Below, piece after piece: positions 1 through 60,863 of a DNA stretch of 60,863 nt. Source of the stretch: an uncultured Bacteroidales bacterium (lineage in GTDB: Bacteria; Bacteroidota; Bacteroidia; Bacteroidales; DTU049); contig CAZGIW010000001.1 in assembly GCA_964526285.1 (NCBI GenBank), positions 1 through 60,863 on the forward strand. The letters are read 5' to 3'. Positions within the stretch are counted from its first letter, which is position 1; the number at the start of each line of letters is the position of its first letter. A model generated the notes under the pieces. It saw nothing but the letters and a program-made list of their open reading frames with translations, was not told the origin of the DNA and did not search any database. Both the position numbers and the translations under genes were made by a program.

Positions 1-54
1 GTAGCACTGCAGATTTTGGTTCTGCCTGTCCAGGTTCGAATCCTGGTCGGACAA
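1..54 (+). tRNA. tRNA-Gln(UUG), 5'-truncated by the window edge
   Basis: Anticodon arm GCAGA-TTTTGGT-TCTGC (TTG at 16-18), T-arm CCAGG-TTCGAAT-CCTGG, 3' acceptor strand TCGGACA plus discriminator A; no encoded CCA. Confidence 0.93.
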
Positions 55-79
55 CAAAAATAGTTGGGTAGATTATTGC

Positions 80-99
80 AAGGGGGCCGAAAGCCCCTT
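80..99 (+). promoter_or_regulatory. rimP-leader-like GC hairpin
   Basis: AAGGGGGC-CGAAA-GCCCCTT hairpin 16 nt upstream of rimP; fits the short GGGc...gCCC hairpin known upstream of rimP in many bacteria. Confidence 0.65.
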
Positions 100-115
100 A
101 ACTTTTATCCAGAAA

Positions 116-574
116 ATGATGATAGATAAAAAACAAATAGAACAATTGATAGAGCAGGCAACTGAAAACACTATGCTGTTTATCACTTCTGTGCAGATAA
201 AACCGGGAAATAACATTCTTGTGTTTTTAGATGGAGACCACGGGGTGTCAATAGAGGATTGTGTCAGAATTAGTCGTTTTATTGAAAATAATCTTGACCG
301 TGAAAAAGAGGATTTTTCTTTAAATGTGTCTTCTCATGGTTTAACAAGTCCATTTGTTATGCCCAGGCAGTATAGAAATCACTGTGGCAAAGAAGTGACA
401 ATTCTCTTTAAAGATGGCAACAAGATATCAGCTGTTATCACCGAAGCTGACGACCTTTGTTTTTCAGTGCTCCCCATGAAAAAAAAGAAAAAATCCACTT
501 CTGAACAAACTGATGAAGTTCAGAAGATTCAATATTCAGAAATCAAAGAAGTTAAATTAAATATATCATTTTAA
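116..574 (+). CDS. rimP: Ribosome maturation factor RimP
   Basis: VFLDGDHGVSIEDCVRISRFIE...LNVSSHG motifs; first gene of rimP-nusA-infB. Confidence 0.93.
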   Translation: MMIDKKQIEQLIEQATENTMLFITSVQIKPGNNILVFLDGDHGVSIEDCVRISRFIENNLDREKEDFSLNVSSHGLTSPFVMPRQYRNHCGKEVTILFKDGNKISAVITEADDLCFSVLPMKKKKKSTSEQTDEVQKIQYSEIKEVKLNISF

Positions 575-586
575 TTCATAATTACA

Positions 587-1822
587 ATGGAAAATCTTAA
601 TCTGGTTGAAACGTTTTCGGAATTCAAGGAATTCAAGAACATTGATCGTCCCACTATGATGCGCATTCTTGAGGACGTATTCAGGCATTTGCTGATAAAA
701 AAACACGGCACTTCAGATAATTTTGATATTATTGTGAACATTGACAAGGGTGACCTTGAAATTTGGCGTACTCGCGAAATTGTTGAAGACGGCAAAATAG
801 AAGATGAAAACCTTCAAATTGAATACTCAGACGCGATCAAAATTGAACCCGATTTTGAAGTGGGAGAAGAGGTGTATGAGCAAGTTAAACTTGCTGATTT
901 TCAAAGACGTGAAATTTTAGCCATACGACAGCACCTCAATTCAAAAATACTTGAATATGAAAAAGACAACGTATATAAAAAGTATGTTGATAAGGTTGGT
1001 GAAGTGCTTACAGGCGAAGTGTATCAGGTATGGAGAAAGGAAATTCTGGTACTTGATGAAGAAGGTATTGAACTGGTATTGTCTAAAGACGGGCAAATTC
1101 CGGCAGATATATATAAAAAGGGTGATACCATCAGGGCCGTTATTGAATCTGTTGAAATGAAGAACAACTCTCCAGTAATTTATCTTTCAAGAACATCGCC
1201 GGTATTTTTGGAGCGTTTGTTTGAACAGGAAGTACCTGAAATTTATGACGGACTTATAACAATAAAGAATATTGTAAGAGAACCTGGAGAAAGGGCAAAA
1301 ATTGCGGTAGAATCATATGACGATCGCATTGACCCTGTTGGTGCATGTGTTGGAATGAAAGGTTCACGTATTCATGGCATTGTAAGAGAATTACGCCAGG
1401 AAAATATTGATGTAATCAACTATACAAACAATATGCAGCTTTATATTGCACGCGCATTAAGTCCTGCAAAAATCACAAGTATTAAACTGCTTGAAGATGA
1501 TAAAAGAGCCGAAGTTTATTTAAAATCAGATCAGGTGTCTCTGGCTATTGGAAAAGGAGGCCACAACATCAGGCTTGCTGCAAAACTGACAGGATATGAA
1601 ATTGATGTTTACAGAGATAGCACACCAGACAATGAGGATGTGAGTATTCAGGAATTTGATGATGAAATTGACGCCTGGATTATTGAAGAATTTAAAAAGA
1701 TTGGACTGGATACAGCCAAAAGCATTCTGGAACTTGACATTGAAGAACTGATGTCAAGAACAGACCTTGAAGAAGAAACAATTAAAGAAGTAATAAGAAT
1801 TCTTAAAGCTGAATTTGAATAA
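587..1822 (+). CDS. nusA: Transcription termination/antitermination factor NusA
   Basis: S1 and KH domains: REPGERAKIAV, DPVGACVGMKGSRI, SLAIGKGGHNIRLA. Confidence 0.98.
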   Translation: MENLNLVETFSEFKEFKNIDRPTMMRILEDVFRHLLIKKHGTSDNFDIIVNIDKGDLEIWRTREIVEDGKIEDENLQIEYSDAIKIEPDFEVGEEVYEQVKLADFQRREILAIRQHLNSKILEYEKDNVYKKYVDKVGEVLTGEVYQVWRKEILVLDEEGIELVLSKDGQIPADIYKKGDTIRAVIESVEMKNNSPVIYLSRTSPVFLERLFEQEVPEIYDGLITIKNIVREPGERAKIAVESYDDRIDPVGACVGMKGSRIHGIVRELRQENIDVINYTNNMQLYIARALSPAKITSIKLLEDDKRAEVYLKSDQVSLAIGKGGHNIRLAAKLTGYEIDVYRDSTPDNEDVSIQEFDDEIDAWIIEEFKKIGLDTAKSILELDIEELMSRTDLEEETIKEVIRILKAEFE

Positions 1823-1885
1823 TTTCGTACTTTTACGTCATTATTCTTTGCATTGAGAATATTAAATGAAATATAGGAGAAGTCT

Positions 1886-4753
1886 ATGTCAAATGAAAAT
1901 GCTCCTTTGAGACTACAAAAAGTAATGAGTGAATTCAATATTGGATTGCAAACCATTAATGAATTTCTCAAAAAGAAAGGCCTTATTAAAGAAGACCTGA
2001 AGCCAACAGCAAAAGTGGAATACGATTGGTATCTTCTGCTTGTTAAAGAATTTCAGGGTGAAAAAAACATCAAACAACAAAGTCTTAAGGTTGCTGTTGG
2101 TTCAGAAAAAAAGGACGCTGTTTCCATTGATCCTGTTGAAAAACCAGTTTCCACTGAAATAACTGAAAAACAACCTGAAGAGGAAAAACCTCCGGTTGAA
2201 ACACCTGAAATTAAGGAAAAGGACGAAAAGAAAACAACAGAAGAAACTATTGAAGAGGAAAAACCTTCAAAAGAAAAAGCAAAAGACGAATCCCCTGAAA
2301 CAGAACAACCTGTGCAAGGTCCAAAAATTATTGGAAAAATTGATGTTGATGCTCAAAAAAACAGGTCAAAAACTAAAAAACCAAAAGAAACTGAACAAAT
2401 CACTTCTGAAGAAGAAAAACAGGAAATAACCGAAAAAAAAGAGGAACTGCCCGTTCAAGAAGAAGCTCCTGAAGAACAGGAATTACCTGTAATTGAAGAA
2501 ACTGTGGAAGAAGAAAAGGAAGAAGAAACAGAGCAGGAACAACCTCAGGAACAACCTCAGGAAGAAGAGATTGTTGAAATTACAAAAAAAATCTCAGACC
2601 CTGGCATGATTGAAACTCAGTATGAAAAGCTTACTGGTCCTACAATCGTTGGAAAAATTGATGTTGAACAGTTTGCTAAAAAAACAGAAAAACCTGAGAA
2701 AAAAGATAAATCAAAGGATAAAAAAGTTCCTGTTGCTTCATCTCACGATGAAAAAGTAAAAAAACGCAAACGCAAGCGGATTGATAAAGGTAAAGAAAGC
2801 GATTTTAAGGGAAAACGCGAAGACAGGCAAAAAGAAAAGCCTGTGGAGATTTCGGATGAAGAAATTCAAAAGCAAATAAAAGAAACGCTAGCAAGACTTA
2901 CTTCTTCAGGAAAATCAAAAGCTTCCAAATACAGAAGACAAAAAAGAGACACCGTGTTTCAACAACATCAAACTGAACAGGAAGAAATTGAAAAGCAAAA
3001 AAACCTGCTTAAAGTGACAGAGTTTCTTACAGCCAATGATCTTGCCTCAATGATGAATGTGCATGTAAATCAGGTAATTTCCACATGTCTGAATCTGGGT
3101 CTTTTTGTTTCTATCAACCAAAGGCTTGACGCAGAGGCCATTACTCTTGTAGCCGATGAGTTTGGTTTTGATATTGAATTTGTAAGCATCGATATTGATG
3201 ATGAATTAATTGAGGAAGAAAAAGAAGACGAAAAAACCCTTGTTTTTCGTCACCCCGTTGTCACTGTTATGGGTCATGTTGACCATGGAAAAACCTCGCT
3301 GCTTGACAATATTCGTAAAACCAATGTTATTGCTGGAGAATCCGGTGGTATCACACAGCATATTGGAGCCTACGAGGTACAATTGCCTGATAATAAAAAA
3401 ATTACATTCCTTGATACTCCTGGTCACGAGGCCTTTACTGCCATGCGTGCCCGTGGTGCCAAGCTCACAGATATTGCCATTATTGTTGTGGCTGCCGATG
3501 ACAAAGTAATGCCTCAAACTGTTGAGGCCATTAATCACGCCAGAGCAGCGGGTGTCCCTATGATTTTTGCCATCAACAAGATTGATAAACCCAATTCAAA
3601 TCCTGAAAAAATTAAGGAAGAATTATCTCTCATGAATATTTTAGTTGAAGATTGGGGAGGTAAATTTCAAAGTCAGGAAATCAGTGCCAAACAGGGAGTG
3701 AATTTGGATTTATTGCTTGAAAAAATTCTGCTTGAGGCTGAGCTCCTTGATTTAAAAGCAAATCCAAACAAACCCGCTGTTGGGGCTGTTATTGAATCAT
3801 CCCTTGAAAAAGGAAGAGGATATGTTTCAAAAATTCTCATTCAGTCTGGAACACTTAGGGTTGGTGAAATTGCTGTAGCCGGTTGTTTTCATGGAAAAGT
3901 AAAGGCAATGTTTAATGAAAGAAATCAACCGGTAGCTGAGGCTGGTCCTTCTTCTCCTGTTTTGCTTCTTGGACTTGACGGGGCACCTCAGGCTGGAGAT
4001 AAATTTGGGGTATATGAAACCGAAAGAGAAGCAAAACAGGTTTGTACCAAACGTCAGCAGCTCATCAGAGAACAAGGACTCAGAACACAGAAACACATTA
4101 CTCTGGACGAAATTGGCCGAAGAATTGCCATTGGTGATTTCAAAGAACTCAATGTGATTGTGAAAGGTGATGTGGATGGTTCTATTGAAGCTTTGTCTGA
4201 TTCATTACTGAAATTGTCAACACAGCAGGTTCAAGTCAATGTAATTCACAAATCTGTGGGACAGATTACAGAGTCTGATGTTTTACTTGCATCTGCTTCG
4301 GATGCGATTATTGTTGGATTCCAGGTTCGTCCTTCTTTAAATGCCAGAAAACTTGCTGAAACAGAACAAATTGATATCCGCACTTACTCTGTTATTTATG
4401 ACGCGATTGAAGAAGTTAAAGCAGCCATTGAGGGGATGCTTGCTCCAACAATTGAAGAAAAAATTGTTGGGAATATTGAAATTCGTGAAGTTTTCAAAAT
4501 TTCAAAAGTGGGTGCAGTGGCCGGATGTATGGTGCTTGATGGCAAAGTAGGCCGAAACACAAAAATCAGAATTATCCGTGAAGGAATTGTGATATACGAA
4601 GGAAATCTTTCTTCTCTCAAGCGATTTAAAGATGATGTAAAAGAGGTTTCAACAGGATATGAATGCGGACTTTCTGTTGAAAACTTCAATGACATCAAAG
4701 TTGGTGATATCATAGAGGGATTTGAAATAACTGAGAAAAAAGCAAAATTGTAA
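1886..4753 (+). CDS. infB: Translation initiation factor IF-2
   Basis: [25 protein letters not shown] and NKID GTPase motifs; [13 protein letters not shown]-terminus; long E/K-rich N-terminus. Confidence 0.99.
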
Positions 4754-4770
4754 TTGTCGAAACATCGCAA

Positions 4771-5472
4771 ATGTTTTCTCTTGTAGTGTGCTTTGTTAGA
4801 GACTCCGGCCCTGTTTATTATGAAACAGCATTAAGAGACGGAATCATTGAACCATGGAATGCATTGTCTTCGCTGGCATATCTTTTTCCTGCTGTTTTTT
4901 TTGTTTTGAAAACTTGGCGAAACTATCAAAAACATCAGTTTTTAATGTTTTTTGCCGCCCCGTTGCTTATGCTGGGAGGAATTGGGAGCGCACTTTATCA
5001 TGCTTTTCGTTCATCTGATATTCTCATGTGGCTTGATGTTTTGCCCATTTTTATTTTAACCATGTCTCTTGGAGCATGGTTTATGTTTCTTACATTCAGA
5101 AAGAAAATTCCTGCTATTTTTCTCCTGACTGGATTCATCTTGCTGCGCTTTATTGCATTTAAAATTTTTCAGTTACAAACGGCAATCAATGTTTCTTACT
5201 TTCTTGCCGGTTGTTATATCTTTATTCCTGCAATTTTCTATTTGCAAAAAAACCAATTTCGCCACGCTGGTTTTCTTGTTTCTTCTGTTGTATTATTTGG
5301 AGCTGCTCTACTCATGAGATATTACGATGATTTTCAAAACCATCTGTTTTCTGCCGGTACTCACTGGTTGTGGCATATCTTCTCTGCTGCCGGTGCTTTT
5401 CTGCTTGGAAATTTTCTGTATAAATCTTCTCAATTGCAGGAGCAAACAAACCCTATTCAACAACAAGCATGA
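4771..5472 (+). CDS. CREST-superfamily membrane hydrolase (ceramidase/hemolysin III-like)
   Basis: About 7 TM helices; EPWNALSS, GSALYH (SxxxH) and HWLWH (HxxxH) metal-binding motifs. Confidence 0.75.
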   Translation: MFSLVVCFVRDSGPVYYETALRDGIIEPWNALSSLAYLFPAVFFVLKTWRNYQKHQFLMFFAAPLLMLGGIGSALYHAFRSSDILMWLDVLPIFILTMSLGAWFMFLTFRKKIPAIFLLTGFILLRFIAFKIFQLQTAINVSYFLAGCYIFIPAIFYLQKNQFRHAGFLVSSVVLFGAALLMRYYDDFQNHLFSAGTHWLWHIFSAAGAFLLGNFLYKSSQLQEQTNPIQQQA

Positions 5473-5637
5473 TAGAAACAACAGATTGTTGAGTTTTTTT
5501 TTAACATCCCGAGCAGTTTATTTTATCTAATGATCATTACATCCAATAGTCTTTAATACGTTTTTTAAATTTTTATTAATTCAACGTTATTAATATGTGA
5601 TTTTTGTTTTAAAAAGTCATTTATCGTATATATTTTT

Positions 5638-5645
5638 TAACTTTG
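5638..5645 (+). promoter_or_regulatory. Bacteroidota sigma-70 -7 element
   Basis: TAACTTTG (TAnnTTTG) about 30 nt upstream of the ATG at 5675. Confidence 0.6.
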
Positions 5646-5674
5646 TGAACATATTAAGGATAAATATTTTCCAA

Positions 5675-6364
5675 ATGAAAAATGAAAATATCACAATACT
5701 TTTGGTTGATGATGAAAAAGATATTCTGGAGTTTCTTTCATACAACCTAAAAAAGGAATCTTATCAGGTGGTTACAGCCCGATCCGGAGAAGAAGCCATT
5801 GAAAAAGCTGTTCGCACAAAACCCTCTTTGATTGTTTTGGATGTGATGATGCCTGGAATGGATGGTATAGAAACCTGTACAGAATTGAGAAAACTGAAGG
5901 AAACAAAAGACTCTGTTATCATTTTTCTCACAGCAAGGAGTGAAGATTATTCACAGATTGCAGGACTTGATGCCGGAGCTGATGATTATATAAGCAAACC
6001 CGTAAAACCAAAAGTTTTTCTTAGCAAAATCAAAGCTCTGCTTAGGCGTTCTCCAAAGAATGACGAGGGAAGTACTAAGGAAGCCATTGAGATTATCAAT
6101 CTAAAAATTGATCCTGAATCATATGTGGTCTTTGTTGATGGCAAAGAAATGTCTTTGCCCAAAAAGGAATTTGAGTTATTGCAGTTACTAGCTTCAAAAC
6201 CCAACAAAGTGTTTACCCGCGATGAAATTTTTTCCAAAATATGGGGAAATGATGTTATTGTTGGTGAGCGTACCATAGATGTACACATTAGAAAAATTCG
6301 TGAAAAATTGAATATTACTTCAATTAAAACCATTAAAGGAGTTGGCTACAAATTTGAACTCTGA
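5675..6364 (+). CDS. OmpR/PhoB-family response regulator
   Basis: LVDDE, LDVMMP (phospho-Asp), FLTA, GADDYISKP and winged helix RTIDVHIRKIR; start moved to ATG 5675, downstream of the promoter box. Confidence 0.95.
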   Translation: MKNENITILLVDDEKDILEFLSYNLKKESYQVVTARSGEEAIEKAVRTKPSLIVLDVMMPGMDGIETCTELRKLKETKDSVIIFLTARSEDYSQIAGLDAGADDYISKPVKPKVFLSKIKALLRRSPKNDEGSTKEAIEIINLKIDPESYVVFVDGKEMSLPKKEFELLQLLASKPNKVFTRDEIFSKIWGNDVIVGERTIDVHIRKIREKLNITSIKTIKGVGYKFEL

Positions 6365-7413
6365 TGAAAAGCAGCCCCAGGCAACTTTCTTTGATTTTAG
6401 CAATGTTTTTTTCATTGCTAATATTGGTTTTTTCAGGTGTTTTACAGTTGATTTTCTATGCTAATATTCATTTTTTGTATTCTGTTTTAATAGTAATATT
6501 CTTTTTCCCAGTGTTTTATTTTGTATTCAGATATGCGCTTGAACGGTTTATTTATGATAAAATCAGGATTATTTACAAAACCATACGCCGCTCAAAAAGT
6601 GGAGAAAGAAACAAAAATCGCTTGTTATATCATAAAGGAAAAAGGGATATGCTGGACGCTGTCAGTCAGGATGTTGAGCAATGGGCTGAATTCCATGAAA
6701 AGGAAATAGCAGATTTGAAACGGCTTGAAGCATACAGGAGAGAATTTCTGGGCAATGTTTCACATGAGCTAAAAACACCCATTACTACTATTCAGGGATA
6801 TGTACTTACATTGTTGGACGGCGGCATGGATGATCCCAAAGTGAACAAAAAGTATTTGCTTCGAACAGCAAAAAGTATAAACCGAATGATTGCCATTGTA
6901 AATGATTTGGAAACCATTTCAAAATTTGAAGCAGGGATTATTCAACTTCAGCAAAAAAAATTCAATTTTACATACAGTGTCAAAGAGGTGTTTGATTTTA
7001 TGGAAATGAAGGCTCAAAAACGGGGCATCAGTCTTGTTTTCAAAGGAAATCCTGACCTTCCCTGCTATGTAATGGGAGACAGGGAAAAAATCAGACAGGT
7101 ATTGATAAACCTCATTGACAATGCTCTTAAATACGGAAAAGAATCAGGAGAAACATCCGTCAGTATATTTGACATGGACGACCACGTTCTTATTGAAATT
7201 ACCGACGATGGCATTGGTATTGAAGAACAGGATATTCCAAGGGTATTTGAGCGGTTTTACAGAACCGAAAAAAGCAGATCACGTGCACAGGGAGGCACGG
7301 GTTTGGGATTGGCAATTGTTAAGCATATCATTGAAGCGCACAAGCAAACCATCAATGTGCGAAGTAAAATTGATTTGGGTAGTACCTTTGCTTTTACTCT
7401 GAAAAAAGCATAA
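6364..7413 (+). CDS. PhoR-like sensor histidine kinase
   Basis: Two N-terminal TM helices; H-box NVSHELKTP, N-box NLIDNALKY, DDGIGI, GGTGLGLAI; start overlaps the regulator stop (TGATG). Confidence 0.95.
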   Translation: MKSSPRQLSLILAMFFSLLILVFSGVLQLIFYANIHFLYSVLIVIFFFPVFYFVFRYALERFIYDKIRIIYKTIRRSKSGERNKNRLLYHKGKRDMLDAVSQDVEQWAEFHEKEIADLKRLEAYRREFLGNVSHELKTPITTIQGYVLTLLDGGMDDPKVNKKYLLRTAKSINRMIAIVNDLETISKFEAGIIQLQQKKFNFTYSVKEVFDFMEMKAQKRGISLVFKGNPDLPCYVMGDREKIRQVLINLIDNALKYGKESGETSVSIFDMDDHVLIEITDDGIGIEEQDIPRVFERFYRTEKSRSRAQGGTGLGLAIVKHIIEAHKQTINVRSKIDLGSTFAFTLKKA

Positions 7414-7424
7414 AAACTAAGCAC

Positions 7425-8033
7425 CTATTCTTCCATTTGTTTTCGGGAGTTTTCCACTTTTCTTTTTTCTTCTCTTACTCTGGTTTGAGCTTGTGTAGCA
7501 ATTTGTTCTGCTTCCTGAATTTTTGTCTTATTTTCTTCGTATTCAGATTTGCTAATCGTTCCTTTCTGATATTTTTCTTCATTTCTTGTGCGCGCCTGTT
7601 CAATATTGTCAAACATTCCAGAAACAACATTTTCCTGTCTGTCTAGTTCAGCATCTGCATCATCAAACTTCCCTTTCATTTTATTTCTTGATTCTTCAGA
7701 ACGGATCATCCCAAAGTCACGTCCGCTCATGTCTCCTTTATCTCTCCCATAAGCGTGTCCCTTTCCACTTTGTTCTCCATCTTTCTTTTGCTCTCTCTCT
7801 TGTGTTTGTTCTCCTTTTTGATCTTTTTTTCCAGTATTATCTCTTGCCTGTGTTTGATCTTGTTTGTGCTGGTTGTCCTTGCCTCCCTGATTATCTGGTC
7901 GTGTAGATTGTTGCTCTGTATCTTGTGTGTTGTTGCCTTTTTTATTATCCTGACCTTTTCCTTTTTGTGAAAATACAACTGAAATTGAAAATACACACAA
8001 AAAGATTACTGAAATTACTTTATACATTTTCAT
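7425..8033 (-). CDS. Secreted low-complexity Q/K/D-rich helical protein, unknown function
   Basis: Signal peptide ending VFSQ, disordered N-half, KGHAYGRDK motif, coiled-coil-like C-half. Confidence 0.7.
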   Translation of the reverse strand: MKMYKVISVIFLCVFSISVVFSQKGKGQDNKKGNNTQDTEQQSTRPDNQGGKDNQHKQDQTQARDNTGKKDQKGEQTQEREQKKDGEQSGKGHAYGRDKGDMSGRDFGMIRSEESRNKMKGKFDDADAELDRQENVVSGMFDNIEQARTRNEEKYQKGTISKSEYEENKTKIQEAEQIATQAQTRVREEKRKVENSRKQMEE

Positions 8034-8051
8034 AAGTTTGGTTCCTTTTCT

Positions 8052-8261
8052 TTAAATATCTTTTAATAATTCATTGACTTTCGTTTCTGTTTCAGAAACA
8101 TCTTGTTTTACTTCATTTACTGAGGCATCTATTAATTCTGATTCTTCTTCAACAAATGCAACTTCTTCCTCAGGAGTTAGCATTTCCTGTTCTTTGTTTC
8201 CTGAATTTGTACATGCTACAATCATGGCAACTGCACAAATAATTAAAATTGTTTTTTTCAT
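8052..8261 (-). CDS. Small acidic lipoprotein
   Basis: MKK + hydrophobic stretch + lipobox IVAC; acidic helical body. Confidence 0.75.
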   Translation of the reverse strand: MKKTILIICAVAMIVACTNSGNKEQEMLTPEEEVAFVEEESELIDASVNEVKQDVSETETKVNELLKDI

Positions 8262-8280
8262 AATTTTTGTTGTTTAATGG

Positions 8281-9231
8281 TTAAGACATATTTTGATTCT
8301 GAACTGACGCTTTTTCAAGATATTCATACATTTCTTCAGGACTTATACTCATAAAAAAGTAATTGACAGGATTCAGGGGTGCTCCGTTTTTTCGTACTTC
8401 ATAGTGAAGGTGAGGACCTGTAGCAACCCCACTTCTTCCAACTGACCCTATAATATCTCCCCGTTCTACTTTGGCTCCTGGCTTTACCTCTGACTTAAGT
8501 AAGCAAGCATAAATTGAAATATACCCAAACCCATGATCTATGGCAACGATATTTCCAAGACCCTCGAGGTCTGCAGGAGGTTTAATTACTACCCCGGCAC
8601 CCGTAGCCACAACAGGCACTCCCTGTCTTGCAGCAAGATCAACTCCGTTATGCTGACGTAAAGACTTAAATATGGGATGAACACGCATGCCAAAACCCGA
8701 AATCAATACAAATTCATCTTTTTCAATGGGAAGTATTGCCGGAACACTCTGCAAAAACATCTTTTTTCCATATGCCAGTTCAAATAAAAGCCTGATTTTC
8801 CACATCAGTTGAACTGATTTATCTGCCGTTGATTTCACTTTCACTATTGTTGAGCTCATTAAACTGGAATAATCAAAACCTTCCATATAAAAAGACATCT
8901 CCAGTGTCAATGATTTGAGTTGCTCAATTTCTGCATCAAATGTCAGTTTTTGTATTTCCTTTTCCTTTTCCAGTAATTGTTCATACATAATAATGGATTG
9001 CTCAAGTTTCTGCAGCGCAACATTATAATTCTCTTCAAGTAATTTTAAATCACGCTTCATTTGCCTTTCGTGGGGAGAAGGATAAATGTAAGATACCAGT
9101 ATCACAAACACAAAAGCAAAACCTATTCCTGAAAGCAAAACCCAAATTATGTTTTTCAACTTAACATTGGAACCCTCTCCTATTCTCTCATAGGTTAGTG
9201 TTTCTGGATTTAAACGATAACGTGGCTTCAC
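8281..9231 (-). CDS. M23 family metallopeptidase (peptidoglycan endopeptidase)
   Basis: HNGVD (HxxxD) and GPHLHYEV (HxH) motifs; N-terminal TM plus coiled coil; likely GTG start at 9231 downstream of TACTTTTG. Confidence 0.88.
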   Translation of the reverse strand: MKPRYRLNPETLTYERIGEGSNVKLKNIIWVLLSGIGFAFVFVILVSYIYPSPHERQMKRDLKLLEENYNVALQKLEQSIIMYEQLLEKEKEIQKLTFDAEIEQLKSLTLEMSFYMEGFDYSSLMSSTIVKVKSTADKSVQLMWKIRLLFELAYGKKMFLQSVPAILPIEKDEFVLISGFGMRVHPIFKSLRQHNGVDLAARQGVPVVATGAGVVIKPPADLEGLGNIVAIDHGFGYISIYACLLKSEVKPGAKVERGDIIGSVGRSGVATGPHLHYEVRKNGAPLNPVNYFFMSISPEEMYEYLEKASVQNQNMS

Positions 9232-9256
9232 TTTTTTTTTTAAAACCTGTATTTCA

Positions 9257-9293
9257 CAAAAGTAATCTTTTTTTTTGTTTTTAACTATCTTTG
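9257..9293. promoter_or_regulatory. Back-to-back divergent Bacteroidota promoters
   Basis: TACTTTTG on minus (9257-9264) and TATCTTTG on plus (9286-9293) between the divergent M23 and M17 genes. Confidence 0.6.
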
Positions 9294-9308
9294 TAAAAAA
9301 AAGAAAAA

Positions 9309-10766
9309 ATGAATATTCGAATAAAACAAGCGGATATGTATGCTGCAAAAACCAATGTCGTTATATTGGCAGCTCAGATAAATCAAATTCCACAAGGGAT
9401 ACTTACAAAAGAAGAAGAAGCCTGGCTTAAAAAACTTCCCGAAGAGAAAAAGGAAAAGAATTTTTTTCATTTCAACAAGCTCAACTATCATGTTATGGTT
9501 TGTATTGTTCCTGAAATAAACGAAGAAGAGGAAAACGAAAGAAAAGAAAAAATCAGGAAACTTGGTTCAACTGTAGCTTCTGTGTGCAAGAGTGAGAGTA
9601 TTGAAAACCTCACCCTGTCATGCATCAAAAATTTTGAAGAAGAGGTGAATGATTTTCTTGAGGGCTTGTTCCTGTCTCATTATAATTTTGAAAAATATAA
9701 AAGCAAACAGGAAAAGAAAAAAACACTTTCTGTGGTCACTATAGCAGGAATAAAGTTAAATAAAAACAAACTCAAAGAACTTCAGAAAAAAACTGAATCA
9801 GTTTTTATTGCCCGCAATTGGGTCAATGAACCCGGATCTTCTTTAACACCACTAGGTTTTACAAAAGAGGTGAGTGAATTATTTGCCAACATTCCTGGTG
9901 TTAAAACTGAAATATTCTCTCCAAGAAAAATCTCATCTCTTAAGATGGCTGGCATTGAGGCCGTTTCAAAAGGAGGACCAAATCCTCCTGCTTTTATTGT
10001 TTTGGAATATATTCCTCAACATCTTAAAAAACAGCAACCAATTGTATTGGTTGGAAAAGGAATATTTTTTGATACCGGAGGTATCAATTTGAAACCAGGT
10101 GCAGGACTGGCCGATATGAAATGTGATATGTCAGGTGCTGCTGCTGTTGCTTCAGCGATGTATCTCATCGCTTCAATGAATCTTGATGTTCCTGTGGTTG
10201 GCCTTATTCCTGCTACCGAAAACAGACCCGGAAACATTGCCTATTTGCCCGGGGATGTCATTACTATGATGAACGGAGTCACTGTTGAGGTGAAAAACAC
10301 AGATGCTGAGGGACGCATGATTCTGGCAGATGCATTATGCTATGCAAAAAAATACAATCCTGCTGTTGCAATCACTATAGCAACACTCACCGGAAGTGCT
10401 CATTCCACATTTGGGCACCATGCCATTGCCGGAATGCAAAACAAAGCCGAAAACTGGTTTTCTTTGCTCAAGTCTGTCAGTTTTGAAGTCCATGAAAGAA
10501 TTGCCGAGCTCCCCATGTGGAAAGATTATGAAGACATGATAGAGTCTGGCATTGCAGATATACAAAATATTGGAGGGAAATATGCAGGAGCAATCACTGC
10601 TGCAAAATTTCTTCAGAAATTCACCGACTATCCATTTATTCATCTTGATATTGCAGGCCCGGCATTTACAGAAAAAGCTGAAGCATATGTTCCTGCAGGA
10701 GGCACCGGAGTGGGTGTGCGTTTGTTTTATGCGTTTCTAAGAAAAATCTCTCAGCTTCAGGGATAA
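9309..10766 (+). CDS. pepA: Leucyl aminopeptidase, M17 family
   Basis: VGKGIFFDTGG, MKCDMSGAA, NTDAEGR, IATLTG and HLDIAG motifs. Confidence 0.93.
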   Translation: MNIRIKQADMYAAKTNVVILAAQINQIPQGILTKEEEAWLKKLPEEKKEKNFFHFNKLNYHVMVCIVPEINEEEENERKEKIRKLGSTVASVCKSESIENLTLSCIKNFEEEVNDFLEGLFLSHYNFEKYKSKQEKKKTLSVVTIAGIKLNKNKLKELQKKTESVFIARNWVNEPGSSLTPLGFTKEVSELFANIPGVKTEIFSPRKISSLKMAGIEAVSKGGPNPPAFIVLEYIPQHLKKQQPIVLVGKGIFFDTGGINLKPGAGLADMKCDMSGAAAVASAMYLIASMNLDVPVVGLIPATENRPGNIAYLPGDVITMMNGVTVEVKNTDAEGRMILADALCYAKKYNPAVAITIATLTGSAHSTFGHHAIAGMQNKAENWFSLLKSVSFEVHERIAELPMWKDYEDMIESGIADIQNIGGKYAGAITAAKFLQKFTDYPFIHLDIAGPAFTEKAEAYVPAGGTGVGVRLFYAFLRKISQLQG

Positions 10767-10796
10767 ACAACTCAAAATAAAGCCCCTTTTTTTGTT

Positions 10797-11600
10797 ATGA
10801 ATATTTTTAAATTATTTGTTTTCTCTGCCCTTTTTTCATTGTGTATTCAGGGATTTGCTCAAACCGGCAGCATTCAGATTTATTGCAAGCCAGATGTGAA
10901 TATATATATCAACGACAAGCTGGTGGGCAGAACCAGTGGAGAAATGTCGGGGTTGTTTGTGGAAAATATTCCAGCAGGTCAGGTCAGTGTGCGGGCATAC
11001 AAACAGGGATATTCAGCAGAAACAACAATTGTAACAATTGAAGAAGGAAAAATATCAGAATTATATTTTAACATTCAGAAATCCGATTTTCAGAAAGAAA
11101 AGCAAATTGGTATTCAATTGCATTTTGGCACATTTGGGTTGTTTAATGTGAACAATGTGTTTACCAAAGCACAATATTCATTTGGATTTACTCCACATTT
11201 TGATGTGCAAATTCACAATCATTTTGCAGCAGGAATTGAGGTTATGACCATGTGGGGAAAACCAGATACAGAAGATGAGCCCAGACTTATGATACATCCA
11301 AATCTCAGAGTAAAGGCAATGTTTAGTCCGACACCAAAGCTACGAATTGAAATTCTTGTTGCCAGCGGATTTGCATGGTGGCCAGAGAATCAAAACACTG
11401 CCCATCTTACTTCCGGTTTCAATGACAATCGAACAGGATGGGATTTTAGAGCTGCAGCAGGAATTGAATATGTATTGACTGAAAAAACCGCACTGTGTCT
11501 TAATTTCGGTTATTGTGCTTCAAGCAGCACAAATGATAATATCATATGGATAACTCATGATACAATGCTAGTGAGTTTTGGTCCTGTTTTTAATTTCTAG
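10797..11600 (+). CDS. PEGA-like domain plus small outer-membrane beta-barrel protein
   Basis: Signal peptide; PEGA-like VNIYINDKLVGRT...KQGY; amphipathic strands with C-terminal Phe. Confidence 0.7.
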   Translation: MNIFKLFVFSALFSLCIQGFAQTGSIQIYCKPDVNIYINDKLVGRTSGEMSGLFVENIPAGQVSVRAYKQGYSAETTIVTIEEGKISELYFNIQKSDFQKEKQIGIQLHFGTFGLFNVNNVFTKAQYSFGFTPHFDVQIHNHFAAGIEVMTMWGKPDTEDEPRLMIHPNLRVKAMFSPTPKLRIEILVASGFAWWPENQNTAHLTSGFNDNRTGWDFRAAAGIEYVLTEKTALCLNFGYCASSSTNDNIIWITHDTMLVSFGPVFNF

Positions 11601-12690
11601 AAACCCCTTTTTTCTTTTTTTTCTTTTTCTTTTTGTCAATATCAATCAGCACATAGTTCATGTTTCCCATATTTAGTTGGGCTGCATATTCAATCTGATG
11701 TTTGCCCGAAGGGTTGCCTGCTTTCACAAACGCATCATCACATTTACATCGTGAGTCAACCAAATCGTGACTGGCCTGCTCAATTGCAACAATATCAGTT
11801 GAAACAAGAATTCCAATGTCTTCCATAAATGGTTCGGGTGCATGTTTTGAACAATCACACGAACGTGAAATATTAGCAAGCACATTCACATAAATCATTT
11901 TTCTCAGATTCATCATAACATAAGTATATTCCACAAGCCGTTCAAGAAACACATTCCCGTCGGTTGATGCCCAGGGAATTGTAAACGCCTGAACAGGGCA
12001 TTCCCCAATGCATTTTGCGCATCCAATGCATTTTGATTTGTCAATGGTAAGTGGATCAAGGGTAATAGCACCTGCCGGACACTCTCTCACACAAACACCA
12101 CAATTGATGCACTTGTCCGGTTTTGTTCCCGGAATATCTGATGCATGAAGTGCCATTTTTCCTGCTATGGATGCCAGTCCCATGCCCACATTTTTAATGG
12201 CTCCGCCAAACCCGGCACTTCCATGCCCTTTGAAATGAGAAAAAATTACATAGGTGTCATAATCAAAAAAATGTTTGCCAAGAAAAACTTTGTTGTAGTG
12301 TTTTGTGCTGCATTGAACAACCGAATCGCCATCGGAATCCAATATATCAATTGGAGCATAGGTAAAACCATGATCACGGGCAAGCTGAATATGGCTGTCT
12401 GTGTATCTGCGTTTGCTCACATACAAAACATTGGTTTCAACAAATGTTGCCCCAAGCAAAAGCACAAGATCTTTCATTAACAGAGGTGAAAGAAAGTTCT
12501 TATTCCCCTCTTCTCCAAAATGCACTTTAAAGGCTATGTTTCCTTTGGCCTCATCCTGAATATAGGCAAATACTTTCAACAAGCCCTCTGCCGAAATATC
12601 AGAGGTAAAATACACTTTTGAAGGCTCCGCTTTCTGAGCAAAAACGACTAAACTGTAACAAAATACTAAAAAAAGAATAGTTTTTTTCAT
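11590..12690 (-). CDS. DUF362-family protein with 2x[4Fe-4S] ferredoxin domain
   Basis: KVHFGEEGN, SHFKGH and FGGAIKNVGMG motifs; CINCGVCVRECP and CIGCAKCIGECP; poly-Lys tail overlaps the convergent gene. Confidence 0.88.
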   Translation of the reverse strand: MKKTILFLVFCYSLVVFAQKAEPSKVYFTSDISAEGLLKVFAYIQDEAKGNIAFKVHFGEEGNKNFLSPLLMKDLVLLLGATFVETNVLYVSKRRYTDSHIQLARDHGFTYAPIDILDSDGDSVVQCSTKHYNKVFLGKHFFDYDTYVIFSHFKGHGSAGFGGAIKNVGMGLASIAGKMALHASDIPGTKPDKCINCGVCVRECPAGAITLDPLTIDKSKCIGCAKCIGECPVQAFTIPWASTDGNVFLERLVEYTYVMMNLRKMIYVNVLANISRSCDCSKHAPEPFMEDIGILVSTDIVAIEQASHDLVDSRCKCDDAFVKAGNPSGKHQIEYAAQLNMGNMNYVLIDIDKKKKKKKKKGVSRN

Positions 12691-12706
12691 ATTATTTCTG
12701 TTGGAT

Positions 12707-13393
12707 TTATTTTACTGCAATTTTCAATACGTCAATAATCATTTTCAGGGTTTTTACCAAAGTCACACTGCTTGCTTCTCTTTTTCTGAAATGTACAGGA
12801 AATTTCAAAACAACAATGTTGTTCTTTCTGCATTTTTTCAATATTTCAACGTCAAAAGCAAAACCTTGTATATTGAGTGTGCTAAACAAAACAGGGACAA
12901 CATCAGAAGAGAATACTTTGAGTCCACACTGGGTGTCTTTAAAACCCCTCACTGCAAAAGATCTGACAAATAATGAAAAGATACGGCTCCCTGCATTGCG
13001 ATAGAAGGGGGTTTTGTTATAAAATTCTGACTGTTTCAGAGAGCGATCTCCGATGGCAACTTCAGTTTCACCATTGCGAACAGCATAAATCATATCAAGC
13101 ATATTCTGCATTTTGTAAGGAACATCAATGTCGGTAAACACACACACGTTTCCTTTTGCATTCAACATTCCGGTTTGCACTGCAGCACCTTTTCCTTTGT
13201 TGGAATCATGTTGCAAATACTGAAAATTCTGTTTGTTGCAAACCTCCAAAATTCTGCCTTTATCTTCAAAACCATCATTAACAATAAGCACTTGGGCAGG
13301 TTCTTGCAGACCCTGTAGTTCATTGAATAAATAACGCATATCCTTTTCAAAGGAATCATGTATTTTGAAACAAGGAATAATAATGCTAATCAA
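12707..13393 (-). CDS. GT2 family glycosyltransferase (dolichol-phosphate mannosyltransferase-like)
   Basis: ISIIIP, VNDG, NKGKGAAV, FTDID (DxD), DTQCGLK and FAFDVE motifs. Confidence 0.9.
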   Translation of the reverse strand: MISIIIPCFKIHDSFEKDMRYLFNELQGLQEPAQVLIVNDGFEDKGRILEVCNKQNFQYLQHDSNKGKGAAVQTGMLNAKGNVCVFTDIDVPYKMQNMLDMIYAVRNGETEVAIGDRSLKQSEFYNKTPFYRNAGSRIFSLFVRSFAVRGFKDTQCGLKVFSSDVVPVLFSTLNIQGFAFDVEILKKCRKNNIVVLKFPVHFRKREASSVTLVKTLKMIIDVLKIAVK

Positions 13394-13438
13394 AGAAATT
13401 TGTTTAGAGATGCAATATTATTGAATTTTCAGGACATG

Positions 13439-13470
13439 AAAAAAGCCCTGAACATTGCTCAGAGCTTTTT
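13439..13470 (-). terminator. Intrinsic terminator, probably bidirectional
   Basis: AAAAAAGCCCTGA-ACATTGC-TCAGAGCTTTTT hairpin with T-tracts on both strands, about 20 nt after the stop of 13490-13945. Confidence 0.75.
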
Positions 13471-13489
13471 GTTAATTCTTATTCCAAAT

Positions 13490-13945
13490 TTACACCTTGG
13501 AAAAATGTGTAATTGTTTCTGTGGTAACTCCGCCATCAGTATCAGATTCTTTTACCCATAATTCTTTGTTAGTAAGGCGAAGAATTTCTGATTCAACCCA
13601 TTCTCCCCATACTGTAGTATCTGTAATGTCCTGCATTCTCATTGACACATGGGTTTTGTCTGAGTTGAATTTCCACTCAAGATTAACATTGATAGAGAGG
13701 CCTCCAAAAGAATAAATCACTTTTCCTTTTCCATCTTTCATTAGCTCAAATCTTACAGCTCCAAATTCCTCTGTAATTGTTTGTTCAACATTGTTAACAA
13801 TCATTTTATCAATTTTCCAAACACCGGTAATGCGTGATGTTTTGCCAAGAATACTGAAAGAAGGACCTTCTTCGTACTTTCCGCAGCTATTGAGCATAAA
13901 CATGCCAGCCATAACAACTGCCAGTAATAATGTGATTTTTTTCAT
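13490..13945 (-). CDS. Lipocalin-like lipoprotein
   Basis: Lipobox LNSC; ITGVWKI and EILRLTNKELW motifs typical of Bacteroidota lipocalin-like proteins. Confidence 0.8.
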   Translation of the reverse strand: MKKITLLLAVVMAGMFMLNSCGKYEEGPSFSILGKTSRITGVWKIDKMIVNNVEQTITEEFGAVRFELMKDGKGKVIYSFGGLSINVNLEWKFNSDKTHVSMRMQDITDTTVWGEWVESEILRLTNKELWVKESDTDGGVTTETITHFSKV

Positions 13946-14182
13946 AATGCTTTTTTTTAGGTTTATGCAAAATTACATAATTATTTATAAACAGGCTATT
14001 AACTCAGCATTATTTTCTTTCAAAAATGTCTGTCAAAAGCAAAAAAATAAACGTTTGAAAATTACGTCAATACAAATGCTTATGAGGATTCGTGTTTAAG
14101 TGGGAGGTCAGCTTTTTCTTTTTGCCACATTTTTGTGTTTATGCATAAAGTTAGCAATACAAAATCAAAAAAAACTTTTCAA

Positions 14183-16219
<2,037 letters not shown>

Positions 16220-16342
16220 TCATTTTTTCTGAAACAAATGGAATTTTTTATTAACAATTTCAAGGTTTCCTGCAAATAATTATTAATCTCTTCTCATTAA
16301 AAATAAATATGTTAATTTTATATCCGATTTTGGAAAAACAAT

Positions 16343-19300
16343 ATGGCTTCTTTGAAAAAGTATTTAAGATTTTTTATACCTGCAACACTGGCAATTTTGC
16401 TCTGGATTTTGTCATGGGGCCTCGCTCGTATCAATATGTCTGAGCCAAACTATATCAGTTTATCTGAAAGTATTTCAGACAAATTTATAAAGAAAGAGAA
16501 AACGTTAATTCAGGTTGTTGATGAGCTTTCTGTTAGTGAAGATGTTTTTTCCAATTTCAACGCAATCATACATACACTATCAAACAATGAAACAAGACAA
16601 ACACAACTTGCTTTTTTTGTTTTTGACAATAAGGAATTGCTTTTATGGTCTAGTAACATTATACCTATTGATGGTTTTGAGGAACAGATACTCCGTTCCA
16701 ATCAACAGCTGATTAAACTAAGCAATGGTTATTATTACTGTGTTACCAGAGAATCCGGAGAGTTGACAATCGCAGGATTGCTCCCCGTTTTTTATCAGTA
16801 TCCCTATGAAAACAGATATCTGAAAAACGGCTATGCTTCTTTTTTTGGAAAAACAAACAACTTGTTTCTTGGAAATTCAGCTGACAGCGGGTTTGCAATT
16901 TTGAATATCAACGGAGACTATATTTTTTCTGTTGAGACTGATTCTGAGGCTTCCCGCAACACAGTTCCTTTTATCTGGATTTTTCTATTTTTTCTCGGAT
17001 CGGTTACCTTTTTCTTCATCTTTCTTTCCCGGGTTTTGTTCAAAAAGCAAAACAGTCCCTTGTTTGTGATTCCTGTAATGGTTTTGCTGGTGCTTATTCT
17101 CCGGTATCTTCAGATACGATTTTTCTTTCCATGGTTTTTATATTCAGATGCCCTGTTTAGTCCTGTCCACTATGCATGGAATATTTGGTTTGCATCATTG
17201 GGTGATTTGCTGGCTCATGCTTATTGTTTTCTGTTTTTGAGCATATTTTTCTATACAACATATAACAACAAAGCCCGGTATGTTCGTTTTTCTCTCCGCA
17301 GAATTGTTTTGCTTATATTTTTATCTGTTGTTTTATTATTTCTGTTTATCGGAACAAATGTAATTGTTGAAACTCTTATTATTAATTCAACTCTTTTATT
17401 AAGTTTTGATGATATCCTTAAATTAAAGTTTGTTGATTTTTCTGGACTACTTATTGTGATTCTCACACCTGTTGCTTTTGTTTATTTTTCTACAGTCTTT
17501 TTTCAATTAATAAGAAAAAACCTCAAAATTCGTAAAGAGATTTTTACAATACTCTTTGTAACAATTATTTTGTTTTCAATTTTTGCTTTGATATTTTCAA
17601 AGTATTGGATACAGATTGTTTTATTTATATTCTTTTTTATTGTTGTTGTTGGATTGAAAAGGCGATTTTTTAAGATTTCTGGAGCATTTGGCATTATTTC
17701 TTTGCTGTTGTTTACATTTAGTTTTGGACAATTAATGAATAAAGTGAACAAGGAAAAAGAACATAGTTTTAGAAATCTTTATGCCATTCAGTTATCCAGC
17801 GAGCAGGACCCCATAGGTGAATATTTGTTTGAGGAAGTTGCCGGAAGAATTGTGAATGACCAAAATCTTGCTGACGGTCTTTCTTTTTCTGAAGAGCCTC
17901 AGGTTTTTGCAGAAGAGTATTTGAGAAGGTATTATCTGGGTGGTTACTTTTCAAAATACCACATCCAGGTCACCCTTTGCAAACCACGAGATTATCTTTT
18001 TCTTGTTCACTCAGAATTAGAAGTGCCCTGTGCTGATTTTTTTTCCTCTTTAAAGATGAACTTCGGAACACCCACAATGGTTCCTGACTACTGGCTTATT
18101 GATGATTCAACAGGAAGACCTAATTATTTATATGAAACACGATTTGAAAACACGCATTCAAAAGGCACAGATACCATATTCATGTTTCTTGAAATGATTG
18201 CAATTCCAAAAATTAATGTCGTTGGATATCCCGAATTGCTTGTGGAAGAAAAAATAATAAGAAAAACACGTCGCTTTGATTATACTTATGCCAAATACTT
18301 CAACAGAGAGCTTATCAGCCAGTATGGTGATTATCATTATTCTCTGATTTTAGGAGAGCATATGAACAAACATGACATTACTTTTTTATCACACGAAGAT
18401 TATTCTCATATGATATATCCGGTTGATGCATACAGAACCATTGTGGTGAGCATCCCTGAAAAGAAATTGTTTGAAAATGCAGCTACTTTTTCATATTTGC
18501 TTTTACTATTTGCTGTTTTTCATTATTTGTTTTTTCTTTTTACAAACCTTATTCAAAGAGAGCCTCTTCTCTCTTTGTTTGCTTTCAAAACACGTCTGCA
18601 ATCGGCCAGTATTTTTCTTGTTATTCTTAGTTTTATTGTGGCAGGGGTTATCACTGTCAACTTTTTTATCAAGTACCACAACAACAAGAACAGGGAAATA
18701 ATGAGGGAAAAATCTTACTCACTGCTGGTTGAACTTGAACATAAGTTGCGCAATTATGAATCTTTAGGGCATGATGATACTGAGTATCTCAATGAGTTGA
18801 TGGCAAAATTTTCAAATGTTTTTTTTACAGATATTAATCTTTTTTCAACTTCAGGGCGTCTTATTGCCACATCACGTCCACAGGTGTATCAGCAAGGGCT
18901 TATTTCCAGCTATATTAACCCGGGGGCTCTTTCCTCTCTTAAAGAAAGTAACACTCCTTATCTGATGCAAAATGAATCAATTGGAAAATTAAACTACACG
19001 TCTTCTTACCTTCCTTTTAAAAATTTCAGGGGCGATGTCATTGCTTATCTCAATCTTCCGTATTTTGCAAGAGAAAATGAGTTGAAAACTGAAATTTCTT
19101 CATTCCTTATTGCTTTCATCAATTTCTATGTATTTCTCATTGCACTTGCAATTATTATTGCACTTGTCATTGCAAATTATATTACCCTTCCTCTTCGAAT
19201 TATCGGCGAAAAGCTGAGAACACTCAAACCAGGCAAGCCCAACGAAAAAATTCAATGGAACAAACAAGATGATATTGGAATTCTCATAAGCGAATACAAT

Positions 19301-20032
19301 CGAATGGTTGACGAACTCTCAGATAGCACAAGATTGCTTATGAAAACAGAACGTGAATCTGCATGGAGAGAAATGGCAAAACAAATTGCCCACGAAATCA
19401 AAAACCCCCTTACTCCCATGAAGCTAAGTCTTCAAAATCTGCAAAGAGCTTGGGAAGACAAAGCCCCCGATTATGAACAACGGCTGAAACGGACATCTCA
19501 AACGCTCATTGAGCAAATTGATGCTTTATCAAATATTGCATCCGCTTTTGCCAATTTTGCCAATTTGCAGGAAGCAAAATTCTATCCCGTAAATTTGGTT
19601 CCCATTATGAAGGATATAGTTCACCTGAATGAAAATAACCTGATACATTTTGATTTAAAATACAATGATGCATTGTCATATGTCGTTCTTGGAGATGATA
19701 CTCAGATTATTCAAATTATGAATAACCTTATAAAAAATGCTGTTCAGTCAATTCCCCCAAGAGACGCAGGAGATATTGAAATATCTCTTGAAAAAGCCGG
19801 AGGAAAAATATTTATTAGTATTAAAGATAATGGCTGTGGAATTTCTGAAGATATTAAGGAAAAAATCTTCTCTCCAAACTTTACATCTAAATCAGGAGGC
19901 ACCGGTTTGGGGCTTGCAATCACAAAAAAACTCACTGACAGTATGAACGGCTCCATCTCCTTTGTGTCTGAGGTGAACAAGGGAAGTGTGTTTTATCTCA
20001 GTTTTCCTGAATTCTGTGATCAAGACACATAA
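16343..20032 (+). CDS. Large multi-TM NtrY-like sensor histidine kinase (HAMP-HisKA-HATPase)
   Basis: Many TM segments; AWREMAKQIAHEIKNPLTP H-box, NLIKNAVQ, DNGCGI, GTGLGL; no adjacent regulator. Confidence 0.92.
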   Translation: MASLKKYLRFFIPATLAILLWILSWGLARINMSEPNYISLSESISDKFIKKEKTLIQVVDELSVSEDVFSNFNAIIHTLSNNETRQTQLAFFVFDNKELLLWSSNIIPIDGFEEQILRSNQQLIKLSNGYYYCVTRESGELTIAGLLPVFYQYPYENRYLKNGYASFFGKTNNLFLGNSADSGFAILNINGDYIFSVETDSEASRNTVPFIWIFLFFLGSVTFFFIFLSRVLFKKQNSPLFVIPVMVLLVLILRYLQIRFFFPWFLYSDALFSPVHYAWNIWFASLGDLLAHAYCFLFLSIFFYTTYNNKARYVRFSLRRIVLLIFLSVVLLFLFIGTNVIVETLIINSTLLLSFDDILKLKFVDFSGLLIVILTPVAFVYFSTVFFQLIRKNLKIRKEIFTILFVTIILFSIFALIFSKYWIQIVLFIFFFIVVVGLKRRFFKISGAFGIISLLLFTFSFGQLMNKVNKEKEHSFRNLYAIQLSSEQDPIGEYLFEEVAGRIVNDQNLADGLSFSEEPQVFAEEYLRRYYLGGYFSKYHIQVTLCKPRDYLFLVHSELEVPCADFFSSLKMNFGTPTMVPDYWLIDDSTGRPNYLYETRFENTHSKGTDTIFMFLEMIAIPKINVVGYPELLVEEKIIRKTRRFDYTYAKYFNRELISQYGDYHYSLILGEHMNKHDITFLSHEDYSHMIYPVDAYRTIVVSIPEKKLFENAATFSYLLLLFAVFHYLFFLFTNLIQREPLLSLFAFKTRLQSASIFLVILSFIVAGVITVNFFIKYHNNKNREIMREKSYSLLVELEHKLRNYESLGHDDTEYLNELMAKFSNVFFTDINLFSTSGRLIATSRPQVYQQGLISSYINPGALSSLKESNTPYLMQNESIGKLNYTSSYLPFKNFRGDVIAYLNLPYFARENELKTEISSFLIAFINFYVFLIALAIIIALVIANYITLPLRIIGEKLRTLKPGKPNEKIQWNKQDDIGILISEYNRMVDELSDSTRLLMKTERESAWREMAKQIAHEIKNPLTPMKLSLQNLQRAWEDKAPDYEQRLKRTSQTLIEQIDALSNIASAFANFANLQEAKFYPVNLVPIMKDIVHLNENNLIHFDLKYNDALSYVVLGDDTQIIQIMNNLIKNAVQSIPPRDAGDIEISLEKAGGKIFISIKDNGCGISEDIKEKIFSPNFTSKSGGTGLGLAITKKLTDSMNGSISFVSEVNKGSVFYLSFPEFCDQDT

Positions 20033-20127
20033 AACTTCATGAATAAAACTCAATTGTTTTGGCAACGTCAAATTATGTCAGTGTAATATTGTATTTTAGC
20101 ATTTTGTTTTAAAAATCTTTTTATCCT

Positions 20128-21747
20128 ATGGAAACCATCTATCTTATTATTGCCATTATTGCCGGAATTGCCATTGGGTTTGCGGCAGGATTTGTGTTTG
20201 CACGCCTTACAGCTGGCAAAGAAAATGTGTCACGAAAAAACTTCGACTCACTGCAAAAAGATTTTGAGTCTGAAAAGGTTAAGTTGCAGGTAGCAGAACA
20301 AGAACATCTAAGACTTCAAACTGAAATAAAAGAAAAACAAAATCGTATTGATGATTTCAACCTGCAACTTCAAAATCTGGCAGCCGAAGCAGCAACACTG
20401 AAAACAAAATGCGATATCGCCATTGATACTGCAAAAAATACTGAACAGAAACTCATTCAGACAAATGAAAAAACAGAAGCAATTCAGCAACAGTATTTTT
20501 CCATTCAAAAGGAAAAGTCACAGCTGACAGCAAGTCTGGACTCTGTGCAATCCAGAAACACTGAACTCCTGAAAGAAACAGAAAAACTGAAACAACAATT
20601 TCAGGAACAAAACAGTATGCTCACAAAAACCAAAGAATCTCTGATGTCATTTCAGGAACAAAATAAAAACCTTCAGGAAAAACTCAATACTCAAAAAGAA
20701 GAACTGGAAAACATCGGACAAAAATTCACCAAAGAATTTCAGATTCTTGCTGATCAGATTCTGGAACAAAAAAGCATCAAATTTGCTGAGCAAAATCAGG
20801 CCAACCTAAAAACCATCCTTGATCCTCTTGGCAAAAACATTGAAGAATTCAAAAGAAAAGTTGAAGAAACATATGATAAAGAATCAAAAGAGCGTTTTTC
20901 TCTGGCTGAAAAAGTGAAAGAACTATCCGACCTGAATCAAAAAATTAGCCAGGAAGCACAAAACCTTACACAGGCTTTAAAGGGTTCTGTTAAACAACAA
21001 GGAAATTGGGGAGAGATGCTACTGGAAAGTATATTGCAAAACTCCGGATTGAGACGGGATTACGAATATGTGGTGCAATCATTCATCAGAGATACGGCCG
21101 GAGAAACTATCAAAGATGAAGAAGGCCGAAAACTACAACCTGATGTGATTGTTAATCTTCCAGACGACCGACAAATTGTAATTGATTCAAAAGTGTCACT
21201 TGTTGCCTATGACAGATATGTGGCAGCTACAGACAAGCAACAGCAAACCATTGCTTTGGCAGAGCATGTGAAATCAATCAAAGCACATATAGATGGCTTA
21301 AGCTCAAAGAATTATCAGACACATGTAAAATCTCTGGATTTTGTAATGCTATTTGTGCCTCTTGAACCTGCCTACATAATTGCCATGCAACATGATACCG
21401 GCTTGTGGGAATACGCCTATAAAAAGAGAATCTTACTCATAAGTCCCACCAATCTCATCGCTGCCCTGAAGCTGGTTGCAGATTTGTGGCAAAGGGAACA
21501 GCAAAACAAAAATGCAATGAAGATTGCTGAACGTGGAGCTCAATTATATGAAAAATTTGTCGGTTTTGTGGAAAGTCTCGAAGATATCGGTAAAAAAATT
21601 GAAGGAGCAAACAAAAGTTATGAGCAAGCCATGAGTCAACTGAGCACTGGCAGGGGAAATCTTATAAGGCAGGTGGAAATGCTGAACGAACTGGGAGTAA
21701 AAGCCCAAAAGGCAATTCCTCCGCATTTGCTGGATGACGAGGAATAG
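20128..21747 (+). CDS. rmuC: DNA recombination protein RmuC
   Basis: N-terminal TM and long coiled coil; QGNWGEMLLE, PDVIV..IVIDSKVSL and FVMLFVP motifs. Confidence 0.93.
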   Translation: METIYLIIAIIAGIAIGFAAGFVFARLTAGKENVSRKNFDSLQKDFESEKVKLQVAEQEHLRLQTEIKEKQNRIDDFNLQLQNLAAEAATLKTKCDIAIDTAKNTEQKLIQTNEKTEAIQQQYFSIQKEKSQLTASLDSVQSRNTELLKETEKLKQQFQEQNSMLTKTKESLMSFQEQNKNLQEKLNTQKEELENIGQKFTKEFQILADQILEQKSIKFAEQNQANLKTILDPLGKNIEEFKRKVEETYDKESKERFSLAEKVKELSDLNQKISQEAQNLTQALKGSVKQQGNWGEMLLESILQNSGLRRDYEYVVQSFIRDTAGETIKDEEGRKLQPDVIVNLPDDRQIVIDSKVSLVAYDRYVAATDKQQQTIALAEHVKSIKAHIDGLSSKNYQTHVKSLDFVMLFVPLEPAYIIAMQHDTGLWEYAYKKRILLISPTNLIAALKLVADLWQREQQNKNAMKIAERGAQLYEKFVGFVESLEDIGKKIEGANKSYEQAMSQLSTGRGNLIRQVEMLNELGVKAQKAIPPHLLDDEE

Positions 21748-21762
21748 GAAACATCCGAAAAT

Positions 21763-23454
21763 CTATCCCTTATTCTGCAGTTTTACCCAGGAATCTTTCA
21801 GGGTTACAATTCTGTTGAATACAGGATTTTCCTTTGTATGGTCGTCATCTGTTATAAAATAACCAAGTCTTTCAAACTGGCACCTGAATTCTTTGCATGC
21901 AGCATCAACAAGTGCAGGTTCGCAATAGGCTGTCGTTGTTTTAAATGAATCAGGATTGATGTTTTGCACAAAATCTCCGCCCTCTTCCACATCTTCAGGA
22001 TTTTCATTGACAAACAGCCTGTCGTATAGTCTTACCTCTGCCTGCCTGGCATGGTCTGCGCTCACCCAGTGAATGGTTCCTTTCACTTTTCGTCCGTCTG
22101 GACTATTGCCGCCTCTGCTATCAGGATCATAAGTACAGTGCACCTCAACTACATCCCCATTATCATCCTTAATCACATCGGTGCACTTGATAAAATATGC
22201 ATATCGAAGTCTTACCTCCTGCCCTGGAGTAAGTCTGAAATATTTTGGTGGTGCTTCTTCCATAAAATCATCCTGTTCAATAAACAGTACTTTTGTAAAG
22301 GGTAATTTTCTGCTTCCGTGTTCAGGAAACTCAGGATTGTTGATTGCTTCAAGCTCTTCTGTTTGTCCTTCCGGATAATTTGTTATGACAATTTTTAGCG
22401 GATTGAGCACAGCCAGATAGCGGTCAGCAGTTTTATTCAGTTCTTCCCTTAAATAAAATTCAAGCAGTGACAAATCAATGGTGTTGTCTCTTTTTGCCAC
22501 ACCAACTTTTTCGGCAAATGTTCTGATTGAAGAAGGTGTATAGCCCCTGCGTCTTAATCCGCAAATTGTTGGCATACGAGGATCGTCCCATCCGGAAACA
22601 AAACCTTCTTTTACCAGTCGTAGCAGCTTCCTTTTGCTCATCACTGTGTAGGTCAGATTCAGGCGTGCAAACTCAATTTGCCGGGGATAGAAAATTTCAA
22701 GTGCTTCAATAAACCAATTGTAGAGCGGTCTGTGAATTTCAAACTCCAGTGTACATATTGAATGAGAAATCTCTTCTATTGAATCACTCTGTCCATGAGC
22801 ATAATCATAGGTGGGATAAATGCACCACTGTGTTCCTGTTCTGTGATGTGGTGTATAGTTAATTCTGTAAAGCACAGGGTCGCGCATGAGCATATTGGGA
22901 TGTGCCATGTCAATTTTTGCGCGTAATGTACATTCTCCAACTTTAAATTCTCCTTTGCGCATACGCTCAAACAAATCAAAATTTTCCTCTACTGAACGAT
23001 TTCGATAAGGACTGTTTTCTCCGGGTGAAGTTACTGTTCCTCTTGTTTTACTTACATCTTCAGCAGAAAGATGACACACATATGCTTTGTCTTTTTTTAT
23101 AAGTAGTACAGCCCAATCATACAGCTGCTGAAAATAATCTGAAGCATAATACAAACGATTATCCCAGTCAAAACCCAGCCAACGAACATCTTTCATAATT
23201 CCATCAACATAGATGGTGTCTTCTGTCTCAGGATTTGTATCATCAAAGCGCAGATTTGTTAAACCCCCATATTTTTTTCCAAGTCCAAAATTCAAACAAA
23301 TAGATTTTGCATGGCCGATATGCAAAAATCCGTTGGGTTCAGGGGGAAAACGAGTATGAACTTTATTATATCGTCCCGAAGACAGGTCCTCGTCAATTAT
23401 TTGTTCAATAAAATTTTTAACGGGTTTGTTCTCTTCTGTATTGTTTGTAGTCAT
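21763..23454 (-). CDS. glnS: Glutamine--tRNA ligase
   Basis: [15 protein letters not shown] (HIGH), [21 protein letters not shown]; ATG 23454 downstream of TAATTTTG at 23482-23489. Confidence 0.97.
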
Positions 23455-23560
23455 AAGCTGAAAGCTATTAAAAAATTCATGCAAAATTACGAATTCCCAA
23501 CGAAACGAAAGAGTTATAATTGAGGAAAAAAACTGTATTTTTGCAACTCAACTAAAACAT

Positions 23561-23899
23561 ATGATTTCAATTGAAGGAATGGAGTTTTATGCCTTTCATG
23601 GGTGTACTCCGGAAGAAAAGAAAACAGGCATCCACTTCCATGTTGATGTGCACATTGTCTGTGATTTGAGCATACCAGCCCAATCTGACAATATCAGTGA
23701 TGCCATCAATTATCAAAATGTCTATACTTTGGTTGCAGAACAAATGCAACAAACTTCAAGTCTTATTGAACATGTGGCTCTGCGAATCAGAAATGTCATT
23801 GTTGAAACATTTCCTGAAGCTGAAAACGTGAGTGTACGTGTTTCAAAAATGAACCCACCGCTGGGTGGAAAGGTGCAGAAAGTTTCAGTGGTTTTATAA
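23561..23899 (+). CDS. folB: Dihydroneopterin aldolase
   Basis: FYAFHGC..EE, SDNISDAINY, LIEHVA and VSKMNPP motifs. Confidence 0.95.
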   Translation: MISIEGMEFYAFHGCTPEEKKTGIHFHVDVHIVCDLSIPAQSDNISDAINYQNVYTLVAEQMQQTSSLIEHVALRIRNVIVETFPEAENVSVRVSKMNPPLGGKVQKVSVVL

Positions 23900-23967
23900 A
23901 TTCTTTTTCCAAAAGAACTTTTTAAAAAAAATGGTATATTTGTTGTGCCATATTTAATTCATTTACA

Positions 23968-24444
23968 ATGAAAACATATCTTCTTCTTTTTGGATGTATT
24001 CTGATTTCACTCTCTGTTTTTTCACAACAGACAGTGCCTGCTACCGGCGGTGATGCTTCTGGTGGCAGCGGTTCTGTGAGTTTTACTGTTGGACAAATTG
24101 TTTATTCATCCAACTCCGGAAGCAGCGGCTCAGAAAACCAGGGAGTGCAACAACCATATGAAGTTTCTGTTATTACCAAAACTGATGACTATCCCGAAAT
24201 AATCCTTGACATCGTCGCTTTTCCTAACCCAACCGACGGGCATCTGGTGTTGAACACTGGTTCTCTTTCTCCTGAAAACACGTTCTGCAGATTATCTGAT
24301 TTGAACGGAAAACTACTACAGGAAATTCATCTGACAGACAAAAAAACCAATATTCAAATGTTTCAGTATCCTGCTGGAATTTATTTGTTGCAGGTTTCAG
24401 ATAACCAATCTATTATAAAAGTATTTAAAATAATTAAACATTAA
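23968..24444 (+). CDS. Small T9SS type-A CTD protein
   Basis: Signal peptide, short G/S-rich domain (SVSFTVGQ..QGVQQPYE), then FPNPT...GIYLL...KIIKH CTD. Confidence 0.85.
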   Translation: MKTYLLLFGCILISLSVFSQQTVPATGGDASGGSGSVSFTVGQIVYSSNSGSSGSENQGVQQPYEVSVITKTDDYPEIILDIVAFPNPTDGHLVLNTGSLSPENTFCRLSDLNGKLLQEIHLTDKKTNIQMFQYPAGIYLLQVSDNQSIIKVFKIIKH

Positions 24445-24448
24445 CCAT

Positions 24449-25849
24449 ATGAAAAAAACATTATCCTTCGTCTTTTTATGCATGCTCCTCTTTGCTTCTT
24501 TTGCTCAGACACCACAAAAAATGAGCTATCAGGCCGTTATAAGAGACACTTCCGATCAACTTGCTGTGATGCAAACCATTGGAATGAGAATTAGTGTGCT
24601 TCAGGGTTCACCCTCAGGGACTGCTGTATATGTAGAAACACATACTGCATTTACAAATCAAAACGGACTTGTCACTCTCGAAATTGGCGCTGGCACACCT
24701 GTCAGCGGTGTTTTTGCAAACATTGACTGGACCTCCGGAGTATATTATCTGAAAACAGAAACCGATGTAACGGGTGGAACAAACTATGATGTGGTTTCCA
24801 CAACACAAATGCTCAGTGTTCCATATGCGCTTTATGCTGCTGCATCAGAAGCTCCTTTTAATGTGGGCACAGGCCTTTCTCTCACAGGAAACACAATCAA
24901 CGCACTGACAACCAGCCCATTGTGGAATGCCAACTATATTCAAAATATTCCGGTTGGCTCGACCATGCCAAATTACAATGATGTGCTCATATTCAACGGT
25001 TCTGCATGGGCTCCCGGATCCATTGGCGGAGGAACAGGCACAACCATAAACTGTGGGACTAGTTTCAACACAAATTATACAGTGAGAGGCACAGGAAGCA
25101 GCGGGTGGGAATGTACAAATGCTTTGGTAATTACAAGTTCAGGATATGTTGGAATAGGAACAACAAGTCCTTCTTCATCCTACAATCTCACCATTGGCAC
25201 CAACGGATTTTTGGTCAACGGCAGTACAACAACATCAAATATTTATGGCCGCCTGAGAATTGGCAGCACCTCAAGCACAAGTTATGATTTGCAGGTGGAT
25301 GGTCACACATATATTACCAGCGGACTCAGAGTGGGCACATCTTCTTCTCCGCCTTCAAGTGGAATTATTGCTAGTGGAGAAATCCGAACAAATGCAAACT
25401 TCTATCAGGGAAGCAGTTCAACAGGAACCGGAACAGTGATGGTAAGAACTTCGGGGGGTGAACTCAGACCTCAATCTTCAACAATAAAAGTCAAAGAGAA
25501 CGTTCAGCCATTGTCGTTCAATAAGGCCAACTTGTTTGCTTTACGTCCTGTAACCTACAACCTGAAACCCGCCCTTGGTGGAGGAAGTGAAGTGGGACTC
25601 ATAGCCGAAGAGGTGGAAAAAACAATGCCCCAACTGGTCATTTACGGACCTGCACGCCAGTGGGAAGGTGAAACCGGACTCATTTCCACAGACGAAAATG
25701 GAAACGAAATTCTCATCCCCGGACAGGAAGAACCCTATTCGGTATCATATGATCGCCTGGCAATTTATCTGCTTGAAATTGTGAAAGAGCAGGAACAAAG
25801 AATCAATGAACTGGAAAGGTTGGTTGAGGAAATGAAGGATGAAAAATAG
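24449..25849 (+). CDS. Secreted tail-fibre-like protein with C-terminal peptidase S74-type chaperone
   Basis: N-terminal QTPQKMSYQAVIRD...SVPYALYA domain; VGIGTTSP repeats; STIKVKENV..LRPVTY..GLIAEEVE..VSYDRL plus terminal coiled coil. Confidence 0.8.
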   Translation: MKKTLSFVFLCMLLFASFAQTPQKMSYQAVIRDTSDQLAVMQTIGMRISVLQGSPSGTAVYVETHTAFTNQNGLVTLEIGAGTPVSGVFANIDWTSGVYYLKTETDVTGGTNYDVVSTTQMLSVPYALYAAASEAPFNVGTGLSLTGNTINALTTSPLWNANYIQNIPVGSTMPNYNDVLIFNGSAWAPGSIGGGTGTTINCGTSFNTNYTVRGTGSSGWECTNALVITSSGYVGIGTTSPSSSYNLTIGTNGFLVNGSTTTSNIYGRLRIGSTSSTSYDLQVDGHTYITSGLRVGTSSSPPSSGIIASGEIRTNANFYQGSSSTGTGTVMVRTSGGELRPQSSTIKVKENVQPLSFNKANLFALRPVTYNLKPALGGGSEVGLIAEEVEKTMPQLVIYGPARQWEGETGLISTDENGNEILIPGQEEPYSVSYDRLAIYLLEIVKEQEQRINELERLVEEMKDEK

Positions 25850-25886
25850 AACTCTATTCTGATTTGGCTGATTTTTTCCCTTAACA

Positions 25887-26369
25887 TTACAACTGTTTCA
25901 GCATCCAGATTGTGCACCCAAAGTGCCCTGAATTACCCATGGGGTGAGTGAGTCGTTCAAATCCCTGCTTTTCATACATCCCCACAGCTTTTTCAAACTG
26001 AGGCATGCTTTCAATGTAAATCTGATCATACCCATTGTGTTTGGCCCATTCAATGCATTGTTGCATCAGTGCCTGTCCTGCTCCTTTTCCTCTGGCCTTC
26101 CGGGCAATATAAAATTTTACAAGTTCAGCACAACCGTCAGGTAAACCCAAAGTTGGAAAAATTCCGCAACATCCCACAGGCACATTGTTCATCATGGCCA
26201 CCCACAACACAGATTTTGGAGTTTGAAACAAAGCAAACAAATCATCTGTTGTTGGGTCAGAGTAGACTGTTCCTTCATGTGGTGCATCAAATTCATCAAA
26301 CACCTGCCGGATGATTCGGGCAAGTTTTGCATTATCCTCGATCACAACCTGGCGTATGCATAAGTCCAT
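25887..26369 (-). CDS. GNAT family N-acetyltransferase
   Basis: VGCCGI, ELVKFYI, ARGKGAG acetyl-CoA motif, MYEKQGF, GHFGC; start downstream of TATTTTTG (26374-26381). Confidence 0.92.
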   Translation of the reverse strand: MDLCIRQVVIEDNAKLARIIRQVFDEFDAPHEGTVYSDPTTDDLFALFQTPKSVLWVAMMNNVPVGCCGIFPTLGLPDGCAELVKFYIARKARGKGAGQALMQQCIEWAKHNGYDQIYIESMPQFEKAVGMYEKQGFERLTHPMGNSGHFGCTIWMLKQL

Positions 26370-26470
26370 AGTGCAAAAATACAACAGATTTGTTACACAC
26401 CAAATCATAAACGAACATTGACCTCATTAGCTTATTGTGATCATTCCCCAGCAAAGTAGTCCACCCATTC

Positions 26471-26572
26471 CAAAGCAATCCATTCTCACAACATAAATCT
26501 CTCAGCATTTTTTCCTGCTTAGCGATAAATAGTTTTTTCCAACTGAGTGTTGGAGATTTTTGACTATTTTTG
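26471..26572 (+). repeat. ~102-bp non-coding direct repeat, copy 1
   Basis: 56 of the first 62 nt and 21 of the last 23 nt match 27652-27754. Confidence 0.9.
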
Positions 26573-26670
26573 TTGAGGTAGAATAATAAATATTATCATT
26601 GAAAAATTGTTATTATCAGAGAAAACTGCATCCACTGAAAAATTGAAGTTTAAAAACACATAATAATTTA

Positions 26671-27639
26671 ATGAAGGAAATAGAAATATATAAAGCCAAC
26701 GATTTAAAAATCGAAGTTCGCGTTCAGTTTGAAAAAGACACCGTTTTTCTATCCCAAAAGCAAATGGCGGAGCTTTTCGATAAGGATACTGACACCATTG
26801 GCTTACATTTAAAAAATATTTTTTTGGAAGAAGAACTTGATGAAGATTCAACTACCGAGTTTTTCTCGGTAGTTCAAAAAGAAGGAAATCGCAAGGTAAA
26901 AAGGAATATTAAGTTTTATAACCTTGATGCAATCATATCTGTTGGTTATCGTGTAAATTCCAAAAGAGGAACCCAATTTCGACAGTGGGCTACCCTAAGG
27001 CTTAAGGACTACCTTGTAAAAGGGTATGCAATAAACGAAAAGCGATTGGCAGAAAACCAGCAACAGGTGGAATATTTGAAAACCGGAATTCGTATTTTGA
27101 GTCGTGCTATCACAGAGCAAACCACAGTTGAAGATAGTAATATGTTGCAGTTGTTTGCTAAAGGGCTTGAATTGCTTGATGATTATGATCATGAAAACCT
27201 TGATGCGAAAGGAAAAACCACCGATAAAACATATTATCCTGTGGAACAGGAGTATTTGGAAGTGATTTCCAATATGAAATCAGGGATTGAATCAGATGTT
27301 TTTGCCAAACCAAAAGATAAAGGATTTAAAGGTTCAATAATGCAAATTGAACAAAGTTTCAATGGAAAAGAACTTTATGAATCGATAGAGGAAAAAGCAG
27401 CAATGCTTTTATATCTCATTGTAAAAAACCACTCTTTTGTAGATGGCAACAAACGCATAGGAGCAGCATGCTTCTTGTATTTCTTAAACAAAAATGGCCT
27501 CCTTTTTACAGAAAATAATAATCCATTGCTAAGCAGCGAAGCACTGGCTGCACTGACATTGTTTGTAGCCACAAGCAAACCAGACGAAATGAAAATAGTG
27601 AAGCGACTGATTATAAGTATATTAAACAGGAGCAGATGA
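26671..27639 (+). CDS. RhuM-Fic/Doc fusion protein
   Basis: RhuM N-domain (LSQKQMAELF, YNLDAIISVGYRVNSKRGTQFRQWA) plus Doc-type motif HSFVDGNKR. Confidence 0.92.
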   Translation: MKEIEIYKANDLKIEVRVQFEKDTVFLSQKQMAELFDKDTDTIGLHLKNIFLEEELDEDSTTEFFSVVQKEGNRKVKRNIKFYNLDAIISVGYRVNSKRGTQFRQWATLRLKDYLVKGYAINEKRLAENQQQVEYLKTGIRILSRAITEQTTVEDSNMLQLFAKGLELLDDYDHENLDAKGKTTDKTYYPVEQEYLEVISNMKSGIESDVFAKPKDKGFKGSIMQIEQSFNGKELYESIEEKAAMLLYLIVKNHSFVDGNKRIGAACFLYFLNKNGLLFTENNNPLLSSEALAALTLFVATSKPDEMKIVKRLIISILNRSR

Positions 27640-27651
27640 AGACTAGCAAAG

Positions 27652-27754
27652 CAAAGCAATCCATTCTCACAGCATGGATCTCTCTGCATTTTTTCCTGCC
27701 TGGCGATAAATAGCATTTCATAAACGCTTTTTTGAAGATTTTTGATTATTTTTG
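27652..27754 (+). repeat. ~103-bp non-coding direct repeat, copy 2
   Basis: Matches 26471-26572; starts 12 nt after the Fic gene stop. Confidence 0.9.
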
Positions 27755-28146
27755 AATCAGCTGAGTTGCAGGAAAGTACAACAGTTTCCAATATGGAAAT
27801 AGTTCAAACAGAAGGCCAGCGTGAAGTTATATGGATTGTTGATTTTTATAGGCTGGAAGTAGTTCTTGCTGTAGGCTATCGTGTAAACTCTTCTCAGGCA
27901 ACACAATTCAGGAAATGGGCTACACAAACTTTGAATGATTTTATCATCAAGGGGTTTGTTCTGGATGATGAGCGATTAAAGCAAGGGAAACACTTTGGAC
28001 AGGATTATTTTGATGAATTGTTGGAGCGTATACGTGAGATCAGAGCCAGTGAACGGAGGTTTTACCAAAAAATCACAGATTTGTATGCACTCAGCACCGA
28101 CTATGCCAAGGAAAGCAAAAGCACTTTGAATGCCCTTTTCAGATGA
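27748..28146 (+). pseudogene. RhuM-family gene fragment truncated at both ends
   Basis: IFESAEL..AVGYRVNSSQATQFRKWAT..KGFVLDDERLK..ERIREIRASERRFYQKITDLYA; lacks the N-terminus and the C-terminal half of typical RhuM. Confidence 0.85.
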
Positions 28147-28155
28147 ATATCTTAA

Positions 28156-28407
28156 GAAAACCGCGTTGGAATATTTTCCAAACGTTATATAGTGAATGGA
28201 ATGCTTGAAAAATTTATGGCCTTTGACCTTGTTTTTGGTGAGTATTTTGGAGAATTTACATACTCAATTCACAATCGTGAGTTGACAACAGACTTTATGA
28301 TTTATCCTGGCGGATATGGTTACAAATTTTATTTCAAATGGGAAAAGCGATCAGGTTCATCAGTGATAACAGAATTTTCTGTTTTGAAACCAGAAAGTTA
28401 TATGTAA
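28156..28407 (+). pseudogene. Probable C-terminal remnant or small hypothetical ORF
   Basis: Frame open from 28156 to TAA 28407 (ORF track GTG at 28192); no recognisable motif. Confidence 0.35.
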
Positions 28408-28419
28408 AAAATAATTCAC

Positions 28420-28427
28420 TATCTTTG
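28420..28427 (+). promoter_or_regulatory. Bacteroidota -7 promoter element
   Basis: TATCTTTG, implying a TSS near 28433, where the repeated motif begins; no clear -33 box. Confidence 0.55.
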
Positions 28428-28432
28428 CAAAA

Positions 28433-28525
28433 GCATTAAGAGATTCTCCGGGAAGGGGAACAGCAACCGGGACAGAACACCACGGTGCTAAAATAATGTG
28501 CAGCTACAGCTGAAAAAAAGTTCTG
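28433..28525 (+). ncRNA. Candidate structured RNA motif, copy 1 (unassigned)
   Basis: Shares GGAAGGGGAA, a 24-nt identical core CAACCGGGACAGAACACCACGGTG, ATGTG and AAAAAAAGTTC with copy 2; three hairpins and a possible pseudoknot. Confidence 0.6.
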
Positions 28526-28649
28526 CAATTTGTCATCACCTCTTCCCTGTGTTTCTCCTCATGTGGAATTATTGTTTAACAGTAAATTATTTCACAATGG
28601 AAATAGAGTATTAATTAAAAAAAGGAGGTCATTAACAAATCATTCAAAT

Positions 28650-28741
28650 GCATCAGGAGTTTCCTCATTGGAAGGGGAATGCCAACCGGGACAGAACACC
28701 ACGGTGGAAAAAAGATGTGAGCGTAAGGCTAAAAAAAGTTC
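28650..28741 (+). ncRNA. Candidate structured RNA motif, copy 2 (unassigned)
   Basis: Core offset 219 bp from copy 1; compensatory G-C to C-G change at the base of the central stem. Confidence 0.6.
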
Positions 28742-28806
28742 AAAATACCTCATTTTGCTCGCATCAGTTAATAATTAAGTTTTAAAAAAAATTAAAAAAA
28801 CGCAAA

Positions 28807-29568
28807 ATGAAAACAAATCAAAATCAATTAAACGAGCCACAGGCTTATGAAATGACAAATTCAAAAAATCAAACCTTTGTTAAATGGGCAAAACCACTAA
28901 ACTCAAAAGAAGAAATACGCGCATGCCTGAATAATGACCATCGGCTTTTTATGCCGGTTCTAGCTTTGCAGCTGCCTCAAGAGGAACCGATTATTCTTAA
29001 ACATCGTTATCCTTTTCATTTGTGTGTTTTACACATAAATAATAAGGGAGTTATTTACAACACAACGCAGATTCGTTCTGAAAAAGAAACACCACTCAAC
29101 GAAATTTCTTCTCTGATGTTGATTGTGCCTGAAGATTTTTGTGTCTTGTATGGCGTTTCAGCAGACAAATCATTAATACGGTTAATTCAGGGCAACGATT
29201 TCACGAAAACAGGCCAAATCAAACCGGGCGGAATTGTGAGAAGCATGGGCGCTGAAGAAATAGCACAAATCATAATTGCCGACAAAGAAGGTGATGGTTT
29301 GAGAAGTAAACTGCCCTGGATTTATGTTTGGTATCATAATCTTTTGTTTGTAGTTGAAAGAATAAGCTTTCCTTCAGTTGCAGCCAGCAGTCCCATGAGT
29401 GAAGAAATTTGCAGAGTGGTTGAATTACTGAGTAAACAAGGTATTGATTCAATATTTCGCGAAGCAGTATATCCCAGAATTTTTTTCGGCAAGCATGAAG
29501 AAATAACAACCTCATGGACGTGGTGGGGCATGGAAAACAGGTTAAAGTTTGTGAGGCAACTTGTTTAA
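28807..29568 (+). CDS. Hypothetical cytoplasmic protein (253 aa)
   Basis: Long ORF with A-rich Bacteroidota-type initiation region; no signal peptide, TM or recognisable motif. Confidence 0.7.
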   Translation: MKTNQNQLNEPQAYEMTNSKNQTFVKWAKPLNSKEEIRACLNNDHRLFMPVLALQLPQEEPIILKHRYPFHLCVLHINNKGVIYNTTQIRSEKETPLNEISSLMLIVPEDFCVLYGVSADKSLIRLIQGNDFTKTGQIKPGGIVRSMGAEEIAQIIIADKEGDGLRSKLPWIYVWYHNLLFVVERISFPSVAASSPMSEEICRVVELLSKQGIDSIFREAVYPRIFFGKHEEITTSWTWWGMENRLKFVRQLV

Positions 29569-29584
29569 GATTCGTTGAAAACTT

Positions 29585-29657
29585 TGTTCCCCGAAGCTTT
29601 AGCGTAGGGGAACACATTCTCATTTTTCATTCCCCGAAATCCGAAGGATAAAGGGGA
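29585..29657. repeat. Two REP-like imperfect hairpins
   Basis: TGTTCCCC-GAAGCTTTAGCGTA-GGGGAACA (29585-29614) and TCCCC-GAAATCCGAAGGATAAA-GGGGA (29631-29657). Confidence 0.7.
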
Positions 29658-30025
29658 CACTGTTTCTCATTCTGTTCCTCTCTGAGGTTATTAATCATTG
29701 TATAAAGCATTCGGGACAACTCATCTGCCAGAGATTCAACACAATCATACTCTCCACTGGAAATAATATGTTCGTCCATTAAAACATCAGCTACTGCAAC
29801 GCATTCAAAAACAGAACTGCGTGCAATAGTAAAGAAGTTTTTCCTGTCAGCTTTTGAAAATCTTCCTGAACCCTCAGCAATATTCAGTATTATGCTGAAA
29901 GAAGAACGTGAAAATTGATCGTTGTAGTTACCTTTAACATTGTTTTTTGCAATAATAGCTCTTGTTTGTGCATGAAAAAGTTTTGCTTATTTATACACTT
30001 CAAGCTTTTGAAAGTCAAATTTCAT
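29627..30025 (-). pseudogene. Four-helix-bundle / 23S rRNA intervening-sequence protein (IVP) family, nonsense-disrupted
   Basis: Manual translation MKFDFQKLEVYK*AKLF...DQFSRSSFSIILNIAEGSGRFSKADRKNFFTIARSSVFEC; in-frame TAA at 29987-29989; absent from the ORF track. Confidence 0.88.
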
Positions 30026-30105
30026 ATTAATAGTAGTTTAAAGAAAATAAATTTGAAAAAGAATGAAATCGCCTTCATCCTTCTGATTACGAATAAAGGA
30101 TTATT

Positions 30106-30217
30106 CAGAATGAGTATGAGAATCAGAATGAAGTAAAACAAAATGAGAAACGCCATTTGAATTTTCCCTCTCTCATCATCCAACAAAACTCATTCTCATT
30201 CTGTTTCTCATTCTGTT
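30106..30217. repeat. GAATGA/TCATTC short-unit repeats in inverted arrangement
   Basis: CAGAATGAGTATGAGAATCAGAATGA opposite TCATTCTCATTCTGTTTCTCATTCTG; the 17-mer at 30201-30217 is identical to 29660-29676. Confidence 0.75.
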
Positions 30218-30222
30218 TTTTG

Positions 30223-30296
30223 CTCCCCCTCTTGGACTTGAACCAAGGACCCTCTGATTAACAGTCAGATGCTCTAACCAACTGAGCTAAGGAGGA
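30223..30296 (-). tRNA. tRNA-Asn(GUU)
   Basis: Reverse complement TCCTCCTTAGCTCAGTTGGTTAGAGCATCTGACTGTTAATCAGAGGGTCCTTGGTTCAAGTCCAAGAGGGGGAG folds as a cloverleaf; TAATTTTG box about 45 nt upstream. Confidence 0.97.
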
Positions 30297-30401
30297 GTTT
30301 ATATGCGTCAATAACATGATGTCATGTTATTATCGGACTGCAAAATTAATATATTTTTTAAAATACATGCACTTTTTTTTAAAAAAGAATTTTTAAAAAC
30401 A

Positions 30402-31604
30402 TTATTCAACATACTTTCCATAGTCATATACGATATAACCGGCCTGATTCACCGGCGTTTCCGTCCCTTTGGCTATGTATATCTTCCTTTTGCAGGGAAG
30501 AAAAACCACACTCTGCACTGTGCCTTTGTTGGCAACACTTGACCAGTCGAACAAATTGCCATCAAAACCGGACATAACATCCAAAACATCATTGATCTGG
30601 ATGTTATTTCTTTGTTCAAAAAAATTCTGCAAATCTGTATATCTGCGTTCACTGAATTCAAATGGAGGACTTAAATTCAACATGGTTTCGCTAACAAAAT
30701 GATTTGTCGCCACTGAAAATTCTGTTCCTTCTACTGCAACAACTGTATCCGGAGTAATTTCAAACACCACAGTTTTGTTTTCTCTGCACGATGAAACCAT
30801 CAGATTGTTGCCAATGGTACGCTGGTGAGAGTTTAGTATTCTTTCTACATCACTTACTTTAGCCGACTTCTCAATTATTATTCTGTATAAAATACCCGAT
30901 GGAATTCCGGTTTTGTTTTCGTTGACCCTGGCAGTATGACTACTGAGGGTAATCCCTCTGTAATTGGTTGATGTCAAAGCCCCAATGTATCCGGGAAAAC
31001 CTACAGAAATAAACTTTTGTTTTCTATAGTGAAACACCACATTCTTGTCTGATAAAACATCAATGGGATAATCGAGATTGCGGGCATGAAACAGTGTGTT
31101 GTTCTTTTTGCAAACTGCAGCCGAAATGCTTGAGCACGAAGTAAGATGCAACAAATCATCATAGGTGTTGAACAACAGAATATCATCATAACCAACACCC
31201 GATCCTTCTGCAACGCCCTTCATTTCTTCTCTGAAAATTTTTGGAATATGTTTCTCCATTTCTCTGGCCTGTGATAAACTCCACATATATTTGTAATGTC
31301 CCTCAAATGTTGTAGTATCATACACTACCTCATACATAATTCTCACATTCTCCTGTATCAGTTGGCTCAACATTGTGCCATGCTGAAATCCTGCATCGTA
31401 GCCACTACCAGCAATATATATCATTGGAATGGTTTCCAGAAACTGAATTTCATCTGTATTGACATTATCCCAGATGTTTATTTCCGCTTTAATCTGATTA
31501 AAAGGAGGGTTGTTGTTTTGCTTACAGGATGATAAACTATATAAACACAGAAAAAGAATATATGCAAAATGTTTTCTCTGCTTCAGCAAAATCTCTTTAC
31601 TCAT
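30402..31604 (-). CDS. C45 family autoproteolytic acyltransferase/hydrolase, probable lipoprotein
   Basis: GFQHG, EEMKGVAEG, SCSSISA (Ntn Cys), HARNLDY and ATNHF motifs; lipobox-like LSSC. Confidence 0.85.
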   Translation of the reverse strand: MSKEILLKQRKHFAYILFLCLYSLSSCKQNNNPPFNQIKAEINIWDNVNTDEIQFLETIPMIYIAGSGYDAGFQHGTMLSQLIQENVRIMYEVVYDTTTFEGHYKYMWSLSQAREMEKHIPKIFREEMKGVAEGSGVGYDDILLFNTYDDLLHLTSCSSISAAVCKKNNTLFHARNLDYPIDVLSDKNVVFHYRKQKFISVGFPGYIGALTSTNYRGITLSSHTARVNENKTGIPSGILYRIIIEKSAKVSDVERILNSHQRTIGNNLMVSSCRENKTVVFEITPDTVVAVEGTEFSVATNHFVSETMLNLSPPFEFSERRYTDLQNFFEQRNNIQINDVLDVMSGFDGNLFDWSSVANKGTVQSVVFLPCKRKIYIAKGTETPVNQAGYIVYDYGKYVE

Positions 31605-31700
31605 TTTCAAACCTTTTATTTTGACTGCAAACTTAGAAAAATTCAATAAAAGCCTGTCATTATGCCTGAACTTTTTTTTATCTTTGCAATAAAAAAACCA

Positions 31701-32978
31701 ATGAAACTTAATTTGTTTTTCATTTTTAAATTGTTTGTAATAACTTCTCAACTTATTGCTCAACCGCTCAATCCATGGACACCTCCAGAGTATTTTCCAT
31801 CAAAAGCCGTATTAATTGAGTGGGATTTCAATTCCTCAACATGGAGTCTGTATTCTGAACTCATTGAGCAATCAAGCCTTGCAGTGCCGGTTATTCTGGT
31901 TGTAAATAATCTTACCGAGGAAAATCAGATGAGATCTTTGCTCACAACTGATGGAGTATCCCTTGCAAATATCAGCTTTGTGCATGTTCCGTGCGAGCGC
32001 ATGTGGATACGTGATCATGGTCCGCTTGCAGTGATGACAGATAACGGAGTGGCATATATTGATTTTGATGATCTTGCAAACAGTGGACTGGATGAAGATT
32101 TACCAACAAATCTTGCTTTGGCATGGGGACTTCAAAGCTATCAGTTGCCATACATCTTCTGCGGAGGCAATTTTATGGTTAACAGCCATAACACCCTGTT
32201 TACCACAACCAGAGTTTATACAAACAACTCGTCTTACTCACAATCAGTTATTGACAATGTTTTTGAAACCTATATGGGAATTACTGATATTGTTACTTTT
32301 AAGGCGCAACATAGTGATTACTGGGGACATATTGATATGCAAATCAAGCTTCTGGACGATACAACATTTATTATTTCAAGTGTGACTTTGGGCTCCGGTC
32401 CAAATTATGACAGTCTGGAAGCCAATTACAATAAATTGCTCACTCTTACCGGTCCTCATGGAAAACCATACAGAATTCAGAAAATTCCCATGGCCGACAA
32501 TTGGAAAACCTATGCAAATTCAGTGATTTTAAACAATACAGTGCTGATTCCATTTTTCAATCATGTGCTTGATTCCAATGCATACAATATTTATCAGCAG
32601 TTGCTTCCTTCATATACAATTGTGGGCATCAACAGTAATGCCATTATTGGTTGGGAAGGTTCGTTGCATTGTATCACCATGCAGTTGTTTGATGATAGCA
32701 CAGTGAATATTATTGAATCACTTTCTGTTCGTGATGATGTTTTTAGTTTGTATCCCAATCCGTTGCAAAGTGGTGGTTTGTTGCATGTGCTGCTTTCAAT
32801 GGACAGGGTGGAAACAGCAGTAGTAAATATTTATGATTTGAACGGAAAACTTCTTCAAAGCGAAAATATACTTAACGGTCAGAGTTTTTCAATTGAATGG
32901 ACTCATCCAGCAGGCAAATATCTGGTAGAAGTGGTGACACAGGAAGGAAAATTTGTGAAAAACTTAATCGGCTTATAG
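31701..32978 (+). CDS. Agmatine/peptidylarginine deiminase family protein with T9SS CTD
   Basis: WIRDHGP, GGN, GHID and GSLHCIT catalytic motifs; signal peptide; YPNP...GKYLVEV...KNLI CTD. Confidence 0.9.
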   Translation: MKLNLFFIFKLFVITSQLIAQPLNPWTPPEYFPSKAVLIEWDFNSSTWSLYSELIEQSSLAVPVILVVNNLTEENQMRSLLTTDGVSLANISFVHVPCERMWIRDHGPLAVMTDNGVAYIDFDDLANSGLDEDLPTNLALAWGLQSYQLPYIFCGGNFMVNSHNTLFTTTRVYTNNSSYSQSVIDNVFETYMGITDIVTFKAQHSDYWGHIDMQIKLLDDTTFIISSVTLGSGPNYDSLEANYNKLLTLTGPHGKPYRIQKIPMADNWKTYANSVILNNTVLIPFFNHVLDSNAYNIYQQLLPSYTIVGINSNAIIGWEGSLHCITMQLFDDSTVNIIESLSVRDDVFSLYPNPLQSGGLLHVLLSMDRVETAVVNIYDLNGKLLQSENILNGQSFSIEWTHPAGKYLVEVVTQEGKFVKNLIGL

Positions 32979-32988
32979 TTTTTTTAGT

Positions 32989-33052
32989 GCCTTTAGGTCA
33001 AGGCCAATGGCCTTTAAGTCAAGAAGAAAAAAAATATTTTAACAATTGTTAA
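32989..33052 (+). promoter_or_regulatory. Putative operator: 21-bp-period direct repeat plus palindrome
   Basis: GCCTTTAGGTCAAG (32989) and GCCTTTAAGTCAAG (33010); perfect palindrome TTAACAATTGTTAA at 33039-33052. Confidence 0.5.
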
Positions 33053-33116
33053 CATTTTTAATACTATAAAATTGTTTTTTGTGTTTTTTATAAATAAAAC
33101 ATTAAAAAACAAGGTT

Positions 33117-34499
33117 ATGGAAAGGAAATTATTCTCTAAGGGGGTTTTAGTCATCATTGTGCTGAGTTTGCTGCTGGCCAACTGCAAACAGCAAACTCAT
33201 GTGACTCCATCTTTTTTGAAACCCGCATTTGACGGGCTTGACATTGACTACAACAGATTTGTGGTTGAAGCTGAAAATGGTGGTACAATTAAAATTGATG
33301 GTGGCACAACCATTGTTGTTCCTCCCAATGCATTTTCAGATGCAAACGGAAAGCTAATAACTGGCAGTGTGGAAATTATGTACAGAGAATTTCATGATGC
33401 TGCTGATATTGTCATTTCAGGTGCTCCAATGGCATATGACAGTGCAGGTTTTACATATCATTTTGAAACAGCGGGCATGTTTGAGATTAATGGATTTCAA
33501 AACTCCAATCCTGTGTATGTTGCCGATGACAAACAAATTCAGATAAACTATGCAACCAACACAGATGGCGATTATTTTAATTTCTACACATGGGATGAAG
33601 ACAGACAAAACTGGGTTTTTATGTCTGGCAATAATCAACCCCAAACCAATCCGGAAAGAGATTCATTGAACCAACTTGTTGTAGAAAAACCGGAAAAACC
33701 ATTAATTCCTGAAATATTAACAAAAGGTGCTGCTGTGATTGATCTGGATATTAATTATTCTCTTTATCCTGAATTCAGGGCAATAGAGGGTTTGATGTGG
33801 GTATACTCGGGCAACGATCCTTCAAATGATCCGCAAAACAACAGATGGATTTATGATATGAAATGGCAAAACATTGAATTTTCTTTGGTTAACGAGGATA
33901 AAAACCAGTATCAGATGCATTTGCAAACAATGAGTAACAGTTTTAAAACCATTGTAAGTCCCGTGCTTTCAGAAAGTAACTACGAACGTTCGCGTGAAAA
34001 ATTTAATGACCAAATGGCTATGTATAACCAAAGAAAATCAGAGTATGAAGAGACACAAAGAATAATAAATATGGAAAGAAGCTTCATTCGGTCATTTTCA
34101 ATTAGTGGTTTTGGTTTATTCAACTGGGATTATATTTACAGCTCTCCTACTGCTTTAGCAATGAATGCTGATATTCGTATTGACGGCAAAAAACTTGATT
34201 TTGAACAAACCAGCACTGTTTTTCACATCACAGGACAAGACAGGGTTGTGATGAGATACAATAAGCATAATATTAATTTCTTCACATTGGATCCGTTGGA
34301 TAAAAATGTGATTTTTGTTGTTTTGGCAGATAATAAAATTGCCTTGATTAACGATGAAAACATAAGAAGAATGCAGCTGGATCAGTATCTGGGCTACAGA
34401 GAGCAGGGCAAGAAGGTTGATGTTGTTCTGGATTTGGTTACACAAAATAACCGGATTGAAACCAAAGATGATCTTCAGAAATTCATTTCTTCATTATAG
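33117..34499 (+). CDS. Hypothetical lipoprotein
   Basis: Lipobox LANC; GTTIVVPPNAF..GSVEIMYREF..ETAGMFEI motifs recalled from Bacteroidota surface proteins. Confidence 0.8.
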   Translation: MERKLFSKGVLVIIVLSLLLANCKQQTHVTPSFLKPAFDGLDIDYNRFVVEAENGGTIKIDGGTTIVVPPNAFSDANGKLITGSVEIMYREFHDAADIVISGAPMAYDSAGFTYHFETAGMFEINGFQNSNPVYVADDKQIQINYATNTDGDYFNFYTWDEDRQNWVFMSGNNQPQTNPERDSLNQLVVEKPEKPLIPEILTKGAAVIDLDINYSLYPEFRAIEGLMWVYSGNDPSNDPQNNRWIYDMKWQNIEFSLVNEDKNQYQMHLQTMSNSFKTIVSPVLSESNYERSREKFNDQMAMYNQRKSEYEETQRIINMERSFIRSFSISGFGLFNWDYIYSSPTALAMNADIRIDGKKLDFEQTSTVFHITGQDRVVMRYNKHNINFFTLDPLDKNVIFVVLADNKIALINDENIRRMQLDQYLGYREQGKKVDVVLDLVTQNNRIETKDDLQKFISSL

Positions 34500-34507
34500 G
34501 CAAAATC

Positions 34508-37500
34508 ATGAAAACATTCCGGTGTTTTTTGTTTTTGTTTGCCATTCTGTTTTGTCTCAAATCAGAAGCTCAGATTGTTTGTCCCGACCTTTTGCCAGTA
34601 ATAACAGGAGGAAAGTGGGGTTTTATTGATCAGGAGGGAAACATTAAGATTGAGCCATTATATGATCAGGTGTCGAAGGTATACTTTAAAAAATATATTA
34701 TTGTTCACAAAAACCTGAAGGAGGGTATAATTGACATCAACGGAAATCTCATTGCCGGATTTTTGTATGAAAATATTATTATTCCTGACACATTGAACTA
34801 TTTTGCAATGGTTGAACGAACACATGAAGAGATTATTCATGATTTTGATGAAGATTTTGATGAAGAAAGTGGTTTTGCAGAAGACGGAATTGAGGAACCC
34901 TATGAAATAGCTGATGGATTTACAGGTAAAATGTATGGAATATTTCCCTTTTCGGGCGAGAGGTTGATTTTTAAAACCTATCCGTCTATTGCAAAACTCA
35001 ATGACAGCCTGTACATCACCAAAGACTGTGGGTATTGTGGTTTAATAAGCAGTAAAGAAGAAATCCTGCCCCCTATTTTTCAGTACTTTCATTTGTATGA
35101 CACACTGATTTTCACTCGTCGTGAATACAAAAACGGATGCTATTCACACAGGGGAAAACAAATTCTTGATGAGCAATATACCGATATAGAAAGAATGGAT
35201 AAATTTTTGGTTACCCGAAAAACCAACAAAAAAGCATTATTTTGTTTGAAAAAGCAAGAATTTCTTACAGACCATCTATTTGACGGGTTTCGTTTACCGG
35301 TTAATGTTAACTCACATATTTTCACTGTTTTGTCAAATAATATTGGTCTAATAACAATTGATGGAATAGAAATTCTTAGGGCTGAGTATTCTTCAATTAT
35401 TCCATGTCAGGGAGAAAGTGGTGATGCACGTTTTTTTATTGTGAAAAAAAACAATTTGTGTGGTATTGTCAATGATGCAGGCAAATATATTGTTGAGCCT
35501 GAATATGATGACATTGTTTTTTATGACAATAACCTGTTTTCTCTGAAAAAGGGCTTCAAATATGGGGTTGTCAATACAGCAGGAAATTTTCTTTATAAGG
35601 TGGATGCCGCAAGAATTCAGTTTCACTTTGGCTATATAAAGGTTTATACCGGAAACCAACTCATAATTATTGAGGTTGATAATTTTGGAAATGAAAAGGA
35701 GAGGTTTCAGTATGAAACAGTGGGAACAATTACAGTTGACAGGCGTTTTCAGTCAGACGAAGAATTAATGGAAGTGAATGCCTCTGCCAGTTTGGGCGAT
35801 GATGTTAATGCATCTTATGGATGGTATTTTTGTAATCAGAAAAAACGTTGGGGCATGAAAGATGAAAACGATAGCATTCTTATGGCTCCTATATTTAAAG
35901 ACATTATTGATGTTCCATCAAGTTCATACACAGTTGGAATTGTTGAGGTTTTAAGAAGCAGCAAGCGTAATCCTGAGATTAGAGAAACAGTGCGAATGAT
36001 TGGTCTTGCTGATAAATTTAATTCCCGACTGCTAATTTTGCCAAAATATGATATTATTGATATACGAAGCATGAGGCTGGGCCTGGGTTGCAACTATTTC
36101 ATAGGCATTCGGGGTGTTCGTTATGAGCTGATTCGCCAGGGAAAGCCTGATGTTCATTATAATTACATCGGAGAGTGTTATGATGGCTATGCGGTTATGA
36201 ACATAAAGGGAAAAAAAACAACTGCCCTCAGGAATCATTATAGTATTACAACAGTATCAGAAAATAATTTCAGAAACAGAGAAGCCACAAATTCCAGCCA
36301 ATTCAGGCCACAGGAAAGCAGAAGAGAACATGAACAATGTTTGGAGTTTGTTGGTGGCAAATGGGGAATTCTCAATAGTGACGGAGATGTTTCTGTTTTA
36401 CCTGTTTATATGTTTTTAACCAATCCTTCACGGGGAAGAGTTATTGCCAGAGGAAAAGATAAATGGGGGGTGATTTCCGTTGAGGGTGATACTATTGTTC
36501 CGTTTAATTTTGACCACATACAATTTTTGAAAAATTCGGAAGACAGTATGTATCTTCTTAAAACAAGCAATCGCAAACACGGGTTGATGGACAATGCGGG
36601 AAATTTTATTACACCCTGCATTTTTGATGCGGTATATAAATTTAATGATGGAATGGCAAGGGTTAAAACTGAGGATGGCTATGGTTATGTAGACAGAAAG
36701 GGAGATATTGTAATAGAAACAAAATACAAAAGGGCTTCAGATTTTTCTGAAGGATTGGCGGCAGTGAGGGAAAAAACATTGTGGGGGTATATTGATACTG
36801 AAGGAAACCAGATAATTCCGATGAAGTACAGAATGTGCGGCGACTTTCACAATGGAATGGCCTGGGTATATTTGAACGGGAAGTTTGGCTACATCAACTC
36901 AGAGGGTGAAATGGTTGTGCCGGCAGTTTACAGCAAAACAAATGACTTTAGAAACAACATGGCAATTGTGACAAAAGGGGATAAAAAAGCCATTATTGAC
37001 AAGAACAACAATTATATAATTAAACCCGTAAAGGGCAGGTTAAACATTTATGATAAGGAAAAAGTAATTGTATTCAGCAAAAGAAAAAAATTTGTTTTCT
37101 ATGATTTTAACGGGAAAAAAACAGGAAAACTAAAAGCAAACAATCTTGGAGACTTTTCAGAAGGGTTGGCCAGTTTCAGTAAAAACCGAAAATATGGTTT
37201 TGTCAACATATATGGAAAAATGGTTGTTGAACCCAAATTTCAGAGAGTGGAAAATTTTCACAATGAAAGAGCGGCTGTATATAATCAGGGAAAATGGGGT
37301 TTTATTGATAAAACCGGAGAAATTGTAGTTCCCGTTAAATACAATCAGGTTTTTCCTTTCACAGATACAGTAACAGCGGTCAGATTAGCCAAAGATGTAA
37401 TAATAATTGACAAAATCGGAAATATTCAGTGTACATATTCCGATTATACAACAAAGGGATTTAATGATGGCTATTTATTATTGAAAAGTTCATTTTACAA

Positions 37501-37906
37501 TTTATCTTTTTACATCAATACAAGTTGTGAGAAAATCCAAAATGACCGGTTTAGCGGAATAAGGCCGGTTTCATTAAATTTATTTATGGGATGGAATGAA
37601 ATTGAAAAAAGGTGGCAACTGCTTGATTCGAAAGGCAACTCGCTGGGTTATTTTTATCCTGAAGTGAAACACACTGAAAAAGGAATGACCTACAAGTATC
37701 GCCAGCCGGTTGAAGTTGGAGAGGGGATGTTTACATATTGTACTTATGAGTATTTCAGGGTAGCTGATTATTCGGGAAGACTAATCTTTGATGAATCTTT
37801 TGAAAGTGTTGAATATCTTGGATCAGGAATTTACAAAACAGAAGTTCTGAACAAAACCGGATATTTGCACAAGGACAAAGGGTGGATATGGGAGCCTCAA
37901 AAATAG
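34508..37906 (+). CDS. WG (KWG) repeat-containing secreted protein
   Basis: Many GKWGFID/FSEGLA/FHNGMA repeats; signal peptide; 8 nt after the upstream lipoprotein. Confidence 0.92.
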   Translation: MKTFRCFLFLFAILFCLKSEAQIVCPDLLPVITGGKWGFIDQEGNIKIEPLYDQVSKVYFKKYIIVHKNLKEGIIDINGNLIAGFLYENIIIPDTLNYFAMVERTHEEIIHDFDEDFDEESGFAEDGIEEPYEIADGFTGKMYGIFPFSGERLIFKTYPSIAKLNDSLYITKDCGYCGLISSKEEILPPIFQYFHLYDTLIFTRREYKNGCYSHRGKQILDEQYTDIERMDKFLVTRKTNKKALFCLKKQEFLTDHLFDGFRLPVNVNSHIFTVLSNNIGLITIDGIEILRAEYSSIIPCQGESGDARFFIVKKNNLCGIVNDAGKYIVEPEYDDIVFYDNNLFSLKKGFKYGVVNTAGNFLYKVDAARIQFHFGYIKVYTGNQLIIIEVDNFGNEKERFQYETVGTITVDRRFQSDEELMEVNASASLGDDVNASYGWYFCNQKKRWGMKDENDSILMAPIFKDIIDVPSSSYTVGIVEVLRSSKRNPEIRETVRMIGLADKFNSRLLILPKYDIIDIRSMRLGLGCNYFIGIRGVRYELIRQGKPDVHYNYIGECYDGYAVMNIKGKKTTALRNHYSITTVSENNFRNREATNSSQFRPQESRREHEQCLEFVGGKWGILNSDGDVSVLPVYMFLTNPSRGRVIARGKDKWGVISVEGDTIVPFNFDHIQFLKNSEDSMYLLKTSNRKHGLMDNAGNFITPCIFDAVYKFNDGMARVKTEDGYGYVDRKGDIVIETKYKRASDFSEGLAAVREKTLWGYIDTEGNQIIPMKYRMCGDFHNGMAWVYLNGKFGYINSEGEMVVPAVYSKTNDFRNNMAIVTKGDKKAIIDKNNNYIIKPVKGRLNIYDKEKVIVFSKRKKFVFYDFNGKKTGKLKANNLGDFSEGLASFSKNRKYGFVNIYGKMVVEPKFQRVENFHNERAAVYNQGKWGFIDKTGEIVVPVKYNQVFPFTDTVTAVRLAKDVIIIDKIGNIQCTYSDYTTKGFNDGYLLLKSSFYNLSFYINTSCEKIQNDRFSGIRPVSLNLFMGWNEIEKRWQLLDSKGNSLGYFYPEVKHTEKGMTYKYRQPVEVGEGMFTYCTYEYFRVADYSGRLIFDESFESVEYLGSGIYKTEVLNKTGYLHKDKGWIWEPQK

Positions 37907-37921
37907 ATAACAATTTACCTG

Positions 37922-38368
37922 TTATTTAACCACAATATCTTTCAACCTGCGAAAATCAATGTCATACAGGCCATCACCTTCCCACATTTCTCCTTTCATC
38001 ACTATGTAGGTTTTTGTATCAGTTTTCTGAACATAAAATAAATGCCCTTCCCCTGCCCAGTAAAACATACACATTCCCAAAAGATTCTCGGGAATTTTTC
38101 CGTCCTTAAACATGTCTTTACTTACTTCCGGCTCACTGAAATTTCCATACACTGATGATGTTACAAGGTATTCTTCTCCTTTTAGCAAAACATACAGGTC
38201 ATATTCAGGCGCACCGTATTCGTGTTCGCCCAAATAATTGGACTGCCAGATGTTTTCATATTCACCTTCGGTTACAGTCACGGTGTTTTCTTTGCTTTCG
38301 GGGCTTTTTTGATTACAACCACAAACCAATATCATGGCAATGATAAACAAAACAATGATTTGTTTCAT
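37922..38368 (-). CDS. Hypothetical lipoprotein
   Basis: Hydrophobic N-terminus ending VCGC. Confidence 0.75.
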   Translation of the reverse strand: MKQIIVLFIIAMILVCGCNQKSPESKENTVTVTEGEYENIWQSNYLGEHEYGAPEYDLYVLLKGEEYLVTSSVYGNFSEPEVSKDMFKDGKIPENLLGMCMFYWAGEGHLFYVQKTDTKTYIVMKGEMWEGDGLYDIDFRRLKDIVVK

Positions 38369-38404
38369 ACGATTTCTTTTTTTTTTTTTAATTACTGGAT
38401 ATTA

Positions 38405-38599
38405 CTATTCTGCTTTTTTCACTGGCTTTTTACTTAAGCCGACAAAAAACAAAATGAAGAATAAAATTCCCGGAAAAATTGGCAAATAGAAAAAATACAA
38501 CAATTCATCAATATGTGATGAAGTGCTGCCAAGAATGAACATGACTCCTGACGAGACGAAAGATATGATGCCCAGTGTAAGAAAAACCCATTTTTTCAT
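38405..38599 (-). CDS. Small two-TM membrane protein
   Basis: Two hydrophobic helices and a Lys-rich tail; TACTTTTG box upstream. Confidence 0.65.
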   Translation of the reverse strand: MKKWVFLTLGIISFVSSGVMFILGSTSSHIDELLYFFYLPIFPGILFFILFFVGLSKKPVKKAE

Positions 38600-38754
38600 A
38601 ATTTTCAGATTTTTTTGATTCTTTACAAAAGTAAGAAATATTCATAATAAAATGATAACTGTTCAAAATATAATAATATCCGAAATTTTTTTATTAATTT
38701 TGTTATGGAATGTCAATAAATCCTTTCTCTTAAACACCTTCAAACAAAATAACC

Positions 38755-39231
38755 ATGAAAACCATATTTGCCTTCTTAACTCTCTTTTTTCTTTGCCTTT
38801 GCTCATTTTCACAAAAAACCAATCTTTCAGTTCAAGAAAAGGATGTGCAAATTTCTTCTGCAGTTGAGTTCTTTATGTATGAAGGACCTTACGGGCAACA
38901 TGAAAAAATTAATGAACCCGCAATAAAATTCACTCTGAATGTGAAAAATATAGGAAAATCAGAGATTCCTGATTTGTGTGTTTCAAATCGTTCACAATAT
39001 GTAAATTTTTATATTGATGATAAAAAAAACAATCCACTAAGCATGTACAACGGAATAGAAACAATTGGAGACCATATGTTGGGTTATGGTGAAACTGACA
39101 CTTATACATGGTGGATTTTCGTTGAGGATGCCTATGCAAAAGAATTCACTGTGCAGTGGGAATACTGCAATATTTTTTCAAATAAACACCGGGTGAACAT
39201 TGATTCAAAAAAAGTTCAGGTTGTAAAATAG
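38755..39231 (+). CDS. Hypothetical secreted protein, possibly Ig-like
   Basis: Signal peptide ending SFSQ; FTLNVKNIG strand pattern. Confidence 0.7.
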   Translation: MKTIFAFLTLFFLCLCSFSQKTNLSVQEKDVQISSAVEFFMYEGPYGQHEKINEPAIKFTLNVKNIGKSEIPDLCVSNRSQYVNFYIDDKKNNPLSMYNGIETIGDHMLGYGETDTYTWWIFVEDAYAKEFTVQWEYCNIFSNKHRVNIDSKKVQVVK

Positions 39232-39241
39232 AAAAGTCTTT

Positions 39242-39667
39242 TTATAGCCCGATGATACAAACCAGCACCCACATTTGAGGAGGCATTTCCAAATAAAATA
39301 TTTTATCTCCGTAACAGTCTTTTCTTCTTATTGTGTTTCCATCAATAAAATAAAGTTTCTCGCCATAACTGTCTTTTGCGCGTATGGTGTTTTCATCAAA
39401 AAAGAAGATTTTCTCTCCGTATGTATCACGAAAACGAACAGTTTGTCCGTCAAGAAAAAACAATTTCTCTCCATACTGGTCTTTGCGTCGTATTGTGTTT
39501 CCATCTAAAAAATATAATTTATCACCATAACAGTCTTTTGCCCGGATTGTATTGTCTTCAACAAAATAGAGTTTATCTCCGTAGCAGTCTTTGTATCTGA
39601 TATGCTGTGCCCATGCGGAAAATGCAGAAACCACAATTACAATGGTTAGTAATAATAATTTTCTCAT
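39242..39667 (-). CDS. Secreted protein built from six 18-aa repeats
   Basis: Signal peptide (AWAQ) then six IRxKDxYG(D/E)K(L/I)(Y/F)F-type units. Confidence 0.8.
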   Translation of the reverse strand: MRKLLLLTIVIVVSAFSAWAQHIRYKDCYGDKLYFVEDNTIRAKDCYGDKLYFLDGNTIRRKDQYGEKLFFLDGQTVRFRDTYGEKIFFFDENTIRAKDSYGEKLYFIDGNTIRRKDCYGDKIFYLEMPPQMWVLVCIIGL

Positions 39668-39790
39668 CTGTTTTTTGTGAAAAAAAGAAACAAGAAACAT
39701 GCCTGTATTTTTACTTCGTATTTGGAAATAGTACAGGATAATAATTGTCAATTAGGAAATGAAGGGAAAATTTCTGGAGCTTCCAGATGA

Positions 39791-41167
39791 TCATTTTTGT
39801 ATCAGCAACTTCAGCATTGCTGTAGAATTTTCACCTGTTGCTTTCAGCAAATACATTCCGCTTGCCAGATCAAGAAACATCTGATGATGACCTTTTTCCA
39901 GAAAAACACTATAGTTCATGCTTCCAACAGTATTGTAGATTTCAATCAGCGCAGATTCTTCCAGGATTAGTGAAAAATCACCAGTACCGGGATTTGGGAA
40001 TAAGCTGATCTGCATAAGTGACTGAAATTCATTGATGTTAACGACTTCAATTGTGTGACAGGACGAAGTATCAGTGCATCCTGAAGATGTTACAATAACT
40101 GCATAAGAACCATTAACAGTTGCTGTATAGGTGTCTGTATCTGCACCGGGAATAATGGAGTTTGTGCCGCAATTATACCATTGGTATGTGCCTGTTCCGT
40201 TGGCGGTGAGTGTTATCAGATTCACTGTAACAGATGTATCAACAACAATTATTGCAAGATCATTCTGATTGTCGTATCCCACAAGCACAGGGTCAGATGA
40301 AACCACCCTGATTCGGTGTGCTGAACCGTATGATGCTCCTGCAGGAATAAAACAACTGATGGTGTCGGAAACAGTTGCTACCAATGAGCCTATAACAGTG
40401 GGGCTGGCAAAACTTCCGGCGGCATCACTGAGTTGAGCTGTAAATATATTGCCTGTATTAAAAGTTCCGTTTGCAAAATAGCCAACTTTAAGACTGTCAC
40501 CGGCACAGAGAGATCCACTGATATTTTCAGTCAATATCTTGTCCCCAAAATCCTGAAGTATGTTTTCGTATAGATCAGGCCATGCCATTACATCTGCAAG
40601 AAATCCAAAAACAATCATATTTCCCGACATACTTTTGACAATTGCAGATTCACTGTTAGATGTAAATATGCCAACAGAGGTGCTCCCCGCCAGAGGAGTC
40701 AATCCGAATGAGAATACACTCCATCCTGTTCCGGGATTTGTAATTGTAAAAGGATTAGCCGTTAACCCTATCGACAACAATGGGTCAGTTATAAAAATCT
40801 CTGTTTGGTTAATAGAAACTGCATAATTTACACCAACTAATGCCCCAAGAGAATTGTTTTCTGTCCAATCGGTGTACATCCCTTTTTTTCCAAGGTTAAC
40901 AAAATCAACCAAAGCCTGAACTGAGGTTAAATCTGGACTATTGTCCTGAGCAAAATAAATTGCAAGATCATAGTTTGAAGGTGTGGCAATTTCTGTTAGA
41001 AAAACAGAATTATCGTCAGTGAAATATACCACACATCCCTGATTTGCCAATGCTATGGCCATTTGATCGGTGCCAAGATTATAATCATTGAAATACAAAA
41101 CTCTCAATTGGGGAAAAGATGTTATTGTAAACAAACAGAATATCGATGATACTATAAGATTTTTCAT
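39791..41167 (-). CDS. T9SS type-A CTD protein with Ig-like stalk
   Basis: Signal peptide; FTAQLSDAAGSF and TYQWY modules; FPNP..GMYLL..KLLIQK CTD. Confidence 0.85.
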   Translation of the reverse strand: MKNLIVSSIFCLFTITSFPQLRVLYFNDYNLGTDQMAIALANQGCVVYFTDDNSVFLTEIATPSNYDLAIYFAQDNSPDLTSVQALVDFVNLGKKGMYTDWTENNSLGALVGVNYAVSINQTEIFITDPLLSIGLTANPFTITNPGTGWSVFSFGLTPLAGSTSVGIFTSNSESAIVKSMSGNMIVFGFLADVMAWPDLYENILQDFGDKILTENISGSLCAGDSLKVGYFANGTFNTGNIFTAQLSDAAGSFASPTVIGSLVATVSDTISCFIPAGASYGSAHRIRVVSSDPVLVGYDNQNDLAIIVVDTSVTVNLITLTANGTGTYQWYNCGTNSIIPGADTDTYTATVNGSYAVIVTSSGCTDTSSCHTIEVVNINEFQSLMQISLFPNPGTGDFSLILEESALIEIYNTVGSMNYSVFLEKGHHQMFLDLASGMYLLKATGENSTAMLKLLIQK

Positions 41168-41204
41168 AATTTCTTTATTTTTTAATCTGTTATCAATTAT
41201 TTAT

Positions 41205-41582
41205 TTAAAGTACTATTATTTCAATCACCGGATGAATATCCTCAGCGGATTTTCCGTCAGGGATGAATTCTATTAGTGAGTGTTCAGGCAAGCGATTCAC
41301 ACAGGCTCCGGTAATAGTTTGGCCTGCATTGATTCTGACAGATTTTTTGTCCTGGCCCTCCCAAAGAGACCAAATCAGGTTAATGTCGTTTTCTCCTGTG
41401 TTTTCAATTTTAAGGAAAATCACATCTCTTTTCAGGCAATTTCCCAGTTCATAATACATGGATACTCCTTCTTTAACAATAAGGGTTTCCCAGTTTTCAG
41501 TCTTTTGTGCAAGTGTCTTTCCTGCAGAGCAAAAGACAGTCAGAATTAACAATGCGGGTAATAATAAATTTCTTGTCCTCAT
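41205..41582 (-). CDS. Hypothetical secreted protein
   Basis: Signal peptide ending TLAQ; co-oriented 37 nt upstream of the T9SS gene. Confidence 0.7.
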   Translation of the reverse strand: MRTRNLLLPALLILTVFCSAGKTLAQKTENWETLIVKEGVSMYYELGNCLKRDVIFLKIENTGENDINLIWSLWEGQDKKSVRINAGQTITGACVNRLPEHSLIEFIPDGKSAEDIHPVIEIIVL

Positions 41583-41788
41583 AAATTTTATCTTTTTAAG
41601 TTATTTAGTAAAAAACAAATAATAGCAGACCTTTTTCATTGTTGAATAGTGGCAAAAATTCAGTACAAAAATATATAAAACTTAAATACAAACATATTTA
41701 TTAAGAATTGCTTTTTTTCATAGAAATATCCGTAAAAATACTGATGATTTCTTAAAAATAGTCTGTTTCCTTTGTAAGAAAAATTAAG

Positions 41789-43828
41789 ATGAAAAAATTA
41801 CAGCTTCTGATTGTTATATTTGCTCTTTGCAGTAATTTGTCTGCTCAGTGGCAGTGGTTAAATCCAAAACCCCAGGGAGGCGGGCTCAACGATGTTGCAT
41901 TTGTTAGTCCAACCAAAGGATTCGCGGTGGGCTGGGGAGGTGTACTCCTTACAACTGATGATGGTGGACAGAACTGGCAGCATTCAGGCAACATAGCTCA
42001 GGAGTTGCTTACTGCAGTGCATTTTACTGATGCAAACACCGGATGGGCATGTGGGTATGCGTGTATTTCAAAAACCACTGACGGTGGACAAACATGGTTT
42101 ACACAAACAGTACCTCACACCGATGAAATGTATAATGATATTTTTTTTATTGACCAGATGAACGGATTTGCAAGCGGTTATTCGGGTTTGCTTATAAAAA
42201 CCACTGACGGAGGAACAACATGGAATACAGTTTCTACCGGTTCATTTGAAGATTTGTATGAAATTTATTTTCCTGATGCTTCAACAGGATATATTGCTGC
42301 AGGCAATGGTTACTTTTTAAAAACAACAAACGGAGGCACAAGCTGGACAGAATATGACACAGGAGCAGGGAATGACCTGTATTGTGTGTGGTTTGCTGAT
42401 GCAAATACCGGTTATTTGGCTGGAAATTGGGGGACGATTATAAAAACAACCAACGGAGGCACAAACTGGACCACTCAAACAACCGGCTCTACAGAAACTA
42501 TGTCTGCATGCAGTTTTATAGATGCAAACACAGGATATATTGCTGCAACAGGTGGAGATGTTTTAAAAACAACAAACGGAGGCACAAACTGGACAATTTT
42601 CAACATTGGAACGTATGATTATCTGTATGGAATTTATGCCATTGATGCCAACTACATACATACTGTGGGCGAAGGAGCCGGGCTTTGGAGATCTTCCAAC
42701 GGGGGTACTTCATGGACAAATTATCTTACAGACATAAACAGTGCAAAGACTTTCAAAACCATAGATTTTGCCGATGACAATATTGCCTGTGTTGCTGGCG
42801 CAGAAGGCATTATAATGAGAACTGTCAACGGAGGCCAAAATTGGAGTACATCCACAACCCCCATTTCTGTTGAAATTCAAAAGCTTGTTTTTGGTGATGC
42901 TCAAAATGCATGGGCTGTGGCAATCGGTGGAGAAATTATCACATCAACTGATGGAGGGCAGAACTGGACAGCACAAACATCAGGGACAACAAGTCATTTG
43001 TATGATATTCATATTTATGACAATGCAAATATGTGGGTGAGCGGATCAGCGGGCACAATTCTATATTCATCAAACGGAGGACAGAACTGGGCAGCACAAA
43101 CATCAAACACAACAGGATGGCTGTATTGCATTGACTTTGCAGATGCACAAAACGGACTTGCGGGCGGCCATAATGGCTCTTTGGTGAAAACAACCAATGG
43201 GGGTGCTACATGGACAACAGTCACTTCTGGCACAACTTTGTCAATTTATGACATTTGCTATCTCACAGCTGATACTGTGATTGCCTGTGCTCAATCAGGC
43301 AGGGTTTTACGCTCTGTTAATGGAGGAACTACATGGACAATCACAACATTACCAACCAACCGTGCATTCAGAACAATTTGTAATCATTCACCCGACACAA
43401 TGTATGTTGCTTCAGAATATGGTTATGTTTTTATGTCCAACAATAAAGGCGGAAGCTGGACTCCTGTGGATCGTTTTACAGGTAACACAGTATTTCAGAT
43501 GACCGCAAATCCTTCGGGAGATATATATCTTTGCGGAGAATATGCAATGATTATGACAACCCGTCAAAGCACCGTTGATATTTCTGAACAAGACTTAGTA
43601 ACTGAAAAACTCAATGTGTTTCCCAACCCTGCATCAGACATAATTCAGTTTGAAAACAACACAAATGATAAAGTAACCTATCAGATATTTAATCTTTCAG
43701 GTCAACTTCTTCAGGCTGGTTTCACCCTGGATAATACCATAAATGTTGAACCCCTTAAGTCAGGAATGTATGTTTTGGTAGTGTATTTCAGGGACGAAAT
43801 GAGGCAGGAAAAATTTATAAAAAACTAG
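41789..43828 (+). CDS. YCF48/BNR (Asp-box) repeat beta-propeller protein with T9SS CTD
   Basis: About 14 xTxDGGxxW/xTxNGGxxW repeats; FPNPA...SGMY...KFIKN CTD. Confidence 0.92.
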   Translation: MKKLQLLIVIFALCSNLSAQWQWLNPKPQGGGLNDVAFVSPTKGFAVGWGGVLLTTDDGGQNWQHSGNIAQELLTAVHFTDANTGWACGYACISKTTDGGQTWFTQTVPHTDEMYNDIFFIDQMNGFASGYSGLLIKTTDGGTTWNTVSTGSFEDLYEIYFPDASTGYIAAGNGYFLKTTNGGTSWTEYDTGAGNDLYCVWFADANTGYLAGNWGTIIKTTNGGTNWTTQTTGSTETMSACSFIDANTGYIAATGGDVLKTTNGGTNWTIFNIGTYDYLYGIYAIDANYIHTVGEGAGLWRSSNGGTSWTNYLTDINSAKTFKTIDFADDNIACVAGAEGIIMRTVNGGQNWSTSTTPISVEIQKLVFGDAQNAWAVAIGGEIITSTDGGQNWTAQTSGTTSHLYDIHIYDNANMWVSGSAGTILYSSNGGQNWAAQTSNTTGWLYCIDFADAQNGLAGGHNGSLVKTTNGGATWTTVTSGTTLSIYDICYLTADTVIACAQSGRVLRSVNGGTTWTITTLPTNRAFRTICNHSPDTMYVASEYGYVFMSNNKGGSWTPVDRFTGNTVFQMTANPSGDIYLCGEYAMIMTTRQSTVDISEQDLVTEKLNVFPNPASDIIQFENNTNDKVTYQIFNLSGQLLQAGFTLDNTINVEPLKSGMYVLVVYFRDEMRQEKFIKN

Positions 43829-43835
43829 GTTTGAG

Positions 43836-44414
43836 CTAAAAAATTCTGATTGAAATCACTTTGGCATCTGGAGTAAAGTCACTCACAGCAAGATTTACCA
43901 TGTCCGAGTCAAATAAACTTTCCCAACTTCCGCTATATGTTTCCGGATCAATAATAAATTGAATATTTTCAAGCTCCGAAGTTTCTGCAATAAATCTACC
44001 CGAAACATAGGTGTACCATATTTTCAGATCATCATATACCTCAACCAGTTTATCCAGGTTACTGCCAATTCCTATTCTTTGCTTTGTTTGATAGAGGGGT
44101 GACAATACTTCAATTTCTCTGATAATTTTTGTGTTATTTTTTCCTTTTCCTTCACTAAACTTGAGCAATTCAAGGTTGTTGTCCTTTAAAAACCATCTGA
44201 CTTCTGTTTCTCCTTCGCCAACCGGCACTTCAACTGAAGAAAAGGTTTGATTATTTGTTAATTCAATTTTGTCAATATCATCTCCGATTTTATAATCACC
44301 GGCTTGTTTGGATTTTATAAGAATGTTCAAATTATCGCTGTCTTTATCTGATGCAAACCAGCCACAGGAACACATGCTGGTAATAAGAAATAAATAAATA
44401 AAATGTTTTTTCAT
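43836..44414 (-). CDS. Hypothetical lipoprotein
   Basis: Lipobox MCSC; KIGD and IGIGS motifs. Confidence 0.75.
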   Translation of the reverse strand: MKKHFIYLFLITSMCSCGWFASDKDSDNLNILIKSKQAGDYKIGDDIDKIELTNNQTFSSVEVPVGEGETEVRWFLKDNNLELLKFSEGKGKNNTKIIREIEVLSPLYQTKQRIGIGSNLDKLVEVYDDLKIWYTYVSGRFIAETSELENIQFIIDPETYSGSWESLFDSDMVNLAVSDFTPDAKVISIRIF

Positions 44415-44571
44415 GATGTTGTCGTTTTATTCTATGCAAATGTACAATCTTTTTTCTTTTTTTACAGAATATACATCATGCATTATCAATACCAAATCAT
44501 ATCTCATCGAAAAGACAAGATTTATGAGCAAAAAATTCGTAATTTTGCATGAATATTTTGTTTTATTAGTT

Positions 44572-47500
44572 ATGAGAAAACTGTATTTTGTACTTGGTTT
44601 TTTGATGCTTGCCCTGATGGTTTCAGGACAGGTTTCATTATCAACTTCTTATCATATTGTAGAAGATCAGACAACTTTAATGGGAGTAAAAATTGAAGAG
44701 CCTCTGGCAATGAACAGCAATGGGTGTTTTGGCTTTAAGCTGAAGTCTCCTGTTGATTTTACTTCATATGCTGTTGGCTGGAAAGCTTCAACCACCCTGT
44801 TTAGTGCCGGAGAATTTGATGTGGATGTCAGGGTACACCACAAAACCAAGGGGTGGTCAGATATTCTTGATGAACACGGATATATTCATCCTGATGAAAA
44901 CATGAGAGACTTATATTTTACAGAGTTAATTTTTGGTATTGACCAGTGGCTGCACGATTCTCTGGAATTTGTAATTTATCCGCCTGATGGTGTGGTGCTG
45001 ACAGAAATTCATCTTGTGTTTCAGGATATGAGTTCTACTACTTCATATGAGGGTGTGATCTATGAATCTACTGTGATTGAAAACGTTAGAACCTGTCCTC
45101 CGTTTCCTGCAATTATTCCACGTGCTGACTGGTGTGGTGGTTATTCTGCCTGTCATAATCCCACTTATACTCCAACAACCATTAATCCCACCCACATTGT
45201 TGTTCACCATGGCGGAGGTTCATCCGATTACACAGACGGATATGCCGTTGTGAGAAGTTACTGGAATTATCATGTGAATTCTTTGGGATGGTCTGACATT
45301 GGCTACAATTATTTATTTGATAAATATGGTAATTTTTTTCAGGGTCGTCACAACCTCAATCTTCCCACAACTGACGTAAGAGGCGCACATGCAGGATCTT
45401 CAAACACATATTCTATTGGCATTAATTTTTTAGGAAACTCTGATATCACAGCACCAACCTCTGCTCAATTGCAAAAATGTGCTGAATTTATGGCATGGTG
45501 GTTCGACCACAGAGGGTTTGATCCAACAAGTCAGGCATCCCTGCTAAATCAACCGGGCACTCAATGGTTAACTCTTCATCGTGTTTGCGGTCACAGAGAT
45601 GTTAATGCTACTGCATGCCCTGGCAATGCATTGTATGCACTACTTCCTTCTCTCAGGGCCGATGCAAAACAAATTATTGATGATTGTAGTGGACCAACCG
45701 ATACAATTCCTCCTTCCACAACAATTTCTGTGAATAGAAAATGGCAAAGTACTGACTTTGAAGCTGTATTCACAGATGAAGATAATCCTGGCGGTTCAGG
45801 TGTAAAACATAGTTTTGTCCAGGTGATGGATTATGACGGAACCGAATGGAGAGCCAATGCATCTCTTGGTTTTTTTAATGATAATTTTACAACCGCCATT
45901 CATTCTGACTGGACAAATCTTTCAGGAACATGGAATATAGATACCGGACATTTGCTGCAGAGTGATGAATCCATTACAAATCCAAATATTTATGCTTTGG
46001 TTTCTCAAACATCAGGTAATATTTATATGTATCACTGGCAAATGCGCATTTCCGGATCTGGATCCAACAGAAGAGCAGGAATTTTCTTTTTTTGCAGTGA
46101 TCCTGCTGCACTATACAGGGGCGAATCATATATGATATATTTCCGGGCTGAAACCAACAACATTGAAATCTATAAAGCTTCGGGTGGCACCATAAGTGGC
46201 ATTTTACACCAGGCAACCTCACAAATAGATGCCAGTGTATGGTATGATATCAAGGTTGTTTACAATCCTTCCACAGGCTTGATGAATGTATATCAGGACA
46301 ATAAACACGTTTTGCAATGGCAGGATGCAACTCCGCTTACTTCTGGTTCAGGTATTTCTTTTCGTTCGGGTGGTTGCAGAGCCGAATATGATGATATGAA
46401 AGTGTATAAAAATCGAAGTTCATCTCTTGTTGTTGAGGTTGGCAATCTTTCTTCAAAAATGGCAAGATATGAAAGTCCAAACTCATCTCAGGATGCCTGC
46501 AGAATAAGAACACAAATTGTTGATAATAATCACAACTGGTCAAACAGTGTGGCTGAAATGGTTTTTATTGACTGGACATCTCCCCTCACCTCTTCTTCTG
46601 TTGCAAACACCTGGCAAACTGATGATTTTCTTGTTGATTTTACGGATACCGATAACCTAAGCGGTATTGAAAAACGATTTTATCAGGTTCTTGATTTTGA
46701 TGGAACAAGGTGGTCTGCCAATGCTGAAGAAGGATTTTTCTGTGATGTGATGGATAATTCAAATCCCGACTGGACTGTTTATAGCGGTACATGGACATTT
46801 AACGGAACTGAACTTGTTCAGTCAGATGAAGGCCTCAACAATACAAATATCTACACTTATCTGAAACAGGATTTGTCAAATCGTTATCTGTATGAATTCA
46901 ACATGAATATTGATGGCATAGGCTCAAACCGTAGAGCAGGGTTTCACTATTTCTGTGATACCCCGGATACAACAAACAGAGGAAATTCATATTTTATCTG
47001 GTTTAGAATAGCGACACAAAAACTGGAATTTTATAAAGTTGTTAATGATACCTTTAATTTGGAAAAATTTTATCCTGTTACTTTTACCGCAGGACAATGG
47101 TACAATGTAAAAGTAATCTTTGACCGTATTACCGGCGAACATTTTGTTTATCTGGACAATGTCCTTGTTGGTGAATGGAAAGAACCTTCTCCATTTCCTT
47201 TGGCAACCCACGCAAATCATCAGTGGATATCATTCCGCTCAGGACACAGCGTGCTTAAAGTAAATCAGCTTAAAGTTTATCGTACAAGATATCCACAGGT
47301 TACTGTTACTTTGGGAGACAGCACCAAAATGATTCGCTATCAGAATCCTGATCCATACACCCATGCTGCCAAGGTGAAGTCTGTTGTTTCTGATTCAGCC
47401 CAAAATATTTCTGCCATCTATTTTCATGATTTGAATGTGGACTGGACGCCTCCATCAATGGTTGGATATGTTTATGATGGTATTTCTGTTGATATTGATA

Positions 47501-48051
47501 CCTCTCATGTCACAACACAAATTGATGCCAACTGGGATGCAGCCATTGATCCTCATTCAGATATCATTGCCTACTGGTATGCAATCGGGACATCCCCCGG
47601 GGCAAACGATGTGGCCGGATGGATTAATAACGGACTCAGCACAAACCTGACTCACACCGGACTTTCTCTCATTGAGGGACAAACCTATTATGTCAGTATC
47701 AAAGCCCAAAATGGAGCTGAACTTTTGGGCGATTCACTGTCATCTGATGGCGTTTTGATTGTACTCACGGTAAGCATCCCCGAACAGGGAAAAAAACCAG
47801 GTATTGAACTATTTCCAAATCCCGCAACAGACGAACTTTATGTAATACTCAATCTTTTTGAATTGTTGGAAGGAAGTCTTTCTATGTATGATATGAACGG
47901 AAAAATCATATGGCAAAAACAATTATCGCTTAGCGAAGGACAACATCAGGTGGAAATTCCCATTGCTGCCCTAAATCCCGCGAAGGGAATATATAATATA
48001 CAGCTGATATACAATGATGTTTCTATGATACGACAATTGATATTGAAATAA
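44572..48051 (+). CDS. T9SS-secreted N-acetylmuramoyl-L-alanine amidase (Amidase_2/PGRP-like), multidomain
   Basis: IVVHHG, WSDIGYNYL, GAHA, GHRD and TACPG motifs; two duplicated lectin-like modules; FN3-like domain; FPNPA CTD; ATG 44572 after TAATTTTG. Confidence 0.88.
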   Translation: MRKLYFVLGFLMLALMVSGQVSLSTSYHIVEDQTTLMGVKIEEPLAMNSNGCFGFKLKSPVDFTSYAVGWKASTTLFSAGEFDVDVRVHHKTKGWSDILDEHGYIHPDENMRDLYFTELIFGIDQWLHDSLEFVIYPPDGVVLTEIHLVFQDMSSTTSYEGVIYESTVIENVRTCPPFPAIIPRADWCGGYSACHNPTYTPTTINPTHIVVHHGGGSSDYTDGYAVVRSYWNYHVNSLGWSDIGYNYLFDKYGNFFQGRHNLNLPTTDVRGAHAGSSNTYSIGINFLGNSDITAPTSAQLQKCAEFMAWWFDHRGFDPTSQASLLNQPGTQWLTLHRVCGHRDVNATACPGNALYALLPSLRADAKQIIDDCSGPTDTIPPSTTISVNRKWQSTDFEAVFTDEDNPGGSGVKHSFVQVMDYDGTEWRANASLGFFNDNFTTAIHSDWTNLSGTWNIDTGHLLQSDESITNPNIYALVSQTSGNIYMYHWQMRISGSGSNRRAGIFFFCSDPAALYRGESYMIYFRAETNNIEIYKASGGTISGILHQATSQIDASVWYDIKVVYNPSTGLMNVYQDNKHVLQWQDATPLTSGSGISFRSGGCRAEYDDMKVYKNRSSSLVVEVGNLSSKMARYESPNSSQDACRIRTQIVDNNHNWSNSVAEMVFIDWTSPLTSSSVANTWQTDDFLVDFTDTDNLSGIEKRFYQVLDFDGTRWSANAEEGFFCDVMDNSNPDWTVYSGTWTFNGTELVQSDEGLNNTNIYTYLKQDLSNRYLYEFNMNIDGIGSNRRAGFHYFCDTPDTTNRGNSYFIWFRIATQKLEFYKVVNDTFNLEKFYPVTFTAGQWYNVKVIFDRITGEHFVYLDNVLVGEWKEPSPFPLATHANHQWISFRSGHSVLKVNQLKVYRTRYPQVTVTLGDSTKMIRYQNPDPYTHAAKVKSVVSDSAQNISAIYFHDLNVDWTPPSMVGYVYDGISVDIDTSHVTTQIDANWDAAIDPHSDIIAYWYAIGTSPGANDVAGWINNGLSTNLTHTGLSLIEGQTYYVSIKAQNGAELLGDSLSSDGVLIVLTVSIPEQGKKPGIELFPNPATDELYVILNLFELLEGSLSMYDMNGKIIWQKQLSLSEGQHQVEIPIAALNPAKGIYNIQLIYNDVSMIRQLILK

Positions 48052-48129
48052 TCCTGTTTTACTGTTCTTTTGTTTGCATATTTCTAAACTATTACTTACA
48101 GCGAAATTCTTTTTCATATCTTTGTACCC

Positions 48130-49143
48130 ATGAATCTCATTACCGGCGGAACAGGTTTTCTGGGTGCTCATTTGGCTGCCAAACTGCTGAAACAACAACA
48201 GGAAGTAACCATTTTAAAAAGAAACACATCAGATATCTATGAGCTGAAAATGATTTTTTCTTATCATTTTAGCGAAGATTCTGAAAAATTTTTCAATAAA
48301 CTCAAATTTATCGAAGGAGATATATGTTTTGCTGATTCACTGAGAAATATTTTCGAAAACATAAGCCGGGTATATCATTGTGCGGCCACTGTTTCATTTG
48401 ACAGGAAAGACCACAAAACTATGTTTGAGGTCAATGTAAACGGAACCGCAAATATTGTGAATTTATTGCTTGAATATCCGCACATAAAACTATGTCATGT
48501 GAGTTCTATAGCAGCCTTAGGGCGCAGCAACAAAGAAGACATGATTAATGAACATACATATTGGGAAAACCACAAGCAACAAACAGCATATTCTGTCAGT
48601 AAATACCAGGCCGAACTGGAGGTTTGGAGAGGAATTGCTGAAGGTCTCAATGCTGTTATTGTTATGCCGGGGGTTATTCTTGGACCTGGAGATCTGTCAA
48701 AAGGCACGTGCAAATTGTTTTCACTGGTTAATAGCGGTTTGAAGTTTTATACAAAAGGAATCAATGGTTATGTGGATGTTGAGGATGTGTCTGCAATTAT
48801 GATACATCTAATGAATTCAGATATCTCAAATAATCGTTTTTTGCTTGTTTCAGAAAATCTTACCTACAAACAAATATTAAGCTGCATGGCCATGCACATG
48901 GAAAAGCCCCCCCCCCATCTTCACGCAGGATATTTTCTAAGAAAACTGCTTGTGATATTTGATGCTTTTCGTGCTTCTATCAGCAGAAAACCACGAAATT
49001 ATTCTCCTGAGTTTGCTCGCATTGCCGGAAGTGTTTCCCGCTATGATACGACAAAAATAAAAACCATTACAGGGTATGAGTTTAATTCGCTAAATTCCTG
49101 CATTGCAAAAACCTCAGCGTTTTATAAAAAATTCAATTTATGA
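48130..49143 (+). CDS. NAD-dependent epimerase/dehydratase
   Basis: TGGTGFLG, HCAA, HVSSIAALG and YSVSK (YxxxK) motifs. Confidence 0.92.
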   Translation: MNLITGGTGFLGAHLAAKLLKQQQEVTILKRNTSDIYELKMIFSYHFSEDSEKFFNKLKFIEGDICFADSLRNIFENISRVYHCAATVSFDRKDHKTMFEVNVNGTANIVNLLLEYPHIKLCHVSSIAALGRSNKEDMINEHTYWENHKQQTAYSVSKYQAELEVWRGIAEGLNAVIVMPGVILGPGDLSKGTCKLFSLVNSGLKFYTKGINGYVDVEDVSAIMIHLMNSDISNNRFLLVSENLTYKQILSCMAMHMEKPPPHLHAGYFLRKLLVIFDAFRASISRKPRNYSPEFARIAGSVSRYDTTKIKTITGYEFNSLNSCIAKTSAFYKKFNL

Positions 49144-49997
49144 AAACAATACTTCCTTTTTTTTCGTTGGTAAAGTTTTCACATACAATATTTAGTTTGC
49201 CGTTTGCCGTTGTTGGTTTTTTTATGGCCGTCAGAAAAACCGAAACGCTTCCATCACCATATATTGCTGTTGCTGTTTTGCTCTGTCTTGTTTTTGCCCG
49301 CAATGCTGCCATGAGTTTCAACAGATATGTGGATAGAAAATATGATGCATTGAATCCCAGAACCAAAGAACGAGAACTTCCCTCAAAAAAAATCAGCGAA
49401 CAATCAACTTTGATTTTTATTGTTATCAATTGTATTCTGTTTGTAACATCTTCATTTTTTATTAATTCCATCTGTTTTTATCTTTCCCCTGTTGCATTGG
49501 TCGTGATTTTAGGGTATAGTTATATCAAACGCATAAGCTGGTTGTGTCATTTTGTTTTGGGTCTTGGATTGATGATTGCTCCAATTGGGGCATATATGGC
49601 AATCAGTGCAACCATTTCAGCTGATATTTTTCTTCTGGGTCTTGCTGTTTTATTTTGGGTTGCCGGATTTGATATTTTATATTCTATACAGGATATTGAC
49701 TTTGACAAAGAAAATCATCTTCATTCTATTCCTGCAAAATTTGGAGATGTCAAAGCATTGTGGATTGCACGATATTCTCATTTCATTGCTTTTCTATTAT
49801 TCATTTTATGGTTTTATTGTTTTCATTGGGATGAGTGGTTTACTTTGGCTGGTATTATTGCCTTTTCTGTTCTATTATTACGGCAAAATACCTTAATTCA
49901 TCCAGGAGTGTATCATCGAATTAATGCCATTTTTTTCCTTTTCAACGGACTTGCCTCAATTGTTTTTTGCATTTTTTATCTTATGAATTTACTTTAA
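49140..49997 (+). CDS. UbiA-family prenyltransferase (MqnP-like)
   Basis: KFSHTIFSLPFA, ARNAAMSFNRYVDRKYDALNPRT and AGFDILYSIQD motifs; ATGA overlap with the epimerase. Confidence 0.88.
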   Translation: MKTILPFFSLVKFSHTIFSLPFAVVGFFMAVRKTETLPSPYIAVAVLLCLVFARNAAMSFNRYVDRKYDALNPRTKERELPSKKISEQSTLIFIVINCILFVTSSFFINSICFYLSPVALVVILGYSYIKRISWLCHFVLGLGLMIAPIGAYMAISATISADIFLLGLAVLFWVAGFDILYSIQDIDFDKENHLHSIPAKFGDVKALWIARYSHFIAFLLFILWFYCFHWDEWFTLAGIIAFSVLLLRQNTLIHPGVYHRINAIFFLFNGLASIVFCIFYLMNLL

Positions 49998-50069
49998 TAT
50001 CATATTTTTTTCTAATTTCGCTGTAAATTTGCAACAAAAACTATAGTATATAAATTAAAATTAAATCAT

Positions 50070-51122
50070 ATGCGAACACTTAATTCTTTGATTATCATTG
50101 TATTGGTGTGTTTTTCAACGACATTAAAAGCACAGTCCGATACCATTGTTATACCTGTTGAAGACAGACAGGCAGCAGAAAAGGTTTATAATGAAGGTAT
50201 TCGTTTTTATGACCAGGGAGAGTTTCAAAAAGCCTTAGGAAAATTTAATGATGCCATCAAAATGAAACCAGATTTATGGAAAGCTTACTACAACCGTGGT
50301 GTTGTAAAATCAGACCTTGAAGATTACAATGGAGCCATCGAAGATTTTACAAAAGTAATAACCAATGAACCTGGTGCAATGGCATATTATGCGAGGGGCC
50401 GTGCCAAACACGAAATGAATGACCTTGAAGGAGCCATGACAGATTACAGTTTTGCCCTTCAAAAAGATAATATGCTGGCCATGGCATACTATTATCGTGG
50501 CAGTGTGTTTTTTGAACAAAAGGAATATGCGCGAGCAATTGAAGATTATGACAAAGCAATTGCTTCTCAAAAGGATTTTGCTTTTGCATATAATGACAGG
50601 GGCAGTGCATACCGGATGCTTGATGAAGATGAAAAAGCCATAAAAAATTACAAAGAAGCAATCCGTATTAATCCAAGAATGGCATTCACTTACAATAATA
50701 TTGGGTCTCTTTATAAAAAGCAAAACAACTACAATGATGCAATTATTGAATATTCAAAAGCAATTGATGTTGATCCTGAATATTACATTGCATATAATAA
50801 CAGGGGTATTGCCAAATATGATGCAAAAAACTATGAGGGCGCCATTGAAGATTTTACAAAAGCCATTGAAATCAATCCCGATTATGCATATGCATACAAT
50901 AACAGAGGAAATGCATACTTTAAAATGGAAGAATATGACAGGGCAATTGTTGATTTTACAAAAGCCATTGAAATCAATCCAAATTATGGATATGCTTATC
51001 TGAACAGGGGTAATGCAAAAGAAATGCAACGTAAAGAAAAGGAGGCTTGTGATGACTGGAAAAAAGCATCCTCTTTAGGCGTGACTTCTGCAGATATTTA
51101 TGCTAAACAAATTTGTAATTAA
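50070..51122 (+). CDS. Secreted TPR-repeat protein
   Basis: About 9 34-aa repeats (AYNNRG...AIEDFTKAIEINP); ACDDWKKA C-terminus. Confidence 0.93.
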   Translation: MRTLNSLIIIVLVCFSTTLKAQSDTIVIPVEDRQAAEKVYNEGIRFYDQGEFQKALGKFNDAIKMKPDLWKAYYNRGVVKSDLEDYNGAIEDFTKVITNEPGAMAYYARGRAKHEMNDLEGAMTDYSFALQKDNMLAMAYYYRGSVFFEQKEYARAIEDYDKAIASQKDFAFAYNDRGSAYRMLDEDEKAIKNYKEAIRINPRMAFTYNNIGSLYKKQNNYNDAIIEYSKAIDVDPEYYIAYNNRGIAKYDAKNYEGAIEDFTKAIEINPDYAYAYNNRGNAYFKMEEYDRAIVDFTKAIEINPNYGYAYLNRGNAKEMQRKEKEACDDWKKASSLGVTSADIYAKQICN

Positions 51123-51142
51123 CAGTAAAAGAAACAATTGCT

Positions 51143-53200
51143 ATGAAAAAATTACATATAATTTCAATTCTCTTCATTTTTCTGTTCGCAGCAAATGGAG
51201 TATTTGCTCAAAATATTGAGTTTACAAAACAAAACTTTCCAAATGATAAAAAAGGACTGAAAGAAGCACAAAATAATATCGCAATGGGCGACAAATTTTA
51301 TATTGCTGGTCCAGGAAAATATTATGATGCCATTGAGTCATATATGAAAGCATATAATTTCAATCCAAACAATGCTTTGTTGAACTACAAAATTGGAAAG
51401 TGCTATCTTTACTCTATTGACAAGCATAAAGCGATCATATATCTTGAAAAAGCACATCAGCTTAAGCCTAATGTTGAGGGAGATGTGTTGTTGTTGATTG
51501 CACAGGCCTTTCATGGTATTCATGAATTTGAAAAAGCCATTGATAAATATCGTGAATACAAAAATGTTTTAACTCCAAAATCACTTGCAGAAATTGGCAA
51601 AGATGTTGACAGAAAAATTAAAGAGTGTCAAACTGGTATTGAGCTCATGCAGAATCCAGTTCGTGTTTTCATTGATAATATGGGTCCCGTGATAAATACT
51701 CAGTATCCTGAATACAGTCCTATTATCAATGCCGATGAATCAATGATAATTTTCACAACCAGACGCAATACCACAACAGGTGGCAAACTTGATCCCAATG
51801 ATGGGAAATACTATGAGGATATTTTTATTTCTTATCGTGAAAATAAAGAGTGGGGAACTCCACAAAACCCTGGCAAACCTCTCAATTCTGATTTGCATGA
51901 TGCCACAGTGGGTCTTTCTCCTGATGGACAAAAATTATTTGTATATCGTGGTGATAACGGTGGTGATATATATGAATGTGACCTGAAAGGCAACACCTGG
52001 ACAAAACCACAACGCCTCAATAAAAACATCAATACCAAATACCATGAATCAAGTGCTTCATTATCTCCCGACGGAAGAAAACTTTATTTTGTTTCTGACA
52101 AACCCGGTGGTTATGGTGGGCGCGATATTTATGTTTCTGAACTGGACAAAAAAGGAAACTGGGGTCCTGCTCAGTTATTGCCCAGTACAATAAACACACC
52201 CTTAGATGAAGAAGCTGTATTTATACATCCTGATGGTAAAACTCTATATTTTAGCTCAAAAGGCCACAATACCATGGGAGGTTATGATATTTTCAAAACT
52301 GTTTTTGAAAACGGACAATGGTCAAAGCCTGAAAATTTAGGTTATCCCATTAACACCGCTGGTGATGATGTGTTTTTCTCAATCTCTGCAAGCGGCAGAC
52401 ATGGATATTATTCTTCAGCACGTCCCGGTGGATTTGGAGATCAGGATTTATATGTAATTACATTCCTCGGTGCTGAAAAACAAATGGTTAATAACTCTGA
52501 TGATAACCTTCTTGCATGGAAAACACAGGCTATTACAGAAACTGTCATTGAAGAAGTGATTGATATTGAAACCGCATCTCTCACTCTACTTAAAGGAAGA
52601 ATTCTTGATGAAGTTACATTGCAACCAGTGGAAGCAAAGATTCTTTTGTCTGATATTGATAAAAACGAAGATCTTGCCACATTTACTTCTAATAGCGCAA
52701 CAGGTCGTTATCTGGTTTCTCTGCCATCAGGGAAAAACTATGGTATAGCTGTGAGTGCCGATGGATATCTCTTCCATTCCGAAAACTTCAATATTCCTGA
52801 AAAAGCTGCTTATCAGGAAATTGAAAAAGATATTTATCTGAAAAAAATTGCAGTGGGAAGCTCAATCGTTCTTAAAAATATTTTCTTCGACTTCAATCAG
52901 GCAACTCTCAGACCTGAATCCAAAAACGAACTTGATCGTCTTGTCACCCTGATGAACGATATGCCTTCATTAAAAATTGAAATTTCCGGACACACTGACA
53001 ATATTGGTTCTGCGCAGTACAACAAAACACTGTCAGAGCGTCGTGCCAAATCTGTTGTTGATTATCTCATTGAAAATGGCATTAGCCCTAACCGCCTCAC
53101 TTACAAGGGATACGGTTTTGACATGCCAATTGCTCCCAATGATACCGACGAAGGAAGACAACAAAACAGACGTACAGAGTTTAAAATTATCAGCAACTAA
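51143..53200 (+). CDS. OmpA-family protein (TPR + PD40 + carboxypeptidase-regulatory-like + OmpA; PorE-like architecture)
   Basis: PD40 motifs SPDGRKLYFVS; NIFFDFN, GHTDNIG, LSERRA and NRRTEF OmpA motifs. Confidence 0.92.
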   Translation: MKKLHIISILFIFLFAANGVFAQNIEFTKQNFPNDKKGLKEAQNNIAMGDKFYIAGPGKYYDAIESYMKAYNFNPNNALLNYKIGKCYLYSIDKHKAIIYLEKAHQLKPNVEGDVLLLIAQAFHGIHEFEKAIDKYREYKNVLTPKSLAEIGKDVDRKIKECQTGIELMQNPVRVFIDNMGPVINTQYPEYSPIINADESMIIFTTRRNTTTGGKLDPNDGKYYEDIFISYRENKEWGTPQNPGKPLNSDLHDATVGLSPDGQKLFVYRGDNGGDIYECDLKGNTWTKPQRLNKNINTKYHESSASLSPDGRKLYFVSDKPGGYGGRDIYVSELDKKGNWGPAQLLPSTINTPLDEEAVFIHPDGKTLYFSSKGHNTMGGYDIFKTVFENGQWSKPENLGYPINTAGDDVFFSISASGRHGYYSSARPGGFGDQDLYVITFLGAEKQMVNNSDDNLLAWKTQAITETVIEEVIDIETASLTLLKGRILDEVTLQPVEAKILLSDIDKNEDLATFTSNSATGRYLVSLPSGKNYGIAVSADGYLFHSENFNIPEKAAYQEIEKDIYLKKIAVGSSIVLKNIFFDFNQATLRPESKNELDRLVTLMNDMPSLKIEISGHTDNIGSAQYNKTLSERRAKSVVDYLIENGISPNRLTYKGYGFDMPIAPNDTDEGRQQNRRTEFKIISN

Positions 53201-53242
53201 AAGCAATTGCTTCTGTCAGAAATACCTTTTTGATATTTTCCT

Positions 53243-54307
53243 ATGGCAAAAGATTTCAACATTACCCGTTTCTTCAGTTTCAAACGGGTAATGTTACCTG
53301 TTGTTCTTGGTCTTGGTGTTGGGGCATTTCTAATATTTAAAGATACAGATATTGATATTCTTACAAATATTAGGTGGAACAATACTTCTGTTTTCTGGCT
53401 TTTTATGGCTGTTCTTATGGTCGTCTGTAGAGATTTGGGTTATATTTTAAGGCTCCGACTTCTTACAAATAAAGAACTGTCCTGGAGAAAAAGCTTTCAG
53501 GTGATTATGATTTGGGAGTTTGCCTCGGCCTTAACTCCATCTGTGGTTGGCGGCTCTGCTGTTGCAATGTTTATTATTAATAAAGAAAAAATCCCCCTGG
53601 GAAGAGCCTCTGCCATTGTGATGATAACTGCTTTACTTGATGAGCTGTTTTATCTTATTACTGTGCCTTTAATCATGATTTTTGTTACAGATTTTTCCTT
53701 CTTTTATAACAATAGTTATGTTATTTTTGGCACAACTTTTTCCGGATTTGGACTTTTTCTTATTGGATATGGATTTATGCTATTCCTGACTTTATTTATA
53801 TCTTATGCTGTATTTATTAATCCCCGAAAAATTAAAGCTTTTCTTGTTCGTGTTTTCAAATTTCGATGGATTAGAAAATGGAGATATGGTGCGCTCACAA
53901 CTGGCAACGATTTGATCAATACCTCAAAAGAATTAAAAGGAAAAACATATCAATTCTGGTTAAAAGGATTTGCCTATACTTTTTTATCGTGGACTGCCAG
54001 ATTTTTGCTTGTCAATTTTCTTATTCTTGCATTCATGCCTGTGGAAAGTCACTTTCAGATTTATGCAACTCAAATGGTAATGTGGGTAATTATGCTTATC
54101 AGTCCAACACCGGGTGGTAGTGGTTTTGCCGAATATCTTTTTTCAGATTTTCTCAAAGTATTTCTTGTATCTGGTCTTGCCCCGATACTTGCTGTAATCT
54201 GGAGAATTCTCAGCTATTATTTATACATCATTATAGGTAGTATCGTTTTGCCTGTGTGGTTACAAAGAGTAAGAAAAAAAGACGATTTACATGCTATGAA
54301 CAAATAA
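53243..54307 (+). CDS. Lysylphosphatidylglycerol synthase TM / flippase-like protein
   Basis: Multi-TM; TPSVVGG, SPTPGGSGFAE and IWRILSYY motifs. Confidence 0.88.
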   Translation: MAKDFNITRFFSFKRVMLPVVLGLGVGAFLIFKDTDIDILTNIRWNNTSVFWLFMAVLMVVCRDLGYILRLRLLTNKELSWRKSFQVIMIWEFASALTPSVVGGSAVAMFIINKEKIPLGRASAIVMITALLDELFYLITVPLIMIFVTDFSFFYNNSYVIFGTTFSGFGLFLIGYGFMLFLTLFISYAVFINPRKIKAFLVRVFKFRWIRKWRYGALTTGNDLINTSKELKGKTYQFWLKGFAYTFLSWTARFLLVNFLILAFMPVESHFQIYATQMVMWVIMLISPTPGGSGFAEYLFSDFLKVFLVSGLAPILAVIWRILSYYLYIIIGSIVLPVWLQRVRKKDDLHAMNK

Positions 54308-54367
54308 CACACAAAATTTTGTAAATTTGTATGCTGCATTCCTGTTAAATCTCTTTAATTTTCAGTA

Positions 54368-57300
54368 TTGAAAACATCGATATTCTATATTTTCGTTTTT
54401 TTATTTTTCACCACTCTGTCTGCCAGTGGCCAAGTTCACTCTGTAAAAAAAAACAAAAAAATTATTGCTAAAGACTGTGTTTTTCAAATTGATACTCTTT
54501 ATATTTTGCCGTCTTCTATCGTTATTTATGATGATTCAAGCGGTGAAATTATCAATGATTCTCTCTATTCTTTTAATCTCAACTCCTCCCTCCTGTCCTT
54601 TTCAGACTCATTATGCAAACATGTATCCTCTTTGTCTGTTTCATATCAAACAATTGCAATACCCATTGGTTTTATGGCACAAAGAAAAAAACCGCAAAAA
54701 AGTATTGACAGCACAGAGCAAGCATTTGAATATATTTTTCCATCTACAGAGCTTTTTGACCCGTTTGCATCTGACGGCCTCATTAAAAACGGCAATATCA
54801 GCAGAGGTCTTTCTGTTGGGAATACACAAGGAGCCTCCCTGCAATCATCTCTTGATATAAGACTTAGCGGCAAGCTCAACAATGATGTCGATATTGTTGC
54901 TGTGATTACAGATAATAATATCCCCATTCAGCCCGATGGCAACACAAGACAACTACAGGAATTTGATAAAGTGTTTATTGAACTGAGTAAAGACCGAACA
55001 AAAGCAAGAATTGGTGATCTTGAACAACGCAATCCAGATACCCATTTTTTAAAATACTTCAAAAAAACCCAGGGAGGACTGTTTCAAACATCTCTACATT
55101 CATCAAGTACTATATTTTCTGGAGACAGTAGTGTGCAAAATATGTATATTTCAGGTGGTATATCCAAGGGAAAATTTGCCAGAAAAACGTTCATTGGAAT
55201 CAATGGCAATCAGGGGCCATATAAACTTACCGGAGCAGAAAACGAAATGTTTATAATCATTCTTGCCGGTACAGAAAAAGTATTTATCAACGGTGAACTT
55301 ATGACCAGAGGACAAGGCTACGATTATGTAATTGATTACAATACTGCTGAATTGAGTTTTACATCAAACAGAATGATTACTTCTGACTCAAGAATTACTA
55401 TTGAATTTGAATATTCAGATAAAAATTATGTTCGTTCTTTGTTTACAGGGGGATATGAATTTGATGATCATAAGACAACATTTGCATTTCATTTTTATTC
55501 AGAACAAGATGCTAAAAATCAGCCTCTTCAACAAACCCTGGATGAAGATAACAAATATATACTTCAAATGGCCGGTGATAATCCTTTGGCCGCTGTGGCT
55601 CCGGGCTGGGACTCGGTTGCGTTTTCAGGAGATTATGTGCTTTATGCAATGATTGATACTCTGGGATATGATTCCGTTTTTTTGTATTCAATTGATTCTC
55701 AGGTTGCAACTTACAGGGTTAGTTTTTCATTTGTTGGCCAGGGAAACGGAAATTACATTCAGGACAGAGGTCTGGCAAATGGAAGAGTTTTTAAATGGGT
55801 TGAGCCCATGGGAGGTATTCCACAGGGAGACCATCAACCCTATATTATTCTTGTAGCCCCAAAAAAACAACAAATGGCGACTCTTCGTTTTTCTCATCAA
55901 TTTAATAAAAAAACTCTTGCAGGAGCTGAACTGGCATTGAGTAATCAGGACTTAAACACTTTTTCCATTATTGATAACCAAAACAATTCAGGTGTAGCTG
56001 GTAAGGTATTTGTCAGGCATACTTCATTTCTACGTTCTGATAGTTTGCTTACACCTTTGTTTTTACAAAAAGAAATTTCATATGAATTTACAGAGGCTAC
56101 ATTTACTGCTGTTGAACGTTTCAGAAGTGTAGAATTTAACAGAGACTGGAATATTCAGGACAATGATAACACAACCAATAATCATATTTTTAGTGCTTCT
56201 TTCAGGCTTTTAAATAATAAAAAGCTCATTGGTTCTTATCAGGCAGATTATTTTTTAAACAGTCAAAATTTCAATGGTCTTAAAAACATCTTGTTTCTGA
56301 ATCTACAAAAAGGAATATTCCGGTTTCGTTCAGATGCCATGTATATGACCTCTGACAAAACAAGTTTCACCACTCGTTTTTTTAAACAAAAAAGCAAACT
56401 TTGGGCTGTAGCAGGACCTCTTGCTGCGGGTTCTGTTTTTGAACAGGAAATTAACTATTTCCGATTAATAAATGATAGTCTGCTTGGTAATTCATACCGC
56501 TTTTTTGAATTTGAACCATTTATTGAATCTGCTTCTGACTCTTCAGGGTTTCATTTTCGATTATGGTTTAATCAGAGAAACACATACCAAATGTTGACAA
56601 ATACAGATCCTGATCCGGCTTATTATTCACGTGAATATGGATTACGTATTCAGTCTGATGTTTCGTCAATGAATCGTTTTGCGCTAACTGGAGCTTACAG
56701 AAGTATTTATTTACAAGACACAATAATTTCAAATGTGAGCAATGACAATGCCTTGGTTTCACGACTGGAACATAATTTATATTTATTTGAAGGGGCCATT
56801 AGTTCATTTTTGTATTATGAAGTTGCTTCTGGTATGGAGTCAAAAAAAGAATTTTCCTATCTTGAGGTCGCCCCCGGACAAGGACAATACACCTGGGTTG
56901 ATTATAATCTTAACGGCATTAAAGAGCTGGACGAATTTGAGCCAGCCAATTATCAGGATGAAGCCAATTATATCCGTATTCTCATGCCCTCGACTGAATA
57001 TATTAAAGCATATACCATGCAGGTAAATGAAACGTTTTTGATTGATCCTTCCAGAATATGGAGATCAGATACAAGTAGCTGGAAAAAAATATTGAGTCGG
57101 TTTTCAAACCGTTTTCAATTTTCAATGATGAAAAAAACCACTTCAGACAACATAGAAAATCGTTTTTTTCCAACATTCTCTTCGCTATATGATTCTTCTC
57201 TGGTTACATTAAATTCTGGTATCAACAACACCTTTTTCTTTAACAGGGCACATCCGGTGTTTAGTATGAGATATCGTTATTCTGACAACATCAACAAGAT

Positions 57301-57856
57301 GCTTATGCTGAATGGTTTTGAATATAGAAGAATGATTTCAAACGAATTGCAAATAGTTTGGAACATGACAAAAACGCTGGGAACAGATATTGAGTTCCGC
57401 TGGGGAAACAGAGAAAACAATTCAGAATTATCTTTGTTACGTAATTACGATATTCAAATCCTGGAGCTATTTCCCCGTATTCATTTTCAGCCTAATTTGA
57501 AACAACGATTTAGTTTAATTTCCAGATTTAAAGATTCAAAAAACATATTATCGGGACTTGATGAACATGCTTCTATTGTTTCACTGGGGCCAGAGGCTCG
57601 TTTTCCTATAGCAGAAAAACACACATTCAATATACGTTTTACTTATCATTATATCACATATACCGGAGACAAAAACACTCCTCTGGCCTTTGAAATGTTA
57701 GAATCTCTGGAGCCGGGAACTAATTTCACGTGGAACATAACAATGCAGTATGCTGTTTCTAAAGCACTTCAAATTCATTTTATGTATGAGGGTCGCAAAC
57801 CCGAAGGAAAAGACATGATACATTTCGGAAGTGTACAATTAAAGGCTTTGCTTTAG
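54368..57856 (+). CDS. Large putative outer-membrane protein, unknown function
   Basis: TTG start, signal peptide; GNISRGLSVGN, GNQGPYKL and DYVIDYN motifs; amphipathic beta-strands in the C-terminal part. Confidence 0.8.
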   Translation: MKTSIFYIFVFLFFTTLSASGQVHSVKKNKKIIAKDCVFQIDTLYILPSSIVIYDDSSGEIINDSLYSFNLNSSLLSFSDSLCKHVSSLSVSYQTIAIPIGFMAQRKKPQKSIDSTEQAFEYIFPSTELFDPFASDGLIKNGNISRGLSVGNTQGASLQSSLDIRLSGKLNNDVDIVAVITDNNIPIQPDGNTRQLQEFDKVFIELSKDRTKARIGDLEQRNPDTHFLKYFKKTQGGLFQTSLHSSSTIFSGDSSVQNMYISGGISKGKFARKTFIGINGNQGPYKLTGAENEMFIIILAGTEKVFINGELMTRGQGYDYVIDYNTAELSFTSNRMITSDSRITIEFEYSDKNYVRSLFTGGYEFDDHKTTFAFHFYSEQDAKNQPLQQTLDEDNKYILQMAGDNPLAAVAPGWDSVAFSGDYVLYAMIDTLGYDSVFLYSIDSQVATYRVSFSFVGQGNGNYIQDRGLANGRVFKWVEPMGGIPQGDHQPYIILVAPKKQQMATLRFSHQFNKKTLAGAELALSNQDLNTFSIIDNQNNSGVAGKVFVRHTSFLRSDSLLTPLFLQKEISYEFTEATFTAVERFRSVEFNRDWNIQDNDNTTNNHIFSASFRLLNNKKLIGSYQADYFLNSQNFNGLKNILFLNLQKGIFRFRSDAMYMTSDKTSFTTRFFKQKSKLWAVAGPLAAGSVFEQEINYFRLINDSLLGNSYRFFEFEPFIESASDSSGFHFRLWFNQRNTYQMLTNTDPDPAYYSREYGLRIQSDVSSMNRFALTGAYRSIYLQDTIISNVSNDNALVSRLEHNLYLFEGAISSFLYYEVASGMESKKEFSYLEVAPGQGQYTWVDYNLNGIKELDEFEPANYQDEANYIRILMPSTEYIKAYTMQVNETFLIDPSRIWRSDTSSWKKILSRFSNRFQFSMMKKTTSDNIENRFFPTFSSLYDSSLVTLNSGINNTFFFNRAHPVFSMRYRYSDNINKMLMLNGFEYRRMISNELQIVWNMTKTLGTDIEFRWGNRENNSELSLLRNYDIQILELFPRIHFQPNLKQRFSLISRFKDSKNILSGLDEHASIVSLGPEARFPIAEKHTFNIRFTYHYITYTGDKNTPLAFEMLESLEPGTNFTWNITMQYAVSKALQIHFMYEGRKPEGKDMIHFGSVQLKALL

Positions 57857-57932
57857 GGGATTTTTTAACCATTACTAAATGTTTAATTTCTGATTTAACC
57901 CCATTTTTTCTGTTAATGAAAGAGTCAACTTT

Positions 57933-58574
57933 TTACAAAAAAATCCTGATAATCAAAATGATACCAAAAATGACCAAAGAAATTCCTACAACACGATTAA
58001 TTCGGTATTGTGTTCTTAATTTCAAATATTTTTTAATTTTTGCACCAATATAACTTTTAAGCAAATCCATTGCAAAAACCATAACTACTGTTCCTGAAAA
58101 AAAAGTAAAAAAGGTAACTGTATATGCATCAATTTCAGCCTGATTGCTGGGTTTCAATGAAGAAGATGCAGCCAGCCAAAAAAACCAAACAAAAGGATTT
58201 AAAAAATTTAATAGAAATCCTTTTCCCATAAAAGTAAAAAGTCCTGGCCTGGTTTGTGGTGTTTTAATATTAATACTTCTTCTGATAAGCATATCGGGTT
58301 TTTTCATAAAAGTATAAATGCCAAAAACGATAAGTATTACACTTCCTATAATGCCCACATAAATATCATTATATCCTGTACTTAAAATGGTTGTGAGGCC
58401 AAAATATGAAATAAAAATTAATACAATATCACTAAAAACGACACCTATTGATATTTGCATTGCACTTTTAAAACCTCTGTCAATGCTGGTTTGGATAATA
58501 GTGAAAAAGGCAGGGCCCAGTGTCACTGACAAAATCAAGCCTAATATCATTCCTCCCAAAATTGTCTGCCACAT
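57933..58574 (-). CDS. LysE family transporter
   Basis: GPAFFTIIQTSIDRGF, GVVFSD and GFLLNFLNP motifs; about 6 TM. Confidence 0.9.
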   Translation of the reverse strand: MWQTILGGMILGLILSVTLGPAFFTIIQTSIDRGFKSAMQISIGVVFSDIVLIFISYFGLTTILSTGYNDIYVGIIGSVILIVFGIYTFMKKPDMLIRRSINIKTPQTRPGLFTFMGKGFLLNFLNPFVWFFWLAASSSLKPSNQAEIDAYTVTFFTFFSGTVVMVFAMDLLKSYIGAKIKKYLKLRTQYRINRVVGISLVIFGIILIIRIFL

Positions 58575-58579
58575 AATTA

Positions 58580-60124
58580 TCAACTTTTTTGATAATGAGA
58601 ATTAATATAGTTTTTCCAGTTTTCAATTTTTTCCCCTTTCAGTACTCTGGGAAATTTATTTTGTGCACCTTCTTTGCCTATTGAGCGCATATAATCATAA
58701 AATACACTCACCGGAAGCACTTTAACATCAACCTTACGAATTGCCTCAAGTCTTTCAACCCGGTAATCATCATTGAGAATTTTAAGATACTCATCAATTT
58801 TTTCGGCTGCAAGTTGTTCGTCAATTGAATCATCTGTGCCAATCCACCATTGATGAGCAAACATACTTTGATATGGAACACCAGCAACAGCAAATTCACG
58901 AACGCCCACATTATATTCATTTTCCAACATTTCAACTGCGCGGTTCATATTTTCCACAGACAAGTGTTCGCCACACATGCTAAGATAATGTTTTGTACGA
59001 CCCACTATCTGTATCTGATAGTCTTTAACCGACACAAATCTGATAACATCACCTATCAAATACCTCCAGGCACCAGCAACCGTTGACAATAATAAAGCAT
59101 AATCTACTCCTTCTTTAACCTGATCAATGGTTAGGGCCTCTGGATTATCTTTCACATTTCCTTCCAAATCAAAGTTTTCCCAATTGAAGGGGACAAATTC
59201 ATAAAACAAACCTCCATCCAGAACCATTTGCATAATTCCTGTTGGACAGGGTTTGTTTTGATATGCAATAAAACCTTCTGAAGCAAGGTATGTCTCAATA
59301 TAAGTAATTGGTTTTCCTATCAATTTTTCAAAAGACTTCACATAAGGAGAAAAAGAAACACCACCATGACAAAAAACACTGAGATTTGGCCAGATTTCAT
59401 GAATATGTTTAACATTATATTTTTCAATAATTTTTTCCATAAGAATTTGCAGCCATGCTGGAACTCCCACAATTGCCCCAATATCCCATTGAGGTGCTTT
59501 TGATACAATTTCGTTGAGTTTTGTTTTCCAGTCCCTTTCCTTGCTCAGTCTTTTGCCTGGTTTATAATGATGCTGAAACCAAAAAGGAATATTTCCTGCT
59601 GTAATTCCAGACAAGTCTCCTTCATAATAGGTTCCATTATAATGCAAGTGTGTACTACCTCCGAGCATTAATATTCCTTTTTGATAAAATTCTTTTGGTA
59701 AATCATAATAAATCAAAGAAACTATTTGGCGGATACTTGTTTTTTTTATCGCTTTTAACATATCAGGAGTAACAGGAATATACTTGCTGGATGCTTCGCT
59801 TGTTCCTGAACTAAGAGCAAAATATTTTACTTTTCCGGGCCAGGTGACAAAAGATTCACCAGTTAATGATCTGAACCACCATTCATTATGCATTTTTGTA
59901 TAATCAAAAACAGGCACATTTTTTTGAAATTCCTTAATCATCTGTCTGCTTTTAAGAATTTCTGAAAATTTATGGTGCTCTCCAAAAGAAGTAATTTGTG
60001 CTCTCTTTAATAGTTTTTTCAGTTGTTGAGTTTGTGCAGTAATTGGAATAAAATCTTTTCTTTTTACTGGCAATTTGCTTTTCAGCTCAAGTGCTCTTCT
60101 AACTATTGAACCAACAATGGGCAT
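58580..60124 (-). CDS. GH3 auxin-responsive-family acyl-adenylate enzyme
   Basis: SSGTS, YLASEG, YRYxxGD-like WRYLIGD and KFPRV motifs; ATG 60124 downstream of TAATTTTG. Confidence 0.92.
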   Translation of the reverse strand: MPIVGSIVRRALELKSKLPVKRKDFIPITAQTQQLKKLLKRAQITSFGEHHKFSEILKSRQMIKEFQKNVPVFDYTKMHNEWWFRSLTGESFVTWPGKVKYFALSSGTSEASSKYIPVTPDMLKAIKKTSIRQIVSLIYYDLPKEFYQKGILMLGGSTHLHYNGTYYEGDLSGITAGNIPFWFQHHYKPGKRLSKERDWKTKLNEIVSKAPQWDIGAIVGVPAWLQILMEKIIEKYNVKHIHEIWPNLSVFCHGGVSFSPYVKSFEKLIGKPITYIETYLASEGFIAYQNKPCPTGIMQMVLDGGLFYEFVPFNWENFDLEGNVKDNPEALTIDQVKEGVDYALLLSTVAGAWRYLIGDVIRFVSVKDYQIQIVGRTKHYLSMCGEHLSVENMNRAVEMLENEYNVGVREFAVAGVPYQSMFAHQWWIGTDDSIDEQLAAEKIDEYLKILNDDYRVERLEAIRKVDVKVLPVSVFYDYMRSIGKEGAQNKFPRVLKGEKIENWKNYINSHYQKS

Positions 60125-60169
60125 AGAATTTTTTTTCAAAATTACTTTTTTTTTTTTTAGAAAGAGCAC

Positions 60170-60202
60170 AAAAAAAGGGACTGAGATAAGCCCAGTCCCT
60201 TT
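60170..60202 (-). terminator. Intrinsic terminator of the LytTR regulator gene
   Basis: Minus strand AAAGGGACTGGG-CTTAT-CTCAGTCCCTTTTTTT. Confidence 0.85.
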
Positions 60203-60222
60203 AATATTTGATAATTAAGTAA

Positions 60223-60863
60223 TTATACAAGATTTAGTCGACTGAATAATTCTTTTCTGTAAAGTCCGCCAATTGGAATCACTTTCATTTTTCCTTCAAT
60301 AACAAGATCAGGATACTTAATGGAAAAGATTTTATCAAGACGAACAATAAAAGAACGATGAACTCTTACAAAATCTTTTTCCGGAAGAATTCTCATCATT
60401 TCTTTCATTGTTGTATGAGTTGTATAAATATTGTCAGATGTATTGATAACAACATAGTCTTTCAGAGCTTCAACAAAATAAATATCTGAAAATTTAATTT
60501 TGTTCAGTCTGTAATCTGCTCTGACAAAAATACTATCTGGCTCATCTTTTCTTAATACTATAGCCTGATAAAGATCTCTTTCTTTTCTGACTTCAGTATC
60601 TTCAATGTGCTTGTTAATGGCCATTTCAATTGTTGTTTCAAGCTCTTTTTCTTTAAATGGCTTAATAACATACCCATAAGGAACAGATGGTTTTGCTTTG
60701 TCCAAAGTATCTTCATCTGCATATGCTGTTAAGAAAATTACAGGAATATCAAAACGATCCTTAATCACTTTGGCTGCTTCAATTCCACTCATTTCTCCTT
60801 TGAGCATGATATCCATCAGAACCAGATTTGGTCTAAATTTGTGTACGGCTTCGATGGCTTTTT
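60223..60863 (-). CDS. LytTR-family response regulator, 5' end outside the window
   Basis: Frame open to the edge (KAIEAVHKFRPNLVLMDI); FLTA and YVIKPF receiver motifs; LytTR motifs FVEALKDYV and FVRVHRSFIV. Confidence 0.93.
   Translation of the reverse strand, partial: KAIEAVHKFRPNLVLMDIMLKGEMSGIEAAKVIKDRFDIPVIFLTAYADEDTLDKAKPSVPYGYVIKPFKEKELETTIEMAINKHIEDTEVRKERDLYQAIVLRKDEPDSIFVRADYRLNKIKFSDIYFVEALKDYVVINTSDNIYTTHTTMKEMMRILPEKDFVRVHRSFIVRLDKIFSIKYPDLVIEGKMKVIPIGGLYRKELFSRLNLV

Follow-up and report, generated by a model that had tools for sequence, protein, structure and literature searches.

SAM-I/IV riboswitches are a variant found in several phyla and in marine metagenomes, with a P2 that lacks the internal loop of SAM-I and SAM-IV, as described by Weinberg et al. 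2010 (PMC2864571). Tandem arrangements of SAM riboswitches were collected by Sherlock et al. 2022 (PMC9481103), who call a tandem pseudo-cooperative when several complete riboswitches for the same ligand follow one another ahead of one ORF. Their main text gives 164 SAM-I doublets, 44 SAM-II doublets and 149 SAM-II/SAM-V tandems, together with mixed tandems in which SAM-II is followed by SAM-I/IV (7) or SAM-I/IV by SAM-II (2). A SAM-I/IV homodoublet is not among these combinations. Another paper (PMC12452182) pools all SAM classes under one heading in its main part, and a term search of its supplement returned SAM-I-IV in class lists only. Full-text literature searches for SAM-I/IV tandems, or for riboswitch combined with defense island and S-adenosylmethionine, found none.

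Here we describe a pair of SAM-I/IV repeats upstream of an orphan gene, hereafter referred to as gene X. The pair lies in a 60,863-base stretch of DNA that was analysed as a whole and is called the window below; the L numbers designate the loci that were compared with it.

Assignment of the repeat pair to the SAM-I/IV class

A repeat search of the window revealed a single direct-repeat family (28451-28518 and 28670-28737, 79% identity, spacing 219). It belongs to two motif copies of about 100 nt each, whose starts are 219 nt apart and which open with GCATTAAGAG from 28433 (copy 1) and GCATCAGGAG from 28650 (copy 2). The copies are not arranged head to tail, being separated by 116 nt of unrelated sequence. 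The 24-mer CAACCGGGACAGAACACCACGGTG was found at 28464-28487 and 28683-28706 only when the window was searched with up to three mismatches, and at the same tolerance none of 100 shuffled windows contained any match. The two copies, their 219-bp offset and the identical 24-mer reported in the initial annotation of this DNA were thus all recovered. Since contigs from three public metagenome runs, belonging to three studies, bridge both copies with 0-1 differences, the doublet is real DNA. A joint that skips 144 nt (28623 to 28768) was seen in contig X12; this joint, with a 28-nt side of 85% likeness, was taken as an AT-rich cross-match from another organism. Coordinates of the features are collected in Table 1.

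Table 1. Features of the repeat pair and of its surroundings (window positions)
Feature	Position	Strand	Basis or remark
RhuM-Fic gene, defence neighbour	26671-27639		PADLOC candidate PDC-S23, E 2e-124
Promoter-like box TATCTTTG (TAnnTTTG)	28420..28427	+	motif search; 5 nt before copy 1
SAM-I/IV aptamer, copy 1	28428..28528	+	RF01725, 64.2 bits, E 2.4e-10, model 1-99 of 99
Copy 1 P1	28433-37 with 28495-99	+	window letters and cmscan alignment
Copy 1 P2	28444-49 with 28455-60	+	window letters and cmscan alignment
Copy 1 P3	28462-71 with 28480-89	+	window letters and cmscan alignment
Copy 1 P4	28501-04 with 28509-12	+	window letters and cmscan alignment
Copy 1 pseudoknot	28473-78 with 28520-25	+	loop CAGAAC complementary to GTTCTG
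Copy 1 expression platform	28539..28596	+	predicted folds
5-codon ORF ATG GAA ATA GAG TAT TAA (MEIEY*)	28597..28614	+	sequence reading; proposed stump of a lost metK
A-run and GGAGGTC spacer	28617..28649	+	orthologous to the spacer after the metK stop in L011
SAM-I/IV aptamer, copy 2	28645..28746	+	RF01725, 54.0 bits, E 4.2e-08, model 1-99 of 99
Copy 2 P1	28650-54 with 28714-18	+	
Copy 2 P2	28660-66 with 28674-79	+	
Copy 2 P3	28682-90 with 28699-707	+	
Copy 2 P4	28720-22 with 28728-30	+	
Copy 2 pseudoknot	28694-97 with 28738-41	+	loop GAAC complementary to GTTC
Copy 2 expression platform	28750..28810	+	ViennaRNA folds
Gene X, 253 aa	28807..29568	+	ORF; rare two-domain family
Bridging contig X1	28149-28742		0 differences; run may be the source sample
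Bridging contig X8	28512-28712		
Bridging contig X12	28340-28642		1 difference

The repeats had initially been presented as an unassigned motif, a claim to be given up if Rfam held a strong match to them. A scan of the whole window against Rfam 15 at the gathering threshold returned four matches, two to tRNA and two to RF01725, the SAM-I/IV riboswitch. The latter exceed the RF01725 gathering score of 41.1 bits by 23 bits (copy 1, 64.2 bits) and 13 bits (copy 2, 54.0 bits), and because both copies are matched over the full length of the model, the claim of a new motif is refuted. There was no further RF01725 match in the genome (3.93 Mb, 94% complete). Between positions 28300 and 28900 no other Rfam family was matched at E <= 1 except for a chance-level snoRNA (22.6 bits against a gathering score of 50). 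Neither preQ1-II nor a type III antitoxin family, the two comparisons drawn in the initial annotation, was matched in this interval at that cut-off.

All of P1-P4 are present in both cmscan alignments, and P2 is a plain 6-bp hairpin in each copy. The hairpins previously labeled A, B and C are P2, P3 and P4, the conserved GCATyArGAG is the 5' strand of P1 together with J1/2, and ATGTG closes P1. Nucleotides of the ligand core (J1/2 A-GA, CAACC...ACGGUG and the A-rich J3/1) form invariant columns in an 11-sequence alignment and match the Rfam consensus line. Thus, the hairpins and the loop-to-tail pseudoknot that had been proposed from the letters do exist, and constitute the real architecture of a SAM-I/IV aptamer. 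The same riboswitch class precedes metK in two relatives (L006 and L017). We conclude that both repeats are almost certainly aptamers of the known SAM-I/IV class and, judging by their sequence, should bind SAM.

Among the functions offered in the initial annotation, that of a tandem riboswitch holds as far as form is concerned. The readings as ribozyme, guide RNA or repeat RNA of the type III antitoxin kind find no support. For these, as for a riboswitch of a new class, one could argue only from the repeat and the pseudoknot, both of which are explained by membership in the SAM-I/IV class; with full-length RF01725 matches in both copies and no other Rfam family matched, these options can be practically dismissed. 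In type III toxin-antitoxin loci head-to-tail repeats lie directly before a ToxN/AbiE-type toxin. This arrangement is absent here: there are only two copies, they are not head to tail, and gene X has no match to any Pfam or PADLOC toxin family.

Base pairing was further analysed with 13 aptamers, comprising the two window copies and 11 from relatives and from loci encoding X homologues. In the alignment of these sequences, whose fitting to the covariance model favours the structure, 85.7% of cells form standard pairs compared to 71.1 +/- 1.6 in shuffles (0 of 500 reach the observed value) and to at most 46% when partner registers are slid. Both sides have changed in 16 of the 23 pairs, so covariation support, which had been rated as thin when two copies were at hand, is no longer so.

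The pairing of the P3 loop with the tail, which is absent from the Rfam structure line, is presumably the known SAM-I/IV pseudoknot. The 6-bp pseudoknot of copy 1 is reached by 3 of 1000 shuffled tails; that of copy 2 has 4 bp, is reached by 142 of 1000 shuffled tails and is weak alone. Judged by reading, 8 of the 13 aptamers retain the pairing despite sequence change (a run of 4 or more pairs downstream of the A-run being required), the partners varying between GAAC/GTTC, AGGACA/TGTCCT, GCTTAT/ATAAGC, TCCAATA/TATTGGA, GTGTAACA/TGTTACGT and CATAAC/GTTATG. Fewer than 35 of 1000 shuffled tails reach the pseudoknots of copy 1, L008, L010 and L017 (each taken separately). No clear pseudoknot was found within the Rfam span in L003, L005 and L007, and the best pairings of L006 and L018 fall in the P4 region and were therefore excluded from the count.

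The P3 stem-loop, in which the shared 24-mer lies, is identical in both copies; P1, P2, P4 and the expression platforms differ. The bases of the P3 loop are different in the orthologous L011 aptamer and in the metK-type aptamer L017. The identity of P3 suggests a short patch of gene conversion between the copies.

Promoter-like box and expression platforms

The promoter-like box that had been noted 5 nt before copy 1 was found in that place (Table 1). Its pattern, TAnnTTTG, is what we take to be the -7 promoter element of Bacteroidota. It is the sole + strand occurrence between 28420 and the start codon of X, and the next + strand match does not come before 28961. The pattern is not enriched in the window (72 found, 81.7 expected); the same box precedes the aptamer by a few nt in L003, L004, L006, L007 and L017. 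The weight of the box therefore comes from its position, shared with relatives, and not from enrichment. No terminator-like sites were found in the interval 28100-29000. It appears from the sequence that both aptamers belong to one 5' leader that starts just after the box and would be made as a single transcript.

The platform of copy 1 contains a segment, CCTCTTCCC (28539-47), that is complementary to the 3' arm of P2, and a 13-mer, GTTTCTCCTCATG (28551-63), complementary to the 5' strand of P1 and J1/2. A predicted hairpin (28562-69 with 28589-96) ends at the AUG (28597-99) of the 5-codon ORF. Since this hairpin next to the AUG is present whether or not the aptamer pairs are enforced, the predicted folds give no sign of switching by copy 1. 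Whole leaders could not be told apart by gappy global identity (65-84%), and for this reason platforms were compared by local alignment against shuffles. Platform 1 was found to resemble the metK leaders of L017 (z 3.0, 4 of 300 shuffles) and L006 (z 3.3, 3 of 300 shuffles), with z <= 1.1 for each of 7 other platforms; its 13-mer matches the L017 metK leader at 12 of 13 positions. The peptide encoded by the 5-codon ORF, MEIEY, resembles the MNAEY start of L008 MetK (N-terminus MNAEYLFTSESV), a likeness that is no more than suggestive, since five codons do not allow a statistical test. Copy 1 has the top RF01725 score among all 13 aptamers.

Folding of the copy 2 leader with ViennaRNA gave two alternative structures. 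When the aptamer pairs were enforced, as a proxy for the SAM-bound state, the anti-start segment TCATTTTGC (28750-58) paired with GCAAAATGA (28802-10), which holds the start codon of X (-28.2 kcal/mol). In the free MFE structure (-33.4), GATGTGAGCG (28714-23), composed of the 3' strand of P1 and the 5' arm of P4, paired with TGCTCGCATC (28756-65); P1 and P4 were broken and the anti-start helix, whose segment is overlapped by the new helix, was gone. L011 has retained both of these platform 2 elements (z 12.6 for the platform, 0 of 300 shuffles). Copy 2 is predicted to be an ordinary translational OFF switch for X. With SAM present, P1, P4 and the pseudoknot would be held, leaving TCATTTTGC free to pair with GCAAAATGA, so that the start codon would be buried and X would be OFF. 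With SAM absent, GATGTGAGCG would pair with TGCTCGCATC and occupy part of the anti-start segment; the start codon would then be free and X would be ON.

Gene X and its genomic contexts

The protein encoded by gene X has no match among Pfam, NCBIfam and PADLOC models. A full HMMER scan of 1.84 billion representatives revealed X homologues in 16 representative clusters at E <= 1e-10, and a word-indexed search of 5.8 billion proteins returned only X itself and one 50%-identical protein. In a 401-genome sample of the order, X was found in its own genome only; one further candidate (E 2.6e-4) contained 5 internal stops and was dismissed. No relatives were found among viral contigs. The AF2 model of X has a pLDDT of 85 and a pTM of 0.83. 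Its N-terminal domain (5-128) resembles 3pjy (Z 14.4, rmsd 3.0, 123 residues aligned) and 3m7a (Z 12.4), two structural-genomics proteins without assigned function. The C-terminal domain, modelled alone with a pLDDT of 91, carries the conserved motifs GLRS..P..YVWYHDLLF and TWWGMEN and has no significant structural match (best Z 3.8; best Foldseek E 0.33). A string of structure matches hinting at a PD-(D/E)XK nuclease was rejected, all of the scores being non-significant. The highest feature score in the ESM Atlas, 0.85, linked X to unnamed clusters and is below the meaningful level; the Atlas model has a pLDDT of 0.30. Most of the invariant residues (drawn from L, S, P, Y, W, T and G) are hydrophobic or aromatic. 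As they do not look like a catalytic set, X may be a binding protein and not an enzyme. Complex prediction for L008 MetK and the neighbouring X gave no verdict (score 0.00, mark 0.32) and bears on binding in neither direction.

Eight distinct X loci were compared: the window, L003 (the same as L009), L008, L010, L011, L012, L013 and L014. RF01725 is located directly upstream of X in five of the eight (window, L009, L008, L010 and L011), including L010 from Chitinophagales, another order. In L012, L013 and L014, X starts 11 nt after an ORF of 282-285 aa and has no riboswitch directly upstream. The gene for MetK adjoins X in two of the eight loci. In L008 the order is SAM-I/IV, X and, 5 nt later, metK (NCBIfam metK equivalog, 495 bits); in L011 it is metK (Pfam S-AdoMet_synt_M and _C), its stop codon, a spacer, SAM-I/IV and X. 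Defence-type genes are found beside X in five of the eight loci: the RhuM-Fic gene in the window, a PglZ-domain ORF (Pfam) and a BrxA-like ORF (PADLOC) in L008, Mrr and PD-(D/E)XK genes in L012, HNH in L013 and AIPR in L014.

Several observations were made in passing. The 282-285-aa proteins (L012 2138-2989, L013 1463-2320, L014 1499-2347) are conserved and translationally coupled to X; they match nothing in Pfam, NCBIfam or PADLOC, contain an R-N-x-x-M-H stretch that by eye is reminiscent of the HEPN Rx4H motif, and the riboswitch-less pair that they form with X adjoins Mrr, HNH or AIPR genes. In L008 a divergent gene of the nucleoside phosphorylase/nucleosidase superfamily (2003-2806, - strand; Pfam PNP_UDP_1, E 1e-27) lies upstream of riboswitch, X and metK, and is below every NCBIfam equivalog cut-off, that of MTA/SAH nucleosidase included. 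Single SAM-I/IV riboswitches of the same order also precede genes other than X, namely L004 1501-2394 (244 aa) and L007 1112-1902 (214 aa), both without a Pfam family, and short ORFs of 69-75 aa in L005 (oriented 1501-1880) and L016 (oriented 1501-2024). The 244-aa gene after the L004 riboswitch was ruled out as a relative of X (hhalign probability 0.08). By eye, its product shares a TL.DFTG motif with a 130-aa ORF upstream in L007.

In the window, the intact RhuM-Fic gene is followed immediately by a truncated second RhuM gene (27742-28146, + strand, 134 aa; Virulence_RhuM profile 2-116 of 252, E 1e-52) that ends 280 nt upstream of the riboswitch pair and is a sign of local gene decay. The locus has no island signature in its composition (GC 0.34-0.45). 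A tRNA-Asn(GTT) gene (30222-30296, - strand) is found 650 nt downstream of X. Other genes nearby encode a 466-aa protein with a Peptidase_S74 (endosialidase chaperone) domain (24449-25849, + strand), an acyl-CoA:6-APA acyltransferase-family protein (30402-31763, - strand) and a Porphyromonas-type peptidylarginine deiminase with a T9SS sorting tail (31662-32978, + strand).

Apart from the two SAM-I/IV copies, which would serve the orphan gene X, the searches revealed no SAM riboswitch in the genome. SAM-I, the SAM-II long-loop variant and SAM-IV gave no match in this genome; neither did SAM_alpha and SAM-VI, for which the control genomes were silent too, so that these two blanks carry no weight. 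The only metK of the genome is on another contig (L015, C6:44442-47876, ATG at L015 772), and there were no Rfam matches around it at E <= 1 within 3.4 kb.

Gene functions have been successfully traced through the riboswitches associated with the genes. Because X has a SAM-I/IV leader in two orders and metK next to it in two loci, it is a new candidate for a role in SAM homeostasis, perhaps with a connection to phage defence. What remains of interest at this locus is gene X, the RNA itself being textbook. SAM-dependent defences such as BREX can be disabled by a phage SAM lyase, according to a preprint (bioRxiv 10.1101/2023.02.27.530186). One could imagine that X, sometimes with an extra metK, forms a defence-island module that is switched on when SAM falls, the SAM-I/IV riboswitch sensing that phages attack the SAM pool (e.g. 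by SAM lyases, which would knock out SAM-dependent restriction and BREX). This reading is prompted by the predicted de-repression of X at low SAM, by its occurrence in defence islands and by its pairing, twice, with an extra metK, and we regard it as a long shot. If true, X would be a countermeasure or an abortive effector released only on SAM collapse, and a doubled riboswitch would help to keep it tightly off.

Origin of the doublet and relation to known tandems

Taken as a whole, the statement that a SAM-I/IV pair occupies one leader, that copy 2 switches X and that the doublet was left by deletion of metK is, on balance, probable. The ancestral order would have been promoter, SAM-I/IV, metK, SAM-I/IV and X. 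Deletion of the metK between the two riboswitches would have produced the doublet and the 5-codon stump, and copy 1 would be a recent relic that still supplies X with a promoter. The proposal is based on the order metK-spacer-SAM-I/IV-X in L011 and on homology to this locus that starts after the mini-ORF. The alignment of the second unit of the window with L011 begins at the A-run right after the mini-ORF (window 28618, L011 about 983, some 25 nt past the metK stop at 957-959) and continues through aptamer 2 into the coding region of X (score 165). Also in favour of the deletion, both L008 and L011 place metK beside X and SAM-I/IV, the best alignment partners of platform 1 are the two metK leaders known from the order (L006 and L017), and the single metK of the genome is elsewhere. 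That the neighbourhood has lost sequence before is indicated by the truncated RhuM gene 280 nt upstream. On the other side, the intact order riboswitch-metK-riboswitch-X was found in none of the genomes examined, and the L011 contig begins inside metK, so a riboswitch before that metK is assumed. The link between platform 1 and the metK leaders is modest (z about 3) and owes most of its strength to a single 13-mer, and the folds of copy 1 give no sign of switching. An extra event, either gene conversion or partial duplication, is needed to account for the P3 that both copies share, since its loop bases are not those of L011 and L017.

The main rival to the deletion is a selected pseudo-cooperative tandem, in which two SAM-I/IV OFF switches in series would make repression of X tighter or steeper. 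Both aptamers are intact and high-scoring, a single promoter-like box precedes the pair, no terminator-like site separates its members, and the arrangement is stable in contigs of three runs. The top score of copy 1 among the 13 aptamers would be expected under ongoing selection and equally after a recent deletion. Homotypic SAM tandems are common, as the main-text counts of SAM-I and SAM-II doublets (164 and 44, PMC9481103) illustrate, and tight control could be useful if X were harmful when mis-expressed, as the defence-island setting might suggest. However, platform 1 adjoins an AUG and a 5-codon ORF of its own, at a distance of 210 nt from the start codon of X, and has no terminator, and therefore no evident route by which it would act on X. 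Two overlapping genome samples, one of 101 relatives and one of 151 genomes of the order, contained RF01725 in 6 and 9 genomes, respectively, the genome studied here being counted in both. The nine other RF01725-bearing genomes have one copy each (one of them below the cut-off), which leaves the doublet in this genome only, among the 8 X loci and 10 RF01725-bearing genomes. Together with the L011 homology breakpoint, which falls exactly after the mini-ORF, this makes a selected tandem rather unlikely.

The Listeria SAM riboswitch fragments SreA and SreB provide a model for a different role of copy 1. As an orphan riboswitch, copy 1 might give a small SAM-responsive transcript acting in trans, or might, through the 5-codon ORF, regulate read-through into X (polarity). 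Such a role would agree with its own promoter-like box, its complete platform without a real gene and its good preservation (64.2 bits). Yet no terminator-like site follows copy 1, there is no known target, and the proposal adds nothing that a relic of the metK leader would need; we consider it very improbable. Formation of the doublet by metK deletion thus remains our preferred explanation. A homotypic SAM-I/IV doublet that appears to have been formed by gene loss means that tandem riboswitches can arise without selection for digital control, which is a caution for tandem-riboswitch catalogues.

Compared with the SAM-I/IV class (RF01725; PMC2864571), both copies have the same P1-P4, a P2 without internal loop, the CAACC...ACGGUG core, the pseudoknot of the A-rich tail and a position in a 5' leader. 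The aptamers show no difference from the class; the gene predicted to be regulated here is no known SAM or methionine gene. The locus shares with tandem same-ligand riboswitches the presence of two complete aptamers for one ligand in one intergenic region, and if the pair were a selected tandem, it would be akin to the described tandem TPP, SAM-I and SAM-II riboswitches. It differs from them in that the first platform serves a 5-codon ORF and not a shared gene. As far as we have checked, neither the homodoublet nor the gene association has been reported before, although each belongs to a known kind and the aptamer itself is already known. The closest counterpart of the copy 2 leader is the internal, mid-operon riboswitch of L011, to which it is orthologous in spacer, aptamer, platform and X start; the gene that precedes the internal riboswitch in L011 is reduced to 5 codons in the window.
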